A model generated the notes under the pieces. The model was not told where the DNA came from. It did not search any database and worked only from the letters and a program-made list of their open reading frames with translations. 64,000 bases of DNA, from assembly GCA_963708025.1 (NCBI GenBank), contig CAVPSB010000024.1, positions 1 through 64,000 on the forward strand, read 5' to 3'. Of the stretch, positions 1 through 64,000 are shown in pieces. Each line of letters opens with the position of its first letter. The first letter of the stretch is position 1. Source of the stretch: an uncultured Candidatus Rokubacteria bacterium. GTDB lineage: Bacteria; Methylomirabilota; Methylomirabilia; Rokubacteriales; DASRDR01. The position numbers were made by a program, and so were the translations under genes.

Positions 1-167
1 CGGGTACAGGAAGCGCAGGGGGTGACTCGGCGCGTACCGGGCGAGCAGACCGTGGTCACGCAGTAGACTGATCAGGTCGTCGCCGCCTCCTCGTGCGCCA
101 TTCTACCGGACGGGTGGAGTAGGATGGAGGCGGGCGCCCCCGACCGGGGCGCCGGAGGAGGCGCCGA

Positions 168-1625
168 ATGTCCGATCCCGTCAGGCCCCGCACGCTGGGC
201 GAGCTGCGCCGGTCCGGCTACCGGCCGCGGACCGTCCGCGAGGAGGTCCACGCCAACCTCGTCCGGAAGCTCGAGGCCGGCGAGGCGCTCTTCCCCGGCA
301 TCGTCGGCTACCAGGACACCGTCATCCCGGAGCTGGCGAACGCGCTCCTGGCGGGCCAGAACGTCATCGTCCTCGGCGAGCGCGGCCAGGCCAAGTCCCG
401 GCTGATCCGCGCCATGGTCAGCCTGCTGGACGCCGAGATCCCCGTCGTGGCCGGCAGCGAGCTGAACGACAGCCCGTTCGCCCCGGTGAGCCCGGCGGCG
501 AAGCGGCGCGTCGCCGAGGACGGCGACGAGGTCGCCCTCGACTGGCTGCCGCGCGAGGCGCGCTACGGCGAGAAGCTCGCCACCCCCGACGTCTCGATGG
601 CCGACCTGATCGGCGACGTGGACCCGATCAAGGTCGCCGAGGGCCGCTACCTCTCGGACGAGCTGACCATCCACTACGGCCTGGTCCCGCGCACCAACCG
701 CGGCATCTTCTGCGTGAACGAGCTGCCGGACCTCCCCGAGCGGATCCAGGTCGGCCTGTTCAACCTGATGGAGGAGCGCGACGTCCAGATCAAGGGCTAC
801 CGGATCCGGCTCCCGCTCGACCTCCTGATCTTCGCCACCGCCAACCCCGAGGACTACACCAACCGCGGCCGCATCATCACCCCGCTGAAGGACCGCTTCG
901 GCGCCCAGGTGCGGACGCACTACCCCCCGACCCTGCGGGACGAGCGGGCCATCATCGAGCAGGAGCGCACCCGGCTCGGCGACGCCGAGGCGCGCGTCGC
1001 GATGCCGGACTACCTGGCCGAGATCGTGGCCGAGATCAGCGCGCTGGCCCGCAAGAGCGGGGAGGTCAACCAGCGCTCGGGCGTCAGCGTCCGGGTCAGC
1101 ATCGCCAACGACGAGACGCTCCGGAGCGCGGCGCTCCGGCGCGCGCTCCGGCTCGGCGAGAAGACGGCCGCCCCCCGGATCACCGACCTGCCGGCCATCG
1201 TCGCCTCGATGCGGGGCAAGATCGAGCTGGAGTCGGTCGAGGAGGGCCGCGAGGAGGCCGTCATCGAGGAGGTCACCAAGCGCGCGGTGGCCGCCGTCTT
1301 CGGGCGGCGGTTCCCCGGGTCGGACCTCGCCCCGCTGGTGGGGGCGTTCGACGAGGGCCTGGTCGTCAGCACGGGCTCCGCGGTCCCGTCGGCGGACTAC
1401 GTCCGGCTGCGGGACACCGTGAAGGGCCTGCGGGCGGCCGTCGACCGGCTGGCCGCCAACGGCTCGGCGGCCGAGACGGCCTCCGCGGTCGAGTTCGTCC
1501 TGGAGGGGCTCCACCTCTCCCGCCGGCTGAACCGCGACCGGGTGGGCGGCGGCTACGCGTACCGGCGCGCCAGCCGGGAGGCGGACGAGCCCGGCTCCCG
1601 CCGCGACCGCCGCCGGCCCGAGTGA
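168..1625 (+). CDS. MoxR/Mg-chelatase-like AAA+ ATPase (Rv0958-like)
   Basis: Walker A-like GERGQAKS and Walker B-like FCVNELPDL; FATANPEDY motif; RBS ggaggagg; followed by a VWA gene. Confidence 0.85.
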   Translation: MSDPVRPRTLGELRRSGYRPRTVREEVHANLVRKLEAGEALFPGIVGYQDTVIPELANALLAGQNVIVLGERGQAKSRLIRAMVSLLDAEIPVVAGSELNDSPFAPVSPAAKRRVAEDGDEVALDWLPREARYGEKLATPDVSMADLIGDVDPIKVAEGRYLSDELTIHYGLVPRTNRGIFCVNELPDLPERIQVGLFNLMEERDVQIKGYRIRLPLDLLIFATANPEDYTNRGRIITPLKDRFGAQVRTHYPPTLRDERAIIEQERTRLGDAEARVAMPDYLAEIVAEISALARKSGEVNQRSGVSVRVSIANDETLRSAALRRALRLGEKTAAPRITDLPAIVASMRGKIELESVEEGREEAVIEEVTKRAVAAVFGRRFPGSDLAPLVGAFDEGLVVSTGSAVPSADYVRLRDTVKGLRAAVDRLAANGSAAETASAVEFVLEGLHLSRRLNRDRVGGGYAYRRASREADEPGSRRDRRRPE

Positions 1626-1641
1626 AGCCGGATGAAATCCC

Positions 1642-1843
1642 CGCGCGAGGGTAGCGTTGAGGTCGCAAGGGCCGACCCCCCTCCCCCCGGCCAAAGGCCG
1701 AAGGCCGTCGACGAATGGGGAAGGGACGGGCGGGTGGACTCGGCCGTGATGCTATCGCCGCGCGTGGGTAGCGTCGAGGTCGCAAGGGCCGACCCCCCTC
1801 CCCCCGGCAGGTGGGGAGGGGACGGGGGTGGGGGGGGTCTCAG
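1642..1843. repeat. Two tandem ~48-bp GTAG-hairpin units plus C-rich/G-rich hairpin (dispersed family A)
   Basis: cgcgcg(a/t)gggtagcgt(t/c)gaggtcgcaagggccgacccccctccccccgg at ~1642 and ~1759; contains the CCAAAGGCCGAAGGCCGTC module; ends ...ggtctcag. Confidence 0.8.
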
Positions 1844-1847
1844 ATTG

Positions 1848-3809
1848 ATGGAATACCGGTACGCGCGCTGGGACGGGACGCGGGAGCCGTTCGCGCCGGG
1901 CGCGGACGCGCTGCTGGACCGGATCGCCGAGGACCTGTTCGAGCACGGCGACCTCATGCGCGCCCTCCGGGAGCTCTTCCGGGGCGGCCTGCGCGGGCCG
2001 GCCGGCCAGCGCATCCCGGGGCTCCGCGACCTGATGGAGCGGCTCCAGCAGCGCCGGAAGGAGCGCCTGGACCGCTACGACCTCGACAGCGTGATGACCG
2101 ACGTGCGCCGGCGCCTCGAGCGGATCGTCGGGCTGGAGCGCGACGCCGCCGATCGCGCCGCCGGCGATCCGGCGACCCGGGAGCGGGGCGAGGCCGCCCG
2201 GCGGACGCTCGACGCGCTGCCGAAGAGCCCGGGTGGGGCCATCAGGGCGCTGACCGGTCACGACTTCCTCGACCCCGAGGCCCAGCTCCTCTTCGAGGAG
2301 CTGCTCGACACGCTCCAGCGCCGCATGATCGGCAGCGTCGCCGAGGGGCTCGCCCAGTCGATGCGCGGCATGACGCCGGGCCAGCAGGACGGGCTGCGCG
2401 AGATGCTGCGCGAGCTGAACCGGATGCTCCGCGACCGCCTGGAGGGCCGGGAGCCCGACTTCCAGGGGTTCATGGAGCGGTTCGGCCCCATGTTCGGCCC
2501 CGACCCGCCTCGCGACCTGGACGAGCTGCTCGACCGGATGCAGCGGCAGATGGCCCAGATGCAGTCCCTCATGGACAGCATGTCGCCCGAGCAGCGCCGC
2601 CAGCTCATGCAGGCCCTCGAGCAGTCGCTCGACCCGGCGACGCTCGCCGAGATGGCCGAGCTGGGCGCGCTGATGCAGGCGCTGCGCCCGCCCTCGGATC
2701 TCGCCCGGGAGCACACCTTCGCCGGCGCCGAGCCGCTCACGCTCGACGCGGCGATGCGGGTCATGGGCGAGCTGCAGGACCTCGACGGGCTCGAGCAGGC
2801 CCTCCAGCAGGCGGCGCGCTCCGGCGACCTGGACCGGCTGGACCCCCAGCAGGTCGGCGACCGGCTCGGCCCCGAGGCCGAGCGGGCCGTCCGCGAGCTG
2901 CAGGAGATCGCGCGGAAGCTCGAGGAGCAGGGCCTCGCCCGCCGGGAGGGCGATCGCTGGGAGCTGACGCCGCGCACCATCCGGAAGCTCGGCGAGAAGG
3001 CCCTGGCCGAGGTCTTCGGCCGGCTGGGGCGCGGGCGCGTCGGGGGCCACCGGATCGCCCCGGCCGGCGCCGGCGGGGAGCCGACCGGCGACACCCGGCC
3101 CTACGAGCCCGGCGACCCGTTCGACCTGAACCTGCTGCGCTCGCTGATGAACGCGCTCGCCCGCGGCGGGCCCGGCACCCCGGTGCGCTTCGCGCTCGAG
3201 GACTTCGAGGTGGACCGGTTCGAGGCCACCATCTCGGCCGCCACCGTCCTGCTGCTCGACCAGTCGAGCTCGATGGTCCACTACGGCCGCTGGCCGTCGG
3301 CCAAGAAGGTGGCCATGGCGCTCCAGGCGCTCATCCAGGGCCAGTTCCCGCGCGACCGGCTCTTCCTCATCGGCTTCTCGGACTACGCCGGCGAGATCCG
3401 GACCCGCGACCTCCCCACCGCCCTGCCCAACATGTGGCAGCAGGGCACCAACATGCACCACGCCCTCATGCTCGCCCGGCGGCTCCTGTCGAAGGAGCGG
3501 GCCGGGACGCGCCAGATCATCATGGTGACCGACGGCGACCCGACCGCCCACCTCGAGGACGGCGAGTCCCAGTTCAGCTACCCGCCGTCGCGGCGGACGA
3601 TCCTGGCGACGCTGCGGGAGGTCAAGCGCTGCACCGCGGCCGGCATCAAGATCAACACCTTCATGCTCGACCGCTCGCCCTACCTGATGCAGTTCGTGGA
3701 CTACGTGACGCGGATCAACCGGGGGCGGGCCTTCTTCGCCGAGCCCGGCCGCCTCGGCGACTACGTCCTCATCGACTACGTCGCCAACCGCCGCCGCCGC
3801 GTGGGGTAG
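1848..3809 (+). CDS. VWA domain-containing protein (Rv0959-like), partner of the upstream AAA+ ATPase
   Basis: N-terminal YRYARWDG; MIDAS-like LLLDQSSSM, GTNMHHAL and IIMVTDGDP; ATG at 1848 preferred because the longer ORF start lies in repeat DNA. Confidence 0.85.
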   Translation: MEYRYARWDGTREPFAPGADALLDRIAEDLFEHGDLMRALRELFRGGLRGPAGQRIPGLRDLMERLQQRRKERLDRYDLDSVMTDVRRRLERIVGLERDAADRAAGDPATRERGEAARRTLDALPKSPGGAIRALTGHDFLDPEAQLLFEELLDTLQRRMIGSVAEGLAQSMRGMTPGQQDGLREMLRELNRMLRDRLEGREPDFQGFMERFGPMFGPDPPRDLDELLDRMQRQMAQMQSLMDSMSPEQRRQLMQALEQSLDPATLAEMAELGALMQALRPPSDLAREHTFAGAEPLTLDAAMRVMGELQDLDGLEQALQQAARSGDLDRLDPQQVGDRLGPEAERAVRELQEIARKLEEQGLARREGDRWELTPRTIRKLGEKALAEVFGRLGRGRVGGHRIAPAGAGGEPTGDTRPYEPGDPFDLNLLRSLMNALARGGPGTPVRFALEDFEVDRFEATISAATVLLLDQSSSMVHYGRWPSAKKVAMALQALIQGQFPRDRLFLIGFSDYAGEIRTRDLPTALPNMWQQGTNMHHALMLARRLLSKERAGTRQIIMVTDGDPTAHLEDGESQFSYPPSRRTILATLREVKRCTAAGIKINTFMLDRSPYLMQFVDYVTRINRGRAFFAEPGRLGDYVLIDYVANRRRRVG

Positions 3810-3902
3810 GCCGGGCATCTGCGACGAACGTCTCGACTTTCGACTATTGACTAGCCAAGGAGGCCAAACATGTCCTAGGCGACGGCTCTTCTCCAGATTT
3901 GT

Positions 3903-6321
3903 TCAGGCAGTAACGCTCTCTTCGATCTCAGTTGCGAGACGGTCAAAGTCGGGGAGTAACGCGAGAACGCCGCGCGCCGCCTCGCTGGTCGCCCGACGAC
4001 GCTGGACGTCGTCCATCGCCTTTTCGGGCTCGTCGCCGCCGTTCTCCTTCATCTGCCAGGTGGTGTGCTTCTTCGCGAGCGCTTCCTCGCGCACCCAGAG
4101 GTTCGCGATGGCGACACCGAGCGCGATCCCGTAGCGCTCCCGACGAATTTGCATCGCCTGGTCGCCGCTGAATGCGGAACCTTGCTTGTACGCTGCCCAC
4201 GGCGCGAAGTCCTCGTTCAGCACGATCGTTGCGACCTCCGTGTGCACATCCTTGAATTCGCCGTACAGGTCCGGGTTCATCTCAGCGAGTACCTTGCCAG
4301 CAAGTCGCTGTAGGTCGCCCGCGGTCTCTTCGGTCCACCCACTCGCACGCTGGTCCTCGACGCGGTTCCAGACAAGCGCGATCACGCTGCGCTTCTTCCC
4401 CTCGGCCTGCCCCGCGCCCTCCTTCGTCTTCGGCAGCCGTGGGGGCTGGGGCTCTGCCCTTTCCGCAAGGAAGGTGACGCTGAGGGGCCAGCGCAACTCA
4501 CTGACGCCGCCACTGGAGCGCAGCCAGGAGAGGACGAGGACGACGTGGTGAATTCCGAGCGCAGCCTCGTCGGCCGCGGAGATCCCGAGTTGTATGCGGC
4601 CACGGCGCAGGTCACCGACCGACAGACTGAGTTCGGCGTCGGCCGGCGTGTTGCGCAACTCGATCTGCCCGCGTGTGGGGATGAAGCCGTCGACCGCATT
4701 GATCGTCATGTAGAAGGCATGGCTCTCGCCGGGGAGGAAAGAAATGCCGACAGGTCCGGTGAAGCTCGTGGGCTCGGCGTAGAGGTCCTCGCGCGGCTTC
4801 GGCGGCTTCGGCCTCGGACTGCGTCCCTTCTTGTCGATGAGCACCTCGAGCGTCGGCACCTTCGCGGCGATCGCCCGGTTCAGCTTCTCGAGGAAGTTCT
4901 TCGTGATACGCTGCGCGGTTCGCTGTAGCGCCTCACGCGTGAGCCGCGTCTCAGCCTCTTCGAGGTCAGGGTCGTTCTCGAGCCAGCGGGCGATGGCCTC
5001 CTCGAGCCTTCGGGCCTCTGGGGTCTTCCGCAGCGCCTCGCGCATCGAGCTGAGCATCTGGATTCTCTGTTTGCGCGGTACCTCCTCGAGGTCAACCTCG
5101 ACAAAGATCCGCTCGGCGACCCGGCGACGGCTCGGCACGAGTGTCTGGAAGCGCTGCTGATCCCAGGCGTGGTGGACCTGGCCGTCGTGGGTGAGAACAG
5201 TGACATAACCGCGCGCAACGTAGGACCGACGGCGGTTGAGGTCACGGAAGAGCCACCAGCGCACGCGCATGGTCCCAATGCCGGGAACGGGCACAGAGGA
5301 GAACTCGCTCTTTCGAAGGAGCGGCGCGTGTTCGGCGTCGTCAGGACTCTTTCGATCTGATGGGGTTTCGAGGCGCTGCAGGCGCAGGCCCAGGCCGGAA
5401 AGGACGCTGACACCACGACCCTCAGGCCTGCGGTTTGCGGGTGGTGTGCGATTGTCGGCGAGACCGAATGGAAGCGTCGGCCTGAACAGCACCGTCTCGG
5501 CGTAGGCGTAGATACTGTCGTCCTGCTGCCACGTCTCCTGGCCCATGCGGTCGGCCTGGTAGCCGATGTGTGCCACGTATACGCCGGGCTCGAACTGGCT
5601 TGCCTCTTCCGCCGTGCACGCCCAGGGAAGGCCCTTCGGGTCCTCAGGGGTGTCGCAGACGAGGTAGCGGAAGAAGGGAAGCCGGTAGTCATCACTATCT
5701 TCGCACCGGACGACCGCAACCGTGACCTCGTCGATCTCGCCACGGGTGAGGAGTTCCGGCTGTTTGCGCATCACAAGGACGGTCGCCGCGCTGAACATGC
5801 ATGCGAGTGAACCGCCCTTCCCGTACACGCCATGCTGATACAGCTTTCGAAGCTTATTGCTCGCCTCGAGCGAGAGCAGCGTGTACGGCGACTCCGCCCG
5901 AGAGACGCCGATTCCGAAGTCCCGGAACGCGACAGTCGGACGCCGCTTCGAGTCGTCCGAGTCAAGGAGGATGACCAGTGCGAGCTTCCCAATTCGCTCG
6001 CGCTGGTCCGTTGTCATCTCGGCGAGACCTGCCTTCGGAATGTCGAAGAGCTTCCGCGCGGCCGCAGCGGGTGAGGTAAGCGCGGCGACGCTGGCGTGCT
6101 GCCGCTGCACCTCGAGCTCGATGAGCGCATCGAGTTCGTTCGTCGCGCGCTCGAAGAGGAGCCCCTTTGGGTCGGCGGCGCTTGACAGAGTCGAACCAGT
6201 TCGTCTCGCGGTCGCCGAGGAACCGGATGCGCCGGGCGCCGCCGCTTCTCAGCTCCCGCTCAAGTGCCTCCACGTCCGCGACCATTCTCGCGTTGAGCGC
6301 CATCTCGACCATCCGGTTCAT
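3903..6321 (-). CDS. Large GHKL-family ATPase (MORC/TopoVIB/MutL-like N-terminus, unknown C-terminus), ~805 aa, one frameshift near 6195
   Basis: Removing one T in AACTGGTTCGACT joins ORF 5962..6321 to 3903..6110, giving FERATNELDA (N box), FRDFGIG (G1) and HGVYGKGG (G2), then an S5-like segment (VLTHDGQVH...VEVD...MRE). Confidence 0.75.
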
Positions 6322-7376
6322 GTCGTCGCCTCCTCGACCTCACGCCGCCCGAGTTCGGTCAGCGCGTACCGCCCCTCACTCAGCTTCGGCTCCACTAGCC
6401 CCCACTCGCGCCCTCGGCTGATGTATCCCGCCACATTTGTCGAGGCCGCTGCTCCAGGCCACTCTGCGGCGAAGCGGCGCAATAGGCCCTGGCGCGTCGG
6501 CATCTCGACGAGCGTCCGGAGGATTCCGAGCCACGCCCCGTAGTCGTCGGGGAGCGTCGCTCGCAAGTGCCCGCGGAAGGCACGCCAAGCCTGATCGACG
6601 TGTGGTGGCCTCGCGACGAGCCCGACAGCGGCGAGGGAATTTAGCAGCTCGCTTCCCTTGTCGGTCGGCGCCACGACGTAGCCGGTGCTGGCCGGACCCG
6701 CCCCAGCAAGCTTCATCGCGAAAAGCGGCCCGATCGGCCCGCCCTCGCGATCGGGCATCCCGACCATGTGCTCGATGAAGCGAGCCTCCGACGATTGCCG
6801 CTTCTCCGCGTTCGTCGGAAATCCGATCGCCGCCTTCATCTCATCGGACGCGCGCTCCTCGTCGGCTGTCGCAAGCTGTGCGCCGATCTTCCACGCGGCT
6901 TCTAGTAGGTTCGATAGGAACTCGGGCCACGGGATCGGACCGCCACGGCTAGTCGCCATGCTGATCAAAGAGTGCGCGGCCCACAACGTAGGGTAGTCGC
7001 GATTGTGAAGGCCGTAGAGCATGCCGCCTGCGGAATGGGGTGGCAGGACAGGGACTCGGCCGCTGAACGATGTGATCGACTCGATGGCTATTGGCCGCTC
7101 GGCGTCCAGAGTACCGCCGCGGTTGGGCAAGACCCGCTCGTCGCTCTTCGCGCTCGAGCGAAGGAGGAGGACGGGAGCAGGCCCGCCGGCGGGACGGACG
7201 CGCTCGTCGGCGATCCGGTCCGCGATCGCCTCCCGGATGAAGTCGTCGCGCCCGTTGTAGGCGCCACCCGACTTAAGGATGGTCCCATCCATCTCCTTGA
7301 CGAGGGACGCTGGTAGCCATGTCTTCACGAGACGGAGCACCTGGTTGGGAGCGGCCGACCGCCGAGCCTTCGGCAT
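6318..7376 (-). CDS. Hypothetical DNA-binding protein with N-terminal ribbon-helix-helix and C-terminal winged-helix-like region
   Basis: LVKTWLPASLVKEMD...GRDDFIREAIADRI is CopG/Arc-like; YISRGREWGLV...YALTELG is wing-like; stop overlaps the ATPase start (ATGA 6318-6321). Confidence 0.65.
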   Translation of the reverse strand: MPKARRSAAPNQVLRLVKTWLPASLVKEMDGTILKSGGAYNGRDDFIREAIADRIADERVRPAGGPAPVLLLRSSAKSDERVLPNRGGTLDAERPIAIESITSFSGRVPVLPPHSAGGMLYGLHNRDYPTLWAAHSLISMATSRGGPIPWPEFLSNLLEAAWKIGAQLATADEERASDEMKAAIGFPTNAEKRQSSEARFIEHMVGMPDREGGPIGPLFAMKLAGAGPASTGYVVAPTDKGSELLNSLAAVGLVARPPHVDQAWRAFRGHLRATLPDDYGAWLGILRTLVEMPTRQGLLRRFAAEWPGAAASTNVAGYISRGREWGLVEPKLSEGRYALTELGRREVEEATT

Positions 7377-7380
7377 GGAA

Positions 7381-7412
7381 ACTATATTCGGTGATATCCT
7401 AGTTTTTGTCAA
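7381..7412 (-). promoter_or_regulatory. Possible sigma70-type promoter of the island operon
   Basis: AT-rich patch; TTGACA at 7407-7412 and TATAGT at 7381-7386 on the minus strand, but a non-canonical 20-nt spacer. Confidence 0.35.
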
Positions 7413-7478
7413 GTGTATTTAGACTGTTTATGTCGCTGGATCCTCGGCGGCAAGCCGGTGGCTGACCGCTCACGACCC

Positions 7479-7643
7479 CGGCGGCTCCTGGCCAAGGAGC
7501 CGGACCGGAACGCGTCAGATGACCATGGTGGCTAACGGCAACCCAAGCCCGAGCCGCGTCAACCTCGAATCTTCGCCCAGCCTGGGCGCCTTGGGGATTA
7601 CGTGCTGGTAGACTACATCGCCAGCTACCCTCGGGTGGGATAG
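7479..7643 (+). pseudogene. Degenerate duplicate of the 3' part of the VWA gene
   Basis: Translates as RRLLAKE/RTGTRQMTMVANGNP...SRVN/FAQPGRLGDYVLVDYIASYPRVG* versus VWA RRLLSKERAGTRQIIMVTDGDP...TRIN...FAEPGRLGDYVLIDYVANRRRRVG*. Confidence 0.85.
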
Positions 7644-7653
7644 GTCGCCCGGG

Positions 7654-8241
7654 TCAGCCGACGGCTTCGGCGTCCCACAGGCCCGGATAGCGGACGACGA
7701 ATCCCGCCGCGTTCACCTGGAGGTCGGCGACGAACCGGCCGCCGTCGCTCTCGTACCGGTAGGTCGTGACGTCGAGGCGGCGGTAGCGCTGGTCGAGCGG
7801 CTCCAGGGTGAGGCCCGGGAAGCCCAGCCAGGCGGCCCTCACCTCGGCTTCCTGCCCGACGGCCAGACCCAGCCGGCGGATCGCCAGCAGGTTGGTGGAC
7901 GGGCTGAAGCCCAGGTCGAGGTCAACGCAGCCCACCACTCCGGGGGACTCCGTGCCGTCGAGTCGCCAGCGGCGTCCCGCATCGACGGACAGGGCGATCT
8001 CGACGGTCTGGCTCCCGATCCAGCCGGTCACGCGTCCGGACACGGTGCGCCACCCGGAGTCGCCGACCACGCGGTACTCCAGCCGACACGGCCGGGCCTC
8101 GTGAGCGAAGACCGCCGTGCCGCTCAGGTGCCAGCCGTCGGGCCGCCGGGAGAGCCTGGCGGATTCGTGACCTGGCTGATCCAGCCGGCGCCAGAGGATC
8201 GGGTGGTCGGCCGGTGGCACCGTCTCGACGGCGCTCGTCAC
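7654..8241 (-). CDS. Putative glycolipid-binding domain protein (PA1994-like)
   Basis: ILWRRLD...GCVDLDLGFSPSTNLLAIRRL...QRYRRL...YPGLW family pattern. Confidence 0.8.
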   Translation of the reverse strand: MTSAVETVPPADHPILWRRLDQPGHESARLSRRPDGWHLSGTAVFAHEARPCRLEYRVVGDSGWRTVSGRVTGWIGSQTVEIALSVDAGRRWRLDGTESPGVVGCVDLDLGFSPSTNLLAIRRLGLAVGQEAEVRAAWLGFPGLTLEPLDQRYRRLDVTTYRYESDGGRFVADLQVNAAGFVVRYPGLWDAEAVG

Positions 8242-8627
8242 GCGATCCGCTCGTAGCTGGAGACCTCGATGAGATTGTCGTCGGGATCGCGGAGGTAGAC
8301 GGAGGTGATCGGCCCCATCGCGCCGGTCCGGGAGACCGGGCCCTTCTCGATGGCGACACCCGCGCTCCGAAGCTCGGCAACGACCTCGGTGATGGGCGTG
8401 GAGGTGATCAGGCAGATGTCGGCGGACCCCGGGGCGGGTCGGGCAGCGTGGGGCGCCAGGGGCGCGGCGGCCGGGTGGAGGTTGAGCTTCTGACGGCCGA
8501 AGCCGAGCGCCCGGCGGCCGCCGCCGAACGTGATCGGCTCCATCCCGAGCACCCGACTGTAGAACGTGATCGTCGCCTCCACGTCGCGGACGGTCAGGAC
8601 CAGGTGGTCCAGGCGATCGATCTTCAC
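8238..8627 (-). CDS. VOC/glyoxalase family protein
   Basis: MKIDRLDHLVLTV...QKLNLH...SVYLRDPDDNLIE; GTGA overlap with the upstream gene. Confidence 0.9.
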   Translation of the reverse strand: MKIDRLDHLVLTVRDVEATITFYSRVLGMEPITFGGGRRALGFGRQKLNLHPAAAPLAPHAARPAPGSADICLITSTPITEVVAELRSAGVAIEKGPVSRTGAMGPITSVYLRDPDDNLIEVSSYERIA

Positions 8628-9493
8628 GGCACCGGCAGCTCGGGCCGGCCGGCGACCCCGCTCGCCAGGACGGCGGCCACCTCGGCGATCGGGGGTGGCT
8701 CGGTCGCGTCCTTGTACTGCGCGAGCCGCTGGTAGACCTCGGCCGCCGCGCGGTGGAAGCCGTCGGGGAGCCCGGCGGCGGCGAAGGTCGCCGCGATCTC
8801 CTCCATCTCGCCGATCCACCGCCACGCCTTGGGCGCGCTCCCCTTGGCGGCGGCCTCGGACCGGGCCGTGAGATCGGGCTGGGACCGCGCCCACTCCCGC
8901 AGGAGGGCGTCGTCGACCCGCTCGGCGGCGGCGAGGGCCCGGACGGCCATGAGAAGCGCGGCGCTCCCCTTGGTCCAGGCGGCGTAGGCCATCTTGAGCG
9001 CGGAGGCGGCCCCGGGCGGCCCGTCGAGCGCGACGACCTCGAGCGGACTGCCTGCGAAGGGCGCGGCGGCGCGCCCGGCCTCGGGGCCGGAGAGATACAG
9101 CCGGGTCGTTCCGGGGCGGTGCGGCGGCGGGCCCACGATGCCGCCGTCCACGAACGTGGCCCCCGCGCGCTCGACGACCGCGCCGATGTCGCGGGCGGTG
9201 GCGGGGGACACCGCGTTGGCGTCCACGTACGTGCCGGCGAAGCGGCGGGCGGCCATCGCGCGCGCGACGTCGAGGGCGGCGTGCGGCGGGCAGACCGACA
9301 CGACGATGTCGCTCTGTCGCACGAGGACCTCCAGTGTGCCCGCGTCCTCGAGGCCGGCCCGCTCGGCCCGCCGGCGAGTCTGCGCCCCCCGCTCCTCGGC
9401 GGCCCACAGCACCCGGGCCCCGCCCGCGACGGCGGCCGCCGCCACCGCGCTGCCCATCTCGCCGGGATGCAGGACGCCGATGGTGAGCGTCAT
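8624..9493 (-). CDS. NAD(P)-dependent oxidoreductase (6PGDH NAD-binding + DUF1932)
   Basis: IGVLHPGEMG Rossmann motif; ASALKMAYA; KAWRWIGEMEEIA. Confidence 0.85.
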   Translation of the reverse strand: MTLTIGVLHPGEMGSAVAAAAVAGGARVLWAAEERGAQTRRRAERAGLEDAGTLEVLVRQSDIVVSVCPPHAALDVARAMAARRFAGTYVDANAVSPATARDIGAVVERAGATFVDGGIVGPPPHRPGTTRLYLSGPEAGRAAAPFAGSPLEVVALDGPPGAASALKMAYAAWTKGSAALLMAVRALAAAERVDDALLREWARSQPDLTARSEAAAKGSAPKAWRWIGEMEEIAATFAAAGLPDGFHRAAAEVYQRLAQYKDATEPPPIAEVAAVLASGVAGRPELPVP

Positions 9494-9599
9494 GAATCGG
9501 GTTCTCCTTCTCCTGTCCGGCGCGTCAGGCGTGAGCTAACGCTTCATCCGAGACGATGAGAATCCGGCGGGACCTCCGAGCGCGGGCCCCTCCGATGAG

Positions 9600-10646
9600 C
9601 TACACGCCGGCGCGCCGCAGCGCCAGCTCGATGTTCTGGGCCGCGGGCACGCGCGTCCCGGCTTCCACCTCGTGCACGACGTCGACCACGGCCGCCGAGA
9701 CCGGCGTGGGGAGCCCGAGCTTCCGCCCCTCGGCCACCACGTGGCCGTTCATGTGGTCGATCTCCGTGGCTCGGCCCTTGGCGACGTCCTGGGCCATCGA
9801 CGCGCGCCAGTTCCGGCCGACCGTGGAGGCCGGCGTCAGCATCCGGTCGAGCGCCTCGTAGATCTCGCGCCGGCCGGCGTCGGCCCACCGCTCGGTCGCC
9901 ACGCCCGCGAACGCCGGCACGCGCCAGCCGAGGGCCAGCCCCACCCGCGCTGACTCCGCGGCCAGGTGGATCATGACGGCGCGGCCCGCCTCGCTGAGAG
10001 CCATCTCCAGCGAGCCGAGCCCGGACAGGGCCTGGACCGGGTTGCTCATCGCGTTCTGGCTGAGCTTGGCCCAGCGCTCGCCCCAGAGGTTGTCCGTGGC
10101 CCGGGCCCCGTCGATGATGGAGAGCATCTTCGCCAGCTCCTCGACGCGCGGGGTGACCGCGCCGTCGTGCTCGCCGGCGCGGAAGACGTCGTGCCCGGTG
10201 CCCTCGCGCTTCTCGAAGCCGCGCTCCACCTGGCCGGGCGTCCAGAGAGCGACGCCGATCTTCGACATGACCAGCCCCACGGCCCGCGCGGGGCCGGCCA
10301 CGGCGGCCACCACCGGGTCGGGCCAGCAGTTCTGCGCCGACACGACGTAGCCGTGGGGCGCCAGGTGGCGCAGGGCGAGCTGGGTCACCCACGCCGTGTC
10401 GTAGGCCTTCATGGCCACGAAGGCGATCTCGAAGTCGCGCGGCAGCCGGGCGGCCTCGTGGAGATGGACCGCCGCCGGCCGCGCCTGGAACGGCTCGTGT
10501 GGCCCGGTGACGCCGATCCCGCGCTCGCGAATGGCCTCGACCTGGGCGGCCCAGGGGTCCACGAGCGTCACCTCGTGGCCGGCCCGCGCGAGGAACCCCC
10601 CGAGATAGCTGCCGATGGCGCCGGCGCCGACGAACAGGAGCTTCAT
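9600..10646 (-). CDS. Ketopantoate reductase family protein
   Basis: GAGAIG, MKAYDT, SAQN, RWAKL, SMAQDVAKGRATEIDHMNG. Confidence 0.85.
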   Translation of the reverse strand: MKLLFVGAGAIGSYLGGFLARAGHEVTLVDPWAAQVEAIRERGIGVTGPHEPFQARPAAVHLHEAARLPRDFEIAFVAMKAYDTAWVTQLALRHLAPHGYVVSAQNCWPDPVVAAVAGPARAVGLVMSKIGVALWTPGQVERGFEKREGTGHDVFRAGEHDGAVTPRVEELAKMLSIIDGARATDNLWGERWAKLSQNAMSNPVQALSGLGSLEMALSEAGRAVMIHLAAESARVGLALGWRVPAFAGVATERWADAGRREIYEALDRMLTPASTVGRNWRASMAQDVAKGRATEIDHMNGHVVAEGRKLGLPTPVSAAVVDVVHEVEAGTRVPAAQNIELALRRAGV

Positions 10647-10659
10647 GTGAATGCCGTCC

Positions 10660-11613
10660 TCATGGCTTGAGCACCCGGACCGGCGCGCCGCGCAGGAACG
10701 CCTCGACGTCCTCGAGCGCCTGGCCGAAGAAGATCCGGTAGGTCTCCTCGGTCACGTAGCCCAGGTGCGGGGTGATCACCGTGTTCGGGAGCCGGCGGAG
10801 CGGGTGGTCGGGGGGCAGCGGCTCCTCGTCGAAGACGTCGAGCCCGGCGCCGGCGATGGTCCCGTCGCGAAGCGCGCCGACGAGGGCGGCCTCGTCCACG
10901 ATGGGGCCCCGGGAGGTGTTGACGAGGTACGCGCTCGGCTTCATCAGGGCCAGCTCGCGGGCGCCGATCAGCCCGCGGGTCCGCTCGCTCAGGACGAGGT
11001 GGATCGTCACGAGGTCCGCCCGCCCCAGGAGCTCGTCCCGGCCGACCAGGGTGGCGCCCACCTCGGCCGCGCGCTGGGCGGTGAGGTTCTGGCTCCACGC
11101 GATCACGTCCATCTCGAACGCGCGGCCGATCCGCGCCACCCGCGACCCGAGATTGCCGAGGCCGAGCACCCCGAGGGTCTTGCCGTTGAGCCCGAGCCCG
11201 ACGCTCTGCTGCCAGTGACCGGCCCGGGTCGCCCGGTCCTCGGCGGGGACGCGCCGGAACAGCGACAGGATCAGCGCCCACGTCAGCTCGGCCGTCGGGT
11301 ACGGGAGTCCGCCCGTCCCGCAGACGAGGATGCCGCGCTCGGCCGCGGCGGCCAGGTCGATGGCGGCGTTGCGCATCCCCGAGGTGACCAGGAGGCGGAG
11401 CCGGGGCAGGCGCTCCAGCAGGGCGCGCGGGAACGGCGTCCGCTCCCGCATGGCCATGACGATGTCGAACTCCGCCAGCCGGGCGGCGACCGCCCCGGGG
11501 TCCGCGAGGTGGTCGGGAAAGACGACGACGTCGGTCCCCGCCGGGAGCCGGCCCCAGTCGGCCATGCGAAGCGCCACGCCCTGGTAGTCGTCCAGGATCG
11601 CGACCCGGGTCAT
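10660..11613 (-). CDS. D-2-hydroxyacid dehydrogenase family protein
   Basis: GLGNLG, LVNTSRG, GLDVFDEEP, TPHLGY. Confidence 0.9.
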   Translation of the reverse strand: MTRVAILDDYQGVALRMADWGRLPAGTDVVVFPDHLADPGAVAARLAEFDIVMAMRERTPFPRALLERLPRLRLLVTSGMRNAAIDLAAAAERGILVCGTGGLPYPTAELTWALILSLFRRVPAEDRATRAGHWQQSVGLGLNGKTLGVLGLGNLGSRVARIGRAFEMDVIAWSQNLTAQRAAEVGATLVGRDELLGRADLVTIHLVLSERTRGLIGARELALMKPSAYLVNTSRGPIVDEAALVGALRDGTIAGAGLDVFDEEPLPPDHPLRRLPNTVITPHLGYVTEETYRIFFGQALEDVEAFLRGAPVRVLKP

Positions 11614-11672
11614 GGGCAGAGTCTAGCATCCCCTCCGGCCGGCGGGCGCTCGGGGAGTGATATCCTGCGCCC

Positions 11673-12623
11673 GTGAGCGCGCTGCCGGCCGCCTTCCTGG
11701 GCGCCCTGATGCAGGTGCTGAGCCTCGTCCAGGCCGGAATCCTGGCCGCGCTCTTCGCGCTGGCCCTCCGCGCCCTCGTGCTGCTCGCCGTCGATCGACG
11801 GCGCCCCCTGGCGGTGACGCTGCTCCGGGGCTGCGCGGTCGCCCTCTTCCTGGCCGCCGGGCTGGTCTACGCCTCGCTCAGCGCCTCCATGGTCGTCTGG
11901 GACGGCGCCGCGGTGGCGGTCGCGATCCTCGTGGCGCTCCTGGTGCTCTCCGGCGTCGCCGTCCGTCGCGCGATGGGATGGGCCGAGCGGAGGCCGGGCG
12001 CCGCTGGGCTCCTGGCCCAGCTCGTCCTGCTCCTGGTGCTCCTGCTGCTGGCGTCCCTGACGCTGATGCGCGCCGGCTTCCTCGCCCTCACCGGCGATCG
12101 CCCCGTGCTCCTCGTGGAGGTCACCGGCGAGACGGGCACCCGGACCGTGCGCTGGGCGCCGCCGGACCAGCCGGCGCGCGAGGAGCGACTGCGGACCCAC
12201 CGGGTCGTCTTCCGGACGCCGGAGGGCATCCCGGTGGCCGAGGCCTGGCTCTACGGCGACCAGGTCGGGGTCAAGGGGCGGGTGCTTCGGCTGTCACCAG
12301 TCCTGAACGCGGCCGGCGTTCCGAATCTCTTCGAGCTCTCCTTCGCCCACAACGGCTACACGACCGCGGAGCGGCACGCCACCCAGCCCCACCAGGCGGT
12401 GCCGCTCCCTCCCGGAGGCCCGCTCGCCGTGCCTCCGTGGTGGCGCGGGGTGCAGTCGTGGCTCCTCCAGCGCTGGGAGACGGGAACCGCCGCGGATTCG
12501 TCGTGGGCGGTGCGGTCGGCGACGATCGAGTCCACGTACTTCCCGCTGATCGATTCCGGCGGGCAGCCGGTCCGGGGGACCTTCCGGCTGGTGCTGACCC
12601 CGGGCGGTCTGTCCTCGGGCTGA
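11673..12623 (+). CDS. Hypothetical membrane protein (about 4 TM helices plus a soluble domain)
   Basis: Long ORF with host-like codon usage and hydrophobic N-terminal segments. Confidence 0.65.
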   Translation: MSALPAAFLGALMQVLSLVQAGILAALFALALRALVLLAVDRRRPLAVTLLRGCAVALFLAAGLVYASLSASMVVWDGAAVAVAILVALLVLSGVAVRRAMGWAERRPGAAGLLAQLVLLLVLLLLASLTLMRAGFLALTGDRPVLLVEVTGETGTRTVRWAPPDQPAREERLRTHRVVFRTPEGIPVAEAWLYGDQVGVKGRVLRLSPVLNAAGVPNLFELSFAHNGYTTAERHATQPHQAVPLPPGGPLAVPPWWRGVQSWLLQRWETGTAADSSWAVRSATIESTYFPLIDSGGQPVRGTFRLVLTPGGLSSG

Positions 12624-12719
12624 CATCGGTACCTCCCCCCCCCCCCCCCCCAACCCCCCCTCCCCCACCCACCGGGGGAGGGGGGAGTTGGAGGCACCGA
12701 TTGCTTCACGCGTCCTCAG
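12624..12719. repeat. Family A C-rich/G-rich hairpin repeat
   Basis: acctccc...cccctcccccacccaccgggggagggggga...ttcacgcgtcctcag between convergent stop codons. Confidence 0.8.
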
Positions 12720-14097
12720 TTCCCCCACATCTTCTGCCACCACTTGCGCTCGTCCACCTTGGGCGCGCCCGGCCCCAGGTTCATCTTCTTGCGGATGTCG
12801 TCGATGCCCCAGCCGGTGAGCGCGGCGAGCGTCTGCGCCTCCTTCTCCCGCCGCTGCGAGAGCTGGTCGCGGTACTGCCGAGCCTCGACGCAGTCGTCGC
12901 TTCCCGTCCAGGGGTGCCGCAGGACGTACCGGCCCTGGAAGTTCGCGCGGTCGGCCGTCTCCTGGAAGACGAGGTCGTCCGGGAAGTGCTCGGCGTCGTA
13001 GCGGAGGTGGAGCCGGGTGACGAAGACCGCCTGGGCGGCCGGGCCCCCCCGCGGCGGAACGGGCATGCGCCCCGGCCCGGGGAGGACTCCCGATCCCGGC
13101 GCCGCCTCGTCCACCCAGAAGACGCCCAGCTCGCGCAGCTCCTCGGTCGACAGCGGGTCGGCGGCGCACGGGTCGCACCACGCCATGTCCCACGCGTACT
13201 CGAGGAACACCGCCCGCATGTCCTCCTTCTGCACCTGCTCGGCGAACATGGCCTTGTAGAAGCGCCCGAACTCCTCCTTCACGTAGACGCGGCAGGTCCA
13301 TGCCGGTGGGGAGCCTCACCGTCCGGTAGTTCGTCGTCTCGACGCGGCCCTTGCGGGTGAGCGCGAAGACGAACAGCTCCTGCGGGCCGTCGGCGTTCAC
13401 CGTGCCCAGCCGGATCGGCAGCATGAACTTGGGCGACTCGTAGGCCATCTGGAGCGGGCGCAGGTAGGTGAAGCCGAGCTTCGCCTGCTCCTTCAGGTTC
13501 ACCTTGGCGACGAAGAACTTCATGTTCTGCTTGATGTAGCTGCCGAGGACCGCGGTCGCCCCCGCCGGGATGCGGTAGCCGTTCTCGCGGAGCCAGGTCT
13601 CGAGCCCGCTGCTCTGCGTGGCGGACAGGATCAGGATGTCGTACTCGCCGACCGTGTACTGGGCCTCGATCGTGACCCCGAGGCTGTCGGCGCTCCGCGG
13701 GCCGGCTGGCGACGCAGCCTGGTCCGCGGCGCCCCGGGCCGCCGCCATTGGCAGCCGGCGCTCGCACGGGTTGTCGTCGAAGTACTCGACGAGCCGCGGC
13801 GCGGAGTAGGCGTCGAGGTGCTCGATCAGCGCGCGCTCGCCCACGCGGATCTGCCCCTTCTCGAGCACGGTCGGCACCGGGATGACGATCGCGAACTCCT
13901 TCGGGTCGCCCCGGAAGTCGTTGGCCATGGTGAGGACGGTGTGGTCCTCGTCGCGCACGAGCACGACCTGCGAGGCCTGGTTGAAGAGCTTGGTGTCGGC
14001 CTTGGCGACGTAGAAGCCGCAGAAGGCGAGGGCGGCCCGCCGCCGACAGCGCGGCGGCGACGAGGATGGCCCCGGCGACGAGGCGCTTCGGGTTCAT
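12716..14097 (-). CDS. DUF2330 domain-containing secreted protein; frameshifts near 14035 and 13290
   Basis: Signal peptide, AFCGFYVAKAD, YSAPRLVEYFD, FMLPIRLG, FVTRLHLRY, NFQGRY spread over three frames. Confidence 0.85.
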
Positions 14098-15039
14098 GGC
14101 GCGTGTCTCCTTTCCCCGGGCGGCCGGCGCCGCCACTCGTAGCGCGCGCCCGGCAGCAGCCGGTCGATCAGCGGGACCGCGAGCGAGCAGAGCGGCGAGC
14201 GACCACAGGAGCCCGTTGGTCCGGAACAGCCGGAACTGGACGCACCCACGCCCCGGCGGCCACCAGGACGGCGAAGAGGATGCGGCCGGCCCGCGAGTCG
14301 GGCGTCGTCCGCGGGTCCGAGATCATGAAGAACGTGAAGAGCAGGAGGGCGCCGTTCTGGAGCCGGTGGAGCGGGATCGCCAGCGGGTCGCCCGAGCCAC
14401 CAGCGACCGGCCGAGGACCAGGGCGGCGTAGAAGCCGAGGAAGGCGTAGGTCACGTCGCTGCGCGCGGCCCGGTTCACGACCAGCCCGCCCAGGCACAGG
14501 CGATCAGGAAGCCGAAGAAGGCGACGCTGCCCCACTGGCCCGGCGAGACCCAGACCTGCGCCGGTGAGCAGCATCATGGCCACGAGCGCGAAGTTCGTGG
14601 GGTTGAAGACGTGCTTGCCGCGGACGCGGATGACGAACTTGCTCCGCGATCGCCACGACCGCGGTCAGCGACCGCGAGCGAGGAGGACGTTCGTGCGCAG
14701 CAGCAGGCAGAGCGAGAGGCCCGAGATGAGCGCGCTCCGGGGATCGAAGCGGGGGACGGCGCCGAGTCGCGCGCCGGCGTACTGGGTGACCAGCACGGTC
14801 AGCAGCATCGCCGCCGCCTGGATCCCCTGGACCTCCAGGTCGAGCCGCATGACCCCGAAGACGAGGAGGCCGGCGAGCGAGGCGATCTGGTAGAGGCGCG
14901 GGTCCCGGACCTCGGCGGCCGCCGCGAGTCGGACGACGCGGCGCCAGGTCCCCGCCGAAGGCCGAGGGACCGCCGCCGTCCCCGCATGGGACCGGACCGG
15001 CTGGGTCGCGACGTCGGCGACGGGAGGCGGCGGCGTCAT
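14094..15039 (-). CDS. RnfD/NqrB-like membrane protein (stand-alone); multiple frameshifts
   Basis: DPRLYQIA, SALISGLSLCLLLRTN, KHVFNPTNF, FFMISDPRTTP; ATGA overlap with the DUF2330 gene. Confidence 0.75.
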
Positions 15040-15144
15040 GATCACCCCCTTAGACGGGGCGGGCCGGTGGAAGTTCCCGAGCTCTCGCTGGCCGATTCTC
15101 GCATACCGGCCCGGCCAGCCCGCGATACTCCGGCGACACCTGGG

Positions 15145-16533
15145 CTACGGGGCGAGGTCGCGGAGAAGTTCCGCCAGGCCGGGGGCAGCGGGCAGCGCTG
15201 CGACATCCCGGATGAGCGCCTCCACCCGCGCCCCGGGCAGGGCGAGTCCGGCGTTGCCCCGGAACTTCGCCTCCAGCTCCTCGCGGCTCAGCGGGGCGTC
15301 GGGGCCGCCCCGGGGCCGGTCCTGCCGCTCGCGGACGACCCGCCCGTCGGCCAGCGTGACCTCGACGTCGCCGACGAACTGGCGAGGATAGTCGATCGAC
15401 GCGTCCAGCTCGTAGCCGACCCGCCCGGCCACGCGCAGGACGTCCGGATCCCGCACCGCCGCATCGGTGAACTCGGCGAGCCCGGCCCGCCCCTTGACCA
15501 GGATCACGGCGACCAGGTAGGGCAGGCTGAACTTCGCGGCATAGCCGTTCGGGGGGGCGTGCTTGGCCGCCAGCGGCTCCCAGAGCCGCGGCACCGGTCC
15601 GGCGGCGGTGCGGCACCGGATGGCGGCGATCGCCTCGGGCGGGATCCCGTGCCGCTCGCGCAACCGGAGCGCCGCGTCCATGTACGGCTGGGCGATCGAC
15701 CCGCAGGGGTACGGCTTGAGCGTCAGCTCGCCGAGCTCCCAGGCGCGGCCGAGGCTCCCGAGCAGCCCCTCGAGCCGCGTCGCGTCGTGGCCGCCGGCGA
15801 ACGCCTGGTAGAGCCCGTGCGCGCCCTCGAAGACGGTCGCCGGCCCGGTGAAGCCCGACCGGGCCAGGAGCGTCGCGGTAACCCCCGCGTGGGCGGCCCA
15901 GCCCGCGTGGAGGCGCTTGGTCCACGAGCCGTCGGCGAGGTACTCGATGATCCCGCTCGCCTGGCTGCCGCAGATCCCGAAGGCGTGAGCGAGCCGGTCC
16001 TCGGCGAGCCCGTGGAGCTTCCCGGCCGCCGCCGCGGCGGCGAAGCTGCCGGCGATGGCGGTGGGGTGGAAGTGGCGCGCGTGGAGGGCGCCCGGAACCG
16101 CGAGGCCGACCCGGCACATCACCTCCACGCCAGCGATCAGCGCCGCGAGGACCGCCGGGCCCGTCGCGCCCACCGCCTCGCCCACCGCCAGCGCCGTGGT
16201 GACCGCGATGCACCCCGTGTGGACGATCGCGTCCTCGCGGGTGTCGTCGAAGTCGAGGCCGTGGGCGAGCGTCGCGTTGGCGAGGACGGCGTTCGCCGCC
16301 GCCACGCGCCCCCGGCGCCCGATCAGCGCGCTCTCGGGCGGGCCCCCCAGCCGCTCGGCGACGTCCAGGACGGCGATGCCGAAGTCCTCGCCGGACGCGG
16401 CCAGGGCGTTGCCGAGCGTGTCGAGCGCGAGCCCCTGCGCCTTCGCCACGATCGGGGCCGGCACGGCCGCCAGCTCGAGCCCGACGACAAAGCGCGCGAG
16501 CCGCCGCGCGACCGTCTCGCCCGCCTCACCCAT
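15145..16533 (-). CDS. MmgE/PrpD family protein
   Basis: NATLAHGLDFDD, KRLHAG, FEGAHG, LKPYPCG, AKFSLPY. Confidence 0.9.
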   Translation of the reverse strand: MGEAGETVARRLARFVVGLELAAVPAPIVAKAQGLALDTLGNALAASGEDFGIAVLDVAERLGGPPESALIGRRGRVAAANAVLANATLAHGLDFDDTREDAIVHTGCIAVTTALAVGEAVGATGPAVLAALIAGVEVMCRVGLAVPGALHARHFHPTAIAGSFAAAAAAGKLHGLAEDRLAHAFGICGSQASGIIEYLADGSWTKRLHAGWAAHAGVTATLLARSGFTGPATVFEGAHGLYQAFAGGHDATRLEGLLGSLGRAWELGELTLKPYPCGSIAQPYMDAALRLRERHGIPPEAIAAIRCRTAAGPVPRLWEPLAAKHAPPNGYAAKFSLPYLVAVILVKGRAGLAEFTDAAVRDPDVLRVAGRVGYELDASIDYPRQFVGDVEVTLADGRVVRERQDRPRGGPDAPLSREELEAKFRGNAGLALPGARVEALIRDVAALPAAPGLAELLRDLAP

Positions 16534-17349
16534 GCTGCACCACCTCGGCCGCGGCGCGCTCGCCACTCTCGATGGCGCCGTGGACCGTGCACGGCCGCAC
16601 GACGTGGGTCGCCTCCCCGGCGAAGAAGAGGACGCCGCCCACCGGCGCCGCCAGCGCGGCGCGCAGCCCGCGCCCACCGGGCGGGACGTACGAGTAGCCC
16701 GTCCGTGCCCACGGGTCGGTCCCCCACCCGACGAAGCGGCCCGCGCGGAGTCGTCCGCCGAGGTCGACCTCGAACACCGTCTCCAGCTCGCGGACCGCCT
16801 TCGCGACCGGATCCGGCGCCGCCTCGAAGCGCTCGGCGGCGCGCCCACCCATCAGCGCGCGGAGCACGGGCGCGGGCTCCGCGCGCCCCCATCCTGGCAG
16901 CTTCCAGCTCTGCCCATCGAGGTCGCTGAAGAGACCGCTCATCGCCTCCGGCCAGAAGGGCGCGTCGAAGACGAGGACCACCTTGTCGACTGCCCCCGCC
17001 CCGAGCCGCTCGACCGCCTCGCGCTTCCCCTCCGGGAGCGGCGGGGCGAATGGGCGTCGAACGCGTCCAGCCCGAATTCCCGCAGCCAGCGCCAGGTGAC
17101 GACGTGCTCGCCGTGGACGTACTCGGCGCCCAGCTCGACCGGGAACGGGGCCAGGTCGCGGGCCGTCCAGACGCGCCCCCCCACCCGGTCCCGCGCCTCC
17201 AGGACCGCGACCTCCCGCCCGGCGGCGACGAGACTCCGCGCCGCGGCGATCCCGGCCGCCCCCGCCCCGATGACGACGACGTCCGTCGCCCACTCTCTCG
17301 TCACGTCGGGCGGGCCTTCGCCGCCGCGATCGGGTTCGATCTCGCGCAC
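16526..17349 (-). pseudogene. Flavin monoamine oxidase family protein; frameshifted and apparently internally deleted
   Basis: GAGAAG...LEARDRVGGR...ELGAEYVHG joined near 17055 directly to PPLP...DKVVLVF...FAGEAT...TVHGAIESG; only ~270 codons. Confidence 0.7.
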
Positions 17350-17405
17350 ACTTGGTCAGGGTAGACTACCCAGAGGAAGCCGTGCAAGGAAAGCGCAGCG
17401 CGAGC

Positions 17406-17654
17406 ATGAAATCACCAAGGCGCAGGCGGACCCGACGGCACATGCGCATCGACGCCAGGAACCGGGTGACGATCCCGGTCGAGACGCTCAGGCGTGCCGG
17501 ATTGAAGCCGGGTGACGAGCTGCGAGTCGCGGCGGCGGGACGGGGCCGGATCGTGCTCGCCCGCGTGATCGGTCCGATGGCGCGTTTCGCAGGCCGGCTG
17601 ACGGGGGTCTACCCTCCTGGATATCTCGCCAGGCTTCGGAGCGAGTGGCGATAG
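17406..17654 (+). CDS. AbrB/MazE/SpoVT-family antitoxin-like protein
   Basis: RIDARNRVTIP...AGLKPGDELRV...GRIVL; C-terminal LRSEW typical of VapB-type antitoxins. Confidence 0.75.
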   Translation: MKSPRRRRTRRHMRIDARNRVTIPVETLRRAGLKPGDELRVAAAGRGRIVLARVIGPMARFAGRLTGVYPPGYLARLRSEWR

Positions 17655-17794
17655 CTTGACCGGTGCGGCGAGATCCGAACTGAGCGCGCAGCTCAGGTTC
17701 TCCACCCGTTACCGGGTGGCCAGCAGGGATCAAGGGCGGCCCGGCGACGCCTTGGCCCGGGTCTGGAAATCTACCAGGATGTCCTCGATCTGTT

Positions 17795-17865
17795 CCAGCG
17801 AACGCCGCCGCGGCTTCCCGCTCGGCGCGCGGTCGTACGACCAGGGCGCGTTCCGCACCGCTCAC
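17795..17865 (-). pseudogene. Truncated ParE/RelE-like toxin N-terminus
   Basis: GTGA-coupled to the antitoxin; LVVRPRAEREAAAAFA resembles ParE N-termini, then similarity stops. Confidence 0.5.
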
Positions 17866-18098
17866 TCCGTGGGCCTTCTCCTGCCCCCGAGGATCCGCGC
17901 CCGGGCCTCATCCCACGGAATCGCGGTCGATGGGTCCGCCTCGTGTTCCGCCAACCGGCGATCGAGCTCGGCGGCCAGCTCGGGCGTCAACGGCAACGCC
18001 TCATCGGGCGCCTCCTCGGCGATGCTCTCCCAGAGGTCCTCGACCAGCTGGAGCCGCTCAGCCACCGACAGGGACCTGAAGGCGAACACAGGGTTCAT
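17862..18098 (-). CDS. Putative addiction module component (TIGR02574-like antitoxin)
   Basis: LSVAERLQLVEDLWESI...ELDRRL...IPWDEARARI. Confidence 0.85.
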   Translation of the reverse strand: MNPVFAFRSLSVAERLQLVEDLWESIAEEAPDEALPLTPELAAELDRRLAEHEADPSTAIPWDEARARILGGRRRPTE

Positions 18099-18227
18099 CT
18101 CCACGCTCCTGATCCCAATTGTCGCTCTCCCGGTCCGTTGCCACGAGCACGGCGGGCTGTCAACGGTTATGGTAACGCACGGCGTCACGGCGCGCCGGTC
18201 TCAGCGTGGGACGACCCGAGGGGCCGG

Positions 18228-19612
18228 TCACGTCCGGGTGCGGAGGTGGAAGCTCTTCGGGCGGGTGAGGTGGCGGAAGCCGAGGTGGGAGAGGGAGCAG
18301 CCCTTGCCGCTGTCCTTCACGCCGACCCAGGGGAGCATCGGGTCCAGGTAGTCGCAGCGGTTGGCGTAGACGGTCCCGGCGTCGAGCTCGGCCATGAGGC
18401 GCGTGGCCCGGTCCATGTCCTGGGTCCACACCGAGGCGGTGAGCCCGTAGGGGCTGTCGTTCATGAGCCGGATCGCCTCGGCGTCGTCGGCGACCGGCAT
18501 GATCCCGATGACCGGTCCGAAGCTCTCCTCGTGCATGACCGCCATCGAATGATCGACGCCGATCAGCACCGTCGGCGCGTAGAAGAAGCCGCGGCTCCCC
18601 CACCGCTGGCCGCCCGTCAGCACGCGGGCGCCGGCGGCGCGCGCCTGGCCCACCTGCTCCTCGACCACCCGCCGCCCCCGCTCGTGGGCCAGCGGCCCCA
18701 GCGTCGTCGCCCGGTCCTCGGGGTCGCCCAGCCGGTACTCGCGGACCAGGGCCACCGCCGCCTCCACGAAGCGGTCGAAGAGGCCGCGGGCGACGTAGAC
18801 CCGCTCGATGGCGCAGCAGCTCTGGCCGGCGTTGTAGAAGGCACCGTCCACCACGTTGGCGACCGCGAAGTCGAAGTTCGCGTCGTCGGCGACGTAGGCC
18901 GGGTCCTTCCCGCCCAGCTCCAGGCCGGCGTCGATGAAGCGCCGGCTCACCTCCCCGTAGACCTCGCGCCCCCCGGCCACCGAGCCGGTGAACGAGACGT
19001 AGCCGACGTCGCCCGAGCCGATGAGCCGGGCGGTCGCCTGATGGTCCAGGCGGACGGCGGCGATCAGCCCCCGCGGCAGCCCGGTCCCGGCGAAGGCCTC
19101 GACGAAGTGGTCGGCGCAGAGCGGCGTCAGCCGCGCGTGCTTGACGAGGACGGCGTTGCCGGCCAGGAGCGCGGGGACGATGACGTTGACGGCGATGAGG
19201 AGCGGGTAGTTCCAGGCGGCGATGTCGAGCACGACCCCGAGGGGCTCGTGGCGGATGAAGCGGGCGAATCCGTCCTTCGGGGGGAGTGGCTCGTCGGCCA
19301 GGGCCGCCGGCGCCAGCCGGCCCATCGTCTCCGTCCGGTCGATCATCGTCTCGATCTCGCGGGCCGCCTCGGTGACCGGCTTCCCCATCTGCCGGCTGAT
19401 GTCGAGGGCGACCCGGTCGGCCATCGCGCGAAACGCCGGCACCATCCCGGCGACCGACGCGGACGCGCTCCTCGACCGGAGACCCGGCGCCACTCGCGCT
19501 GGGCGGCGCGGGCGGCCGTCACGATCGCCGCCAGCTCGCGGTCGGAGGTGTAGGGCACGTCGCGCAGCGGCTCGCCGGTGGCGGGGTTGACGAGAGTCCA
19601 GGACGTGCTCAT
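18228..19612 (-). CDS. Aldehyde dehydrogenase; frameshift near 19470
   Basis: [37 protein letters not shown]. Confidence 0.9.
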
Positions 19613-20927
19613 CGCGCCGAGCTTACCGTGGGTGGCGGGACGCCACAAGCGACACCGCGCAGGCGCCGGGCCAGCGACGCCCGCAGCCGGCGCGGCGCCA
19701 CGCGCCCGAGGGTCACCCGGTCGGCGCCGGCGAAGGTGGCCAGGGAGCCCAGCGCCTCCGCGAGCCCGGCCAGCGCCGCGTCCGGGTCGAGCGCGTCCCC
19801 GCCTCCCGGGGGCGGAGCCCCGCCCGCGAGCCAGCCTTCGACGTGCACGCCCCGGACCTCCAGCCGCCGCTCGGCGCGGTGGTTCTTGGCGTCGACACGG
19901 CCGACCAGGTGCCCGTCGTGGAGGAACGGGCAGCGTGTAGTAGCCGTGCACGCGCTCGGTCTGCGGCGTGTAGACCTCGATCCGGTAGTCGAAGCCGAAG
20001 AGCCGGGAGACCCGGTCACGATGCCAGAGGAGGGAGTCGAAGGGCGAGAGCAGCGTGGTGCCCGCGGGCGGCCGCCGGCCGCCGGCGGGCGCGGGCCAGC
20101 GCCGGCAGATCCCGGGTCAGCGCGAGCCAGCGGCCGGGAACCCCCTCGACCTCGATCTCCGTCACCTCGCCCCGCTCCCGCATCCGGGCGAGCGCGGCCC
20201 GGCGGACGCCCGGCGCGAAGCGCGGATAGGTGAGATACCGACTCAGGTCGGTCTCGGTCGCCGCGCCCATCGCGTGGAGCGAGCGCTCCAGGTGCCAGCG
20301 GCCGAACTCCTCGGGCGAGACCGGCGTGAGGCCGAGCACGTCGGGCATCGCCCGCTCGAGCAGGTCGTAGCGCTTCTGGAAGTTGCGCCGGGAGGCGATG
20401 GCGAGCGCCCCGGTCATCCAGAGGTAGTGAAGCGCGTGCTGGACGGGCTTCCAGTCCCACCACCCCCCGCGCCCCGCGCCGCGGCGCGGGCCTTCGAAGT
20501 CCCCGTTGCTCATCGGCCCGTTGGCCCGGATGGCGTCGGTCACCCGGCTCAGCACCCGGGCGTTCCGCTGGAGCCACCGGGACCAGCCCGTGTGGCGGAC
20601 GCGGTAGTCGAGCATGGCCCGCCGCCACCAGGGCAGCGTCGAGGCCGGCACGAGGCAGGCCGCGTGAGCCCAGTACTCGAACAGGAGCCGCCGCCGATAG
20701 GCGAGCCGGTCGAGCCGGGCGCGGTCGTAGGGGCCGAAGCGGCTCCACACCGTGAGGTAGTGGGCGCGATCGAGGACGTTGATGGAGTCCAGCTGGAGCC
20801 CGCCCACGTCCTCGACGAAGCGGACCAGCCGGCCGGGCGTCAGCCCGCGCGCCCGCGGCCGGGTGAGGTGCTGGCGTTCCAGGAACAGCGCGGTGACCGC
20901 GCGCAGCGGAAACACCGGTCGAGACAT
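19609..20927 (-). CDS. YcaQ-like (HTH_42) DNA interstrand-crosslink glycosylase; frameshifted
   Basis: LQLDSINV (QxD), [27 protein letters not shown]. Confidence 0.8.
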
Positions 20928-20942
20928 ACGGCGCGGATTCTA

Positions 20943-21749
20943 TCACCGCGGCGAGGGTGGGCCCCCGCCGGGTCGCCGGTCGAAGAGGAGGCTCTGCGCG
21001 CAGGACCCGAACGGGCCCCCGGCATCGAGCAGGCTGCCGAGGGTCGAGCCCGTCCCCGCGTCGCCCACGTGGGTCTCGGCCCGGACCAGGATCCAGGACC
21101 CGACCGGCGATCGCCACAGGGTGACGGTCAGGTCGGCGTTGACGAAGGTCCAGCTCCGGAGGTTGACGACCGCCGAGATCCCGCTCGCCAGGTCCGCCGC
21201 CGAGACCGCCTGGACCAGCGGGGAGTTCTCCTCGCCCTCGACCAGCGGCCGTGTCAGCGTGAACCAGGCCGTCGCCGGGCCCGGCTCGAGGAGGTCACCC
21301 TCGATGACCCGCGTGTCGACGCCGGTGAAGAACGGGCTCCACGCCTTGACGTGGGGCGGGATGGTCCGTCCGGCGTCGGGGCCGGGCGGGACGGCGGCGG
21401 GCCCAGTCCCGGGTGGGGTGACGCCGGGATCGAGGCGGAGAAAGAGCCCCGTGCACCGCGCGACGACGCCATCGTCCTGCACGAGCGAGGCCTCCACGCT
21501 GCGCGCCTTCCGGCCCTCGCGCAGGACTGACAGGCGGGTCGTGACCGGCCGCCGCGAGACCGGTCGCCAGAGGTCGAAAGCGAGGCGCGCCAGCCGGGCC
21601 GGGTACGGCGAATCGACCCGTTCGAGGGCCCGGGCGAGCAGGGCGGCCGAGGCGCTGCCCTGGAGGAGGTCGGGGTCCCAGGGGCCGACGGCCGACTCGG
21701 TCGGCTGATGGAACCCGCCCTCGGGCACGAACAACGGTCCGGCGTCCAT
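20943..21749 (-). CDS. TesB-like double hotdog thioesterase family protein
   Basis: GPWDPDLLQG, FVNADLTVTLWR; ATG at 21749 after gaggtg. Confidence 0.8.
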   Translation of the reverse strand: MDAGPLFVPEGGFHQPTESAVGPWDPDLLQGSASAALLARALERVDSPYPARLARLAFDLWRPVSRRPVTTRLSVLREGRKARSVEASLVQDDGVVARCTGLFLRLDPGVTPPGTGPAAVPPGPDAGRTIPPHVKAWSPFFTGVDTRVIEGDLLEPGPATAWFTLTRPLVEGEENSPLVQAVSAADLASGISAVVNLRSWTFVNADLTVTLWRSPVGSWILVRAETHVGDAGTGSTLGSLLDAGGPFGSCAQSLLFDRRPGGGPPSPR

Positions 21750-21911
21750 GATCACCTCTGCGCGTGGCGCTCCACCGCGCGATGATGCCTCCACTCGGCA
21801 CCGCTGTCGAGGCGCCGTGAGGGCGACCGCGCCGGACCCTCCCTTGACCGATGACGGGTGTCGTGGCATCACGGAGGGGCGACAGCCGACTCCGAGGGGA
21901 GGGACACGAGC

Positions 21912-22952
21912 GTGGGCCAGCGGATCCGGATCGTGGTGTGCGGCTTCGGGCGCGTGGGGCGCGCCTTCGCGCGGGTCGTGGACGCCAAGCGCGCCGCCGT
22001 CGAAGCGACCCACGGCGTCACGCTCGACCTGGTCGGCGTGGGCGAGCTGGGCGGAAGCGTCTGGCAGCCGCGCGGGCTCGCCCCCGAGGCGACGGCGGCC
22101 TTCTTCGAGGCGCACCGGAGCCTGGCCGGGCATCCCGACGCCCGCCCGGGCTGGCAGGGGATCGACCTCGTCCAGGGGGCGGAGGCCGACGTCCTGGTGG
22201 AGACGACGCCGACCGACATCAAGACCGGAGAGCCCGCGCTCGGCCACGTCCGGGCGGCGCTCGGCCGCGGGATGCACGTCGCCAGCGCCAACAAGGGCCC
22301 CTTCATCCACCACTACCGCGAGCTGCGCGACCTGGCGGCGCGGCACGGCGCCGCGCTCAAGCTCTCGGCGGCGGCCGCGGCGGCGCTGCCCACCCTGGAT
22401 GTCGCCCAGGTCTGCCTGGCGGGGACGGAGATCCTGGCCATCGAGGGCGTGCTGAACGGCACCTCGAACTTCATCCTCACCCGGATGCGGGGCGGCCAGG
22501 GCTACGCCGACGCCCTGGCCGAGGCGCAGCGGCTCGGGATCGCGGAGCCCGACCCCACGCTCGACGTGGAGGGGTACGACACCGCGAACAAGCTGGCCCT
22601 CATCGCCAACGTGTGCCTCGGGAGCGACCTCGCCCCCGAGGACGTGGCGCGGACCGGCATCACGGGCCTCGCCGCCGAGGCCGTGCGCGGCGCCTCCGCC
22701 GACGGGAAGGTCTACCGGCTGGTGGGCCGCGCCGATCGCGACGCGGCCGGCCGCGTGCGGGCCCGGGTCGCCCCCGAGGCGCTGCCGGCGGACCATCCCC
22801 TGGCCGCCGTGGACGGCGCCGAGAAGGGGATCACCTACACGACCGACACCATGCACCGCGTGACGGTGCTGGGCGGCAAGAGCGATCCCCGGGGCGCCGC
22901 CGCGGCGCTCCTCAAGGACATCCTGAACATCTACCGCGGAGCGGGAGCCTGA
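21912..22952 (+). CDS. hom: Homoserine dehydrogenase
   Basis: GFGRVG, ANKGP, GVLNGTSNFIL, AEPDPTLDVEGYDTANKL. Confidence 0.85.
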   Translation: MGQRIRIVVCGFGRVGRAFARVVDAKRAAVEATHGVTLDLVGVGELGGSVWQPRGLAPEATAAFFEAHRSLAGHPDARPGWQGIDLVQGAEADVLVETTPTDIKTGEPALGHVRAALGRGMHVASANKGPFIHHYRELRDLAARHGAALKLSAAAAAALPTLDVAQVCLAGTEILAIEGVLNGTSNFILTRMRGGQGYADALAEAQRLGIAEPDPTLDVEGYDTANKLALIANVCLGSDLAPEDVARTGITGLAAEAVRGASADGKVYRLVGRADRDAAGRVRARVAPEALPADHPLAAVDGAEKGITYTTDTMHRVTVLGGKSDPRGAAAALLKDILNIYRGAGA

Positions 22953-24550
22953 TGAACAACGCCGATCTGATCGTCAAGACGCTGAAGGCCGCCGGGGTCG
23001 AGCGAGGCTTCGGCATCCCGAGCGGCAACGTGCTGCCCCTGATCGAGGCGATGCGCCTGGGCGGCCTCCGCTTCGTCCTCACCGCCCACGAGGGGTCGGC
23101 CGCCTTCGCCGCCGACGTGACGGGCCGGCTCACCGGCGTCCCCGGGCTGGCCATCGCCACGCTCGGGCCCGGCGCGACCAACCTGACCACCGGCGTCGGC
23201 TGCGCCTGGCTCGACCGCTCGCCGATGCTCGCCATCACCTGCAACCTCCACACCCCCCAGCTCGGCCGTCGGATCCAGATGTGGATCGACCACGCGACTC
23301 TCTTCCGGCCACTGACGAAGGCGAGCCTCGCCTTCCGCAAGGGCCGGGTGGCGGCCGTGCTGGCCGAGGCCCTGGAGCTGGCGGTGAGCGAGCCGGCGGG
23401 GCCCGTCCACATCGACCTGCCGGAGGACGTCGCCCTGGCCCCGGCCGTCGAGGAGGTGCCGCCGATCCCGAGGGGGCGGCGGCGGCCGCCGGCCCCGGAG
23501 GCCGCGATCCAGAAGGCCGCGGAGCTGCTCGGCAAGGCCCGGCGCCCCGTCGCCGTCCTCGGCGCCTCGGCGATGCGCATGGCCCGCCCCGGTCTCCTGC
23601 GCGAATTCGTCGAGCGGCACCGGCTTCCCTTCGCGTCGACGACGATGGCCAAGGGGCTGATCGACGAGGACCACCCCCTGTCCCTCGGCTGCATCGAGCG
23701 GGCCCGGCGGCAGGTGCAGCGCGAGCTCTTGCGGAGCGCCGATCTCGTCGTCGGCCTGGGCTACGACGTGGTGGAGGTGGAGTACGAGGCCTGGATCGGG
23801 AAGGTGCCGCTTCTCAGCGTGGACGTCGACCCGGTGGACGCGGATGCGAGCGTCACCATCGCGCACGAGGTCGTGGGCGACCTCGACGCCTCGCTCGAGG
23901 CGTTACTCCGGCTGCCGGCGCTCGCCCCCGAGTGGCCCGCGGATGCGGCCCGGCGGCACCGGGACCGGTTCCAGACGGCGCTCCGGCCGGCGGTCTCCGC
24001 CTTCGCGCCCCACCAGGCCATCGACATCGTGCGGGCGCTCCTGCCGCGCGAGGGCATCCTCACCTTCGACGTCGGCGCCCACACCCACCAGATCGGGGGA
24101 CAGTGGACCGCCCACGAGCCGCGCACGTTCCTCATCACCAACGGCTGGTCGTCGATGGGCTTCGGCCTCCCGGCGGCCATCGCCGCGAAGCTCGCGCGCC
24201 CGGACCGGCCGGTGGTGGCGCTGATTGGCGACGGCTGCTTCCAGATGACCTGCGGCGAGGTCGCGGTGGCGAGGCGCCTCGGGCTGGCGCTGCCGATCGT
24301 GGTGCTCGACGACCGCTGGCTGGCCCTCATCCAGGTGAAGCAGGAGCGCCGTCGCTTCGCGCTGTACGGGACGGACCTGGGGACCGAGGACCGGGACGCG
24401 CCGGCCCACTACTTCGGCGCGCCGGCGGTCACCGCCCGCACGCCCGCCGAGCTGGAGAAGGCCCTGAAGGAGGCGCTCCAGGCGGACGGGCCGACCGTCA
24501 TCGAGACGGTGGTGGACGGCGGTCACTACATGGAGACGGTGTACGACTGA
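22952..24550 (+). CDS. Thiamine pyrophosphate-binding protein (acetolactate synthase-like)
   Basis: AHEGSAAF, GPGATN, SSMGFGLP, IGDGCF. Confidence 0.9.
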   Translation: MNNADLIVKTLKAAGVERGFGIPSGNVLPLIEAMRLGGLRFVLTAHEGSAAFAADVTGRLTGVPGLAIATLGPGATNLTTGVGCAWLDRSPMLAITCNLHTPQLGRRIQMWIDHATLFRPLTKASLAFRKGRVAAVLAEALELAVSEPAGPVHIDLPEDVALAPAVEEVPPIPRGRRRPPAPEAAIQKAAELLGKARRPVAVLGASAMRMARPGLLREFVERHRLPFASTTMAKGLIDEDHPLSLGCIERARRQVQRELLRSADLVVGLGYDVVEVEYEAWIGKVPLLSVDVDPVDADASVTIAHEVVGDLDASLEALLRLPALAPEWPADAARRHRDRFQTALRPAVSAFAPHQAIDIVRALLPREGILTFDVGAHTHQIGGQWTAHEPRTFLITNGWSSMGFGLPAAIAAKLARPDRPVVALIGDGCFQMTCGEVAVARRLGLALPIVVLDDRWLALIQVKQERRRFALYGTDLGTEDRDAPAHYFGAPAVTARTPAELEKALKEALQADGPTVIETVVDGGHYMETVYD

Positions 24551-24594
24551 CGCGGGCGGGGCCGATGAGCGTCGCATCGCGTCGTCCTCGGTTC

Positions 24595-24839
24595 GTCGCC
24601 GATCCTCGGCGTACTAGCCCCAATCGGCGATTATCCAGCGCGGGCTGCACCCCTTTCCCTCTCCCCCTCTGGGGGAGAGGGTTAGGGTGAGGGGAAGCCA
24701 TGTCCCCCTATCAACCCTCACCCCGACCCTCTCCCTGGAAGGGAGAGGGCGCGGAGTAGGAGCGGCTCTCGGACCGCTGATGAAGGTGACGGTGCAGTAT
24801 TCGCCGATTGGGGCTCGGAGTACGCCTGCGGTCGGCGAC
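24595..24839. repeat. MITE-like element: ~40-bp imperfect terminal inverted repeats enclosing two CCCTCTCCC...GGGAGAGGG hairpins
   Basis: gtcgccga..ggcgtact..agccccaatcggcga (24595-24630) is the reverse complement of 24801-24839; central hairpins at 24657-24681 and 24727-24749. Confidence 0.65.
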
Positions 24840-24939
24840 TCCCTGCGTCCTAGCGCTGCTCGCTCCTCGACCCCGCCCCCAGAGGACTTGACTCATCTGC
24901 CATGACTTTGGCGCGTCAAGGAACCTGGCGGCTGGCCCG

Positions 24940-24980
24940 CCTCACCCTCACCTCTCCCCCGAGACGGGGGAGAGGGTGAG
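24940..24980. repeat. CCCTCACC...CTCTCCCCC/GGGGGAGAGGGTGAG hairpin (REP-like or terminator)
   Basis: Same hairpin type as 24657-24749; lies just downstream of the msrA stop. Confidence 0.6.
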
Positions 24981-24997
24981 CCAGAGGCAAGAGCCGG

Positions 24998-25652
24998 TCA
25001 GGCGCGGGCCGAGACGCCGGTCGGGCAGGCCACGCCCGTCCCGCCGAGCCCGCAGTACCCGCCGGGGTTCTTCGCCAGGTACTGCTGGTGGTAGTCCTCC
25101 GCGTAGTAGAAGGCGGGAGCCGGGCGGATCTCGGTCGTGATCGCGCCGTGGCCGGCACCGGCTCAGGGCCTGCTGGTAGGCGTCGCGCGAGGCCTCGGCG
25201 GCCTTCTGCTGGGCGTCGCCGTGGGTGAAGATCGCGGAGCGGTACTGGGTGCCCACGTCGTTCCCCTGGCGCATGCCCTGGGTCGGGTCGTGCGACTCCC
25301 AGAAGACCCGGAGCAGCTCCTCGTAGCTCACCACGCCGGGGTCGAAGACGACGAGCACGACCTCCGCGTGCCCGGTGAGCCCCCCGCACACCTCCTCGTA
25401 CGTCGCGTTCGGGGTGAAGCCGCCGGCATAGCCCGCGGCCGTGGTGTAGACACCGTTCGTCTGCCAGAACTTCCGCTCGGCCCCCCAGAAGCAGCCGAGG
25501 CCGAAGACCGCCTGCTCGAGCCCCTCGGGGAAGGGTGGCTTCAGCGGGTGGCGGGTGACGAAGTGGCGGTCGGGCACCGGGATCGGCTCCGCCCGGCCGG
25601 CGGGCGCCTCGGCCTCGCTCGGCATCCGGGCCTTGGACCAGGGTAGCCGCAT
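24998..25652 (-). CDS. msrA: Peptide-methionine (S)-S-oxide reductase; frameshift near 25155
   Basis: [45 protein letters not shown]. Confidence 0.92.
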
Positions 25653-25744
25653 CGCTCGATCCTCCTCGCTGCGCGCCCGGTCATGGGCTCCGGCGGCGGG
25701 GTGGACCGCCGCCGGCGCCGTCGGGCGCGCGCCCTCAGTATGCC

Positions 25745-26632
25745 CTAATAGCCGCGGCCCCAGAAGGAGCAGAAGCGCTCGATGTTCCCGGGAAGGTGCT
25801 GCTCGTAGTTCCCCCACTTCTCGTACTTCGGCAGCTTGATCTCCTTCATCGCGGTGTCCCAGCACTTCCCCTGGTCGGCGGCCGGCCGCACGGCGTCCGA
25901 GAGCTCCGTCATGTACTGCTTCAGGTTGCGGACGTCGTCCTTCGTGCCCAGCCGTCCGCCGGCGTAGGGGTGGCCGGGGATCATCCGGTCCCAGTCCATC
26001 GCGATGACCCGGTCGAGGGAGTCGAACCAGTCGGGCAGGTAGCCGTCGAGCATGTTGCGGAACTGCACGGTCTCGATGGGGATGAAGTCGACCGTGAAGA
26101 TGAGCCGGTCCTTCGGCACCCGCATCACCAGGCTGTTGTCCGAGTGGTTCCGCCCGACGTAGGTCAGCTCCACCTTGACGCCGCCCAGCTCGAGCTCCCG
26201 GGAGTCGCCGACGACCTCGTCCGGAATCACGGTGCTCGGGCGCTTGAGCGCCTCCAGGTGGGCCTTGGCGTTCCGGTGGGCGAGGAACCGGGCCCCCGCG
26301 TCCTTGAAGGGCTTGCCGCCGTCGATGTGGTCGAAGTGATGGTGGCTGTACACGACCCACCGGATCGGCGCCGGGGTGACCTTGCGGATCTCGTCGACGT
26401 AGGTGGTGACCGCCTGGGGCCGCAGGTAGCCGATCGGGTCGGTGGCGATCACGCCGTCCGGGGTCACGACGAACATCGACTGGTGGAACTGGTAGCGGAA
26501 GGCGTAGGTGGTGTCGGTGATCTTGCGGGTCTCGAAGGGCGGCGCCTGGGCTTGCGCCCGGCGGCCGAGTCCCCCGACCGCCCCGGCGGCGGCCATCCCC
26601 ATCCCCAGGCGCAGCATGGTCCGTCGGTCCAT
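25745..26632 (-). CDS. Tat-exported MBL-fold metallo-hydrolase
   Basis: MDRRTML twin-arginine signal; [11 protein letters not shown]. Confidence 0.85.
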
Positions 26633-26839
26633 GAGTCTCCTCCTCTCGGGGTTCGCAAACGGGTGGCTGGCGGATGCTGCCTTGACGCTAGGGCAACGCG
26701 GACCGGGGCGCATTGGTTCCCCGCCGGTCACCGAGGGTCCGGCGGTACCCCTCGGTCACTCACCAGCGCCGCAGGCTCGCAATTCCACCACCCTTGGGCT
26801 TCTCGCAAACCCCGGGTGCTGGCCGGCGTTCCACTTCGA

Positions 26840-26927
26840 GCCGCGGCCCAAAGGCCGAAGGCCGTCCAACAGTCGCGGCCTCCGAGGGGGGAATCGGGGT
26901 CTTCCGAGACCCCCCCGATGGCCTCAG
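26840..26927. repeat. Repeat carrying the CCAAAGGCCGAAGGCCGTC module
   Basis: gccgcggcccaaaggccgaaggccgtccaacagtcgcggc, then a G/C hairpin, ending cctcag at a stop codon. Confidence 0.65.
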
Positions 26928-27229
26928 CCGCCGGTCTCGTAGACCTCGATCTCCTGCGGCCGCAGCACCAGGCGGAAACCCGCGTGCTCCCAGAGGTCCC
27001 GCTCGGCCGGGCTCAGGGCCGGCCACCGGCGGTCCCCGCGGCGCTGGTCCACCGCCACCGGGAGAGCCCGCCGGCGCCGCTCCTCGTGCCGGCGGTCGAG
27101 GATCACCTGGACCACCGGCGAGCCGGCAAAGGCCAGGCGGAGCTGCGCGTAGAGCGCCTCCCGGTCGCCCCGGACGATGAAGAGCCACCGGGGCACCGAT
27201 CCCCCCCGGCCCTCCACTTCACCGCTCAT
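26924..27229 (-). CDS. Small hypothetical protein with DRR/ERR motifs
   Basis: LFIVRGDREALYAQL...VQVILDRRHEERRR...DQRRGDRR. Confidence 0.6.
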   Translation of the reverse strand: MSGEVEGRGGSVPRWLFIVRGDREALYAQLRLAFAGSPVVQVILDRRHEERRRRALPVAVDQRRGDRRWPALSPAERDLWEHAGFRLVLRPQEIEVYETGG

Positions 27230-27532
27230 TCCCAGCTCCGTCCCCCGCCGGGCGCCCTGCCGGCGGCGATCGATGACGGCCTCGAGCGTTCGCACGAGCG
27301 CCGGCTCGTCGCCGGGGCCTCGCGTGGTGTTCCAGGCCTGCAGTCATCCCGGGGCTGAGAATACCATCCCCCCGCGTGGGCGAACGGGAGTCCGCTTCCC
27401 GATCGGGAGCGCGACCATTCGTGCGCGACCATTCGTTGCGGGTGCTGCCAGGGCGGGCTAGAATGCAGGCTGCAGGCCGCGGCGGGCCGCCCCGGCCATC
27501 CCGCTCGGGTGAGGCGCGGAGGCTCACTCACG

Positions 27533-28642
27533 ATGCCGCGACGGAAGCTCGACCTCCCCGCCGTCGAGCGCCTCTCGATCCTCGACGCCGACGGCCGCGT
27601 CGATCGGGCGCTCGATCCCGGGATCCCACCCGACGACCTCGTGCGGCTCTACCGGACGTTCCTCCTCGCCCGCCGGTTCGACGAGCGCATGCTGCGCCTC
27701 CAGCGACAGGGCCGGATCGGCACCTACCTGTCCGCCCGCGGCCACGAGGCGGCAGTGCTGGGCAGCGTCTACGCGCTCCGGCGGACTGACTGGCTGGTGC
27801 CGGTCTGGCGCGAGTGGGCGGCGTACGTCTGGCGTGGCTGGCCGCTCGAGAACCTGATCCTTCTCTACGCCGGCTACACCGAGGGCATGCGGGTCCCGGA
27901 CGGGATCCACGACCTCCCCGTGTGCGTGCCCATGGGCACCCACGTGCCTCACGCGGTCGGCGTCGCCTACGCCGCGCGTTACAAGAAGGACGGCAGCGTC
28001 ACGCTCTGCTACTTCGGCGACGGCGCCAGCTCCGAGGGCATCACCCAGGAGGCGCTGAACTTCGCCGGCGTACTGGAGACGCCGGTGGTGTTCGTGTGCG
28101 TCAACAACCAGTGGGCGATCTCGGTCCCGGTGGCCCGGCAGACGCACGCGACGAGCCTCGCCCAGAAGGCGATCGCCTACGGCTTCCCCGGCGTCCAGGT
28201 GGACGGCAACGACCTCCTCGCCGTCTACGCCGCGACCCGGGAGGCCGTCGAGCGGGCCCGGCAGGGCGGTGGCCCCACGCTCGTCGAGGCCGTGACCTAC
28301 CGGCTCGGCGGGCACTCGACAGCGGATGATCCCACGAAGTACCGGGATGCCGCCGAGGTCGCGGCGTGGGAGGCGAAGGAGCCGCTCCCGCGCTTCCGCG
28401 GCTACCTGGAGGGCCAGGGCCTGGTGGACGACGCCATCCACGCGCGGCTCGACGCCGAGGCCGACGCCGAGGTGCGGGCGGCCATCGAGCGGGCCGAGGC
28501 CCGGATGCGCGAGGCGCGCCTCGCCGAGATGTTCGACCACGTCTACGGCGAGCTCCCCGCGGAGGTCGCGGCCCAGCGCCGCGCGCTCGAGCCCCACCTG
28601 GGGGACGAGGGCGGGTCGGGCGACTCCGCCTCCACGACGTAG
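27533..28642 (+). CDS. pdhA: Pyruvate dehydrogenase E1 alpha subunit (2-oxoacid dehydrogenase E1 alpha)
   Basis: LQRQGRIG, FGDGASSEG, NNQWAIS, TYRLGGHSTADDP. Confidence 0.85.
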   Translation: MPRRKLDLPAVERLSILDADGRVDRALDPGIPPDDLVRLYRTFLLARRFDERMLRLQRQGRIGTYLSARGHEAAVLGSVYALRRTDWLVPVWREWAAYVWRGWPLENLILLYAGYTEGMRVPDGIHDLPVCVPMGTHVPHAVGVAYAARYKKDGSVTLCYFGDGASSEGITQEALNFAGVLETPVVFVCVNNQWAISVPVARQTHATSLAQKAIAYGFPGVQVDGNDLLAVYAATREAVERARQGGGPTLVEAVTYRLGGHSTADDPTKYRDAAEVAAWEAKEPLPRFRGYLEGQGLVDDAIHARLDAEADAEVRAAIERAEARMREARLAEMFDHVYGELPAEVAAQRRALEPHLGDEGGSGDSASTT

Positions 28643-29265
28643 CGCAGCGGCCCGCCCGGCACCACCGCGTCGAATGGAAAGCACGTGACGAGGGTGAGCC
28701 GCGGCCGGCCGTCCTCCACCAGGACCGACGTGTCGTTCGCGTCGACCACCCGCGCCTCGCGCACCACGTAGCCCCGGCTGCGCCCGTCGGGCGTCAGGAG
28801 GCGCAGCTCGTCGCCGGGCGCCAGATTCTTGAGAAATCGGAACTGGGTGTCCCGGTGGCCACTCAGCACCGTGTTGCCCCGCTGGCCGGGTGGCGCGCTG
28901 CCGGGGAGATGGCCGGGGCCGAAGGCCAGGGTGCGGCCGCTCACGCCCGCCAGCACGATGAGATCGACTCCGTGCGCGGGCGCCGCCAGGCGCGCCACCG
29001 GCCAGGTGTCGGCCCACGGCCACGGCTTGACGGGCGCCCCCGTCGCCCGGGTCTCGGCCCAGGCGCGATGGAGGAGGAACTGGGCCAGCTTCGCCTTCGC
29101 GTAGATCCGGCCGCCGGCGGCGAAGAATCCGATACCGAGTGCCAGCAGGACGAGAGCGAGCCAGCGCGCAGCGCGCGGTCTCAGTTCGAGACCTCCCGCC
29201 CACCCCCCCAGCCCCCCTCCCCCACCCACTGGGGGAGGAGGAGCCGGAGGACGCCATCCCTTCAC
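28543..29265 (-). CDS. Class GN (marine proteobacterial type) sortase; current start lies within a repeat
   Basis: KAKLAQFLL..AW, KPWPWADTWP, LAFGPGH, GHRDT, LTLVTCFPF, LRYVV. Confidence 0.9.
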   Translation of the reverse strand: MKGWRPPAPPPPVGGGGGLGGWAGGLELRPRAARWLALVLLALGIGFFAAGGRIYAKAKLAQFLLHRAWAETRATGAPVKPWPWADTWPVARLAAPAHGVDLIVLAGVSGRTLAFGPGHLPGSAPPGQRGNTVLSGHRDTQFRFLKNLAPGDELRLLTPDGRSRGYVVREARVVDANDTSVLVEDGRPRLTLVTCFPFDAVVPGGPLRYVVEAESPDPPSSPRWGSSARRWAATSAGSSP

Positions 29266-29373
29266 ACGCTCTCAGTTTGGGCCTCCCTCCCACCCCAGCC
29301 CCCCTCCCCCACTGTTGGACGGCCTTCGGCCTTTGGCTGGGGGGAGGGGGGGCCGAAGGAACCGACTCCTTTG
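29180..29373. repeat. Two tandem family A repeats at the target-gene/sortase junction
   Basis: Units start ctcagtt..gacctccc / ctcagtttgggcctccc and end ttcacacgct / ttgcacgcc; the second contains the GACGGCCTTCGGCCTTTGG module. Confidence 0.85.
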
Positions 29374-31469
29374 CACGCCCTCATCGGGGTGCCCGGCCGG
29401 GCCGGGGCGAGGGCCCACCGCCGCACGCCGAGCGCGAGGCCCAGGCAGGCCAGGCCGAGCACCAGATAGAGGGGGCCCGGCGTCGCGGTCCGGGGCAGGC
29501 CGCCGAAGATCTTCTCGTGCTCCGCCCCGGCCGGCAGGTTCGTGGGCACGATCCCGGTGGCGAGGGGCGTGCCATCGGGCCGGGTCGGCGTGACGTCGAC
29601 GGCGACCAGGCTCGTGTACGCCGAGACCAGGTGGTGCTGGAGGGCGACGGCGACCACCGCGCCGCGCACCTCGTCGCGGTCGGCGCCCTCCCGCAGGCCG
29701 TCCATCAGCGAGCCGATCTTCTTCCGCGCCCAGAGCTTGTGGATGCCCGTCTCGTCGGTCCGGGCGTCGAGGCGAAGCGTGACCTCCCACGGCTGCGTCC
29801 CCCGCGTGCCCGTGAGGGTGAGCTCGCTCCGCGGGTCGGTCCCCAGCCGAGCCACGAGGACGATCGGCTCGCCCACGTAGAGGTCGGGGATCCGCTCGGG
29901 CCAGGCCTCGACGTCGGCCCGGTCCCAGCTCACCGCGAGCCCGGCGAGGACCGGATGCTCGAGCTTCCGGAAGAGCGCCGTCATCTTCTCGCCAACCTCG
30001 GTCGGGCTGCCGATGTAGGTGTAGGTGCCGCGGCCGAACTCGGCGGCCTTCGTCATGAAGTGCGAGTTCGGGCTCGCGCCGATGCCGACCGTGAAGAGCC
30101 GGCTGCGCCCGAGCTTCTCCTGGATGTACCGGAAGAGCTGGTCCTCGTTCCCGACCTGGCCGTCGGTGATGAAGACGACCTGGCGCACGGCGTCGTGGCC
30201 GGCGTCCTCCTCCAGCGCGGCCCGCAGCGCCGGCAGCATCTCGGTCCCGCCGTCGGCCCGGAGGCCGGCCACCCATTGCCGGGCGCGCGCGAGCTCCGCC
30301 GGCCCCGCCGACACCGTGGACGGGAAGAGGGCCTGGGCGCGGGAATTGAACTGGATCAGGTTGAAGCGGTCCCCGGGACGGAGGGCGCCCAGCGCCTCGC
30401 CCAGGGCGAGCCGGGCCTGCTCGATCGAGGCCCCCGCCATCGAGCCCGAGGTGTCCACGACGACGACCGTCTCGCGCGACAGGCGGGGCCCCGCCGCGTC
30501 GGCCGGGGGCGGGAGCAGCATCACCAGCGCGTAGTGCTCGCCGTCGTGCCACTGGGTGAACAGGGCCGCCGCCGGCTCGTGGCCGACCGCCGGCACCCAG
30601 ACCAGCTCGAAGTCCCGGTCGGCCGGCACCTCCCCGTCCCGCAGCGTCACGAGCTGGCGCGTCGGCGAGAGCGGGGTCGCCACCACCGCGTGAAAGGGGC
30701 TCTCGACCCGGCGCAGCGGGAACCCGGTGTCGAGGTCGACCGCGAGGGTCACCGGGTTGATCGGGCCTTGCCGCGGGTGCCGCACCGGGGGGGTGATGCG
30801 GGCGGCGTCGGGCACGGCATCCGTGTTGACCCCCCACCCCGTCCCGGGGTCGCCCGGGATGGCGGTGGCGCCGGGGATGTAGCGGGGGCCCACGACCATC
30901 GGGAAGCGCAGCCGGAACTCGCCTGCGTCGTAGCGCAGGACCTCCTGGTACTGGAGGACGACCTCGACCTGCTCCCCGGGGCCGATGTTGGCCACCGAGA
31001 CCGTGAAGATGTTCGGGCGCTCCTGCTCGAGGAGCGAGGCCTTCTTCCCCTCCTGCTTCGCCTGCTGGTAGGTCTGCCGGGCCTCCTCGCGCTCGCGGAT
31101 CCGGCCCTCGATGACCCGGGGGCCGACGCGCACCAGCAGCGTGTCGACAGCCGCCGACTCGGGGAGCGGGAACACGTAGATCGCCTCGAGCCACTCCTCG
31201 GTCGGGTTCGCGAACTGCTGGGCGACCTCCACCCGGGCGACCAGGCCGGTCACCTGCATCCGGACGTCGGTCCTCAGCAGCGGCGCCTCCTGGAAGCGGC
31301 CGGGCACGTCCGTCCTGACGAGGAGCGCGCCTCGTCCCGTCTCCCCGAGTCCGACCGGGGGCCCCAGCGCCTCACCGGCGCCGGCCCGGCCCGTTCCAAG
31401 CCCGGCCCCCACCAGGAGCGCGAGCCCGATCGTCCCCACCCACCGCGAGAGCATCCTCCCCAGTCGCAT
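29262..31469 (-). CDS. Sortase target protein: signal peptide, VIT, VWA, LPxTA sorting signal and TM helix
   Basis: EAIYVFPLP, FPMVVGPRY, VVDTSGSM, FITDGQV, YTSLVAVD, LPRTA followed by a hydrophobic helix and RR. Confidence 0.9.
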   Translation of the reverse strand: MRLGRMLSRWVGTIGLALLVGAGLGTGRAGAGEALGPPVGLGETGRGALLVRTDVPGRFQEAPLLRTDVRMQVTGLVARVEVAQQFANPTEEWLEAIYVFPLPESAAVDTLLVRVGPRVIEGRIREREEARQTYQQAKQEGKKASLLEQERPNIFTVSVANIGPGEQVEVVLQYQEVLRYDAGEFRLRFPMVVGPRYIPGATAIPGDPGTGWGVNTDAVPDAARITPPVRHPRQGPINPVTLAVDLDTGFPLRRVESPFHAVVATPLSPTRQLVTLRDGEVPADRDFELVWVPAVGHEPAAALFTQWHDGEHYALVMLLPPPADAAGPRLSRETVVVVDTSGSMAGASIEQARLALGEALGALRPGDRFNLIQFNSRAQALFPSTVSAGPAELARARQWVAGLRADGGTEMLPALRAALEEDAGHDAVRQVVFITDGQVGNEDQLFRYIQEKLGRSRLFTVGIGASPNSHFMTKAAEFGRGTYTYIGSPTEVGEKMTALFRKLEHPVLAGLAVSWDRADVEAWPERIPDLYVGEPIVLVARLGTDPRSELTLTGTRGTQPWEVTLRLDARTDETGIHKLWARKKIGSLMDGLREGADRDEVRGAVVAVALQHHLVSAYTSLVAVDVTPTRPDGTPLATGIVPTNLPAGAEHEKIFGGLPRTATPGPLYLVLGLACLGLALGVRRWALAPARPGTPMRACKGVGSFGPPSPQPKAEGRPTVGEGGWGGREAQTESV

Positions 31470-31635
31470 CGCCCACCTCCCTGTCGCAGGGTCGAGCCCC
31501 GCTGTCTGCCCCCATTGGACCGGGTCGCTGTGCACGGAGCGGGGTCAACCCGGGGAATGTAGGCGGCGAGATGTGGCGAAATCGTGGCAGCGGATTTTCT
31601 TGACGGCCCTCGCCCGGCCCGCCATCCTTTCCGGC

Positions 31636-32355
31636 ATGACCCCGCCGCGCGGAGGCCTGGTCGCCGTGGTCGACGACGAGCCGGGCCTCCGGGAGACCGT
31701 GAGCTTCGCTCTGCGCCGCGAGGGCTACCGGGTGGAGACCTTCGCCGACGGCCGGGCGGCCTGGCAGGCGTTCCAGGAGCGGCTACCCGACGTGGTGGTG
31801 CTCGACATCCTCATGCCGGGCCTCGATGGGCTCGATCTCTGCCGCCGGCTGCGCGCCCGGAGCGAGACGCTGCCCATCATCTTCCTGACGTCCCGCGACG
31901 AGGAGCTGGACCGGGTGCTCGGGCTCGAGCTGGGGGCCGACGACTACCTCTGCAAGCCCTTCTCGATGCGCGAGCTGATCGCCCGGATCCGGGTCCTCTT
32001 CCGCCGGGCCGCGGCCAGCAGCCAGCCGGCCCCGGCCGCGGAGCCGAAGCCGCTCGCGCTGGGCGCCCTCACGCTCGACTTCGACCGGTACCTGGTGCGC
32101 TGGAAGGGCGCCGCCGTCCCGCTGACGCTGACGGAGTTCCTCATCCTGGCCGCCCTCGTCCGCCATCCCGGTCACGTCAAGAGCCGCAAGCAGCTCATGG
32201 AGCAGGGCTACCCCCACGACGCCTACGTGAGCGAGCGCACGATCGACTCGCACGTGAAGCGGCTGCGGGCCAAGTTCGCGCAGATCGATCCCGGCTTCAC
32301 CGGCATCGACACCGTCCACGGCGTCGGCTACCGCTACCGCGAGGAATCCGAGTGA
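31636..32355 (+). CDS. OmpR-family response regulator (ChvI/PdsR-like)
   Basis: VVDDE, VLDILMP, GADDYLCKPF, ERTIDSHVKRLR. Confidence 0.9.
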   Translation: MTPPRGGLVAVVDDEPGLRETVSFALRREGYRVETFADGRAAWQAFQERLPDVVVLDILMPGLDGLDLCRRLRARSETLPIIFLTSRDEELDRVLGLELGADDYLCKPFSMRELIARIRVLFRRAAASSQPAPAAEPKPLALGALTLDFDRYLVRWKGAAVPLTLTEFLILAALVRHPGHVKSRKQLMEQGYPHDAYVSERTIDSHVKRLRAKFAQIDPGFTGIDTVHGVGYRYREESE

Positions 32356-32414
32356 GACATCGGGAGCCAATCCGCTCGGTCTCCTGGCCTCGCGCCGCGT
32401 CGCAACTGCGGGCC

Positions 32415-32467
32415 GCCGCCCCTCCCCCCGGAGGGTGGGGAGGGGTCGGGGGTGGGGGTGGACCCGA
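32415..32467. repeat. Partial family A repeat (reverse orientation)
   Basis: cccctccccccggagggtggggaggggtcgggggtggggg between RR and HK. Confidence 0.55.
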
Positions 32468-34042
32468 ATGACCCGGCTCGCGCGGCTCCCCTCGCGGATC
32501 GCCGTGCGCCTCCTGGCCTTCAACCTGCTGCTCGTCTTCCTGCCGGCGGCGGCCGTGTACTACCTCGACGTCTACGAGCGCCAGCTCCTCGACGCGCAGG
32601 AGCGGGCGATGGTGCAGCAGGGCCGCGTGCTGGCCGCCGCGCTCTCCGAGCGGGGCCCGGTCGTGGCGGCGGACGCCGAGGCGATCCTGGTGCGGCTCCG
32701 CCAGCAGTCGGAGGCCCGGCTGCGCGTGGTCGACCGCGAGGGCCGCATCCTCGCGGACTCCAGCCAGCTCGGTCCCCGCCGGGAGCCGGAGCCCGAGGCC
32801 CCCTCCCGCGAGGCCCGGGAGCCGCGCACCCGCGATGCCCCGCTCTACCAGGTCGGCGCCTGGCTGTACCGGGCGTACCAGCGCCTCTTCGCGCCGTCGC
32901 CGCCGGTGGCGGACCCGGAATCCGAGGACCTGGCGCCCTCCCAGCTCCTGACGACGCCCGAGGTCCGCGACGCCCTCGCCGGACGCTACGGGGCCCGCAC
33001 CCGGATGTCCCCGGGGGCCCGGCGCTCGGTCACCCTGTACAGCGCGCTCCCGGTGTGGACCGGCGCCCGGGTGGCCGGCGCGGTGCAGGTCTCGCAGTCC
33101 ACCGCCCGCCTGTTCCGAGTCCTGGACCAGACCCGGCTCGGCGTCTTCCAGGTCTTCCTGGCCTCGGTCGCCGTCGCCATCGTGCTCAGCCTGCTGGTCT
33201 CCACGACGATCGTCCGCCCGCTCCGCCAGCTCCGCGACGAGTCGCACGGGATCGTCGATCGGCGGGGTCGCATCCGGAAGGGCTTCGTGGGATCCCGGCG
33301 GCGGGACGAGATCGGCGAGCTGGCCCGCGCCCTGGAGGAGCTGACGCGCCGGCTCGAGGACCACGCGCGCTTCACCGAGTCGTTCGCGGCCGACCTCGCC
33401 CACGAGCTCCGGAACCCCCTCGCCTCTATCCGCAGTGCCAGCGAGATGCTGGCCGAGGTGGACGATCCCGCCGGCCGCCGCCGCTTCCTGGCGATCGTGC
33501 AGCGAGAGGTGGCCCGCGTGGAGCACTTGCTGGCCGCCTGCCGCGAGCTGGCCCGGATCGACGCCGGCCTCGAGACCGAGGAGCGGCGCCCCGTGGACCT
33601 GAGCCAGCTCCTGCCGGCGATCGTCGACGGCTACCGCCTCCGTGGGGTGAACGGCGTGCGGCTGGAGCTCGCCGCCTCGCCGGAGCCGGTGGTGGCGCGC
33701 GGCTCGCCGGAGCGGCTGACCCAGGTGTTCGAGAACCTCCTCGACAACGCGGTCAGCTTCTCCCCGCCGGCCGGAACGGTGCGCATCGACCTCGCCCGGC
33801 GGGACGGCACGGCGATCGCGACGATCGCCGACGCCGGTCCCGGGATCCCGGAGGGCGCCGAGGCGCTCGTCTTCGGCCGCTTCTACACCGACCGGCCCGG
33901 CAGCGACAAGACGGCGGCGGGCCACACCGGGCTGGGTCTCGCGCTGGTCAAGACGATCGTCGAGGGCTACGGGGGCGCCGTCACCGCCGCGACGCGGCCG
34001 GAGGGCGGGGCGTGCTTCACCGTCCGGCTGCCGATTCAGTGA
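32468..34042 (+). CDS. Sensor histidine kinase (ChvG/PdsS/CreC-like)
   Basis: Two TM helices, HAMP (DEIGELAR), AHELRNPL, NLLDNA, DAGPG, GLGL. Confidence 0.9.
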   Translation: MTRLARLPSRIAVRLLAFNLLLVFLPAAAVYYLDVYERQLLDAQERAMVQQGRVLAAALSERGPVVAADAEAILVRLRQQSEARLRVVDREGRILADSSQLGPRREPEPEAPSREAREPRTRDAPLYQVGAWLYRAYQRLFAPSPPVADPESEDLAPSQLLTTPEVRDALAGRYGARTRMSPGARRSVTLYSALPVWTGARVAGAVQVSQSTARLFRVLDQTRLGVFQVFLASVAVAIVLSLLVSTTIVRPLRQLRDESHGIVDRRGRIRKGFVGSRRRDEIGELARALEELTRRLEDHARFTESFAADLAHELRNPLASIRSASEMLAEVDDPAGRRRFLAIVQREVARVEHLLAACRELARIDAGLETEERRPVDLSQLLPAIVDGYRLRGVNGVRLELAASPEPVVARGSPERLTQVFENLLDNAVSFSPPAGTVRIDLARRDGTAIATIADAGPGIPEGAEALVFGRFYTDRPGSDKTAAGHTGLGLALVKTIVEGYGGAVTAATRPEGGACFTVRLPIQ

Positions 34043-34136
34043 GGTCTTCGGGACCTCCCTCCCACCCCCCAGCCCCCTCCCCCACCCACCGGGGGGAGGG
34101 GGAGCCGGAGGCCCCGATTCCTTCGCAGACTCTGAG
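34040..34136. repeat. Family A repeat
   Basis: tgag..ggacctccctcccacccccc...ggggggagggggagccggagg...ttcgcagactctgag. Confidence 0.85.
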
Positions 34137-34169
34137 TGCAGCGAGGGCCGCCGCATTGGTTCACACGCC

Positions 34170-35168
34170 GTGAGACGGGCCACCGTCGGGATCATCGGGA
34201 TGATCAGCCTGCTCGCGCTCGGGACCGCCGCCGCTGCGCCGCGGTTCGAGCCCGGACCGTACCAGGAGGCCGACGGCGCGATGCCGCTCCACGCGGGCGG
34301 GGCCCTGGTCAACCCGTACTTCGCGACGAAGGCGCTGGTGGTCGCCGACGTCGCCGGGCTCGACGTCCGCGAGGCCGCCGGCCGATGGGTCGGCTGGGCG
34401 CTCGCCCGGCAGCGCTTCGACGGGCGGTTCGAGCGCTACTGTCGCGATGGCCAGGTCTGGCGGGCATGCGGCGACGCCGACGCGGACGACGCGATGCTCG
34501 CCCTCTGGCTCGAGCTGCTCTACCGGCTGGCGCCGGACGCGGGCATCCCCGCGGCATGGCAGACCAGCGTGCGGACGGCCGAGGCCCACCTCGCGTCGCT
34601 CCGCGATCCCGCGCTCGGCGTCTACCGGATCGCCCGCACCAACCCGACCACGCTCTTCATGGACAACGTCGAGGTGCACGCCGCGCTCAAGGCGATCGCC
34701 CGCGACCAGCTCCGGCTCGGCGACGCCCGCCGCGCCCGGGAGACCGACGTCCAGGCGGCCTACCTGGCGCGCGACGTGCTGACCGTCTTCTGGCGGGCGG
34801 AGACCGGCACGTTCGTGGTCTCCACCCAGGAGCGCCTCGGCCGGGCGTTCTACCCGGACGTGGTCGCCCAGACGTACCCGTGGCTCCTCGACTTGCCGAC
34901 CCCGGCCGGCGACCCCCGGCCGGCCTTCGCCGAGTGGCGCCGCCGGCACCGGACGGACTGGCTGTCCCTGCGCCAGGACGATTACCCGTGGGGCCTGGTG
35001 GCGCTGACCGCCCTCGAGCTCGGCGACGCCGAGACCGCGCGGTGCTGGCTCGGGCGCGCGGCGCCGCTCCGCTTCGGCCAGCGCTGGAACGTGCTCGAGG
35101 AGGCGATCCACCAGGCCCTCGTCGCGCGGCTCGGCGCGCCTCCGACCGGACCAGCCCCGGGTTGCTGA
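34170..35168 (+). CDS. Secreted hypothetical protein, possibly alpha/alpha-toroid (glycosidase-like)
   Basis: Signal peptide; NPYFA, DADDAM, FMDNVEV, FYPDVVAQ; fold assignment is inference. Confidence 0.55.
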   Translation: MRRATVGIIGMISLLALGTAAAAPRFEPGPYQEADGAMPLHAGGALVNPYFATKALVVADVAGLDVREAAGRWVGWALARQRFDGRFERYCRDGQVWRACGDADADDAMLALWLELLYRLAPDAGIPAAWQTSVRTAEAHLASLRDPALGVYRIARTNPTTLFMDNVEVHAALKAIARDQLRLGDARRARETDVQAAYLARDVLTVFWRAETGTFVVSTQERLGRAFYPDVVAQTYPWLLDLPTPAGDPRPAFAEWRRRHRTDWLSLRQDDYPWGLVALTALELGDAETARCWLGRAAPLRFGQRWNVLEEAIHQALVARLGAPPTGPAPGC

Positions 35169-35184
35169 AGACGCGCGAAGAAGT

Positions 35185-35338
35185 CAGTTACTCCTTGGCC
35201 CCCCTCCCCCCAGTGGGCGCCGGAGGGACGGGACGTCGCGAGGGCCGTAGGCCCGAGCCGTCCTGGCGATCCGGTCAATCGGGAGGGGGCCAAAGGCCGA
35301 AGGCCGTCAAAGGATCGGGGGGGCGGGAGGTCCCGAAA
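35185..35338. repeat. Composite repeat (family A ends plus family B core)
   Basis: Contains the ccaaaggccgaaggccgtc module, a gggaggtcccg end, and a 54-bp core that is the reverse complement of 59919-59973. Confidence 0.7.
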
Positions 35339-35414
35339 TACGGTGCTTTCCTTGACCGGACGCGCCCCGGCAGGATAGCCTCTGCCTCATGATCGCGCAG
35401 GTGCCCCGTACATC

Positions 35415-36413
35415 ATGACCCAAGTCAACCGGACCCTCACCGCCCGGGTCGAGCACGGGGCGCTCCTCCTCGTCGACGACGACGAGATGACCCGCGACAT
35501 GCTCTCCCGCCGGCTGGAGCGCATCGGCTACACCGTCACGCCGGCCTCCGACGGCGACCAGGCCCTCGAGCTGATCGCCCGGGAGCCGTTCGACGTCGTG
35601 CTGCTCGACATCAAGATGCCGGGCCTCACCGGCTTCCAGGTGCTCCAGGCCATCCGGCGGATCCACTCGGTGACCGACCTGCCGGTGGTCATGGTGACCT
35701 CCAGCGACGACAGCGACAGCATCGTCGAGGCGCTGGAGCTGGGAGCCAACGACTACGTGACGAAGCCGATCGACTTCCCGGTGGCGATCGCCCGCGTCCG
35801 GACCCAGCTCCTGCTGCGGCGGATGGTCCTGGCGCTGGAGGAGGCCAACCAGAAGCTGGAGCGGCTGTCCTTCCTGGACGGGCTGACGAACATCGCCAAC
35901 CGCCGCCGCTTCGACGAGTTCCTGGAGCGGGAGTGGCGGCGGGGGCTGCGCGACGGCACGCCCATCTCCGTGATCATGACCGACATCGACTTCTTCAAGG
36001 CGTACAACGACACCTACGGCCACGAGGCCGGCGACGAGATCCTGAAGATGGTGGCCGGGGCGCTGAGCGCGACCTTGAATCGCCCCGCCGACCTGGTGGC
36101 GCGGTACGGCGGGGAGGAGTTCGTGGTGGTGCTCCCGGGGACCGATTCCGGCGGCGCGGCGCTCCTGGCCGAGCGCCTGCGCGGCGGCGTCGAGAGCCTG
36201 CAGATCGCCCACGCCGGCTCCCGGGTCGGCGTCCACGTCACGATCAGCCTGGGGGTGGCCACCATGGTGCCCCAGCGGGGGGTCTCACCCGACGTGCTGG
36301 TGGCCGCCGCCGACCAGGCGCTCTACCAGGCCAAGCACGAGGGCCGGAACCGGGTCCGTGTCTCGGTCGAGCCCGTTCCCCCGTCTCCCCCGTCGGGGGA
36401 GACACCAGGATGA
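35415..36413 (+). CDS. REC-GGDEF diguanylate cyclase
   Basis: LVDDD receiver domain; DGLT, RPAD I-site and RYGGEEF. Confidence 0.92.
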
Positions 36414-36461
36414 GGCGGTCGGCGAGCGACCCGGCCCAGGCTCTCGTGAGCTGATGGGCGG

Positions 36462-37334
36462 TCAGCGCGCGTCGGCCGCCTGCATCTTGCGGAGCTCGAG
36501 CACGTCGTAGCGCCGCCGGATCGACGGCAACAGCGCACCGAAGATCGCCGTCGTGAGGAGCCCCGCCAGGTTCAGCGGGTAGGACACGGCCCACGGCTGG
36601 CCGCGCAGCATCGCCGCGATGCCGGCCGCCAGGACCGCCACGCCGAGCGTCACGAGCGTCTTCGTCGCGCCCAGCACGAACCCGCGCGCCACGCCGCGCG
36701 ACGTCAGCCAGCCGATGACCGCGCCCAGGAGGCCGATGATCCCGCCCAGGGCGCCGCCGACGAGCCCGCCGGTCCGCTCGCTCCACCACTGGCCCGACGC
36801 CGCCAACGGGTCCTCCCCCGGCTGGTACTGGACGAGCCGCAGGGGCCCCAGGTCCACGGTGCCGCGCCCGGGGAGCACGACGTTCAGCGTGAGTCCAGCC
36901 GGCGGCGGCGTGCCCGCGTCCGCGAACATGGGGAGGATGAAGGGCCGCCAGTCCGTGGTGCCCTGGAGAGGGCGGAGGAGGCCGGAGCCCAGCGTCCGGG
37001 AGAAGTAGCGCCCCCCATTCGGGAACGCGCTCCACATTTCGAGGTAACCCTGTCCACGCACGCCCTCGTACCGAACGGAGCCGGCGAGGGCGTAGGGGAA
37101 GCCCGTGACGCCCGGCGCGTCCAGGGTCAGGACCGTCAGGCGGGTCGGCACGTCCTCGGCGTGCACGATGCGGAGGTACGGGAAGCCGGCGGTCGCGTCC
37201 GCGGATTGCACGGTGCCGGCGGCCGGTGGGCGCGCGGTGTGGAGGCTTCCCCAGGACAGATCGCGGAGGGTCTGTTCGCCGAACGCGGCCGAACCCCAGA
37301 ACACGAGGCTAAGCGTGGTGATCCAGCGCTTCAT
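36462..37334 (-). CDS. Hypothetical membrane protein (signal peptide, periplasmic domain, 3 TM helices)
   Basis: GYLEMWS..FSRT; hydrophobic C-terminus; overlaps the DUF2089 gene. Confidence 0.65.
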   Translation of the reverse strand: MKRWITTLSLVFWGSAAFGEQTLRDLSWGSLHTARPPAAGTVQSADATAGFPYLRIVHAEDVPTRLTVLTLDAPGVTGFPYALAGSVRYEGVRGQGYLEMWSAFPNGGRYFSRTLGSGLLRPLQGTTDWRPFILPMFADAGTPPPAGLTLNVVLPGRGTVDLGPLRLVQYQPGEDPLAASGQWWSERTGGLVGGALGGIIGLLGAVIGWLTSRGVARGFVLGATKTLVTLGVAVLAAGIAAMLRGQPWAVSYPLNLAGLLTTAIFGALLPSIRRRYDVLELRKMQAADAR

Positions 37335-37641
37335 GGCGACCTCCCGTCTCGTCGCGATGTGCGGTCAGGAGGAGCTTCAGGGTGTCCATGCCGAGCTTGC
37401 CGTCGGCAAACTGGGCTCGGAGCAGTCGCTCGAACCGGCTGGTGATCGTCTCGTTGTCCAGGACCTTGATCTTGTCGATGAGGCGATCCAGCCGGAGGCG
37501 GACGGTCGGGTAGCTGATGCCGTAGGCCTGAGCTAGCTCCTTGAGCGACCCCGAGGCCAGCACGAACCGCTTGACGAACGCGAGATCCTCGTCGCTCAGC
37601 TGATCCGCCCACCGCTCGGGGCCGCGGCCGGTCCGGGGCAT
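37309..37641 (-). CDS. DUF2089 family HTH protein
   Basis: FVKRFVLASGSLKELAQAYGISYPTVRLRLDRLI. Confidence 0.88.
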   Translation of the reverse strand: MPRTGRGPERWADQLSDEDLAFVKRFVLASGSLKELAQAYGISYPTVRLRLDRLIDKIKVLDNETITSRFERLLRAQFADGKLGMDTLKLLLTAHRDETGGRHEALDHHA

Positions 37642-37664
37642 GGCCACCTCCACCCCGATGGTGG

Positions 37665-37688
37665 ACTTTAATAAAGTGTAAGTCAACT
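37665..37688 (-). promoter_or_regulatory. Candidate promoter with palindromic operator upstream of DUF2089
   Basis: TTGACT on the minus strand with ACTTTA-N-TAAAGT (37665-37677) in the spacer; AT-rich patch. Confidence 0.5.
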
Positions 37689-37799
37689 TTCTGTTTGTTG
37701 AATAGCCCGGGACGGGCGTCGCGGCGCGGGCCGGGGGGGAGCGCGCGCTCGAGCAGGGCCCCGCGGCCACCAAGGCGAACGGCCCCCCGGCGCTCGCGG

Positions 37800-39245
37800 T
37801 CAGCGTGGTGGTGAACGCGCTGGTCGCGGGCCAGCGGCCACGGCGGGGGGCTCGGCGGGGAGCGCGATCGTCACACGGCAGCCGCGCTCGCTGCCGTCAA
37901 CCACCCTGGCCGCCTCGATCACGATCGTCCCACCGTGCACCTCGGCGATCCGCCGGGCCAGGGTGAGGCCCAGGCCGAAGCCCCGCGGCGCCTCGCCGGC
38001 CGCGCTCGGCGTGCGGGCCCGGTCCAGCCGGTAGAACGGGGTCAGGACCCGCTCCCGCTCGGCCGGCGCGATCCCCTCCCCCTCGTCCTCGACGCTCAGC
38101 GCCACGCCCGTCGTCTCGCGGCGCGCGGCCAGCGTGATCGGCGGCGCCCCGTACTTGGCGGCGTTCTCGACAAGGTTCCAGAGCGCGCGCTTGAGCAGGG
38201 TTCCGTCGGCCACCACGGCGAGCGGCGGGCCGTCCGCGACGCGGACCGCCTTGCCGGCCACCAGCGGGTCGTGCGCCGCCCGCTCGGCCAGCTCGCCGAG
38301 AAGCGAGGGCACGTCCACCGGTCCGAGGTGAGGCGGCAGCCCCGTCGCGTCCAGTCGCGCGGTGGTGAGGACGTCGTCGATCAGCCGGTCCAGCTCGGCG
38401 AGGTCGCCCTCCACGTCGCGGAGGCGGGCCTCGCTCTCACCATCCCGGGCGAGCAGCGCGAGGGCCACCCGGATGCGGGCGAGGGGCGAGCGGAGCTCGT
38501 GCGAGACGTTGGCGAGCAGCTCCTTCTGGCCGGCCACCAGCCGCTCGACCCGGTCGGCCATGTCGTTGAAAGCGCCGGTCAGCTCCCGGAGCTCGTCGAT
38601 GCGCGGGCCCCGGTGCCGCCGCCACCAGCCCCGGCGCCCGCCTGCCTCGGCCTCGGGCACGCGATAGGCCAGCTCCCCTCGACCGAGGCGGCGCGCCGCC
38701 TCGGTGAGCCGCTCGATCGGCCGCGAGATGCGGCGGGCCAGCGGCGCGGCCGCGACCGCGACGATGAGCAGCACCAGGGCCACCGTGAGGCCGGGCCGCA
38801 AGAGCGCGGTCACACGGAACCGCCGCGGCAGCGAGACCTCGACGAAGCCGAGGACGGCGCGGGAGCCCGCGGCCCGCACCGGCGACGCCACGAACCACAC
38901 CGGGGCCGGCCGGGTGACCAGGCCACCGGCGCGGAGATCGGCCGCCTCGGTGGCGGTCAGCGGCCCGAGCTCGAGGCCGGCCGCGCCCAGGACGCGGCCG
39001 TCGAGGCCCCGGACGGTGACGTCGATCTCCAGGTCCTCGTGGAGCTGACGCAGCCGCCGGCCCAGCTCGGCGGGATCAGCCAGGGCCTCGGCCACCAGCG
39101 AGCCGATGTGCCGGGACACGCGCTCGGTGACCTGGCGCTGGAAGGCGTTGCGCTGACCGACGGCAAACACCACGCTCGCCGCCAGGCCCACGACGAAGAG
39201 CACGCCGAGGAAGTGGAGATAGATGCGGCCGTAGAGTCGCGCCAC
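37800..39245 (-). CDS. HAMP sensor histidine kinase (CpxA/RstB-like)
   Basis: SHELRSPL, NLVENA, DEGEG, GFGLGL. Confidence 0.9.
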   Translation of the reverse strand: MARLYGRIYLHFLGVLFVVGLAASVVFAVGQRNAFQRQVTERVSRHIGSLVAEALADPAELGRRLRQLHEDLEIDVTVRGLDGRVLGAAGLELGPLTATEAADLRAGGLVTRPAPVWFVASPVRAAGSRAVLGFVEVSLPRRFRVTALLRPGLTVALVLLIVAVAAAPLARRISRPIERLTEAARRLGRGELAYRVPEAEAGGRRGWWRRHRGPRIDELRELTGAFNDMADRVERLVAGQKELLANVSHELRSPLARIRVALALLARDGESEARLRDVEGDLAELDRLIDDVLTTARLDATGLPPHLGPVDVPSLLGELAERAAHDPLVAGKAVRVADGPPLAVVADGTLLKRALWNLVENAAKYGAPPITLAARRETTGVALSVEDEGEGIAPAERERVLTPFYRLDRARTPSAAGEAPRGFGLGLTLARRIAEVHGGTIVIEAARVVDGSERGCRVTIALPAEPPAVAAGPRPARSPPR

Positions 39246-39248
39246 CGG

Positions 39249-39520
39249 TCAGTCGGGCCGGGGGGGAGCTCCGCGCTCCTCCCCCGGCCCCCCCCTCGGG
39301 TTTCTCCTCGCTACCCGTCCTCGGGACGCCTTCACCGCGCTAGTCGGGCCGCGGGAGCTCGCGCTCCTCCCCCGGCCCCCCCCTCCGGGTTTCTCCTCGC
39401 TCACCCGTCCTCGGTGACGCTTCACCGCGCTTCAGTCGGGCCGGGGGGGCTCCGCGCTCCTCCCCGGCCCTCGGTTTCTCCTCGCTACCCGTCCTCGGCG
39501 ACGACTCCATCGTGGCTCAG
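39249..39520. repeat. Three tandem ~90-bp units (family B)
   Basis: Unit tcagtcgggccggggg..gctccgcgctcctccccggccccc..ggtttctcctcgctacccgtcctcgg..cttcaccgcgc. Confidence 0.9.
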
Positions 39521-40228
39521 TCGCCTTCGCGGGCCAGCAGGTAGCCGATGCCCCGCACCGTCTTGATGTGGCGCGGCTCCCGGGGGTTGGCCTCGAGCTT
39601 GGCCCGCAGCCGGGAGATGTGGACGTCGATCGACCGGTCGAAGGCCTCGAACGCCTCCCCCTTGAGGGCGTCGAGGAGCTGCTCCCGCGAGAGCACGCGA
39701 CCGGCCGCCCGGGCCAGGGCGGAGAGCAGCTCGAACTCGTAGTGCGTCAGGATCGGCCGCCGGCCGGCGACGGTGACCTCGCGGGCGTCGAAGTCGATCT
39801 CGAGGCTCCCCGAGCGGAAGCGCGGCGTGCCCGCGGGGGCCCCCGCCGCTCCGCTCCGCCGCAGCACGGCCCGGATGCGGGCGAGCAGCTCCCGGGGATT
39901 GAAGGGCTTGGCGAGGTAGTCGTCGGCCCCCAGCTCGAGCCCGACGATGCGGTCGAACGTCCTCCCCCTTGGCGGTCAGCATCACGACCGGGACCGAGGC
40001 CAGCCCGGGGGTGGCCCGGAGGCGCCGGCAGACGGCCAGCCCGTCCGCCCCGGGCAGCATCACGTCGAGCAGGACCACGTCGAAGCGGCGCTTCCGGAGG
40101 GCCGCGAGGCCGCGCTCCCCATCGCCGGCGACGGTGACGTCGATCTCGTTCCGGCCGAGATACTCCGCCACCAGCGCGCCCAAACGGGCGTCGTCGTCGA
40201 TGAGCAGCGCGGCCACGCGGGTCGCCAC
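39517..40228 (-). CDS. OmpR-family response regulator (CpxR-like); frameshift near 39955
   Basis: LIDDD, LLDVMLP, GADDYLAKPFNPREL, RSIDVHISRLR. Confidence 0.88.
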
Positions 40229-40240
40229 GCCCCTACACTA

Positions 40241-40357
40241 TCAGTTGGGACCTCCCGCCCACCCCCCCAACCCCCCTCCCCCACCATTCGACGGCCTTCG
40301 GCCTTTGGCTGGGGGGAGGGGGGAGCCGGAGGACCCCATTCCTTCACACGCTCTCAG
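40241..40357. repeat. Family A repeat with GGCC-GAA-GGCC module
   Basis: Bounded by tcagttg on both sides. Confidence 0.85.
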
Positions 40358-40821
40358 TTGAAGTGGCCGGCCCGGTGGGCCCGCACGTAGTCGGCCACCT
40401 CCTTGCGCTGGGCCGTCGTCAGGACGTCGTGGGCCTCCACCAGGGCCTGGTGAATCGCTTCCCGCACGCGCTGCCGTCCGGCCTCCGCCTGCTGGTGGAG
40501 CGCCTCCACCTGGGCGGGGTCCACCTGGTCGGCTTCGAACAGGGCCAGCCCCTCCTCGAGGTGGGAGTGCCGGCCGGCCCGGACCTCCTCCACCGTCGCG
40601 AACACCCGGTCGCGGGCGGCGTAGATCACCCGGCGCTGCTCGCCGGTCGCCTGGGCCTTGTCCAGCGCGTCGTCGATCGCCGCCGACACCATCCGCTTCA
40701 TGATGCCGGCCCGCCAGCCGCCGTGCGCGTGGGCAGCGCCGGTGCCGACGGCGACCCCCGCGCCGACCGCCAGGCTCGCCGCGATCCCTGCCGCCAGTCC
40801 GATCATCGTCCGTCGCTCCAT
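40354..40821 (-). CDS. Spy/CpxP-family periplasmic protein
   Basis: Signal peptide; ATGEQR and VLTTAQR (LTxxQ-like); upstream of the RR-HK pair. Confidence 0.8.
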   Translation of the reverse strand: MERRTMIGLAAGIAASLAVGAGVAVGTGAAHAHGGWRAGIMKRMVSAAIDDALDKAQATGEQRRVIYAARDRVFATVEEVRAGRHSHLEEGLALFEADQVDPAQVEALHQQAEAGRQRVREAIHQALVEAHDVLTTAQRKEVADYVRAHRAGHFN

Positions 40822-40950
40822 GGTCGTCCTCCTCCATCCCGGCCGCGACGGGTCCGTCGCGGCCCCGGGCTGTCTGGGTTTCGCAGGCGCGTGCCCGGCC
40901 TGCTTGCCTGGAAGGATGGCGGACGGGAATTGCCGGCGTGTGTGCGCCGT

Positions 40951-40965
40951 GTAAAGTTTCGTGAA
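40951..40965. promoter_or_regulatory. CpxR-type box
   Basis: GTAAA-N5-GTGAA, 130 bp upstream of the Spy/CpxP gene. Confidence 0.5.
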
Positions 40966-40972
40966 GCGGAGG

Positions 40973-41287
40973 CTACCCCCAGCGAAAGACACTCGCCGCG
41001 ACGACCAGCGACAGCACGGTCGCGCCCCACAGCGGCGTCCCCATCAGCGCGAGCCAGATCAGATGGAGGAACGCGGCGGCGAGCAACGAGATGAACAGTC
41101 GGTCTCCGCGTGTCGTATTGAATGCCAGGATGCCCCGCCGAGGAGCGCCGCCCGGCGAGAGCCACTCCCAGATGCTCATGCCGACGAGCAGCAGACCGAT
41201 GAACGTGAAGAACGCCGCCGTCTGCCACGTCCATGCCATCCAGCTCATCGGCATCGAGCGCCTTCCCGCATTTGCATCCCGCTCCAC
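40973..41287 (-). CDS. DUF2160 small membrane protein of glycerol ABC clusters (start may be 41254)
   Basis: WMAWTWQTAAFF...TTRGDRLFISLL. Confidence 0.85.
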   Translation of the reverse strand: MERDANAGRRSMPMSWMAWTWQTAAFFTFIGLLLVGMSIWEWLSPGGAPRRGILAFNTTRGDRLFISLLAAAFLHLIWLALMGTPLWGATVLSLVVAASVFRWG

Positions 41288-41320
41288 GCCATGCGCATCT
41301 CGACGATTCGCGCCGACCCG

Positions 41321-42120
41321 TCACACCCGGCCGAGCGAGAATCCCTTCGCGATGTAGTTGCGAACGAAGTAGATCACGACCGCCCCCGGAACGATCGTCA
41401 ACGCGCCCGCCGCTGCCAGCAAGCCGAGCTCATAGCCGGACGTGCTTGCCGTGCGGGTCATCGTCGCCGCGATCGGCTTGGCCTCGACCGAGGTCAGAGT
41501 CTTGGCCAGGAGCAACTCGACCCAAGAGAACATGAAGCAGAAGAACGCTGCCACGCCGATACCGGCAGCGATCCCCGGCAGGAGAAACTTGACGAAAAAC
41601 TGCCCGAACGAATAGCCGTCGATGAAGGCCAACTCGTCGAGCTCCTTCGGGATCCCCGATATGAAGCCCTCCAGGATCCAGACCGCGAGCGGAACGTTGA
41701 ACAGGCAGTGCGCCAGTGCGACCGCGATGTGCGTATCGAACAGTCCGACCGCCGAGTAGAGTTGGAAGAATGGCAGTGCGAACACCGCCGCCGGCGCCAT
41801 CCGGTTGCTCAACAGCCAGAAGAACAGGTGCTTGTCGCCGAGGAACCGGTACCGGGAGAACGCGTAGGCCGCCGGCAGTGCCACTGCCACCGACAGCACC
41901 GTGTTGATCACGACGTAGATCAGCGAATTGATGTAGCCCCTGTACCACGTGGGATCCGTGAAGATCCGACGGTAGTTCTCGAACGTGAAGTTCTGTGGCC
42001 ACAACGTGAAGCTGCCGAGGATCTCGTTGGTGTTCTTGAACGACATGCACAGGAGCCAGTAGATGGGCAGCATCAGAAACGCGATGTAGAGCGCAGGCAC
42101 GAGCCACTTGATGCGCTTCA

Positions 42121-42121
<1 letters not shown>
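41321..42121 (-). CDS. Carbohydrate ABC transporter permease
   Basis: IPKELDELAFIDG EAA-like loop. Confidence 0.9.
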
Positions 42122-42987
<866 letters not shown>

Positions 42988-42994
42988 GTTCCCC

Positions 42995-44062
42995 TCACCC
43001 CGCGAGCCAGCCGTCGACATACACCTGCGTGAACGTGGTGTCGAAGCTCACATGCGCGGCCCCCGTCGGCACCGCCTCGTGCTCGTCGATCAGCAGCCGG
43101 ATCACCGTCTCGTCGTGTCGGGTTTCGACGATCTGGTGTCGCCCCGCGTCGCTGACCCTGACCACCCGCACGGGAATTCCGGTCTCGGCGAATCGAACGA
43201 ATTCCGGCCGGACTCCGATCTCGGTCCGGGCGCCGGCCGGCGCCTTGGTGACGGAGTTCGCGGTCCGAATCGGCTGCCCGGCGAAGCGCGCCACGCCGTT
43301 CTCCAGCTCGCATGTCAGAATGTTCATGCCCGGCGAGCCAATGAAGTGGCCGACAAAGGTGTGCCGCGGCCGTTCAAAGAGCTCCACCGGCGTGCCGGCC
43401 TGCACGACCGTGCCCTCGTGCATCACGACCACTTGATCGGCGAAGGTCATCGCCTCGGTCTGGTCGTGAGTCACGTAGATCATGGTGATGCCGATGCGCT
43501 GGTGCAACTCCTTGAGCTTGGAGCGCAGGCGCCACTTGAGATGCGGATCGATCACCGTCAGCGGTTCGTCGAGCATGATCACGTTCACGTCCGACCGAAC
43601 CAAGCCGCGGCCCAGCGAGATCTTCTGCTTGCCGTCGGCGGTCAGTCCCGATGCGCGCAGCGGCAGCATCGCTTCCAGATCGAGCAATGCCGCGATCTCG
43701 TGCACTCTTGCCTTCACCTGCGACTCGCGCACGCCGCGATTGCGCAGCGGGAAGGCGAGATTGTCGTACACGGTCATCGTGTCGTAGACGACGGGAAACT
43801 GGAACACTTGCGCGATGTTGCGATCATCCGGCGGGCTGCCGGTCACGTCCACGTCGCCGAAGAGTATGCGCCCCGCGGTCGGCCGCAGAAGGCCCGAAAC
43901 GATGTCCAGCAAGGTCGTCTTGCCGCAACCGGACGGGCCGAGCAGCGCGTAGGCTCCACCGTCAGCCCATTGGAGATCGATCCCCTTGAGGGCCCAATCC
44001 GACTCACGCGTCGGCCTTGGCACGTAACTGTGTCGTAGTTGCTCGAGGCTGACGCGGGCCAT
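42995..44062 (-). CDS. ABC transporter ATP-binding protein
   Basis: GPSGCGKT; degenerate signature LTADGKQK typical of glycerol ABC systems. Confidence 0.9.
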   Translation of the reverse strand: MARVSLEQLRHSYVPRPTRESDWALKGIDLQWADGGAYALLGPSGCGKTTLLDIVSGLLRPTAGRILFGDVDVTGSPPDDRNIAQVFQFPVVYDTMTVYDNLAFPLRNRGVRESQVKARVHEIAALLDLEAMLPLRASGLTADGKQKISLGRGLVRSDVNVIMLDEPLTVIDPHLKWRLRSKLKELHQRIGITMIYVTHDQTEAMTFADQVVVMHEGTVVQAGTPVELFERPRHTFVGHFIGSPGMNILTCELENGVARFAGQPIRTANSVTKAPAGARTEIGVRPEFVRFAETGIPVRVVRVSDAGRHQIVETRHDETVIRLLIDEHEAVPTGAAHVSFDTTFTQVYVDGWLAG

Positions 44063-44075
44063 CCTTGGCGTCAGT

Positions 44076-45143
44076 TCAGTCGGCGACTCGGGAGCCGTCC
44101 GACCCGAAGTATAGACATCTGGCGACGTCCAGCTCGAAGCGCGCCGTTGCGCCCACCTTGAAACCGTGCACACCGTGTGAGAGCGAGACCCAGGTCAGCC
44201 CACCGAGGTCAAAGTGAATCACGCTCTCCGATCCACTGATCTCGGCGATCAGTACCCGGCAATCCACTTCCACGCCGCGGCCCCGACCCGGCGCGGGCAG
44301 CACGTGATGCGGTCGCAGGCCGATCGTGTAGGCGCCATCGGGCAGCGCGCGTAGGCTGCCCTCGGCGGTCCAGCTCACCAGCTCCGACAGCTTGATCCGA
44401 TCCCCGTGCTTGACGACATTCGCCGTGTTGATCGGCGGGTCGGAAAAGACCCGCGCCGTGGTCAAATCGACCGGGCGCCGGTAGACCGCTCCGTTCGGGC
44501 CGTACTGCGTGATGCGTCCCTCGTGGACGGTCGCGGTGTGTCCGCCCAGCAGGAGCGCCTCCGACGGCTCACTCGTCGCGTAGACGACGGTGCAGGCGCG
44601 GTCCGCGAAAAGGCGAGGCAACTCGTCGCGCAAGCCTTCGCGAAGTTTGTAGTCGAGATTGGCCAGTGGTTCATCGAGCAGCACCAGGTCGGCATCCTTG
44701 ATCAGCGCCCGCGCGAGAGCGGTGCGCTGCTGCTGTCCGCCGGACAGCTCGGACGGCTTGCGTTCCAGGAAGGGCGTCAGCTGCAGCAGCTCGGCGATCT
44801 GGCCGACGCGCTCCCTGACCGTCGCCTCTTCAACCCGCGCGACGCGCAACGGCGACGCGATGTTCTCGTACACGGAGAGGTTCGGGTAGTTGATGAACTG
44901 CTGGAAGACCATGGAGACCTTGCGCTTCTGAACGGGCACGCCGGTCACGTTGCGACCATCGAACCAGATCTCGCCCGAGCTCGGATGAACCAGCCCGGCC
45001 ATCAGTTGCATGAGGGTGGTTTTGCCGGCCAGGGTCGTGCCGAGAAGGATATTGAATCCGCCCGACTGCAGCTCGATGCTCGTCTCGTGGATGTGCGTCT
45101 GCCCACCGACGCGCCGGACGACCTTCTTGAGCGCGAGCGTCAC
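44076..45143 (-). CDS. ABC transporter ATP-binding protein
   Basis: GTTLAGKT; LSGGQQQR; LLDEP. Confidence 0.9.
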   Translation of the reverse strand: MTLALKKVVRRVGGQTHIHETSIELQSGGFNILLGTTLAGKTTLMQLMAGLVHPSSGEIWFDGRNVTGVPVQKRKVSMVFQQFINYPNLSVYENIASPLRVARVEEATVRERVGQIAELLQLTPFLERKPSELSGGQQQRTALARALIKDADLVLLDEPLANLDYKLREGLRDELPRLFADRACTVVYATSEPSEALLLGGHTATVHEGRITQYGPNGAVYRRPVDLTTARVFSDPPINTANVVKHGDRIKLSELVSWTAEGSLRALPDGAYTIGLRPHHVLPAPGRGRGVEVDCRVLIAEISGSESVIHFDLGGLTWVSLSHGVHGFKVGATARFELDVARCLYFGSDGSRVAD

Positions 45144-45193
45144 GGTTCCGAATCCAGAGGGGCGGCACACTCCAAACCGCTGTCAGTCGACGC

Positions 45194-45220
45194 GGACGGG
45201 GAGCCCACGGCTCCCCGTCC
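45194..45220. terminator. Stem-loop after the substrate-binding gene
   Basis: ggacggggagcc-cac-ggctccccgtcc, 12-bp stem. Confidence 0.55.
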
Positions 45221-45249
45221 TCTCGTCGCGTGGTGACCCGCCGACTCCG

Positions 45250-46992
45250 TTAGCGCTTGGTCCAGCGCTTGACGAGCTCATCGTAGTCGATCGTGACTCC
45301 CTTCGGCTTCTCGTTGGCGAGCTTGGCCTTCGGACCGTTCGGCTTGCCGAGCCACTCGCTCGGATCCTTCTCGGGATTGAGCCGCGGGCCGCAGCCGCCG
45401 TAGACTTTGTCCTTCTTGTCGGCGTCCTCCATGCGCGCCATCACCTGGTCCATCTCCTTGGCAAGCCGGTCCATCGCTTGCTGCGGCGTGAAGGCGCCCG
45501 AGTTCACGTCACCGATGTTCTGCCACCAGAGCTGCGCAAGCTTCGGGTAGTCCGGCACGTTGACGCCCGTCGGTGTCCACCTCACCCGGTCGGGCGATCG
45601 ATAGAACTCGACCAGCCCTCCGAGCTTGGGCGCACGGTCGGTGAAGGATTTGTGGTTGATATCCGAATCGCGAATGATGGTCAGACCCACGTGACTCTTC
45701 TTCAGCGAGACCGTCTTCGAGATGACGAACTGGCCGTACAGCCAGGCGGCCTTGCGGCGAGCGACCGGCGTCGACTTGAACAGCGTCCACGATCCGGCGT
45801 CCTGGTAGCCGAGCTTCATGCCCTCTTCCCAGTACGGCCCGTGCGGAGACGGCGCCATGCGCCACAGCGGATTGCCCTTGTCGTCGACGGTGTTGTTGCC
45901 GGCGCTCTTCGGCGCGACCATGGACGCGGTGAACGCAGTGTACCAGAAGATCTGCTGCGCCACGTTACCCTGGGCCAGCGCCGGCAGCGACTGATAGAAG
46001 TCGTAGTCGGCGGCTCCGGGCGGCGCGTACTTCCGCAGCCATTCGTCCCACTTGCGGACCGCGTAGACCGCAGCGGGACCATTCGTCTCGCCGCCGCGCG
46101 ACACGGACGCGCCGGACGGGTTGCACGAGCCCGGCTCCATCCGGATGCCCCACTCGTCGATCGGCCGGCCGTTCGGCAGACCCTTCGAGCTCGCGCCCGC
46201 CATCGACAGCCAGGCATCCGTCATCCGCCAGCCAAGGTCGGGCGCGCGCTTGCCATAGTCCATGTGGCCGTAGATGCGGACGCCGTCGATCATCTTCACA
46301 TGCACGGAGAAGAACTCGGCGATGTCCTCGTATGCGGACCAGTCGACCGGGACCCCCAGCTCGTAGCCGTAGATCTCCTTGAACTTCTGTCTCAGCTCCG
46401 GCCGCTTGAACCAGTCGTAACGGAACCAGTACAGGTTGGCGAACTGCTGGTCCGGCAGTTGCCAGAGCTTGCCATCCGGCCCGGTGGTGAACGATTTGCC
46501 GATGAAGTCGTTGACGTCCAGCGTCGGCAGCGTGACGTCCTTGCCTTCCCCCGCCATCCAGTCGGTCAGATTGACCGCCGACTGCAGACGCGAGTGCGTC
46601 CCGATCAGATCCGAGTCGTTGATGTAGGCGTCGTAGAGATTCCGGTTGGTCTGCATCTGCGTCTGCACGGCCTGCACGACTTCACCTTCGCCGAGCAGCT
46701 GGTGGTTCACCTTGATCCCGGTGATCTCCTGGAATGCCTTGGTCAGCACCTTGGATTCGTACTCGTGCGTCGGGATCGTCTCCGACAGGACGTTGATTTC
46801 CATGCCCTTGAAAGGCTTCGCGGCATTGATGAACCACTCCAGCTCCTTCAGCTGCTGCTCCTTCGTCAGCGTGGAGGGCTGGAACTCCTTGTCGACCCAC
46901 TTCTTTGCCTCGTCCATGCCCGCATGGGCGGGGACGAAGGCCGCCGCGACGGCGAGGGCTAGCGTCGCCCCCAACTTTCGGTACGTCGTCAT
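45250..46992 (-). CDS. ABC substrate-binding protein, glycerol-uptake (GlpV-like) type
   Basis: Signal peptide; EFQPSTL, SETIPTHEYES, LPDQQFANLYWFR, NVPDYPKLA. Confidence 0.85.
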   Translation of the reverse strand: MTTYRKLGATLALAVAAAFVPAHAGMDEAKKWVDKEFQPSTLTKEQQLKELEWFINAAKPFKGMEINVLSETIPTHEYESKVLTKAFQEITGIKVNHQLLGEGEVVQAVQTQMQTNRNLYDAYINDSDLIGTHSRLQSAVNLTDWMAGEGKDVTLPTLDVNDFIGKSFTTGPDGKLWQLPDQQFANLYWFRYDWFKRPELRQKFKEIYGYELGVPVDWSAYEDIAEFFSVHVKMIDGVRIYGHMDYGKRAPDLGWRMTDAWLSMAGASSKGLPNGRPIDEWGIRMEPGSCNPSGASVSRGGETNGPAAVYAVRKWDEWLRKYAPPGAADYDFYQSLPALAQGNVAQQIFWYTAFTASMVAPKSAGNNTVDDKGNPLWRMAPSPHGPYWEEGMKLGYQDAGSWTLFKSTPVARRKAAWLYGQFVISKTVSLKKSHVGLTIIRDSDINHKSFTDRAPKLGGLVEFYRSPDRVRWTPTGVNVPDYPKLAQLWWQNIGDVNSGAFTPQQAMDRLAKEMDQVMARMEDADKKDKVYGGCGPRLNPEKDPSEWLGKPNGPKAKLANEKPKGVTIDYDELVKRWTKR

Positions 46993-47058
46993 GTTCGCTC
47001 CTCTCCTTTGAGGTGGAACGGCCGTGGAACCGCTGGCCCCGGGGGAACTGCCGGCCCA

Positions 47059-47137
47059 ATCCTATGAGCGAAACAAAACGAATGTCAATAGACAGAAAAC
47101 CCTTGCCTTGTGACCCCAAGAACGAAATAATACGAAA
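47059..47137. promoter_or_regulatory. Divergent promoter region with two CGAAW-N5-CGAAW sites
   Basis: CGAAACAAAACGAAT (47069-47083) and CGAAATAATACGAAA (47123-47137); minus-strand TTGACA-N18-TAGGAT brackets the first site. Confidence 0.6.
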
Positions 47138-47165
47138 CCGGATCGCCAAACCAGGGACAGGACCA

Positions 47166-47960
47166 ATGCCGCTTCTCACGCCGCGCCAGACCGACATCAT
47201 CGCGTTGGCCCGCGACTCCGGCCGTCTCGACGTCGACTCGCTGGCGACCCACTTCGGCGTCACCCCGCAAACGATCCGCAAGGACCTGAACCAGCTGTGC
47301 GACCAGGGACTGCTGCAGCGCTATCACGGCGGGGCCATGCTGCCCTCGGGCGTCGCCAACCTGGCCTACGGGGCACGTCGTCAGCTCGCGACGGACGCGA
47401 AGCGCCGAATCGGTCTCAAGACGGCCCAGCTGATTCCGAACGACTGCTCGTTGCTGATCAACATCGGCACGACCACCGAGCAGGTCGCCACTGCCCTGCG
47501 CTCGCACGCGGGGCTGATGGTGATCACCAACAACATCAACGTGGTGAACATCCTCCAGGGCTACACGGGCGTCGAGGTGATCGTCGCGAGCGGAGTGCTG
47601 CGCCACTCCGACGGCGGTATCGTGGGCGAGGCCGCGGTCGACTTCATCAGCCAGTTCAAGGTCGACTACGCGATCATCGGCACGTCGGCGATCGATGAGG
47701 ACGGCACGCTTCTCGACTACGACTACCGCGAAGTGAAGGTGTCGCGGAAGATCGTCGAGAACAGCCGCCGCGTGATCCTCGTCGCCGACAGCCTGAAGTA
47801 CGGGCGGTCGGCGCCGGTGCGCATCGGTCACATCTCCGAGATGAGCCACTTCGTCACGGACGCCGCGCCGCCCGCGCGCCTGCGCCGGATCTGCGAGGAC
47901 CACGGTGTGGTGCTGGACGTCGCGGCCGACGGCAGCAACAAGGGGCAGGCGAGAGCGTAG
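47166..47960 (+). CDS. glpR: DeoR/GlpR-family transcriptional repressor
   Basis: FGVTPQTIRKDL, RYHGGA, INIGTTTE, LLDYDYREV. Confidence 0.85.
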   Translation: MPLLTPRQTDIIALARDSGRLDVDSLATHFGVTPQTIRKDLNQLCDQGLLQRYHGGAMLPSGVANLAYGARRQLATDAKRRIGLKTAQLIPNDCSLLINIGTTTEQVATALRSHAGLMVITNNINVVNILQGYTGVEVIVASGVLRHSDGGIVGEAAVDFISQFKVDYAIIGTSAIDEDGTLLDYDYREVKVSRKIVENSRRVILVADSLKYGRSAPVRIGHISEMSHFVTDAAPPARLRRICEDHGVVLDVAADGSNKGQARA

Positions 47961-47979
47961 GCCCTACGGGGCGGCCGCC

Positions 47980-50013
47980 CTACTTCTTGCTGGTGTCGGG
48001 AACGGGCGCGCCCTGAGCCGCCGGTGGCCCCGACGACGCGCTGCGGACGGGGCCCGGTCCCGTGCTCGTCACGGTCTCCCGGGCGATCGCGCGCACCTTG
48101 CGGTCGTTGCCCCGCCACCACCAGAGCCGCCGCCGAGCGATCGCGTCCAGGATCTCCCGGGCTTCGGGCCGACCGGTGGCGGCCAGCGAGGCGATCAGCT
48201 CGCGCTTGACGAGGATGTCGGCGACCGTCCGGGTCGGGCTGGCGAGGAAGTCGCGGATGGGCGCGACGCTCCCGGCCTCGACCAGGGCCTGGATGGCCTT
48301 GAGCGCCGCCCGCCGCACCTCGATCTCCCCGTCGGCCAGGCACTCCAGGAGCCAGCGGATCGCGCGCCGGCCGCCGAGGACGCCCATCACGCGCGCCACC
48401 TCCCGGCGGACCATGGGGTGAGGATGGGCCATGACCTTGACCACGGCGTCGAGCGTCGCCGCGCTGCCCACCTGCCCCAGCAGCGTGACCATGCTCCGGA
48501 CGACGGTCCAGCGCTTGTCGGCCAGGCGGGCCCGGATCGCGGCTTCCGCATCCGGACCCATGGTCTCCAGCACCGCCACCAGCCGGATCCGTGCGGGCCC
48601 TTCGGGCTCGTCACCGAGGATGTCGATGAACTCCTCGACGCCCTCCCGGGCCAGCGCCTTGAGGTAGGCCGCGGCATCGCGGACATGATCGGTGCGGTCC
48701 TCCCGGCGCAGCAGGTCGGCGAGCCGCGTGATGTGGGCCCGTCCGGCCAGCCGGCGGCGCAGGAGCTGGTAGCGGCGCTGATGCTCGGCGTGCCACTCCG
48801 GCCGCAGCCGCTCGGGCTCGGCGAACCACCGCACGATGCCCAGCGCGATCGGGAGCTGGCCCTGCCCGAGCGCGTCGTTGCCCGCCTCCTCCAGGACTTC
48901 CCCGAGAAGGACCGGATAGCCCTCGGACTCCGTCTCGCCGACCAGGTGATAGAGGACGGTGACGCTGTGCTCGAGCACGCGCTCCGGCGCGCAGCCGGCC
49001 CGGACGGCCTCGCGAACCGGCGCCAGGAGCGGGTCGTCTTCCGCGATGATGGGCTCCAGGGGCGTCGCCGCGACCTGCTTCTCGGTGATGGCGTCCTCGA
49101 GGCTCTCGCTGATCCGGGTCTTGATCCACTCCTCCATGGGCGAGGCCTCGATGTCCACCCGGAGCTGCTGGAGCACCTCGACCGGGATCAGCCCGGCCAG
49201 CTCCGCGAAGTCGTCCCCCGAGAACCGCCCGAGCAGCTTGACGATGTTGGAATCGCTCCGCACGGCCGGCATGAGCCAGACGGCGAGCGCCTCCGTCCGG
49301 AGCGGCTCGTTGAGCGCCATCATCGACTCGGTCAGGGTGCGATAGCGGAGCTCGCGATCCGGCTCGACCTCGAACAGCGGGATGAGCATCTGGATCCCCC
49401 GGGCGACGATCAGGGCGGGCTCGTCACCCCGGGCCAGCTCGCTCAGCCAGGCCGAGAGTCGCACGCGGTCGTAGGTGATCTCGCGAAAGGCCGCCTCCAC
49501 CCCCTCCAGGATCTCCAGCACGGCGGCCTCGAGCAGATCCGGTCCGACGGCGGCGGTCGCCACCCCCTCCGCCTGGTGGTAGCGGGAGAGGGAGCCGCCG
49601 AGCGCGATGTGGCCTTTCGTCTGGAGGTCCGGGGGTCGGGCCTCGTCGCTGGCCTCGGCGCTCCGGGGGCCGGCGTTGAGGAACTCGAGGAGCTCCCGCA
49701 GCTCGCCGGCCTCGACACCGGCGGCGATGGAGATCTCGGTGATCTTCCGGGTCGCCAGCTCGAAGCGGAAAGCCTCCAGTGCCCGGTCGCGCGTCGGCAG
49801 CTGCCCGCCGTCCCACTCGAATCCGCCCTGGGTCACCTGGAGGCGCAGGAGGGCTCGATCGCGCAACAGGCTCTCGGCGGCGCGGTGCAGGCGCTGGACC
49901 CACTCGACGGCCAGGGGGTTCGCTGCCGGATAGAGCCTCAGGGCCTTGCGGGCCCCGAGCAGCTCCTTCAGGAACCCCTCGATGACCTCGGGCGGCGCCG
50001 GTTCGAGCTTCAT
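47980..50013 (-). CDS. HEAT-repeat domain protein
   Basis: N-terminal ALRLYPAANP; C-terminal HEAT repeats (LADKRWTVVR, HPHPMVRREV, DGEIEVRRAA). Confidence 0.75.
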   Translation of the reverse strand: MKLEPAPPEVIEGFLKELLGARKALRLYPAANPLAVEWVQRLHRAAESLLRDRALLRLQVTQGGFEWDGGQLPTRDRALEAFRFELATRKITEISIAAGVEAGELRELLEFLNAGPRSAEASDEARPPDLQTKGHIALGGSLSRYHQAEGVATAAVGPDLLEAAVLEILEGVEAAFREITYDRVRLSAWLSELARGDEPALIVARGIQMLIPLFEVEPDRELRYRTLTESMMALNEPLRTEALAVWLMPAVRSDSNIVKLLGRFSGDDFAELAGLIPVEVLQQLRVDIEASPMEEWIKTRISESLEDAITEKQVAATPLEPIIAEDDPLLAPVREAVRAGCAPERVLEHSVTVLYHLVGETESEGYPVLLGEVLEEAGNDALGQGQLPIALGIVRWFAEPERLRPEWHAEHQRRYQLLRRRLAGRAHITRLADLLRREDRTDHVRDAAAYLKALAREGVEEFIDILGDEPEGPARIRLVAVLETMGPDAEAAIRARLADKRWTVVRSMVTLLGQVGSAATLDAVVKVMAHPHPMVRREVARVMGVLGGRRAIRWLLECLADGEIEVRRAALKAIQALVEAGSVAPIRDFLASPTRTVADILVKRELIASLAATGRPEAREILDAIARRRLWWWRGNDRKVRAIARETVTSTGPGPVRSASSGPPAAQGAPVPDTSKK

Positions 50014-50119
50014 GTGCCTCTAAAATAGGCCTAGGCCGAGCGGCCGTCGAAGATTTCTTGGGCACGGGCTCCGGTCCCAGATGAGCCGGATATCCGCGGC
50101 GGCCCTCGCGGTCCGCGCC

Positions 50120-50426
50120 TCAGAAGGCGATCGCCAGGCCGATGCGGAGGACGATGTCGGGGCCGTCATGGGCCAGCCCTCCGGCCAGGGCGGCGTCGAG
50201 CGTGATCGCCCGGGTCAGCGCCCAGGCGACGCCCCCACGGATCAGCGCGGTGTCCCCGCCGCGCCCCGTGCTCACGGTGCCGACGACCTCGCCCACCAGC
50301 CAGGGACGCCGTTCCCGGGTCCTGCGTCTCGGTGTCGTCGGTGTCGAGCGGCCGGGTTGCCCCGACCGGCTCCGCCGCCAGCGCCAGGACCAGCGCGATC
50401 GCCCCGGCGGCGAGGCGTCGGGTCAC
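50120..50426 (-). pseudogene. Truncated putative outer-membrane transporter-like protein
   Basis: Signal peptide plus RPLDTDDTET N-terminus and LRIGLAIAF* beta-signal, but only ~100 codons. Confidence 0.4.
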
Positions 50427-51894
50427 CGGCGCGCGAGCGCGGCCAGGAGCTTCTCGATGAACCCACCGAAGGCCCCGTTCGACATGACCAGGACGACGTC
50501 GCCGGGCGCAGCGTCGCCGGCCACTTCCACGACGAGCGCGTCCGCCTCCGCCGCGGCCGCCGCGTCGATCCCCCGAGCCCGGAGCGCCGTGGTCAGCCGG
50601 GACACGTCGAGCCGCTGGTCGGCCGGCACCTTGTCGTGGGGCTCGGGGACCTTCAGCCGGACGCGCGCCGCGCCGGCGAGCGCCTCGGCGTACTCCGCCT
50701 GGTGGATGTTGCGGCGGCTCGTGTTCGAGCGCGGCTCGAACACCGCCCAGAGCCGGCGGGCCGGGTAGCGGCGCGCGGATGGCGGCGATCGTCTCGCGGA
50801 CGGCGGTCGGGTGGTGGGCGAAGTCGTCGATCACCAGGACGCCGCCGACCTCGGCCCGCACCTCCTGGCGCCGCTTGACGCCCTGGAACGTCGCCAAGCC
50901 CCGGCCGGATCTCGTCGAACGCGAGGCCCAGGCCCCGGACCGCCGCCACGACGCCGAGGGCGTTCTCGACGTTGTGGGCGCCGCCCAGCGGGAGCATGCG
51001 CCTCGCCCGAGCGTCGCGCCGGCCTCGACGACCTCGAAGCGCGCGCCGTCCGGGCCGAGCGCGAGGTCCGCGGGCGACGTACGTCGGCCGACCGTCCCGC
51101 CGTACGTCACCACGCGGGCCGCGGCCGGCCCGGGCGATCCGGACGGCGTTCGGGATAGGCGGCGCTGACGGCCAGGAGGCCGTCGGCGGGGAGCAGCCGG
51201 ACGAACCGCTCGAAGGCCGACTCGTAGTGGGCGAGGTCCCGGTAGATGTCGGCGTGGTCGAACTCGACGCTGGTGAGGATCGCCGTCCGCGGCCGGTAGT
51301 GGAGGAACTTCGGCCCCTTGTCGAAGTACGCGGTGTCGTACTCGTCGCCCTCGACCACGAAGTGCGGCCCGCCGCCCAGCCGGTAGTTCGCGGCGTAGTT
51401 CCGGGTGACGCCGCCGACGAGGAACGACGGGTCGCGCCCGGCCGCCGACCAGCACGTGGCCCAGCAGCGCGGAGGTCGTGGTCTTCCCGTGGGTCCCGGC
51501 CACGACCACCGAGTGGCGGTCGCGGAGGAAGAAGCGCGCCGAGCGCGGCCGGGAAGCTCATCTGGGGCAGCCGGCGGGCGCGCACCTCGGTGGCCTCGGG
51601 GTTGACCCGGCGGATGACGTTGCCGATGACGACCAGGTCCGGCTTCGCCGCGTCGAGGTTGGCCGGGCGCGTACGGCGTCAGCACCGGGATGCCCCACGC
51701 CGCCAGCATGTCGCTCATCGGCGGGTAGACGTTCTCGATCGCTGCCGGTGACCTCGTAGCCCGCGGCCTTCAGCATCCCCGCGAAGGAGCCCATCCCGAT
51801 CCCGGCGACGCCGACGAGGTGGATCCGGTGGACGCTCGCCGGGTCGATGTCGGCGAGAACCCGGCCGTCGTCCGGCGGCCGCGTCAGGCGGCAC
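50423..51894 (-). CDS. mpl: Murein peptide ligase; several frameshifts
   Basis: IHLVGVAGIGMG, YPPMSD, AGTHGKTTTS, VEGDEYDTAYFDK, IDDFAHHPT, FEPRSNT, MSNGAFGG. Confidence 0.85.
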
Positions 51895-53048
51895 CGCCGA
51901 GCGCCTCCATCACGGCGTCGTGGAAGCGGGGACGGAACCCGCGGATCCGCGTGTTGGCCCGTCCGAGCGCGGTGCGGTTGGTGCACAGCGCCACGACGAG
52001 CCGCGCGGGCGAGGTCGATCCAGAGGCTCACCCCGGTGAAGCCGAGGTGGCCCACCGCGCCGGGCGGCGCCTGCCCGAGCCAGCGGCCCGCGGAGGCGTC
52101 CGCCGTCGGGTCGCCCGGCCGGTGCGTGTCGAAGCCGAGGGCCCGCGTGCTGCCAGGAGTCGCGGCGTCCCGCTCGAGCGCGCGCGCCCAGAGCCCGGGC
52201 GCCGCCAGCCGGGCCTGCCCGCCCACGTCGTCGAGCACCGCCTGGCCGAAGGCGGCGACGTCGCCGGCGGTGCCGAAGAGCCCGGCGTGCCCGGCCACAC
52301 CATCCATCGCCCAGGCGTTGTCGTCGTCCACCTCGCCGGGGCGCGAGGGCCGCCGCTCGATGGAGGTCCACCGCCCTTCCTGGCCGGGGGCCGGCTCGCG
52401 GGGGCGGGTGAACCCGGTGGGCGCGATCGGACCGGCCGCAGCCGCCGAGGACGGCGCCGAGAGCCGGCGAAAGTGAGTGGTGAGCCCGAGCGGCGCCACC
52501 ACCCGCTCGGTGACGACCGCGTCGAGCGGCGCCCCGGCGGCGACCGACAGGATCTCGCCCAGCACGACGAAGCCGACATCGCTGTACACGGGGCGCGTCC
52601 GGGGCGGCGCCTCCAGGGGCGTGGCGAGGGCTTCGGCCACCGCCGCCTGCCGGGCCCGCGCCCGGGTGTCGGCCGGGCAGTCGGCGTCGAAGAGCCGGGA
52701 CGACCCCCGCATGACGGGCTCGAAGAACGGGACGAACGCCGGGAGCCCGGCGCGGTGGGCGAGCAGGTCGGCCAGGGTGACGCCGGCTCGGCCCAGCGCC
52801 GCGGTCGGCGCGAACCGGGCCACCGGCGTCTCCGGCTCGAGCTTCCCGTGGTGCCAGAGCGAGAGGAAGGCCGCGGTCGTGCCCATGACCTTCGTCAGGG
52901 AGGCGAGGTCGAAGACCGTGCCGGCCGTCGCTCCGCCGGCGCCGCCCTCGAAGACCCGCGCGCCCCGCGCGAGCACGACCGCCCGCGCGCACGGAAAGAC
53001 CCCGGACGCCACCCCCTCGTCGAGCAGACCCTGGAGCCGCTCGCTCAC
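51884..53048 (-). CDS. Serine hydrolase (beta-lactamase/class C-like fold); frameshift near 52005
   Basis: FDLASLTK (SxxK), YSD, GEVDDDNA, GHAGLF, GHLGFTG. Confidence 0.85.
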
Positions 53049-53974
53049 GACACCGGAGAGGCGACCGCCGGCTCCAGCATCTCGAGCGTGCCGGCGCTGG
53101 CGTCGAGCCGCGCCCGGCAGCCGAGGGGGACCGGCGCGTTCACCGCGCCGTGGCCGATCGGCAGACCGCCGACGCACGGCAGGCCGGTCTCCGCCACCAG
53201 CGCCGCCAGCACCTCCGCGCTGCCGTAGTCGGCGTCCGGCTCCTCGCAGCCGGTGAAGTCGCCGAGGGCGAGGCCGCGCACTCGCTCGAACACGCCGGCC
53301 AGCGCGAGATGGGTCCACATGCGGTCGAGGCGGTAGGGCCGCTCGCCCACGTCCTCGAGCAGCAGGATCGCCCCGTCGAGGGCCGGCAGGTAGCGCGTGC
53401 CGAGGAGGCGGGTGAGGACCGAGAGGTTGCCGCCGAGAAGCGGCCCCTCGGCCAGCCCGCCCGCCAGCGGCGTGCCCCGGAGCGGTGGCGCCGGCGCCCC
53501 CGGTGACTCGAGGAGGTGGACGAGCCGGTCCACGACGGCGGGAGGCTGGGTGCCGAGCTGGGTCACCACCGGGCCGTGGATGCTCACCCAGCCGGCGGCC
53601 TGGAGCGCCGCGTGGAGCGCGGTGATGTCCGAGAAGCCGACCACGAGCTTCGGGGGGAAGCCGGCGGCCTGGAGCTTCGGCCAGAGCCCGGCGAGGAGTC
53701 GCAGCGTGCCGTAGCCGCCGCGGGCGGCGACGATCGCCTTCACCGAGTCGTCGCTGAGCGCGGCGGTCAGCTCGTCGAGCCGCCGGGAGTCGTCGCCGGC
53801 CAGGTACCGCGTCCCGACGAAGCAGCCCTCGTCGAAGACCGGCCGGTACCGCTCGGACAGTACCCGGAGGCCAGCCTCGAAGCTCGGGCGATCGAACGGG
53901 CTGGCCGGCGCGATGACGGCGATCCGGTCTCCGGGCCGCAGCCCGGGCGGCCGCGTGAAGGGATCGGCGCCCAT
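53045..53974 (-). CDS. ldcA: LD-carboxypeptidase (S66)
   Basis: ARGGYG, GFSDIT, GGNL, LEDVGE, IGHG. Confidence 0.9.
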   Translation of the reverse strand: MGADPFTRPPGLRPGDRIAVIAPASPFDRPSFEAGLRVLSERYRPVFDEGCFVGTRYLAGDDSRRLDELTAALSDDSVKAIVAARGGYGTLRLLAGLWPKLQAAGFPPKLVVGFSDITALHAALQAAGWVSIHGPVVTQLGTQPPAVVDRLVHLLESPGAPAPPLRGTPLAGGLAEGPLLGGNLSVLTRLLGTRYLPALDGAILLLEDVGERPYRLDRMWTHLALAGVFERVRGLALGDFTGCEEPDADYGSAEVLAALVAETGLPCVGGLPIGHGAVNAPVPLGCRARLDASAGTLEMLEPAVASPVS

Positions 53975-54061
53975 GCCGCTCACTCTAGCAGCCCGCGCGG
54001 TGGCGGCCAAGCTTCCCCGCGCCCGGCCGGCATATAATGGCGGCGAACCCGAGGAGGGGCC

Positions 54062-54556
54062 ATGAACAGCGAGATTCTCGGCTCGATGTACGAGTACGGC
54101 GTGTGGGCGAACGAGCGGCTGCTCGCGCTGGCGGCGACGCTGACCGACGAGCAGCTCGGGCGGCGCTGGTCCCAGGGCTACGATTCGATCCACCAGACCT
54201 TCGTGCACCTCCTGGGCGCCGATCGCCGGTGGTTCGCCCGGTGGAAGGAGGAGACCCTGCCGCCCATGGCCACCACGCAGGAGCTCCCGAGCCTCGCCGC
54301 CATCCGGGAGGCGTGGACGCCGCTGATCGCCGAGCGCCGGCGCTACATCGCCGGCCTCACGGAGGACGGCCTCCGGCAGGCCATCCACGGGCGGACCCTC
54401 GACGGCCAGCCCTACGAGCTGGCCCGCTGGCAGGGCATCCTCCAGTGCGCGAATCACGCTACCCAGCACCGGAGCGAGATCGCCGCGATGCTGACCGACG
54501 CCGGCCACTCCCCGGGCGACCTCGACTACGCGCTCTTCTGCCGCACGGCCCGGTAG
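54062..54556 (+). CDS. DinB family protein
   Basis: WANERL, SIHQTFVH, NHATQHRSE; upstream TATAAT and RBS. Confidence 0.85.
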   Translation: MNSEILGSMYEYGVWANERLLALAATLTDEQLGRRWSQGYDSIHQTFVHLLGADRRWFARWKEETLPPMATTQELPSLAAIREAWTPLIAERRRYIAGLTEDGLRQAIHGRTLDGQPYELARWQGILQCANHATQHRSEIAAMLTDAGHSPGDLDYALFCRTAR

Positions 54557-54598
54557 CCGTCGCGGGGCGCCGCGCCCCCCGGAGTGGACTGCCCGACC

Positions 54599-55066
54599 AT
54601 GAACGCGCGACCGCTGCTCGAGCGCCTCGCCCGGGCCCTTGCCACGCGGCGTCTGGACGTCGTGCTCGTCGGCAACGCGGCCGCCGCGCTCCAGGGCGCG
54701 CCGGTAACGACGCTCGATTTCGATTTCATGTTCCGCAAGACGAGCGGCAACCTGAGAAAGCTCCGGGCGGTGGCGCGGGACCTCGGGGCGATGCTGCTGA
54801 CCCCGTACTACCCGGCGTCCGAGCTCTTCCGCCTCGTCAACGACGACCTGGGGCTCCAGGCGGACTTCATGCCGCGGCTCGACGGCGTGCGCTCGTTCGA
54901 GAGCCTGCGGGCCCGCGCCAGCACGGCGCGCCTGGGCGACGCGTCGCTGCTCGTCGCGGACCTGCGCGACGTGATCCGGAGCAAGCGAGCGGCCGGCCGG
55001 GCGCGGGACCGCGCGGTTCTGCCGGTCCTGGAGGCGACCCTCCGTGAAAAAGGGACAGCCCGCTAG
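54599..55066 (+). CDS. Nucleotidyltransferase-like protein
   Basis: LVGNAAAALQG..TLDFDF and SKRAAGRARD motifs. Confidence 0.75.
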   Translation: MNARPLLERLARALATRRLDVVLVGNAAAALQGAPVTTLDFDFMFRKTSGNLRKLRAVARDLGAMLLTPYYPASELFRLVNDDLGLQADFMPRLDGVRSFESLRARASTARLGDASLLVADLRDVIRSKRAAGRARDRAVLPVLEATLREKGTAR

Positions 55067-55211
55067 ACCATCGAAGAGGCCCCGCTCCGCGCTTCGGCGC
55101 GAGAGCGAGCGGGCCCTGCGCGAGCAGATCCGCCGGCTCCTCGCCCGGCCGATGCACGAGCGCACCCACTTCCTGCGGGTCCGGCTTCCCGGCGGAGGCT
55201 CGACGCTCTGA
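55044..55211 (+). CDS. 55-aa basic hypothetical protein overlapping the NTase 3' end (absent from the ORF track)
   Basis: GTG start; MKKGQPARPSKRPRSALRRESERALREQIRRLLARPMHERTHFLRVRLPGGGSTL*; host-like codons. Confidence 0.6.
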   Translation: MKKGQPARPSKRPRSALRRESERALREQIRRLLARPMHERTHFLRVRLPGGGSTL

Positions 55212-55267
55212 GGATCGTCCACGCGACGTTTCCCGCACGGCCGTCACACGCGAGTACGTCACTTGCG

Positions 55268-55779
55268 TCACGCACTCAGCTTTGCAGAAGCATCCCTCTC
55301 GTCTCGGCCGGCTTCGGCCGCCACGTCCCGACCGTGGCGGGAGCGGACGCTGTCAGGGACCTCGCCAGCGAGCGGAGGTCGCAGAGTCGGGCGCATTCTT
55401 CCACCAAGTGCCCTGTACCCGGCGTTCGCGAACCGCTCCGCCAAGCGGCATGACTCCAGGCAGTCGTAGAGCCGGGGATGGTATTGATGAAGCCATGCGT
55501 GCACGAACTCGTGAAGGTAGACCTGCGTCAGAGACGCCGGCGTGCAGTGAATGCAAGGCGAGATGGTGATGTGCCCATAGGTGTAGCGACCCGTCGTGAC
55601 CACCTGTCCAGCCGGGACACGACGCTCGCGGCGGATGGTGATGCGCAACGTCTTAGCCGGGTACATGCCGAGGTCATCGGCCACCACCCCGGCAAGATGC
55701 CCCCGAGGGACATCGCCGCCGCGAGTTCCTCCCACAGTCGCCGGGGAACAGGCAAGGAGCTCGAATTCCTGAAGCGCAT
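55268..55779 (-). CDS. Hypothetical HExxH zincin-like protein; probable frameshift near 55700
   Basis: RBS gggagg plus ATG at 55779 (MRFRNSS); YLHEFVHAW in the 55268..55735 frame; atypical codons. Confidence 0.5.
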
Positions 55780-55826
55780 CGGACCTCCCCGCGTCCCTTG
55801 GTGGCGCGGGCTGTGGGTGGCCCCCG

Positions 55827-57412
55827 TCAGACCCGGCGGAGGGCGCGGCCGGGGAGGGCGCCGGTGTGGCGGTCCCCGTCCTTCACCAGCACGCCGTTGA
55901 CCGCGACGTACGGGATGCCGAGCGGGTGCTGGCGTGGGTTCTCGTAGGTCGCGGTGTCCTGCACCGTGTCCGGGTCGAAGCAGACGACGTCGGCGGCCGC
56001 CCCCACCCGGATCAGCCCGCGATCGAGGAAGCCGAGGCGCTGGCACGGGAGCGAGGTCATGTGCCGCACCATCTCTTCGAGCCGGATGAGCCCGAGCTTG
56101 CGCACGAACTCGGCGAGGTAGCGGGCGAAGGTGCCCCAGGCGCGGGGGTGCGGGCGCTGGCCGATGGTGATGCCGTCGCTCCCCGCGGTGTGGGCCGGGT
56201 GCTGCATGATCGCGTGCACGTTCTCCTCGTTCCCGCGAGAAGGTGAGCGAGCCGACGCCGAGCCGCTCGGCGATCAGGAGGTCGCAGTAGAAGTCGAACG
56301 GGTCGCGGCCGGCGCGGGCCGCCGCGTCCCGGATGCTGAGGCCCACGTACGGGCGGTTGGCCTCCAGGCTGGCCCCGGCGATGACGACGATGCCCCAGTC
56401 CATGGGCATCCCGTTGAACCCGTCCGAGCCCTTCTCCATGTCCGCCCGGATCCGGGCCCGCGCCGATGGGTCGCGCAGCCGCTCGAGCAAGGCCGGGCCG
56501 CCGCCGGCGTGGGCCCAGCTCGGCACCGCGGCGTGGAGGTAGCTCATGCCGGCCAGGTACGGGTAGGTGTCCATCGTCACCTCGAGCCCGCCGGCCCGGG
56601 CGCGATCGATCATGGCCAGCAGCTCGCCGGCCCGCCCGCGGTTCACGGGGAAGTTCATCAGCGCGTGGGTGAGGTGGACCGGCACGCCGGCCCGGCGCCC
56701 GATCTCCAGGCTCGCCGCGTAGGCTTCGAGCGCCCGGGCGCCGTAGTTCCGGTGGTGCGGCTGGTAGTGGCCGCCGAAGGGCCGGATCGCCTCGCACAGG
56801 GCCACCACCTCGTCGTCGGTGGCGTAGCAGGCCGGCGTGTAGGTCAGGCCGGCCGAGAGACCGACCGCGCCCTCCCGCATGCCCTGGGTTACCACCGCCT
56901 GCATGCGCGAGAGCTCGTCGGCGCTCGGCGCCCGGTCGTCCAGCCCCAGCACCGCCATCCGGACGGTGCCGTGGGGGATCAGCATGGCGACGTTCGGGGC
57001 GACGCGGCGGTCGAAGCGGGCCAGGTACTCGCCGACGGTGGACCAGTCCCGGGCCACCCTCGGTCCCGGCCCGTTCCAGCCCATGAGCTGCTGGTGGAGC
57101 ACCTCGCGGGTGGCGTCGGTCACCGGGGCCAGCCCGAGCCCGTCCTGGCCGAGCACCTCGAGCGTCACGCCCTGCATGATCTTGCATTCCCACGTCGGCT
57201 CGGCGAGGAGCGCCAGGTCCGAGTGGGTGTGCATGTCGACGAAGCCCGGGCAGACCGCCAGGCCGTCCGCGTCGATCGTGCGCGTGCGCCGACTCGCGGT
57301 CGAGCCGGCCGACCGCCGCGATGCGGTCGCCGCGGATGCCCACGTCGGCGCGGTACCAGGGGTTGCCGGTTCCGTCGATCACCCGGCCGTTCCGGATCAG
57401 CAGGTCGAGCAC
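55827..57412 (-). CDS. N-acyl-D-amino-acid deacylase (D-aminoacylase); frameshifts near 57285 and 56235
   Basis: VIDGTGNP, PGFVDMHTHSD, MDTYPY, GSDG, HPRAWGTF. Confidence 0.88.
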
Positions 57413-57434
57413 GATGGGCTCCTCTCGCGGAATG

Positions 57435-57520
57435 TTGGGGTCAGACCCTCCGGCTCCCCCCTCCCCCCAGTGGGTGGGGGAGGGGGGCCGGGGGGGGGGA
57501 GGGAGGTCCGGAAATCTCAG
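57435..57520. repeat. Family A repeat (reverse orientation)
   Basis: cctccggctcccccctccccccagtgggtgggggagggggg...gggaggtcc..ctcag. Confidence 0.8.
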
Positions 57521-58281
57521 AGCACGCGCCGTCCGATGTACAGCGCCGCCGCGTTCACTGTCAAGGCCGCCGCCGTCGCGACGAGGTAGGTCACGCCGAT
57601 CCCCAGCCGATCCAGCACCGCGCCGACCGCCAGGAAGAACGCCGCGAACGCGAAGGAGCCGATCACCACCCAGCGCAGCAGGCGGGCGGCGGCGGCCGGC
57701 CCCTGCACGCGGTGCGTGAAGACCCCCATGACCAGCGCGAACACCGGGAACGGTGACAGGAAGCCCGTGAGCCTCGGCCCCAGCAGGGCGGCGACCGCCG
57801 TGAGCCCCAGCACCACCGCGGTGGCGGTCGCCATGCGCAGCGGCAGATCCCACCAGGGCGGCGCCGCCAGGCCGAGCGGCGCCGCCAGCCCCGGCATGGC
57901 GGCTGCGATGCCGGCCAGCAGCAGGCAGACGAGGCCGAAGGCGGGCACGACCGGCAGCGGGGCCTGCGCCAGCACCAGCGCGCTTGCGAAGAAGGTCGCC
58001 ACGCCGGCGACCATGCCCGCGAGCCACCCCACCCGCGGGGCCGCGCGGCTGTAGACCAGACAGAAGGCGGCCATCGCCGCGAGACCCAGGAGCGTGCCGA
58101 CGGCCGCCTGGGCGGCGAATCCCGGGCCCTGCTCGAGGGCGAGGAACACCGACACCGGCCCGGACGTCAGCGGGAATCCCGCCACCCACCCGCTGACCCC
58201 GGGACCCCACCGGCGCCCGGCGAGCGTGGCGCCGGCGATCAGGAGCGGCGTGATGACGAGCTTGAGCCCGAGCGCGCCCAC
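57517..58281 (-). CDS. Hypothetical multi-pass membrane protein
   Basis: RRWGP..GFPLTSGP and GP..TGFLSPFP internal duplication; ~8 hydrophobic segments. Confidence 0.7.
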   Translation of the reverse strand: MGALGLKLVITPLLIAGATLAGRRWGPGVSGWVAGFPLTSGPVSVFLALEQGPGFAAQAAVGTLLGLAAMAAFCLVYSRAAPRVGWLAGMVAGVATFFASALVLAQAPLPVVPAFGLVCLLLAGIAAAMPGLAAPLGLAAPPWWDLPLRMATATAVVLGLTAVAALLGPRLTGFLSPFPVFALVMGVFTHRVQGPAAAARLLRWVVIGSFAFAAFFLAVGAVLDRLGIGVTYLVATAAALTVNAAALYIGRRVL

Positions 58282-58314
58282 GCCGGCCAGCCCGGGATCC
58301 CCGGCGATGATCGG

Positions 58315-58791
58315 TTACCGCCGCGCGGGGTCGAGGAGGATGTCGACGGGCTGGACGCCGACGACCTTGATCAGCAGGTGCCAGGGACCGGGGCCGACCT
58401 CGGGGAGAGGGAAGTACGCCAGCGTGTTCCCGGCGACGCGGGGGCTGCCGCCCAGCGTCGTCCCGATGCCGATGCCGCCCCCGATCCCCACGCTCCCGCT
58501 CCCGCCGGCGCCACCGACGCCGAGCCCCAGGCTCAGGCCGCTGCCGCCCCGGGGACCCGGGTGCTCGATCGTCTGCGCCGGCACGGCGGCGCCGTCGGGA
58601 CGCAGGACCCGGACGTCTTCGAGACGGTAGCCGCGGGTGTCGATCTCGATCCGCAGGCGGTCGCCCACGATCTTGTAATCGGCCGAGATGGGGAACCCCG
58701 CCGGCTGCTGGGCGGGGGTGTACGGGAGGGTGGAGGCGGCGCAGCCGGCCAGCACGAGGGCGAGCGCGACGCCGCGCAGGCGGGGAGGCAT
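58315..58791 (-). CDS. Hypothetical lipoprotein with Gly-rich segment
   Basis: Lipobox LAGC. Confidence 0.65.
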
Positions 58792-58795
58792 CGGC

Positions 58796-59879
58796 TTACC
58801 GGGGCCGGACGGCGTCGTGGCGGAGGGCGTGGTCGGCCAGGACCAGCGCGGCCATCGCCTCGACCATGGGCACCGCGCGCGGCAGCACGCACGGGTCGTG
58901 GCGGCCGCGGCCCTGGATCGTGGTCTCCTCGTGCCGGACGGTGACCGTGCGCTGCTCGTGGAGGATGGTCGCGGTCGGCTTGAACGCCACCCGGAAGTAG
59001 ATCGTCTCGCCGTCGCTGATGCCGCCCTGCACGCCGCCGCTCCGGTTGGTGCGGGTCCGGACGCGGTCCCCGTCCATGTAGTACTCGTCGTTGTGCTCGA
59101 GTCCCGGTGAGGTCGGTCCCCGCGAAGCCCGAGCCGATCTCGAAGCCCTTGCTCGCCGGGAGACTCATCACCGCCTTGGCGAGGTCCGCCTCCAGCCGGT
59201 CGAAGACGGGCTCGCCCCAGCCCGGCGGGCAGCCTCGCACGGCGCAGACGACCACGCCCCCCAGCGAGTTCCCGTCCTTGCGCGCGGCCTCCACCGCCGC
59301 GATCATCCGCTCGGCGACGGCGAGATCGGGGCAGCGGATCGGGGTCCGATCCACCTCGGCCCGGGTGACCTTCTCGAGGTCGCAGTCGGCCACCAGGCGG
59401 CCGACCTTGCCGACCCAGCCCACGATCTCGACGCCGTGGCGCTGCGCCAGGAGCTTCCGCGCGATGGCGCCGCCCGCGACACGCCCGGCGGTCTCGCGCG
59501 CGCTGGTCCGGCCGCCGCCCCGCCAGTCGCGCACGCCGTACTTGGCGTCGTAGGTGTAGTCGGCGTGGCTCGGGCGGTACTTCTCCCGCATCTCCGCGTA
59601 GTCGGCGGGACGCATGTCCTCGTTGGGGATGTGGAGGCCGATGGGCGTGCCCAGGGTCCGCCCCTCGAAGACGCCGCTCACGATGCGGACCGTGTCCGAC
59701 TCCTTGCGCTGGCTGGTGAGGAGGCTCTGGCCGGGCCGCCGGCGGTCCAGGTCGGGCTGGATGTCCGCCTCGGACAAGGGCAGGAGCGACGGACAGCCGT
59801 CCACCACGGCGCCGATCGCGCCGCCGTGGGACTCGCCCCAGGTGGTGACCCGGAAGAGCTGCCCGAAGGTGTTTCCCAT
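58796..59879 (-). CDS. aroC: Chorismate synthase; frameshift near 59100
   Basis: [34 protein letters not shown]. Confidence 0.95.
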
Positions 59880-59885
59880 GGCGAG

Positions 59886-60011
59886 TTCAGTCGGGCCGGG
59901 GGGGAGCTGGGCGCTCCATCCGGATCGCCGCGACGCCTCGGGCCTGCGGCCCTCGGGACGTCGCGCCCTTCCGGGGGCCCGGCCCCCCCCTCCGGATCCC
60001 TCCACGCTCAG
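59886..60011. repeat. Family B repeat
   Basis: Starts ttcagtcgggccgggggggagct like 39249; core shared in inverted form with 35221-35274; ends cgctcag. Confidence 0.7.
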
Positions 60012-60062
60012 GCTTCCCGGGCGATGGCTCCACGGCATCTCAGAATACCGCATTCGTGTACG

Positions 60063-60713
60063 ATGATCCCCGTGCCCCCGCGCGCGACGCCGCCGACCCT
60101 GGTCCTGCTCGTCCGGCACGGGCTGACGCCGACGACGGGGAAGGTCCTGCCCGGCCGGGCGCCCGGCCTCTCCCTCAGCGCGGCCGGGCGCCGCCAGGCC
60201 GAGGTGGCGGCGACGCGGCTCGGCCGGCTCGAGCGCCTCGCCGCCGTCTACGCCTCCCCGCTGGAGCGAGCGCGGGAGACGGCGGCGCCGATCGCCGCGG
60301 CCAAGAAGCTCCGGGTGCGGGTGGAGCCCGCGCTGATCGAGTTCGACGTCGGCGAGTGGACGGGCGGGCGGCTCCGTCGGCTCCGGAAGCGACCGGAGTG
60401 GCGGGTCATCCAGCACCATCCGAGCGGGTTCCGGTTCCCGGGCGGCGAGTCGTTCACCGAGATGCAGGCGCGGATGACCGCGGCCGTCGAGCGACTGGTC
60501 GCCCGCCACCCGGGCGAGACCGTCGTGGCGGTGTCCCACGGTGACCCGATCAAGGCGACGGTGGCCCACGCCCTGGGGACGCCGCTCGACCTGTTCCAGC
60601 GGATCGTCATCTCGCCGGGCTCGATCACCGCGATTGCCTACCACGTGGAGGGACCCGTGGTGCTGACCGTGAACTCGCTGGACGGCGACCTGGCCGGACT
60701 GCTCGGGCGATGA
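60063..60713 (+). CDS. Histidine phosphatase, MSMEG_4193 family (start may be GTG 60072)
   Basis: [32 protein letters not shown]. Confidence 0.85.
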
Positions 60714-61276
60714 GCCAGTCCTTCGACTTCAAGACCCCCGACTTCTTCACGACCGGCACCGTGGGTCCCCCCGGCCAGCGGGTCTTCTACCTGCAGGCGC
60801 GCGAGGACGGCGTCGTGCTCACCCTGAAGATCGAGAAGGAGCAGGTCGGCGCGCTGGCGGAGTACGTGGCCGGACTCCTCGCCAAGGTGCCGGGGGCGGC
60901 CCGGGCCGAGTCGGTCTCCCGGGACCTGGCGCTGCTCGAGCCCTTCACCCCCGCCTGGCCCGTCCGCTCCCTGGCGGTCGGCTACGACGAGTCCCGCGAT
61001 CGTGTGGTCATCGTGGCCGACGAGGAGCTGCGCGAGGACGAGGAGGAACGGGACGAGCAGGCCGGCGAGGCCCCCGAGGCCGCCGAGGCCCCCGAGGGGG
61101 TCGATCGGGCCTCGGCCCGGGTAGCGGTGAGCCGCGCGCAGGCCATGGTCTTCGTCGAGCGGGCCCGCGCGCTCGTGAAGGCCGGCCGGCCGGCCTGCCC
61201 GATCTGCAGCCGTCCCATTGACCCGGACGGGCACATCTGCCCGCGGCAGAACGGCGCCCGTCGCAACGCGACGTGA
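60710..61276 (+). CDS. DUF3090 family protein
   Basis: [42 protein letters not shown]. Confidence 0.9.
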
Positions 61277-61280
61277 GGCG

Positions 61281-61985
61281 ATGCCGGCGGACGTCGCGGC
61301 CCTCGACCTCCTGGCCCGCGGGGAGATCGCGGTCAAGGGCCGGATGCCGTGGAGCTCGAACGCGACGTTCCTGGTGGAGCTGCGGCTCGACGACGCCACG
61401 ACGCTCGCCGTGTACAAGCCGGGTCGCGGCGAGCGACCGCTCTGGGACTTCCCCCCGGGGCTCTACCGGCGCGAGATCGCGGCCTATCTCCTGTCGGAGG
61501 CCCTCGGCTGGGGCCTGGTCCCGCTGACGGTGCCGCGGGACGGCCCCCTCGGCGAGGGCTCGCTCCAGCTCTTCGTCCCCGCCGACTTCGAGCAGCACTA
61601 CTTCACGCTCTACGAGCGACCCGAGCACCACGACGCGCTGCGGCGGATCTGCGCCTTCGACCTCCTCGCCAACAGCACCGACCGCAAGAGCGGCCACTGC
61701 CTGCTCGGCCCCGACGGGCGCATCTACGCCGTCAACAACGGGCTCAGCTTCCACATCGAGCCGAAGCTCCGGACGGTCATCTGGGAGTTCGGCGGCCAGC
61801 CGATCCCCGACCGGCTCGTGGAGGACATCCGCCGCCTGCTGGACGCCGACCTGCCCGACGAGCTGGCCGCGCTCCTCTCCCCGGCCGAGGGGAAGGCGCT
61901 GGTCAAGCGCGGCCGCGCGCTGCTGGCGAAGCGCCGCTTCCCGACCGACGAGAGCGGCCACCGCTACCCGTGGCCGCTGGTGTAG
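61281..61985 (+). CDS. SCO1664 family protein (PI3/4-kinase-like fold)
   Basis: SSNATF, VYKPGRGERPLWDFP, DRKSGH, KLRTVIW, YPWP. Confidence 0.9.
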   Translation: MPADVAALDLLARGEIAVKGRMPWSSNATFLVELRLDDATTLAVYKPGRGERPLWDFPPGLYRREIAAYLLSEALGWGLVPLTVPRDGPLGEGSLQLFVPADFEQHYFTLYERPEHHDALRRICAFDLLANSTDRKSGHCLLGPDGRIYAVNNGLSFHIEPKLRTVIWEFGGQPIPDRLVEDIRRLLDADLPDELAALLSPAEGKALVKRGRALLAKRRFPTDESGHRYPWPLV

Positions 61986-62005
61986 CGGCTGAAGGTCGGC
62001 CGTGC

Positions 62006-62041
62006 GGCCGGGGCGCGCCCGGCGATGGGCGCGCCCCGGCC
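62006..62041. terminator. Perfect 15-bp hairpin between convergent genes
   Basis: ggccggggcgcgccc-ggcgat-gggcgcgccccggcc. Confidence 0.65.
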
Positions 62042-62055
62042 ACAGGAAGGGAGGG

Positions 62056-63409
62056 CTACAGGGACCGCAGGAAGTTGAGGAGGTCCTGCTTGGTCGGACT
62101 CGCTCAGGTTGTTGAAGTTGTCGATCACCTTGTTGGCTTCCGAGGACGGGAACTTGGAGTTCCCGGAGCTCCGGTGGGCCTGGATGGCCTCCATGAGATC
62201 GTCGTCCGCCCGTCGTGCAGGAAGAAGATCCGCTGGCCGAGACCCCACAGCGGGGCGGTCCGGAACTCGTCGCCGCGGGCCAGGCCCTGGAGGATGTCGT
62301 CGGCGAGCCCGGGCCCCATGGCGTGGAGCGCCAGGTCGGAGATAGAGGTTCGCGTTCTGGTTGGCCAGGGCGGCCACGGTGGTGTTGACCGGGGTCTTGA
62401 GCGTCGGCGTGTGGCAGAGGTGCGCAGCCGACGTCGGAGAACTTCTGGCGCCCCCGGTCGATCGAAGCCTTGGACACGCTCCCGAACCCGTTGGACGCCG
62501 GCGTCGGCGGCGCCAGGAAGCGCTGGAAGTTGGCAAAGTTGTCGATGGCGTTGAGTGTGCCGGTGCTCTCGGTCACGTCGTTGGGCACGTGGGCGAACTG
62601 GCAGTTCGGATCCTCTTCCCGCTCCTGCTGGAACGACTCGCTGGTGATCCCCATCTCGACGTTGTAGGCCTCGCCGGAGAAGATCTGCAGCGACTTGTTC
62701 TGGGCCTTCCAGCCGAAGCGCGTGATCGTCCCGTCGTTGCCGTTCCGGTTGGGGCGCCCGCTGATACCGAGATTCGCCTTGGTCGAGGAACTGGCGCTCA
62801 GGTTGGCGAGGATCGTGCCGTCGGAGATCTGCTCGATCAGCCCGGCGCCGAAGACCGGCGTGGGGATCCGGAAGATGATGTTGTTGTTCCGGACCTGCCG
62901 CTCGAAGTCCTCCTGCTTGATGTTGCAGCCCCCGGCTTCCGGGTGCCCGGTGATCACGAAGAGGGCGTGGACACCGCCGTCGCGGCTGCCGTCGGGATTG
63001 AACTGGAAGCGCGCCTCGCGGATGGGGCCGTTCGGGCGTGATGAAGGACGGGATGATGTTGCCCTTGAAATTGAACGGGGCCATCACGGCAGCGGAACAG
63101 AGGGTTCTGGGCCGGACTCGTGCCTCCCGGTCGCCGGTTGCGACATGGCAGAACGCGCAACCCGACGCGTTGAACCGCGGTCCGACGCCGTCAGCGAACC
63201 TCCTCGTTCTCCGAGAAGTCCTCCAGACCCTGGTCGAACATGGCCGTCTCCGCGGCGCTCAAGCCCGGCAATGGGACCACCGGCCCCGGCCGGCGTCCGC
63301 CCCGCGCGCCCGGGTCCTTGGCCCCGAAGTCGGCGGGCAGCAACTGGAAGGTTCCCAAGACCAAGAAGGCGATGACGACTCCGAGGGAAATCTTAGCTTT
63401 CACTTGCAC
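62056..63409 (-). CDS. Di-heme oxidoreductase (DHOR)-family secreted protein; several frameshifts
   Basis: GVGPRFN..CAFCH, PVFGAGLIEQI, RFGWKAQ, EAYNVEMG, second CxxCH, EFRTAPLWG, FLHDGR. Confidence 0.8.
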
Positions 63410-63462
63410 AACCTCCCCGCAGGTGTGAACCGCTCGGAACAACCAACGGCCGGGAGGGAAGG

Positions 63463-63478
63463 AGCAACGGCAGTGCCA
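63463..63478 (-). promoter_or_regulatory. Sigma54 -24/-12 promoter for the DHOR gene
   Basis: Minus-strand TGGCACTGCCGTTGCT (GG-N10-GC), ~55 bp upstream of the start. Confidence 0.65.
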
Positions 63479-64000
63479 CGGCCGATGACTGCGGGGACTC
63501 CGGAAATCCAGGGGTTATGGCGAATCGTCCCATCTGGGATTTCTCAGGATCCGGAATCCATGCGGACCGCGGTTCTCATACATGAGAACGCCATCTCGCC
63601 GAAAGCGGGTGCTGGCGCGGATCGCCCCTTGTGCGGGACCGGCAAAGCGCGCTACTCTCACCGCGCGTGCGACGGACGGGAGCCCGGCGCGCGGGGGAAA
63701 CGAGGTGGAGGCTTCCCATGGCCGGGATGCTCCATCCACCGCTTCGATCGACCGGTTCCGGTTCGGGACGTCAGAAGATGCCGGTGATCTCCGCTCCCTT
63801 CATCGGCTCCTGAGGCAGACAGCGGAGGGATTCGGCGCCGTCGGCGCACCCGCCCGTGTGCGGGACCGAACTCCACGACACCGGCCCGCGGGATGCGGGA
63901 GGACAAGGCGCCGTCAATCTTCGACACGACCACGGACGCGGGCTCAGGCCGGTCGTCAGCCACGGTTCCGCCACCGGGATGGCGGCGGCCTCGACCCCGA

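Follow-up and report, generated by a model that had tools for sequence, protein, structure and literature searches.

The window analysed, a 64,000-nucleotide stretch of an uncultured Candidatus Rokubacteria genome, carries an islet of about 4 kb, acquired by horizontal transfer, that probably represents an incomplete, most likely inactive copy of a three-part module resembling restriction-modification (R-M) systems and linked to a methyltransferase. The islet holds two genes, hereafter A and B. The copy is most likely inactive because B is broken by one base and no cognate methyltransferase is encoded on the contig, and most likely it is either decaying or was disarmed after loss of the methylase. 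By its predicted gene content, the complete module consists of a type II-like N6-adenine methyltransferase, A and B, with a XamI-type endonuclease in about a third of cases. The original prediction of a self-contained two-gene system was therefore revised, since the methyltransferase is a conserved third partner in related loci and is missing here.

Both genes lie on the minus strand, A at 7376-6318 and B at 6321-3903, and are coupled by an ATGA at 6321-6318, as predicted. The GC content is about 65% at positions 3500-7700 and 72-77% in the flanks, and GC3 is 0.79 in A and 0.80 in B against 0.90-1.00 in the neighbouring genes, which agrees with the reported compositional difference. The left border is marked by one copy of a 33-nt direct repeat (3475..3507, plus strand) located within the 3' end of a live VWA-domain gene (1632-3809). 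The second copy (7477-7509), 85% identical and spaced 4002 nt from the first, opens the other border, a plus-strand duplicate of the VWA-gene 3' end at 7477..7643. Comparison of its three-frame translation with the VWA C-terminus showed that the duplicate is decayed, frame-broken and internally deleted, reading RRLLAKE / GTRQMTMVANGNPS / PGRLGDYVLVDYIASYPRVG and a stop codon. Since the pair was absent from all 40 relatives, has a GC3 below that of the flanks and is enclosed by a duplicated gene end, the islet is foreign to the lineage, as had been proposed. A 69-nt patch 5' of A (7377..7445, minus strand; 38% GC) contains an exact match to TTGACA and is a candidate promoter or operator. Its AT-richness was described correctly, but the promoter call was not supported, as a consensus promoter scan found 0 sites.

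The reading frame of B is interrupted. The 5' piece (6196..6321, minus strand) encodes residues 1-42 (MNRM...ETNW), the N-terminal ATPase segment, and runs in the first frame from the ATG at 6321, MNRMVEMALNAR...GDRETNW, to the TGG at 6198-6196. Past one T too many in a TT (6194..6195, minus strand), the sequence STLSSAADPKGLLFERATNELDA... continues in the other frame as the main piece (3903..6194, minus strand), 763 codons open throughout and followed by the stop at 3903. In intact homologues (776-806 aa), the sequence ...GDRELNWSTLSNAADPK... runs uninterrupted through the site, which requires a single T (AAC TGG TCG, N W S), and the match to B in a family-profile search of the source genome was likewise split at 6194/6196; the predicted 1-nt frameshift is thus real in the assembly. 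Because the N box ERATNELDA (6152-6126, minus strand) precedes the first start codon that the long ORF can use, it is absent from the called protein P0004 (704 aa, start MTTDQRERIG), so automatic annotation did miss it. A soil-metagenome contig (run X1), matching 186 nt over 6052-6238 with 3 mismatches, omits one letter at 6194 and represents the intact form. Given that this near-identical contig and A are both intact and that nothing else disrupts the 763 codons of the main piece of B, the break either arose recently or was introduced by the assembly. Broken copies of B recur, being found in the window and in three other loci (L007, L008 and L052).

Gene A (6318..7376, minus strand; ATG at 7376, stop ending at 6318) is intact and encodes 352 aa, in which the ORF, 84 homologues and a structure model (pLDDT 87.3) delineate an RHH domain, a disordered linker and two winged-helix domains. 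The RHH assignment of the N-terminus (residues 15-59; 7200..7334, minus strand) was upheld by weak, consistent profile matches: all nine matches of the A-family profile in PDB were RHH proteins or domains, at profile positions of about 9-87 and with weak E-values (NikR RHH 0.012-0.023, EndoAI antitoxin 0.031, E. coli NikR 0.38, HicB3 0.72). In the model, this part forms an extended segment followed by helices 23-35 and 43-59, the strand-helix-helix arrangement of about 45 residues seen in the Arc/MetJ/CopG/NikR class. Five A homologues carry the source-given name Arc/MetJ-type RHH, and no Pfam RHH family was matched among 53 A-family members. The predicted winged helices, each comprising a three-helix bundle and a beta-hairpin wing, were found in the C-terminal two thirds (residues about 115-255 and 262-352; 6321..7034, minus strand). 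VIA-align matched residues 262-352 to PadR, MarR, Hel308 and others (Z 8-9.7, rmsd 1.8-3), and the FokI recognition domain aligned with residues 115-352, spanning both winged helices (Z 9.2, 185 aligned, rmsd 4.4). This region contains the invariant motifs GLHNRDYP..W and R.REWG. The putative recognition helix is invariant across homologues, and H124, R126, D127, N189 and E197 form an invariant polar cluster. No match to A was found in Pfam, NCBIfam or PADLOC, and no nuclease domain was recognised in it.

The predicted structure places B among the GHL-class ATPases, nearest Hsp90, MORC and MutL. The model is that of an intact homologue, P0005 (79% identical; pLDDT 93.2, pTM 0.90), standing in for the broken window gene, and shows a Bergerat fold, an S5-like transducer, a helical segment, an Ig-like domain and a helical hairpin in about 800 aa. 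The S5-like region, beta-rich segment and unknown C-terminus that had been read from the sequence all appear in the model, as does the helical segment, noted there as a coiled coil. The ATPase module, Bergerat (GHKL) fold plus S5-like transducer, occupies 4926..6212 (minus strand). The window's own frame encodes an N box of the form E-x-x-x-N-x-x-D, a D-x-G-x-G G1 box (DFGIG, 5921-5907) and a glycine-rich G2 box (GVYGKGG, 5831-5811), both on the minus strand, and E57, N61, D64, D134, G136, G138, K156, G164 and G169 are invariant in 109 B homologues, which confirms the assignment to the GHKL ATPases. Foldseek matched P0005 to Hsp90, GyrB, ParE, MutL and SMCHD1 at E-values of 2e-10 to 1e-8, with a probability of 1.00 for the first four. 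VIA comparison of residues 37-465 ranked GRP94 (Z 15.7) and TRAP1 (15.4) above SMCHD1 (13.5), MORC3 (13.2), MutL (13.0) and TopoVI-B (12.2); the GRP94, TRAP1, MORC3, MutL and TopoVI-B alignments extend from 37 to about 465 and include the middle/transducer domains. With Hsp90 paralogues at the top and MORC, MutL, SMCHD1 and TopoVI-B 2-3.5 Z units lower, the earlier term "TopoVIB/MORC-like" proved too specific.

Residues 514-618 of P0005 (4467..4781, minus strand) form an Ig-like beta-sandwich resembling sialidase Ig-like and S-layer domains in VIA (Z 8-9.1, about 90 aligned, rmsd 2.5-2.8). The remaining C-terminal alpha/beta region with its long helical hairpin (3906..4466, minus strand), delineated by the secondary structure of the P0005 model and compared as part of the whole-protein model, had no structural or family match, and the protein atlas returned only unnamed clusters for it. 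B had no match in Pfam, NCBIfam or PADLOC, nor did P0005 in Pfam. HATPase_c_3, the Pfam family of MORC, was not reached by window B or its close relatives, but was matched by 11 of 61 distant B-family members (best E 1.8e-7). No nuclease domain was recognised in B, and Pfam nuclease families and DUF4263 were absent in the 61 members. In the 109-sequence alignment, near-invariant columns in the C-terminal region of S5 are G379/Q380 and R426, while past residue 430 no D, E or K is invariant and only P516 and G573 are. The idea of a cryptic effector was not borne out, as judged by conservation, since no conserved catalytic-looking residues mark one in A or B.

The pairing of the two genes is conserved: in 26 of 30 related loci, the gene immediately upstream of B encodes an A homologue. 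Of the other four, two are contigs that start within B, one has a broken B and one is a fragment. An Eco57I/N6_Mtase-type N6-adenine methyltransferase is encoded within about 4 kb of the pair in 24 loci (about 18 distinct ones, apparent duplicates removed). The six loci without it are all contigs of 3872 nt or less, so that it is present in 24/24 loci with enough flanking DNA. A methyltransferase also adjoins B in eight of nine distant homologues; in all eight, which come from two other genome samples, a PF01555 methyltransferase was found no more than 2 kb from B. The partner of these eight B proteins is A-like in two cases, DndB in one, a SeqA_N+Mrr_N protein in one and sigma-70-like in one; the methylase itself is directly upstream in two, and B has an N-terminal extension in one. 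The exception is a DndB-B pair on a Rhodococcus plasmid, where tblastn revealed no N6/N4 methylase and the nearest methylase, 4.6 kb off, is of the C5 type and belongs to an NgoMIV-type R-M system. A XamI-type endonuclease (PF09572, E 6e-28 to 7e-17 for three proteins scanned) occurs in 8/30 loci (6 distinct), and no endonuclease was recognised in the remaining 22 or in the window. ORF clustering of 31 sequences, the 30 related loci and the window, revealed no further gene common to three or more distinct organisms. In PADLOC, only the neighbouring methylases, XamI and DndB gave matches, to their generic models, and the best matches of the linked methylases were type II models.

In the window, no methylase was found by tblastn over all 64 kb, and two methylase queries and Pfam Eco57I gave no match in the source genome. 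The statement that no methylase partner is present thus holds for the window, yet it misleads as to the family, since a methyltransferase is encoded alongside in most of its loci. Other methylase families are present in the source genome on other contigs only; these enzymes could in principle protect in trans. On a tree of B from 16 loci, the methylase subtype changed at least 6 times (mean of 8.1 after shuffling; equally low in 11 of 200 shuffles), which, together with the invariance of the putative recognition helix of A, is awkward for a classical R-M system with one specificity shared by R and M.

Members of the B family form 644 clusters at 50% identity (E <=1e-3), or 341 at E <=1e-10. 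Within the phylum, 6 of 251 genomes have a match, the source genome included, and within an actinobacterial class at least 4 of 401 do; complete copies are present in cultured Kribbella and Nocardioides isolates. The loci are almost all chromosomal with variable surroundings, and one homologue resides on a plasmid. Domains typical of mobile or defence genes (integrase, PIN, GmrSD_N, McrBC, AbiE, HNH, PD-(D/E)XK and Fic) accompany the module, as raw counts, in 7 of 15 close loci, and none was seen around the other 8; several distant loci have such domains as well. PADLOC-DB v2.0.0 yielded 0 matches for A and B, for 61 B-family members and for three distant B proteins; as anticipated, no named defence system matched the pair.

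In a complete module, the methylase would mark host DNA. Protein A, probably a dimer formed via the RHH domain, could autoregulate the operon and tether B to DNA. B would dimerise upon ATP binding, as other GHL ATPases do, and act on unmarked incoming DNA, either by clamping or compacting it directly or by licensing a nuclease, possibly the XamI-type enzyme where present. A conceivable but doubtful extension is that the B family, an RHH-wHTH or DndB-type tether and the methylase constitute nuclease-free, methylation-gated immunity, in which an Hsp90/MORC-like dimer clamps unmethylated incoming DNA and silences or stalls it. If true, this would be the prokaryotic equivalent of silencing by MORC proteins, not of restriction cleavage. 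A variant, sharing the same doubtful standing, is that A is a new winged-helix enzyme, controlled by B, which cuts DNA or excises bases with its polar cluster as the active site.

It is unlikely that A and B are a self-sufficient, active two-gene system with the methylase as an optional neighbour and the frameshift as an assembly or consensus error. Such an error would be consistent with the intact A, the lack of any other defect in B, the soil-metagenome contig without the extra base and the metagenome-type look of the source genome (49 contigs, 8% contamination). However, the extra base falls in a TT dinucleotide with no long homopolymer at the site, and the intact form accounts for only 2.6 of 4.6 depth at 6194 in run X1. 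An optional methylase would suit the plasmid DndB-B pair and the shuffling of methylase subtypes relative to B, but not its constant presence in the well-flanked related loci and in nearly all distant ones.

The probable R-M-type module also has to be weighed against a non-immune epigenetic unit or methyl-directed DNA transaction, with B as a MutL-like matchmaker and A as a methylation reader serving repair, replication control or silencing. SeqA_N and Mrr_N are families of proteins that read methylated DNA, and their combination in one displaced partner of B is in line with this proposal, as are the resemblance of B to MutL and MORC and the lack of a recognisable nuclease in most loci. Recruitment to repair has been raised for some paraMORCs by Iyer et al. 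(PMC2292703). Nevertheless, such a role appears quite unlikely. The sporadic occurrence (about 1-2% of genomes, none of the 40 relatives), the low-GC3 islet and plasmid locations, the McrBC, AbiE, GmrSD and integrase neighbours and the repeatedly broken B copies fit a selfish or defence element better than a housekeeping one. It is highly improbable that the pair is a partition or compaction cassette of a mobile element, with the RHH protein as centromere binder and the ATPase as motor: RHH proteins do bind centromeres in some plasmid partition systems, MORC-type ATPases compact DNA and one homologue is plasmid-borne, but almost every locus is chromosomal, the surroundings vary, no replication or transfer genes are conserved in the vicinity, no centromere-like repeat array was found at 3400-8000, and the recurring partner of the pair is a DNA methylase, for which partition systems have no need.

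For the source genome alone, a disarmed remnant on an inserted islet is a modest finding. The B family is of wider significance, being a sizeable group of proteins of about 800 residues without a Pfam, NCBIfam or PADLOC model, nearly always associated with a DNA-binding adaptor as well as a DNA methylase, and mostly encoded in loci where no nuclease is recognisable. If defensive, it would add a compact three-gene system. GHL ATPases such as MORC, SMCHD1, Tiamat and Shedu I-D are emerging as immune and silencing machinery shared by bacteria and eukaryotes, and their action on DNA is still poorly understood.

Among known families, Hsp90 (GRP94, TRAP1, HtpG) provided the top structural matches to residues 37-465 of B (about 300 aligned, Foldseek E 2e-10). 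According to the model, B shares the ATPase and middle-domain layout with Hsp90 and probably its dimeric GHL mechanism. However, identity is 11-15%, no Hsp90 Pfam family was matched, the C-terminal half of B differs (Ig-like), and the genomic context is DNA methylation rather than proteostasis. TopoVI-B was the only family found in a PDB sequence search with the B profile (E 0.015, G1-G2 region), but scored below Hsp90, MORC and MutL structurally. Topoisomerase VI B was rejected, since no Top6A/Spo11 TOPRIM partner was seen in the window, among conserved neighbours or in the Pfam matches of the scanned neighbour ORFs. In type III R-M and BREX systems, an adenine methylase underlies the distinction of self from non-self, and the other parts are ATPases without their own sequence specificity; BREX is not known to have an evident nuclease. 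The likeness to B loci would be one of functional analogy only; these loci yielded no Res helicase and nothing homologous to PglZ, BrxC or BrxL.

Shedu type I-D/paraMORC3 (VcSduA; PMC12137116) and Tiamat (bioRxiv 10.64898/2026.09.30.754977) are likewise GHKL/GHL ATPases, and their anti-phage role has been demonstrated; Tiamat genes are reported to occur near methyltransferases and helicases as well. Both have a C-terminal PD-(D/E)xK nuclease, and Tiamat also has DUF3684; B has neither. Assignment to paraMORC3/Shedu type I-D (E-D-ExK, DUF4263) was rejected, since neither a nuclease nor DUF4263 was present in 61 members, with the C-terminus considered within the full model only, and PADLOC found no Shedu. 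The paraMORC2 candidate was also rejected, as the 109-sequence alignment of B contains no invariant histidine, whereas paraMORC2 has a strongly conserved ExxxH at the C-terminal part of S5. Of the signatures given by Iyer, Abhiman and Aravind (2008; PMC2292703), those of paraMORC2 (ExxxH), paraMORC3 (RE nuclease), paraMORC4 (TIR) and paraMORC5 (HxH) were not seen in B, the comparison covering these four. According to the same source, MORC GHKL+S5 ATPases occur in R-M operons with methylases. Like B, MORC and paraMORC1-5 have at the N-terminus a GHKL domain whose ATP motifs are intact, then an S5-like domain, and end in a C-terminal extension peculiar to the family; their distribution is likewise sporadic and laterally mobile, and their genes are found next to those of DNA methylases and, in some cases, of type II endonucleases. 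By this account, about 70% of MORC operons encode a superfamily II helicase, none of which was found in B neighbourhoods, and their methylases are mostly cytosine-specific, whereas those of B loci are of the adenine or N6/N4 type; the RHH-wHTH protein as the fixed partner of B is a further difference. Most likely, the module had not been described before and resembles the MORC/paraMORC systems set out by Iyer et al. (2008).

Comparison with related loci indicates that the A-B pair of the window is most likely a broken, orphaned remnant of a three-part methylase-linked module, and not the self-contained two-gene system of the original prediction, since a methylase is a conserved third partner elsewhere. 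The predicted anatomy of two ATGA-coupled genes with codon usage unlike that of the flanks was confirmed by open reading frames, GC content and GC3. Gene A (352 aa) runs on the minus strand from the ATG at 7376 to the stop at 6318, and gene B, on the same strand, from the ATG at 6321, within the ATGA overlap, to the stop at 3903, in two frames. The GC content is ~65% at 3500-7700 versus about 72-77% for the rest of the window, and A and B have a GC3 of 0.79-0.80, compared with 0.90-1.00 for the genes on either side. The 69-nt sequence upstream of A has 38% GC and includes TTGACA; a consensus promoter and terminator scan of 3600-7800 returned no sites. A near-identical relative in the soil-metagenome run X1 carries many small indels in the non-coding sequence at 7435-7525 upstream of A (compared over 7402-7577), and its coding parts differ from the window by substitutions only.

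Thirty related loci were obtained from genome and metagenome contigs with an alignment query, while a single-protein query found none. In 26 of these, A immediately precedes B; the others are two contigs starting inside B, a locus with a broken B (L008), and a fragment (L031). A methyltransferase was found within ~4 kb of the pair in 24 of the 30 loci; the remaining six are contigs no longer than 3872 nt. After dropping apparent duplicates (L019 and L020 equal L004, L022 equals L001, and L029, L025, and L027 closely resemble L009, L015, and L030, respectively), about 18 distinct loci remain. The linked methylase is an N6-adenine enzyme of the N6_Mtase/Eco57I type; it carries an M_Eco57I_C domain, and its gene is oriented convergently or divergently to the pair. 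A XamI-type endonuclease adjoins it in eight loci (six distinct), and ORF clustering revealed no further gene common to three or more distinct organisms. The module neighborhoods vary between loci. Conservation of the pair thus agrees with the original prediction; as for the expected defense surroundings, mobile or defense-type domains (integrase, RHH/PIN, HNH, WYL, GmrSD_N, NYN/DndB, PD-(D/E)XK) occur near the module in 7 of 15 close loci and in none of the other 8, a count covering 93 of 113 candidate ORFs and lacking a control.

Eight distant B homologues were also examined, five from the phylum of the window and three from an actinobacterial class. A PF01555 methyltransferase was present within 2 kb in all eight loci; McrBC, AbiEi/AbiEii, and Fic are among their neighbors. 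Upstream of B lies an A-like gene in two loci and, in one locus each, a gene for DndB, a SeqA_N+Mrr_N protein, or a sigma-70-like protein; in two loci the methylase itself is directly upstream, and in one locus B is extended at its N-terminus. An exception is a Rhodococcus plasmid with a DndB-B pair, in which no N6/N4 methylase was found by tblastn and a C5 methylase/NgoMIV restriction-modification pair is located 4.6 kb from DndB-B. In four distant loci the slot upstream of B (L054, 4004-5149; L062, 5685-6857; L060, 7096-7755; L059, 10544-11365) is occupied by unrelated DNA-binding proteins, namely DndB twice (once on the Rhodococcus plasmid), the SeqA_N+Mrr_N protein, and the sigma-70-like protein. 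The upstream adaptor has therefore undergone non-orthologous displacement around B. L059 (G624:C2) additionally encodes, at 11298-14157, a PF01555 methylase followed by a 622-aa HATPase_c_3 protein, adjoining the B homologue; two methylase-GHKL modules are therefore arranged in tandem there.

The methylase appears to have been exchanged between otherwise stable A-B pairs. Its subtype changed at least six times on a tree of B from 16 loci, compared to a mean of 8.1 after shuffling, and a value as low was obtained in 11 of 200 shuffles. The sister B proteins of L006 and L015 (100/100 support) are accompanied by different methylase subtypes.

No methylase was found in the 64 kb of the window. The genome as a whole has no match to two of the linked methylases or to Pfam Eco57I, and other methylase families are encoded on other contigs only. 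A Pfam N6_Mtase match extending over three pieces in different open frames at 12315-13228 of contig C10, elsewhere in the genome, may represent a fragmented methylase gene.

Gene B is interrupted. Its first frame reads MNRMVEMALNAR...GDRETNW, up to the TGG at 6198-6196; an extra base, one T of the TT at 6195/6194, follows, and the second frame reads STLSSAADPKGLLFERATNELDA... to the stop at 3903. Intact B homologues (776-806 aa) read ...NWSTLSNAADPK... across the break point, and in a profile search of the genome the B match also splits at 6194/6196. The predicted 1-nt frameshift is therefore present in the assembly, and annotation did miss the N box, because the called protein P0004 (704 aa) begins after it. 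None of the sequencing runs listed as matches contained half or more of the sampled words (best share 0.23), and no RNA run was among them. Logan contigs of four soil runs were compared with the stretch. An X1 contig (186 nt, 6052-6238, 3 mismatches) lacks a single letter, at 6194, so that the frame is restored, and makes up 2.6 of the 4.6 depth at this position. An intact, near-identical B allele therefore exists in nature. B has no further defect across 763 codons, and the break site is a TT dinucleotide with no long homopolymer; the break arose very recently or is an assembly error. Programmed frameshifting was rejected because AAC TGG TTC G contains no slippery sequence and every homologue is encoded in a single frame. 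Split or truncated B genes were also observed in L007 (~8840), L008 (8001-10046), and L052 (7169-7190), and L008, which lacks A, retains its methylase and XamI-type genes. Assembly error may account for some of these breaks, part of which come from long-read MAGs.

Searches of A and both B pieces against Pfam, PADLOC, and NCBIfam returned nothing beyond one chance NCBIfam row (E 0.13). A word-indexed search found 88 matches to B, every one labelled "hypothetical," and an exhaustive search yielded 644 representative clusters at E <=1e-3, 341 at 1e-10, and 87 at 1e-30. The residues invariant in 109 aligned members are E57, N61, and D64 of the N box, D134, G136, and G138 of G1, K156, G164, and G169 of G2, as well as P284, G309, G379, R426, P516, and G573; nearly all are within the ATPase half. 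Fold searches used an AlphaFold model (pLDDT 93.2, pTM 0.90) of P0005, an intact homologue 79% identical to B. Foldseek matched it to Hsp90, TRAP1, GRP94, GyrB, ParE, MutL, and SMCHD1 at E 2e-10 to 1e-8. VIA-align of residues 37-465 gave the highest Z for GRP94 (15.7) and TRAP1 (15.4), followed by SMCHD1 (13.5), MORC3 (13.2), MutL (13.0), MORC2 (12.4), and TopoVI-B (12.2). Residues 514-618 form an Ig-like sandwich (VIA-align Z 8-9), residues 620-806 had no VIA-align match when searched as part of the full model, and a protein atlas search with the C-terminal 307 residues of B retrieved unnamed clusters only. Longer fused B forms (1412-4030 aa) were not found, which is weak evidence. Pfam HATPase_c_3 was matched by 11 of 61 distant B members, and the family profile matched TopoVI-B in PDB at E 0.015. 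Based on these fold, domain, and profile matches, B is assigned to the GHL class of ATPases, comprising a GHKL domain and an S5-like transducer. Of the proposed MORC/TopoVIB-like GHKL ATPase, fold and motifs bear out the GHKL part, and a specific assignment to MORC or TopoVI-B is not warranted.

Protein A has 84 homologues, and its model reached a pLDDT of 87.3. Residues ~15-59 correspond to an RHH domain, since all nine PDB matches of the family profile were RHH domains (NikR, E 0.012-0.023; EndoAI antitoxin, 0.031); Pfam RHH was not detected among 53 A members. Residues 60-110 are disordered, and residues ~115-352 form two winged helices according to structure comparison of the model. The C-terminal winged helix matched many regulators at Z 8-9.7, and the FokI recognition domain matched A at Z 9.2 across 185 residues. 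A Foldseek search with the model gave nothing at E <=1e-3, with weak rows to ScpB, MukE, and AlkX/YcaQ. Invariant motifs include GLHNRDYP..W and R.REWG. A predicted complex of A with B residues 256-781 scored 0.00 and 0.29 versus a mark of 0.32, in runs without controls.

The A-B islet is foreign to the lineage, as the original prediction supposed, judging from its absence in relatives, its GC3, and a bracketing duplicate. A search of 40 relatives did not detect B. Within the phylum, 6 of 251 genomes contain it, this one included, the other five having only distant homologues, and in the actinobacterial class it occurs in at least 4 of 401 genomes. The nearest B sequences are metagenomic (79%), and the more distant copies with a named host come from Solirubrobacterales, Kribbella, Nocardioides, and a Chloroflexota MAG. 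The phage collection does not contain B. The islet is bracketed by a 33-nt direct repeat (3475-3507 and 7477-7509, 85% identical), the right copy of which begins a decayed plus-strand duplicate (7477-7643), frame-broken and internally deleted, of the 3' end of the VWA-domain gene (1632-3809). This duplicate is a signature of insertion into, or recombination at, the VWA gene end. An integrase was not seen on the islet, nor a tRNA in the window. No empty site could be demonstrated because, in the loci of nine relatives, the gene to the right (7654-8241) was not found at a distance of up to 1.5 kb from the VWA gene. A short dispersed repeat with the core ...GGGTAGCGTCGAGGTCGCAAGGGCCGACCCCCCTCCCCCCGG... 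is present twice in tandem at 1632-1850 (plus strand) and has 51 matches across the contigs of the genome, one being the query region itself. A mechanical 725-aa ORF runs through these repeats, and the probable start of the VWA gene is the ATG at ~1849-1851, since the proteins of relatives align only from residue ~72.

A methylase, a DNA-binding adaptor, and a GHL ATPase thus form a conserved triad across the loci, with B constant and the adaptor and methylase families replaced non-orthologously around it. We infer that this triad is a restriction-modification-like module: methylation would mark self DNA, A, or DndB and other adaptors, would tether and regulate, and B would act on unmarked DNA through a conformational step driven by ATP. 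A and B contain no recognizable nuclease, and most loci do not encode one; the effector step may therefore consist of clamping or compaction, as with MORC proteins. Alternatively, B could license a separate nuclease, for example, XamI where present. The changes of methylase subtype and a putative recognition helix of A that is invariant among homologues fit classical restriction-modification logic badly, and suggest either that the methylase determines specificity or that methylation is read by A-B independently of the motif. Specificity set by the methylase would be analogous to type III systems or BREX. The lost methylase and the broken B of the window fit disarmament of a harmful restriction component, as a single case. 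This copy is ordinary by itself; the B family is of interest because of its size, the absence of models, the strict methylase linkage, and the effector step.

The PADLOC check gave no match for A, B, or any of the 61 B-family members, and no description of the methylase/adaptor/GHL-ATPase triad was found in the open-access literature and bioRxiv. Among experimentally studied GHKL defense proteins, Shedu I-D/VcSduA (PMC12137116) and Tiamat (preprint) carry a PD-(D/E)xK nuclease, unlike B. The closest described kind is the MORC/paraMORC GHKL+S5 ATPases of restriction-modification operons (Iyer et al. 2008, PMC2292703). The B family differs from these in having neither helicase partners nor the paraMORC2-5 signatures stated there, and resembles them in architecture and methylase context.
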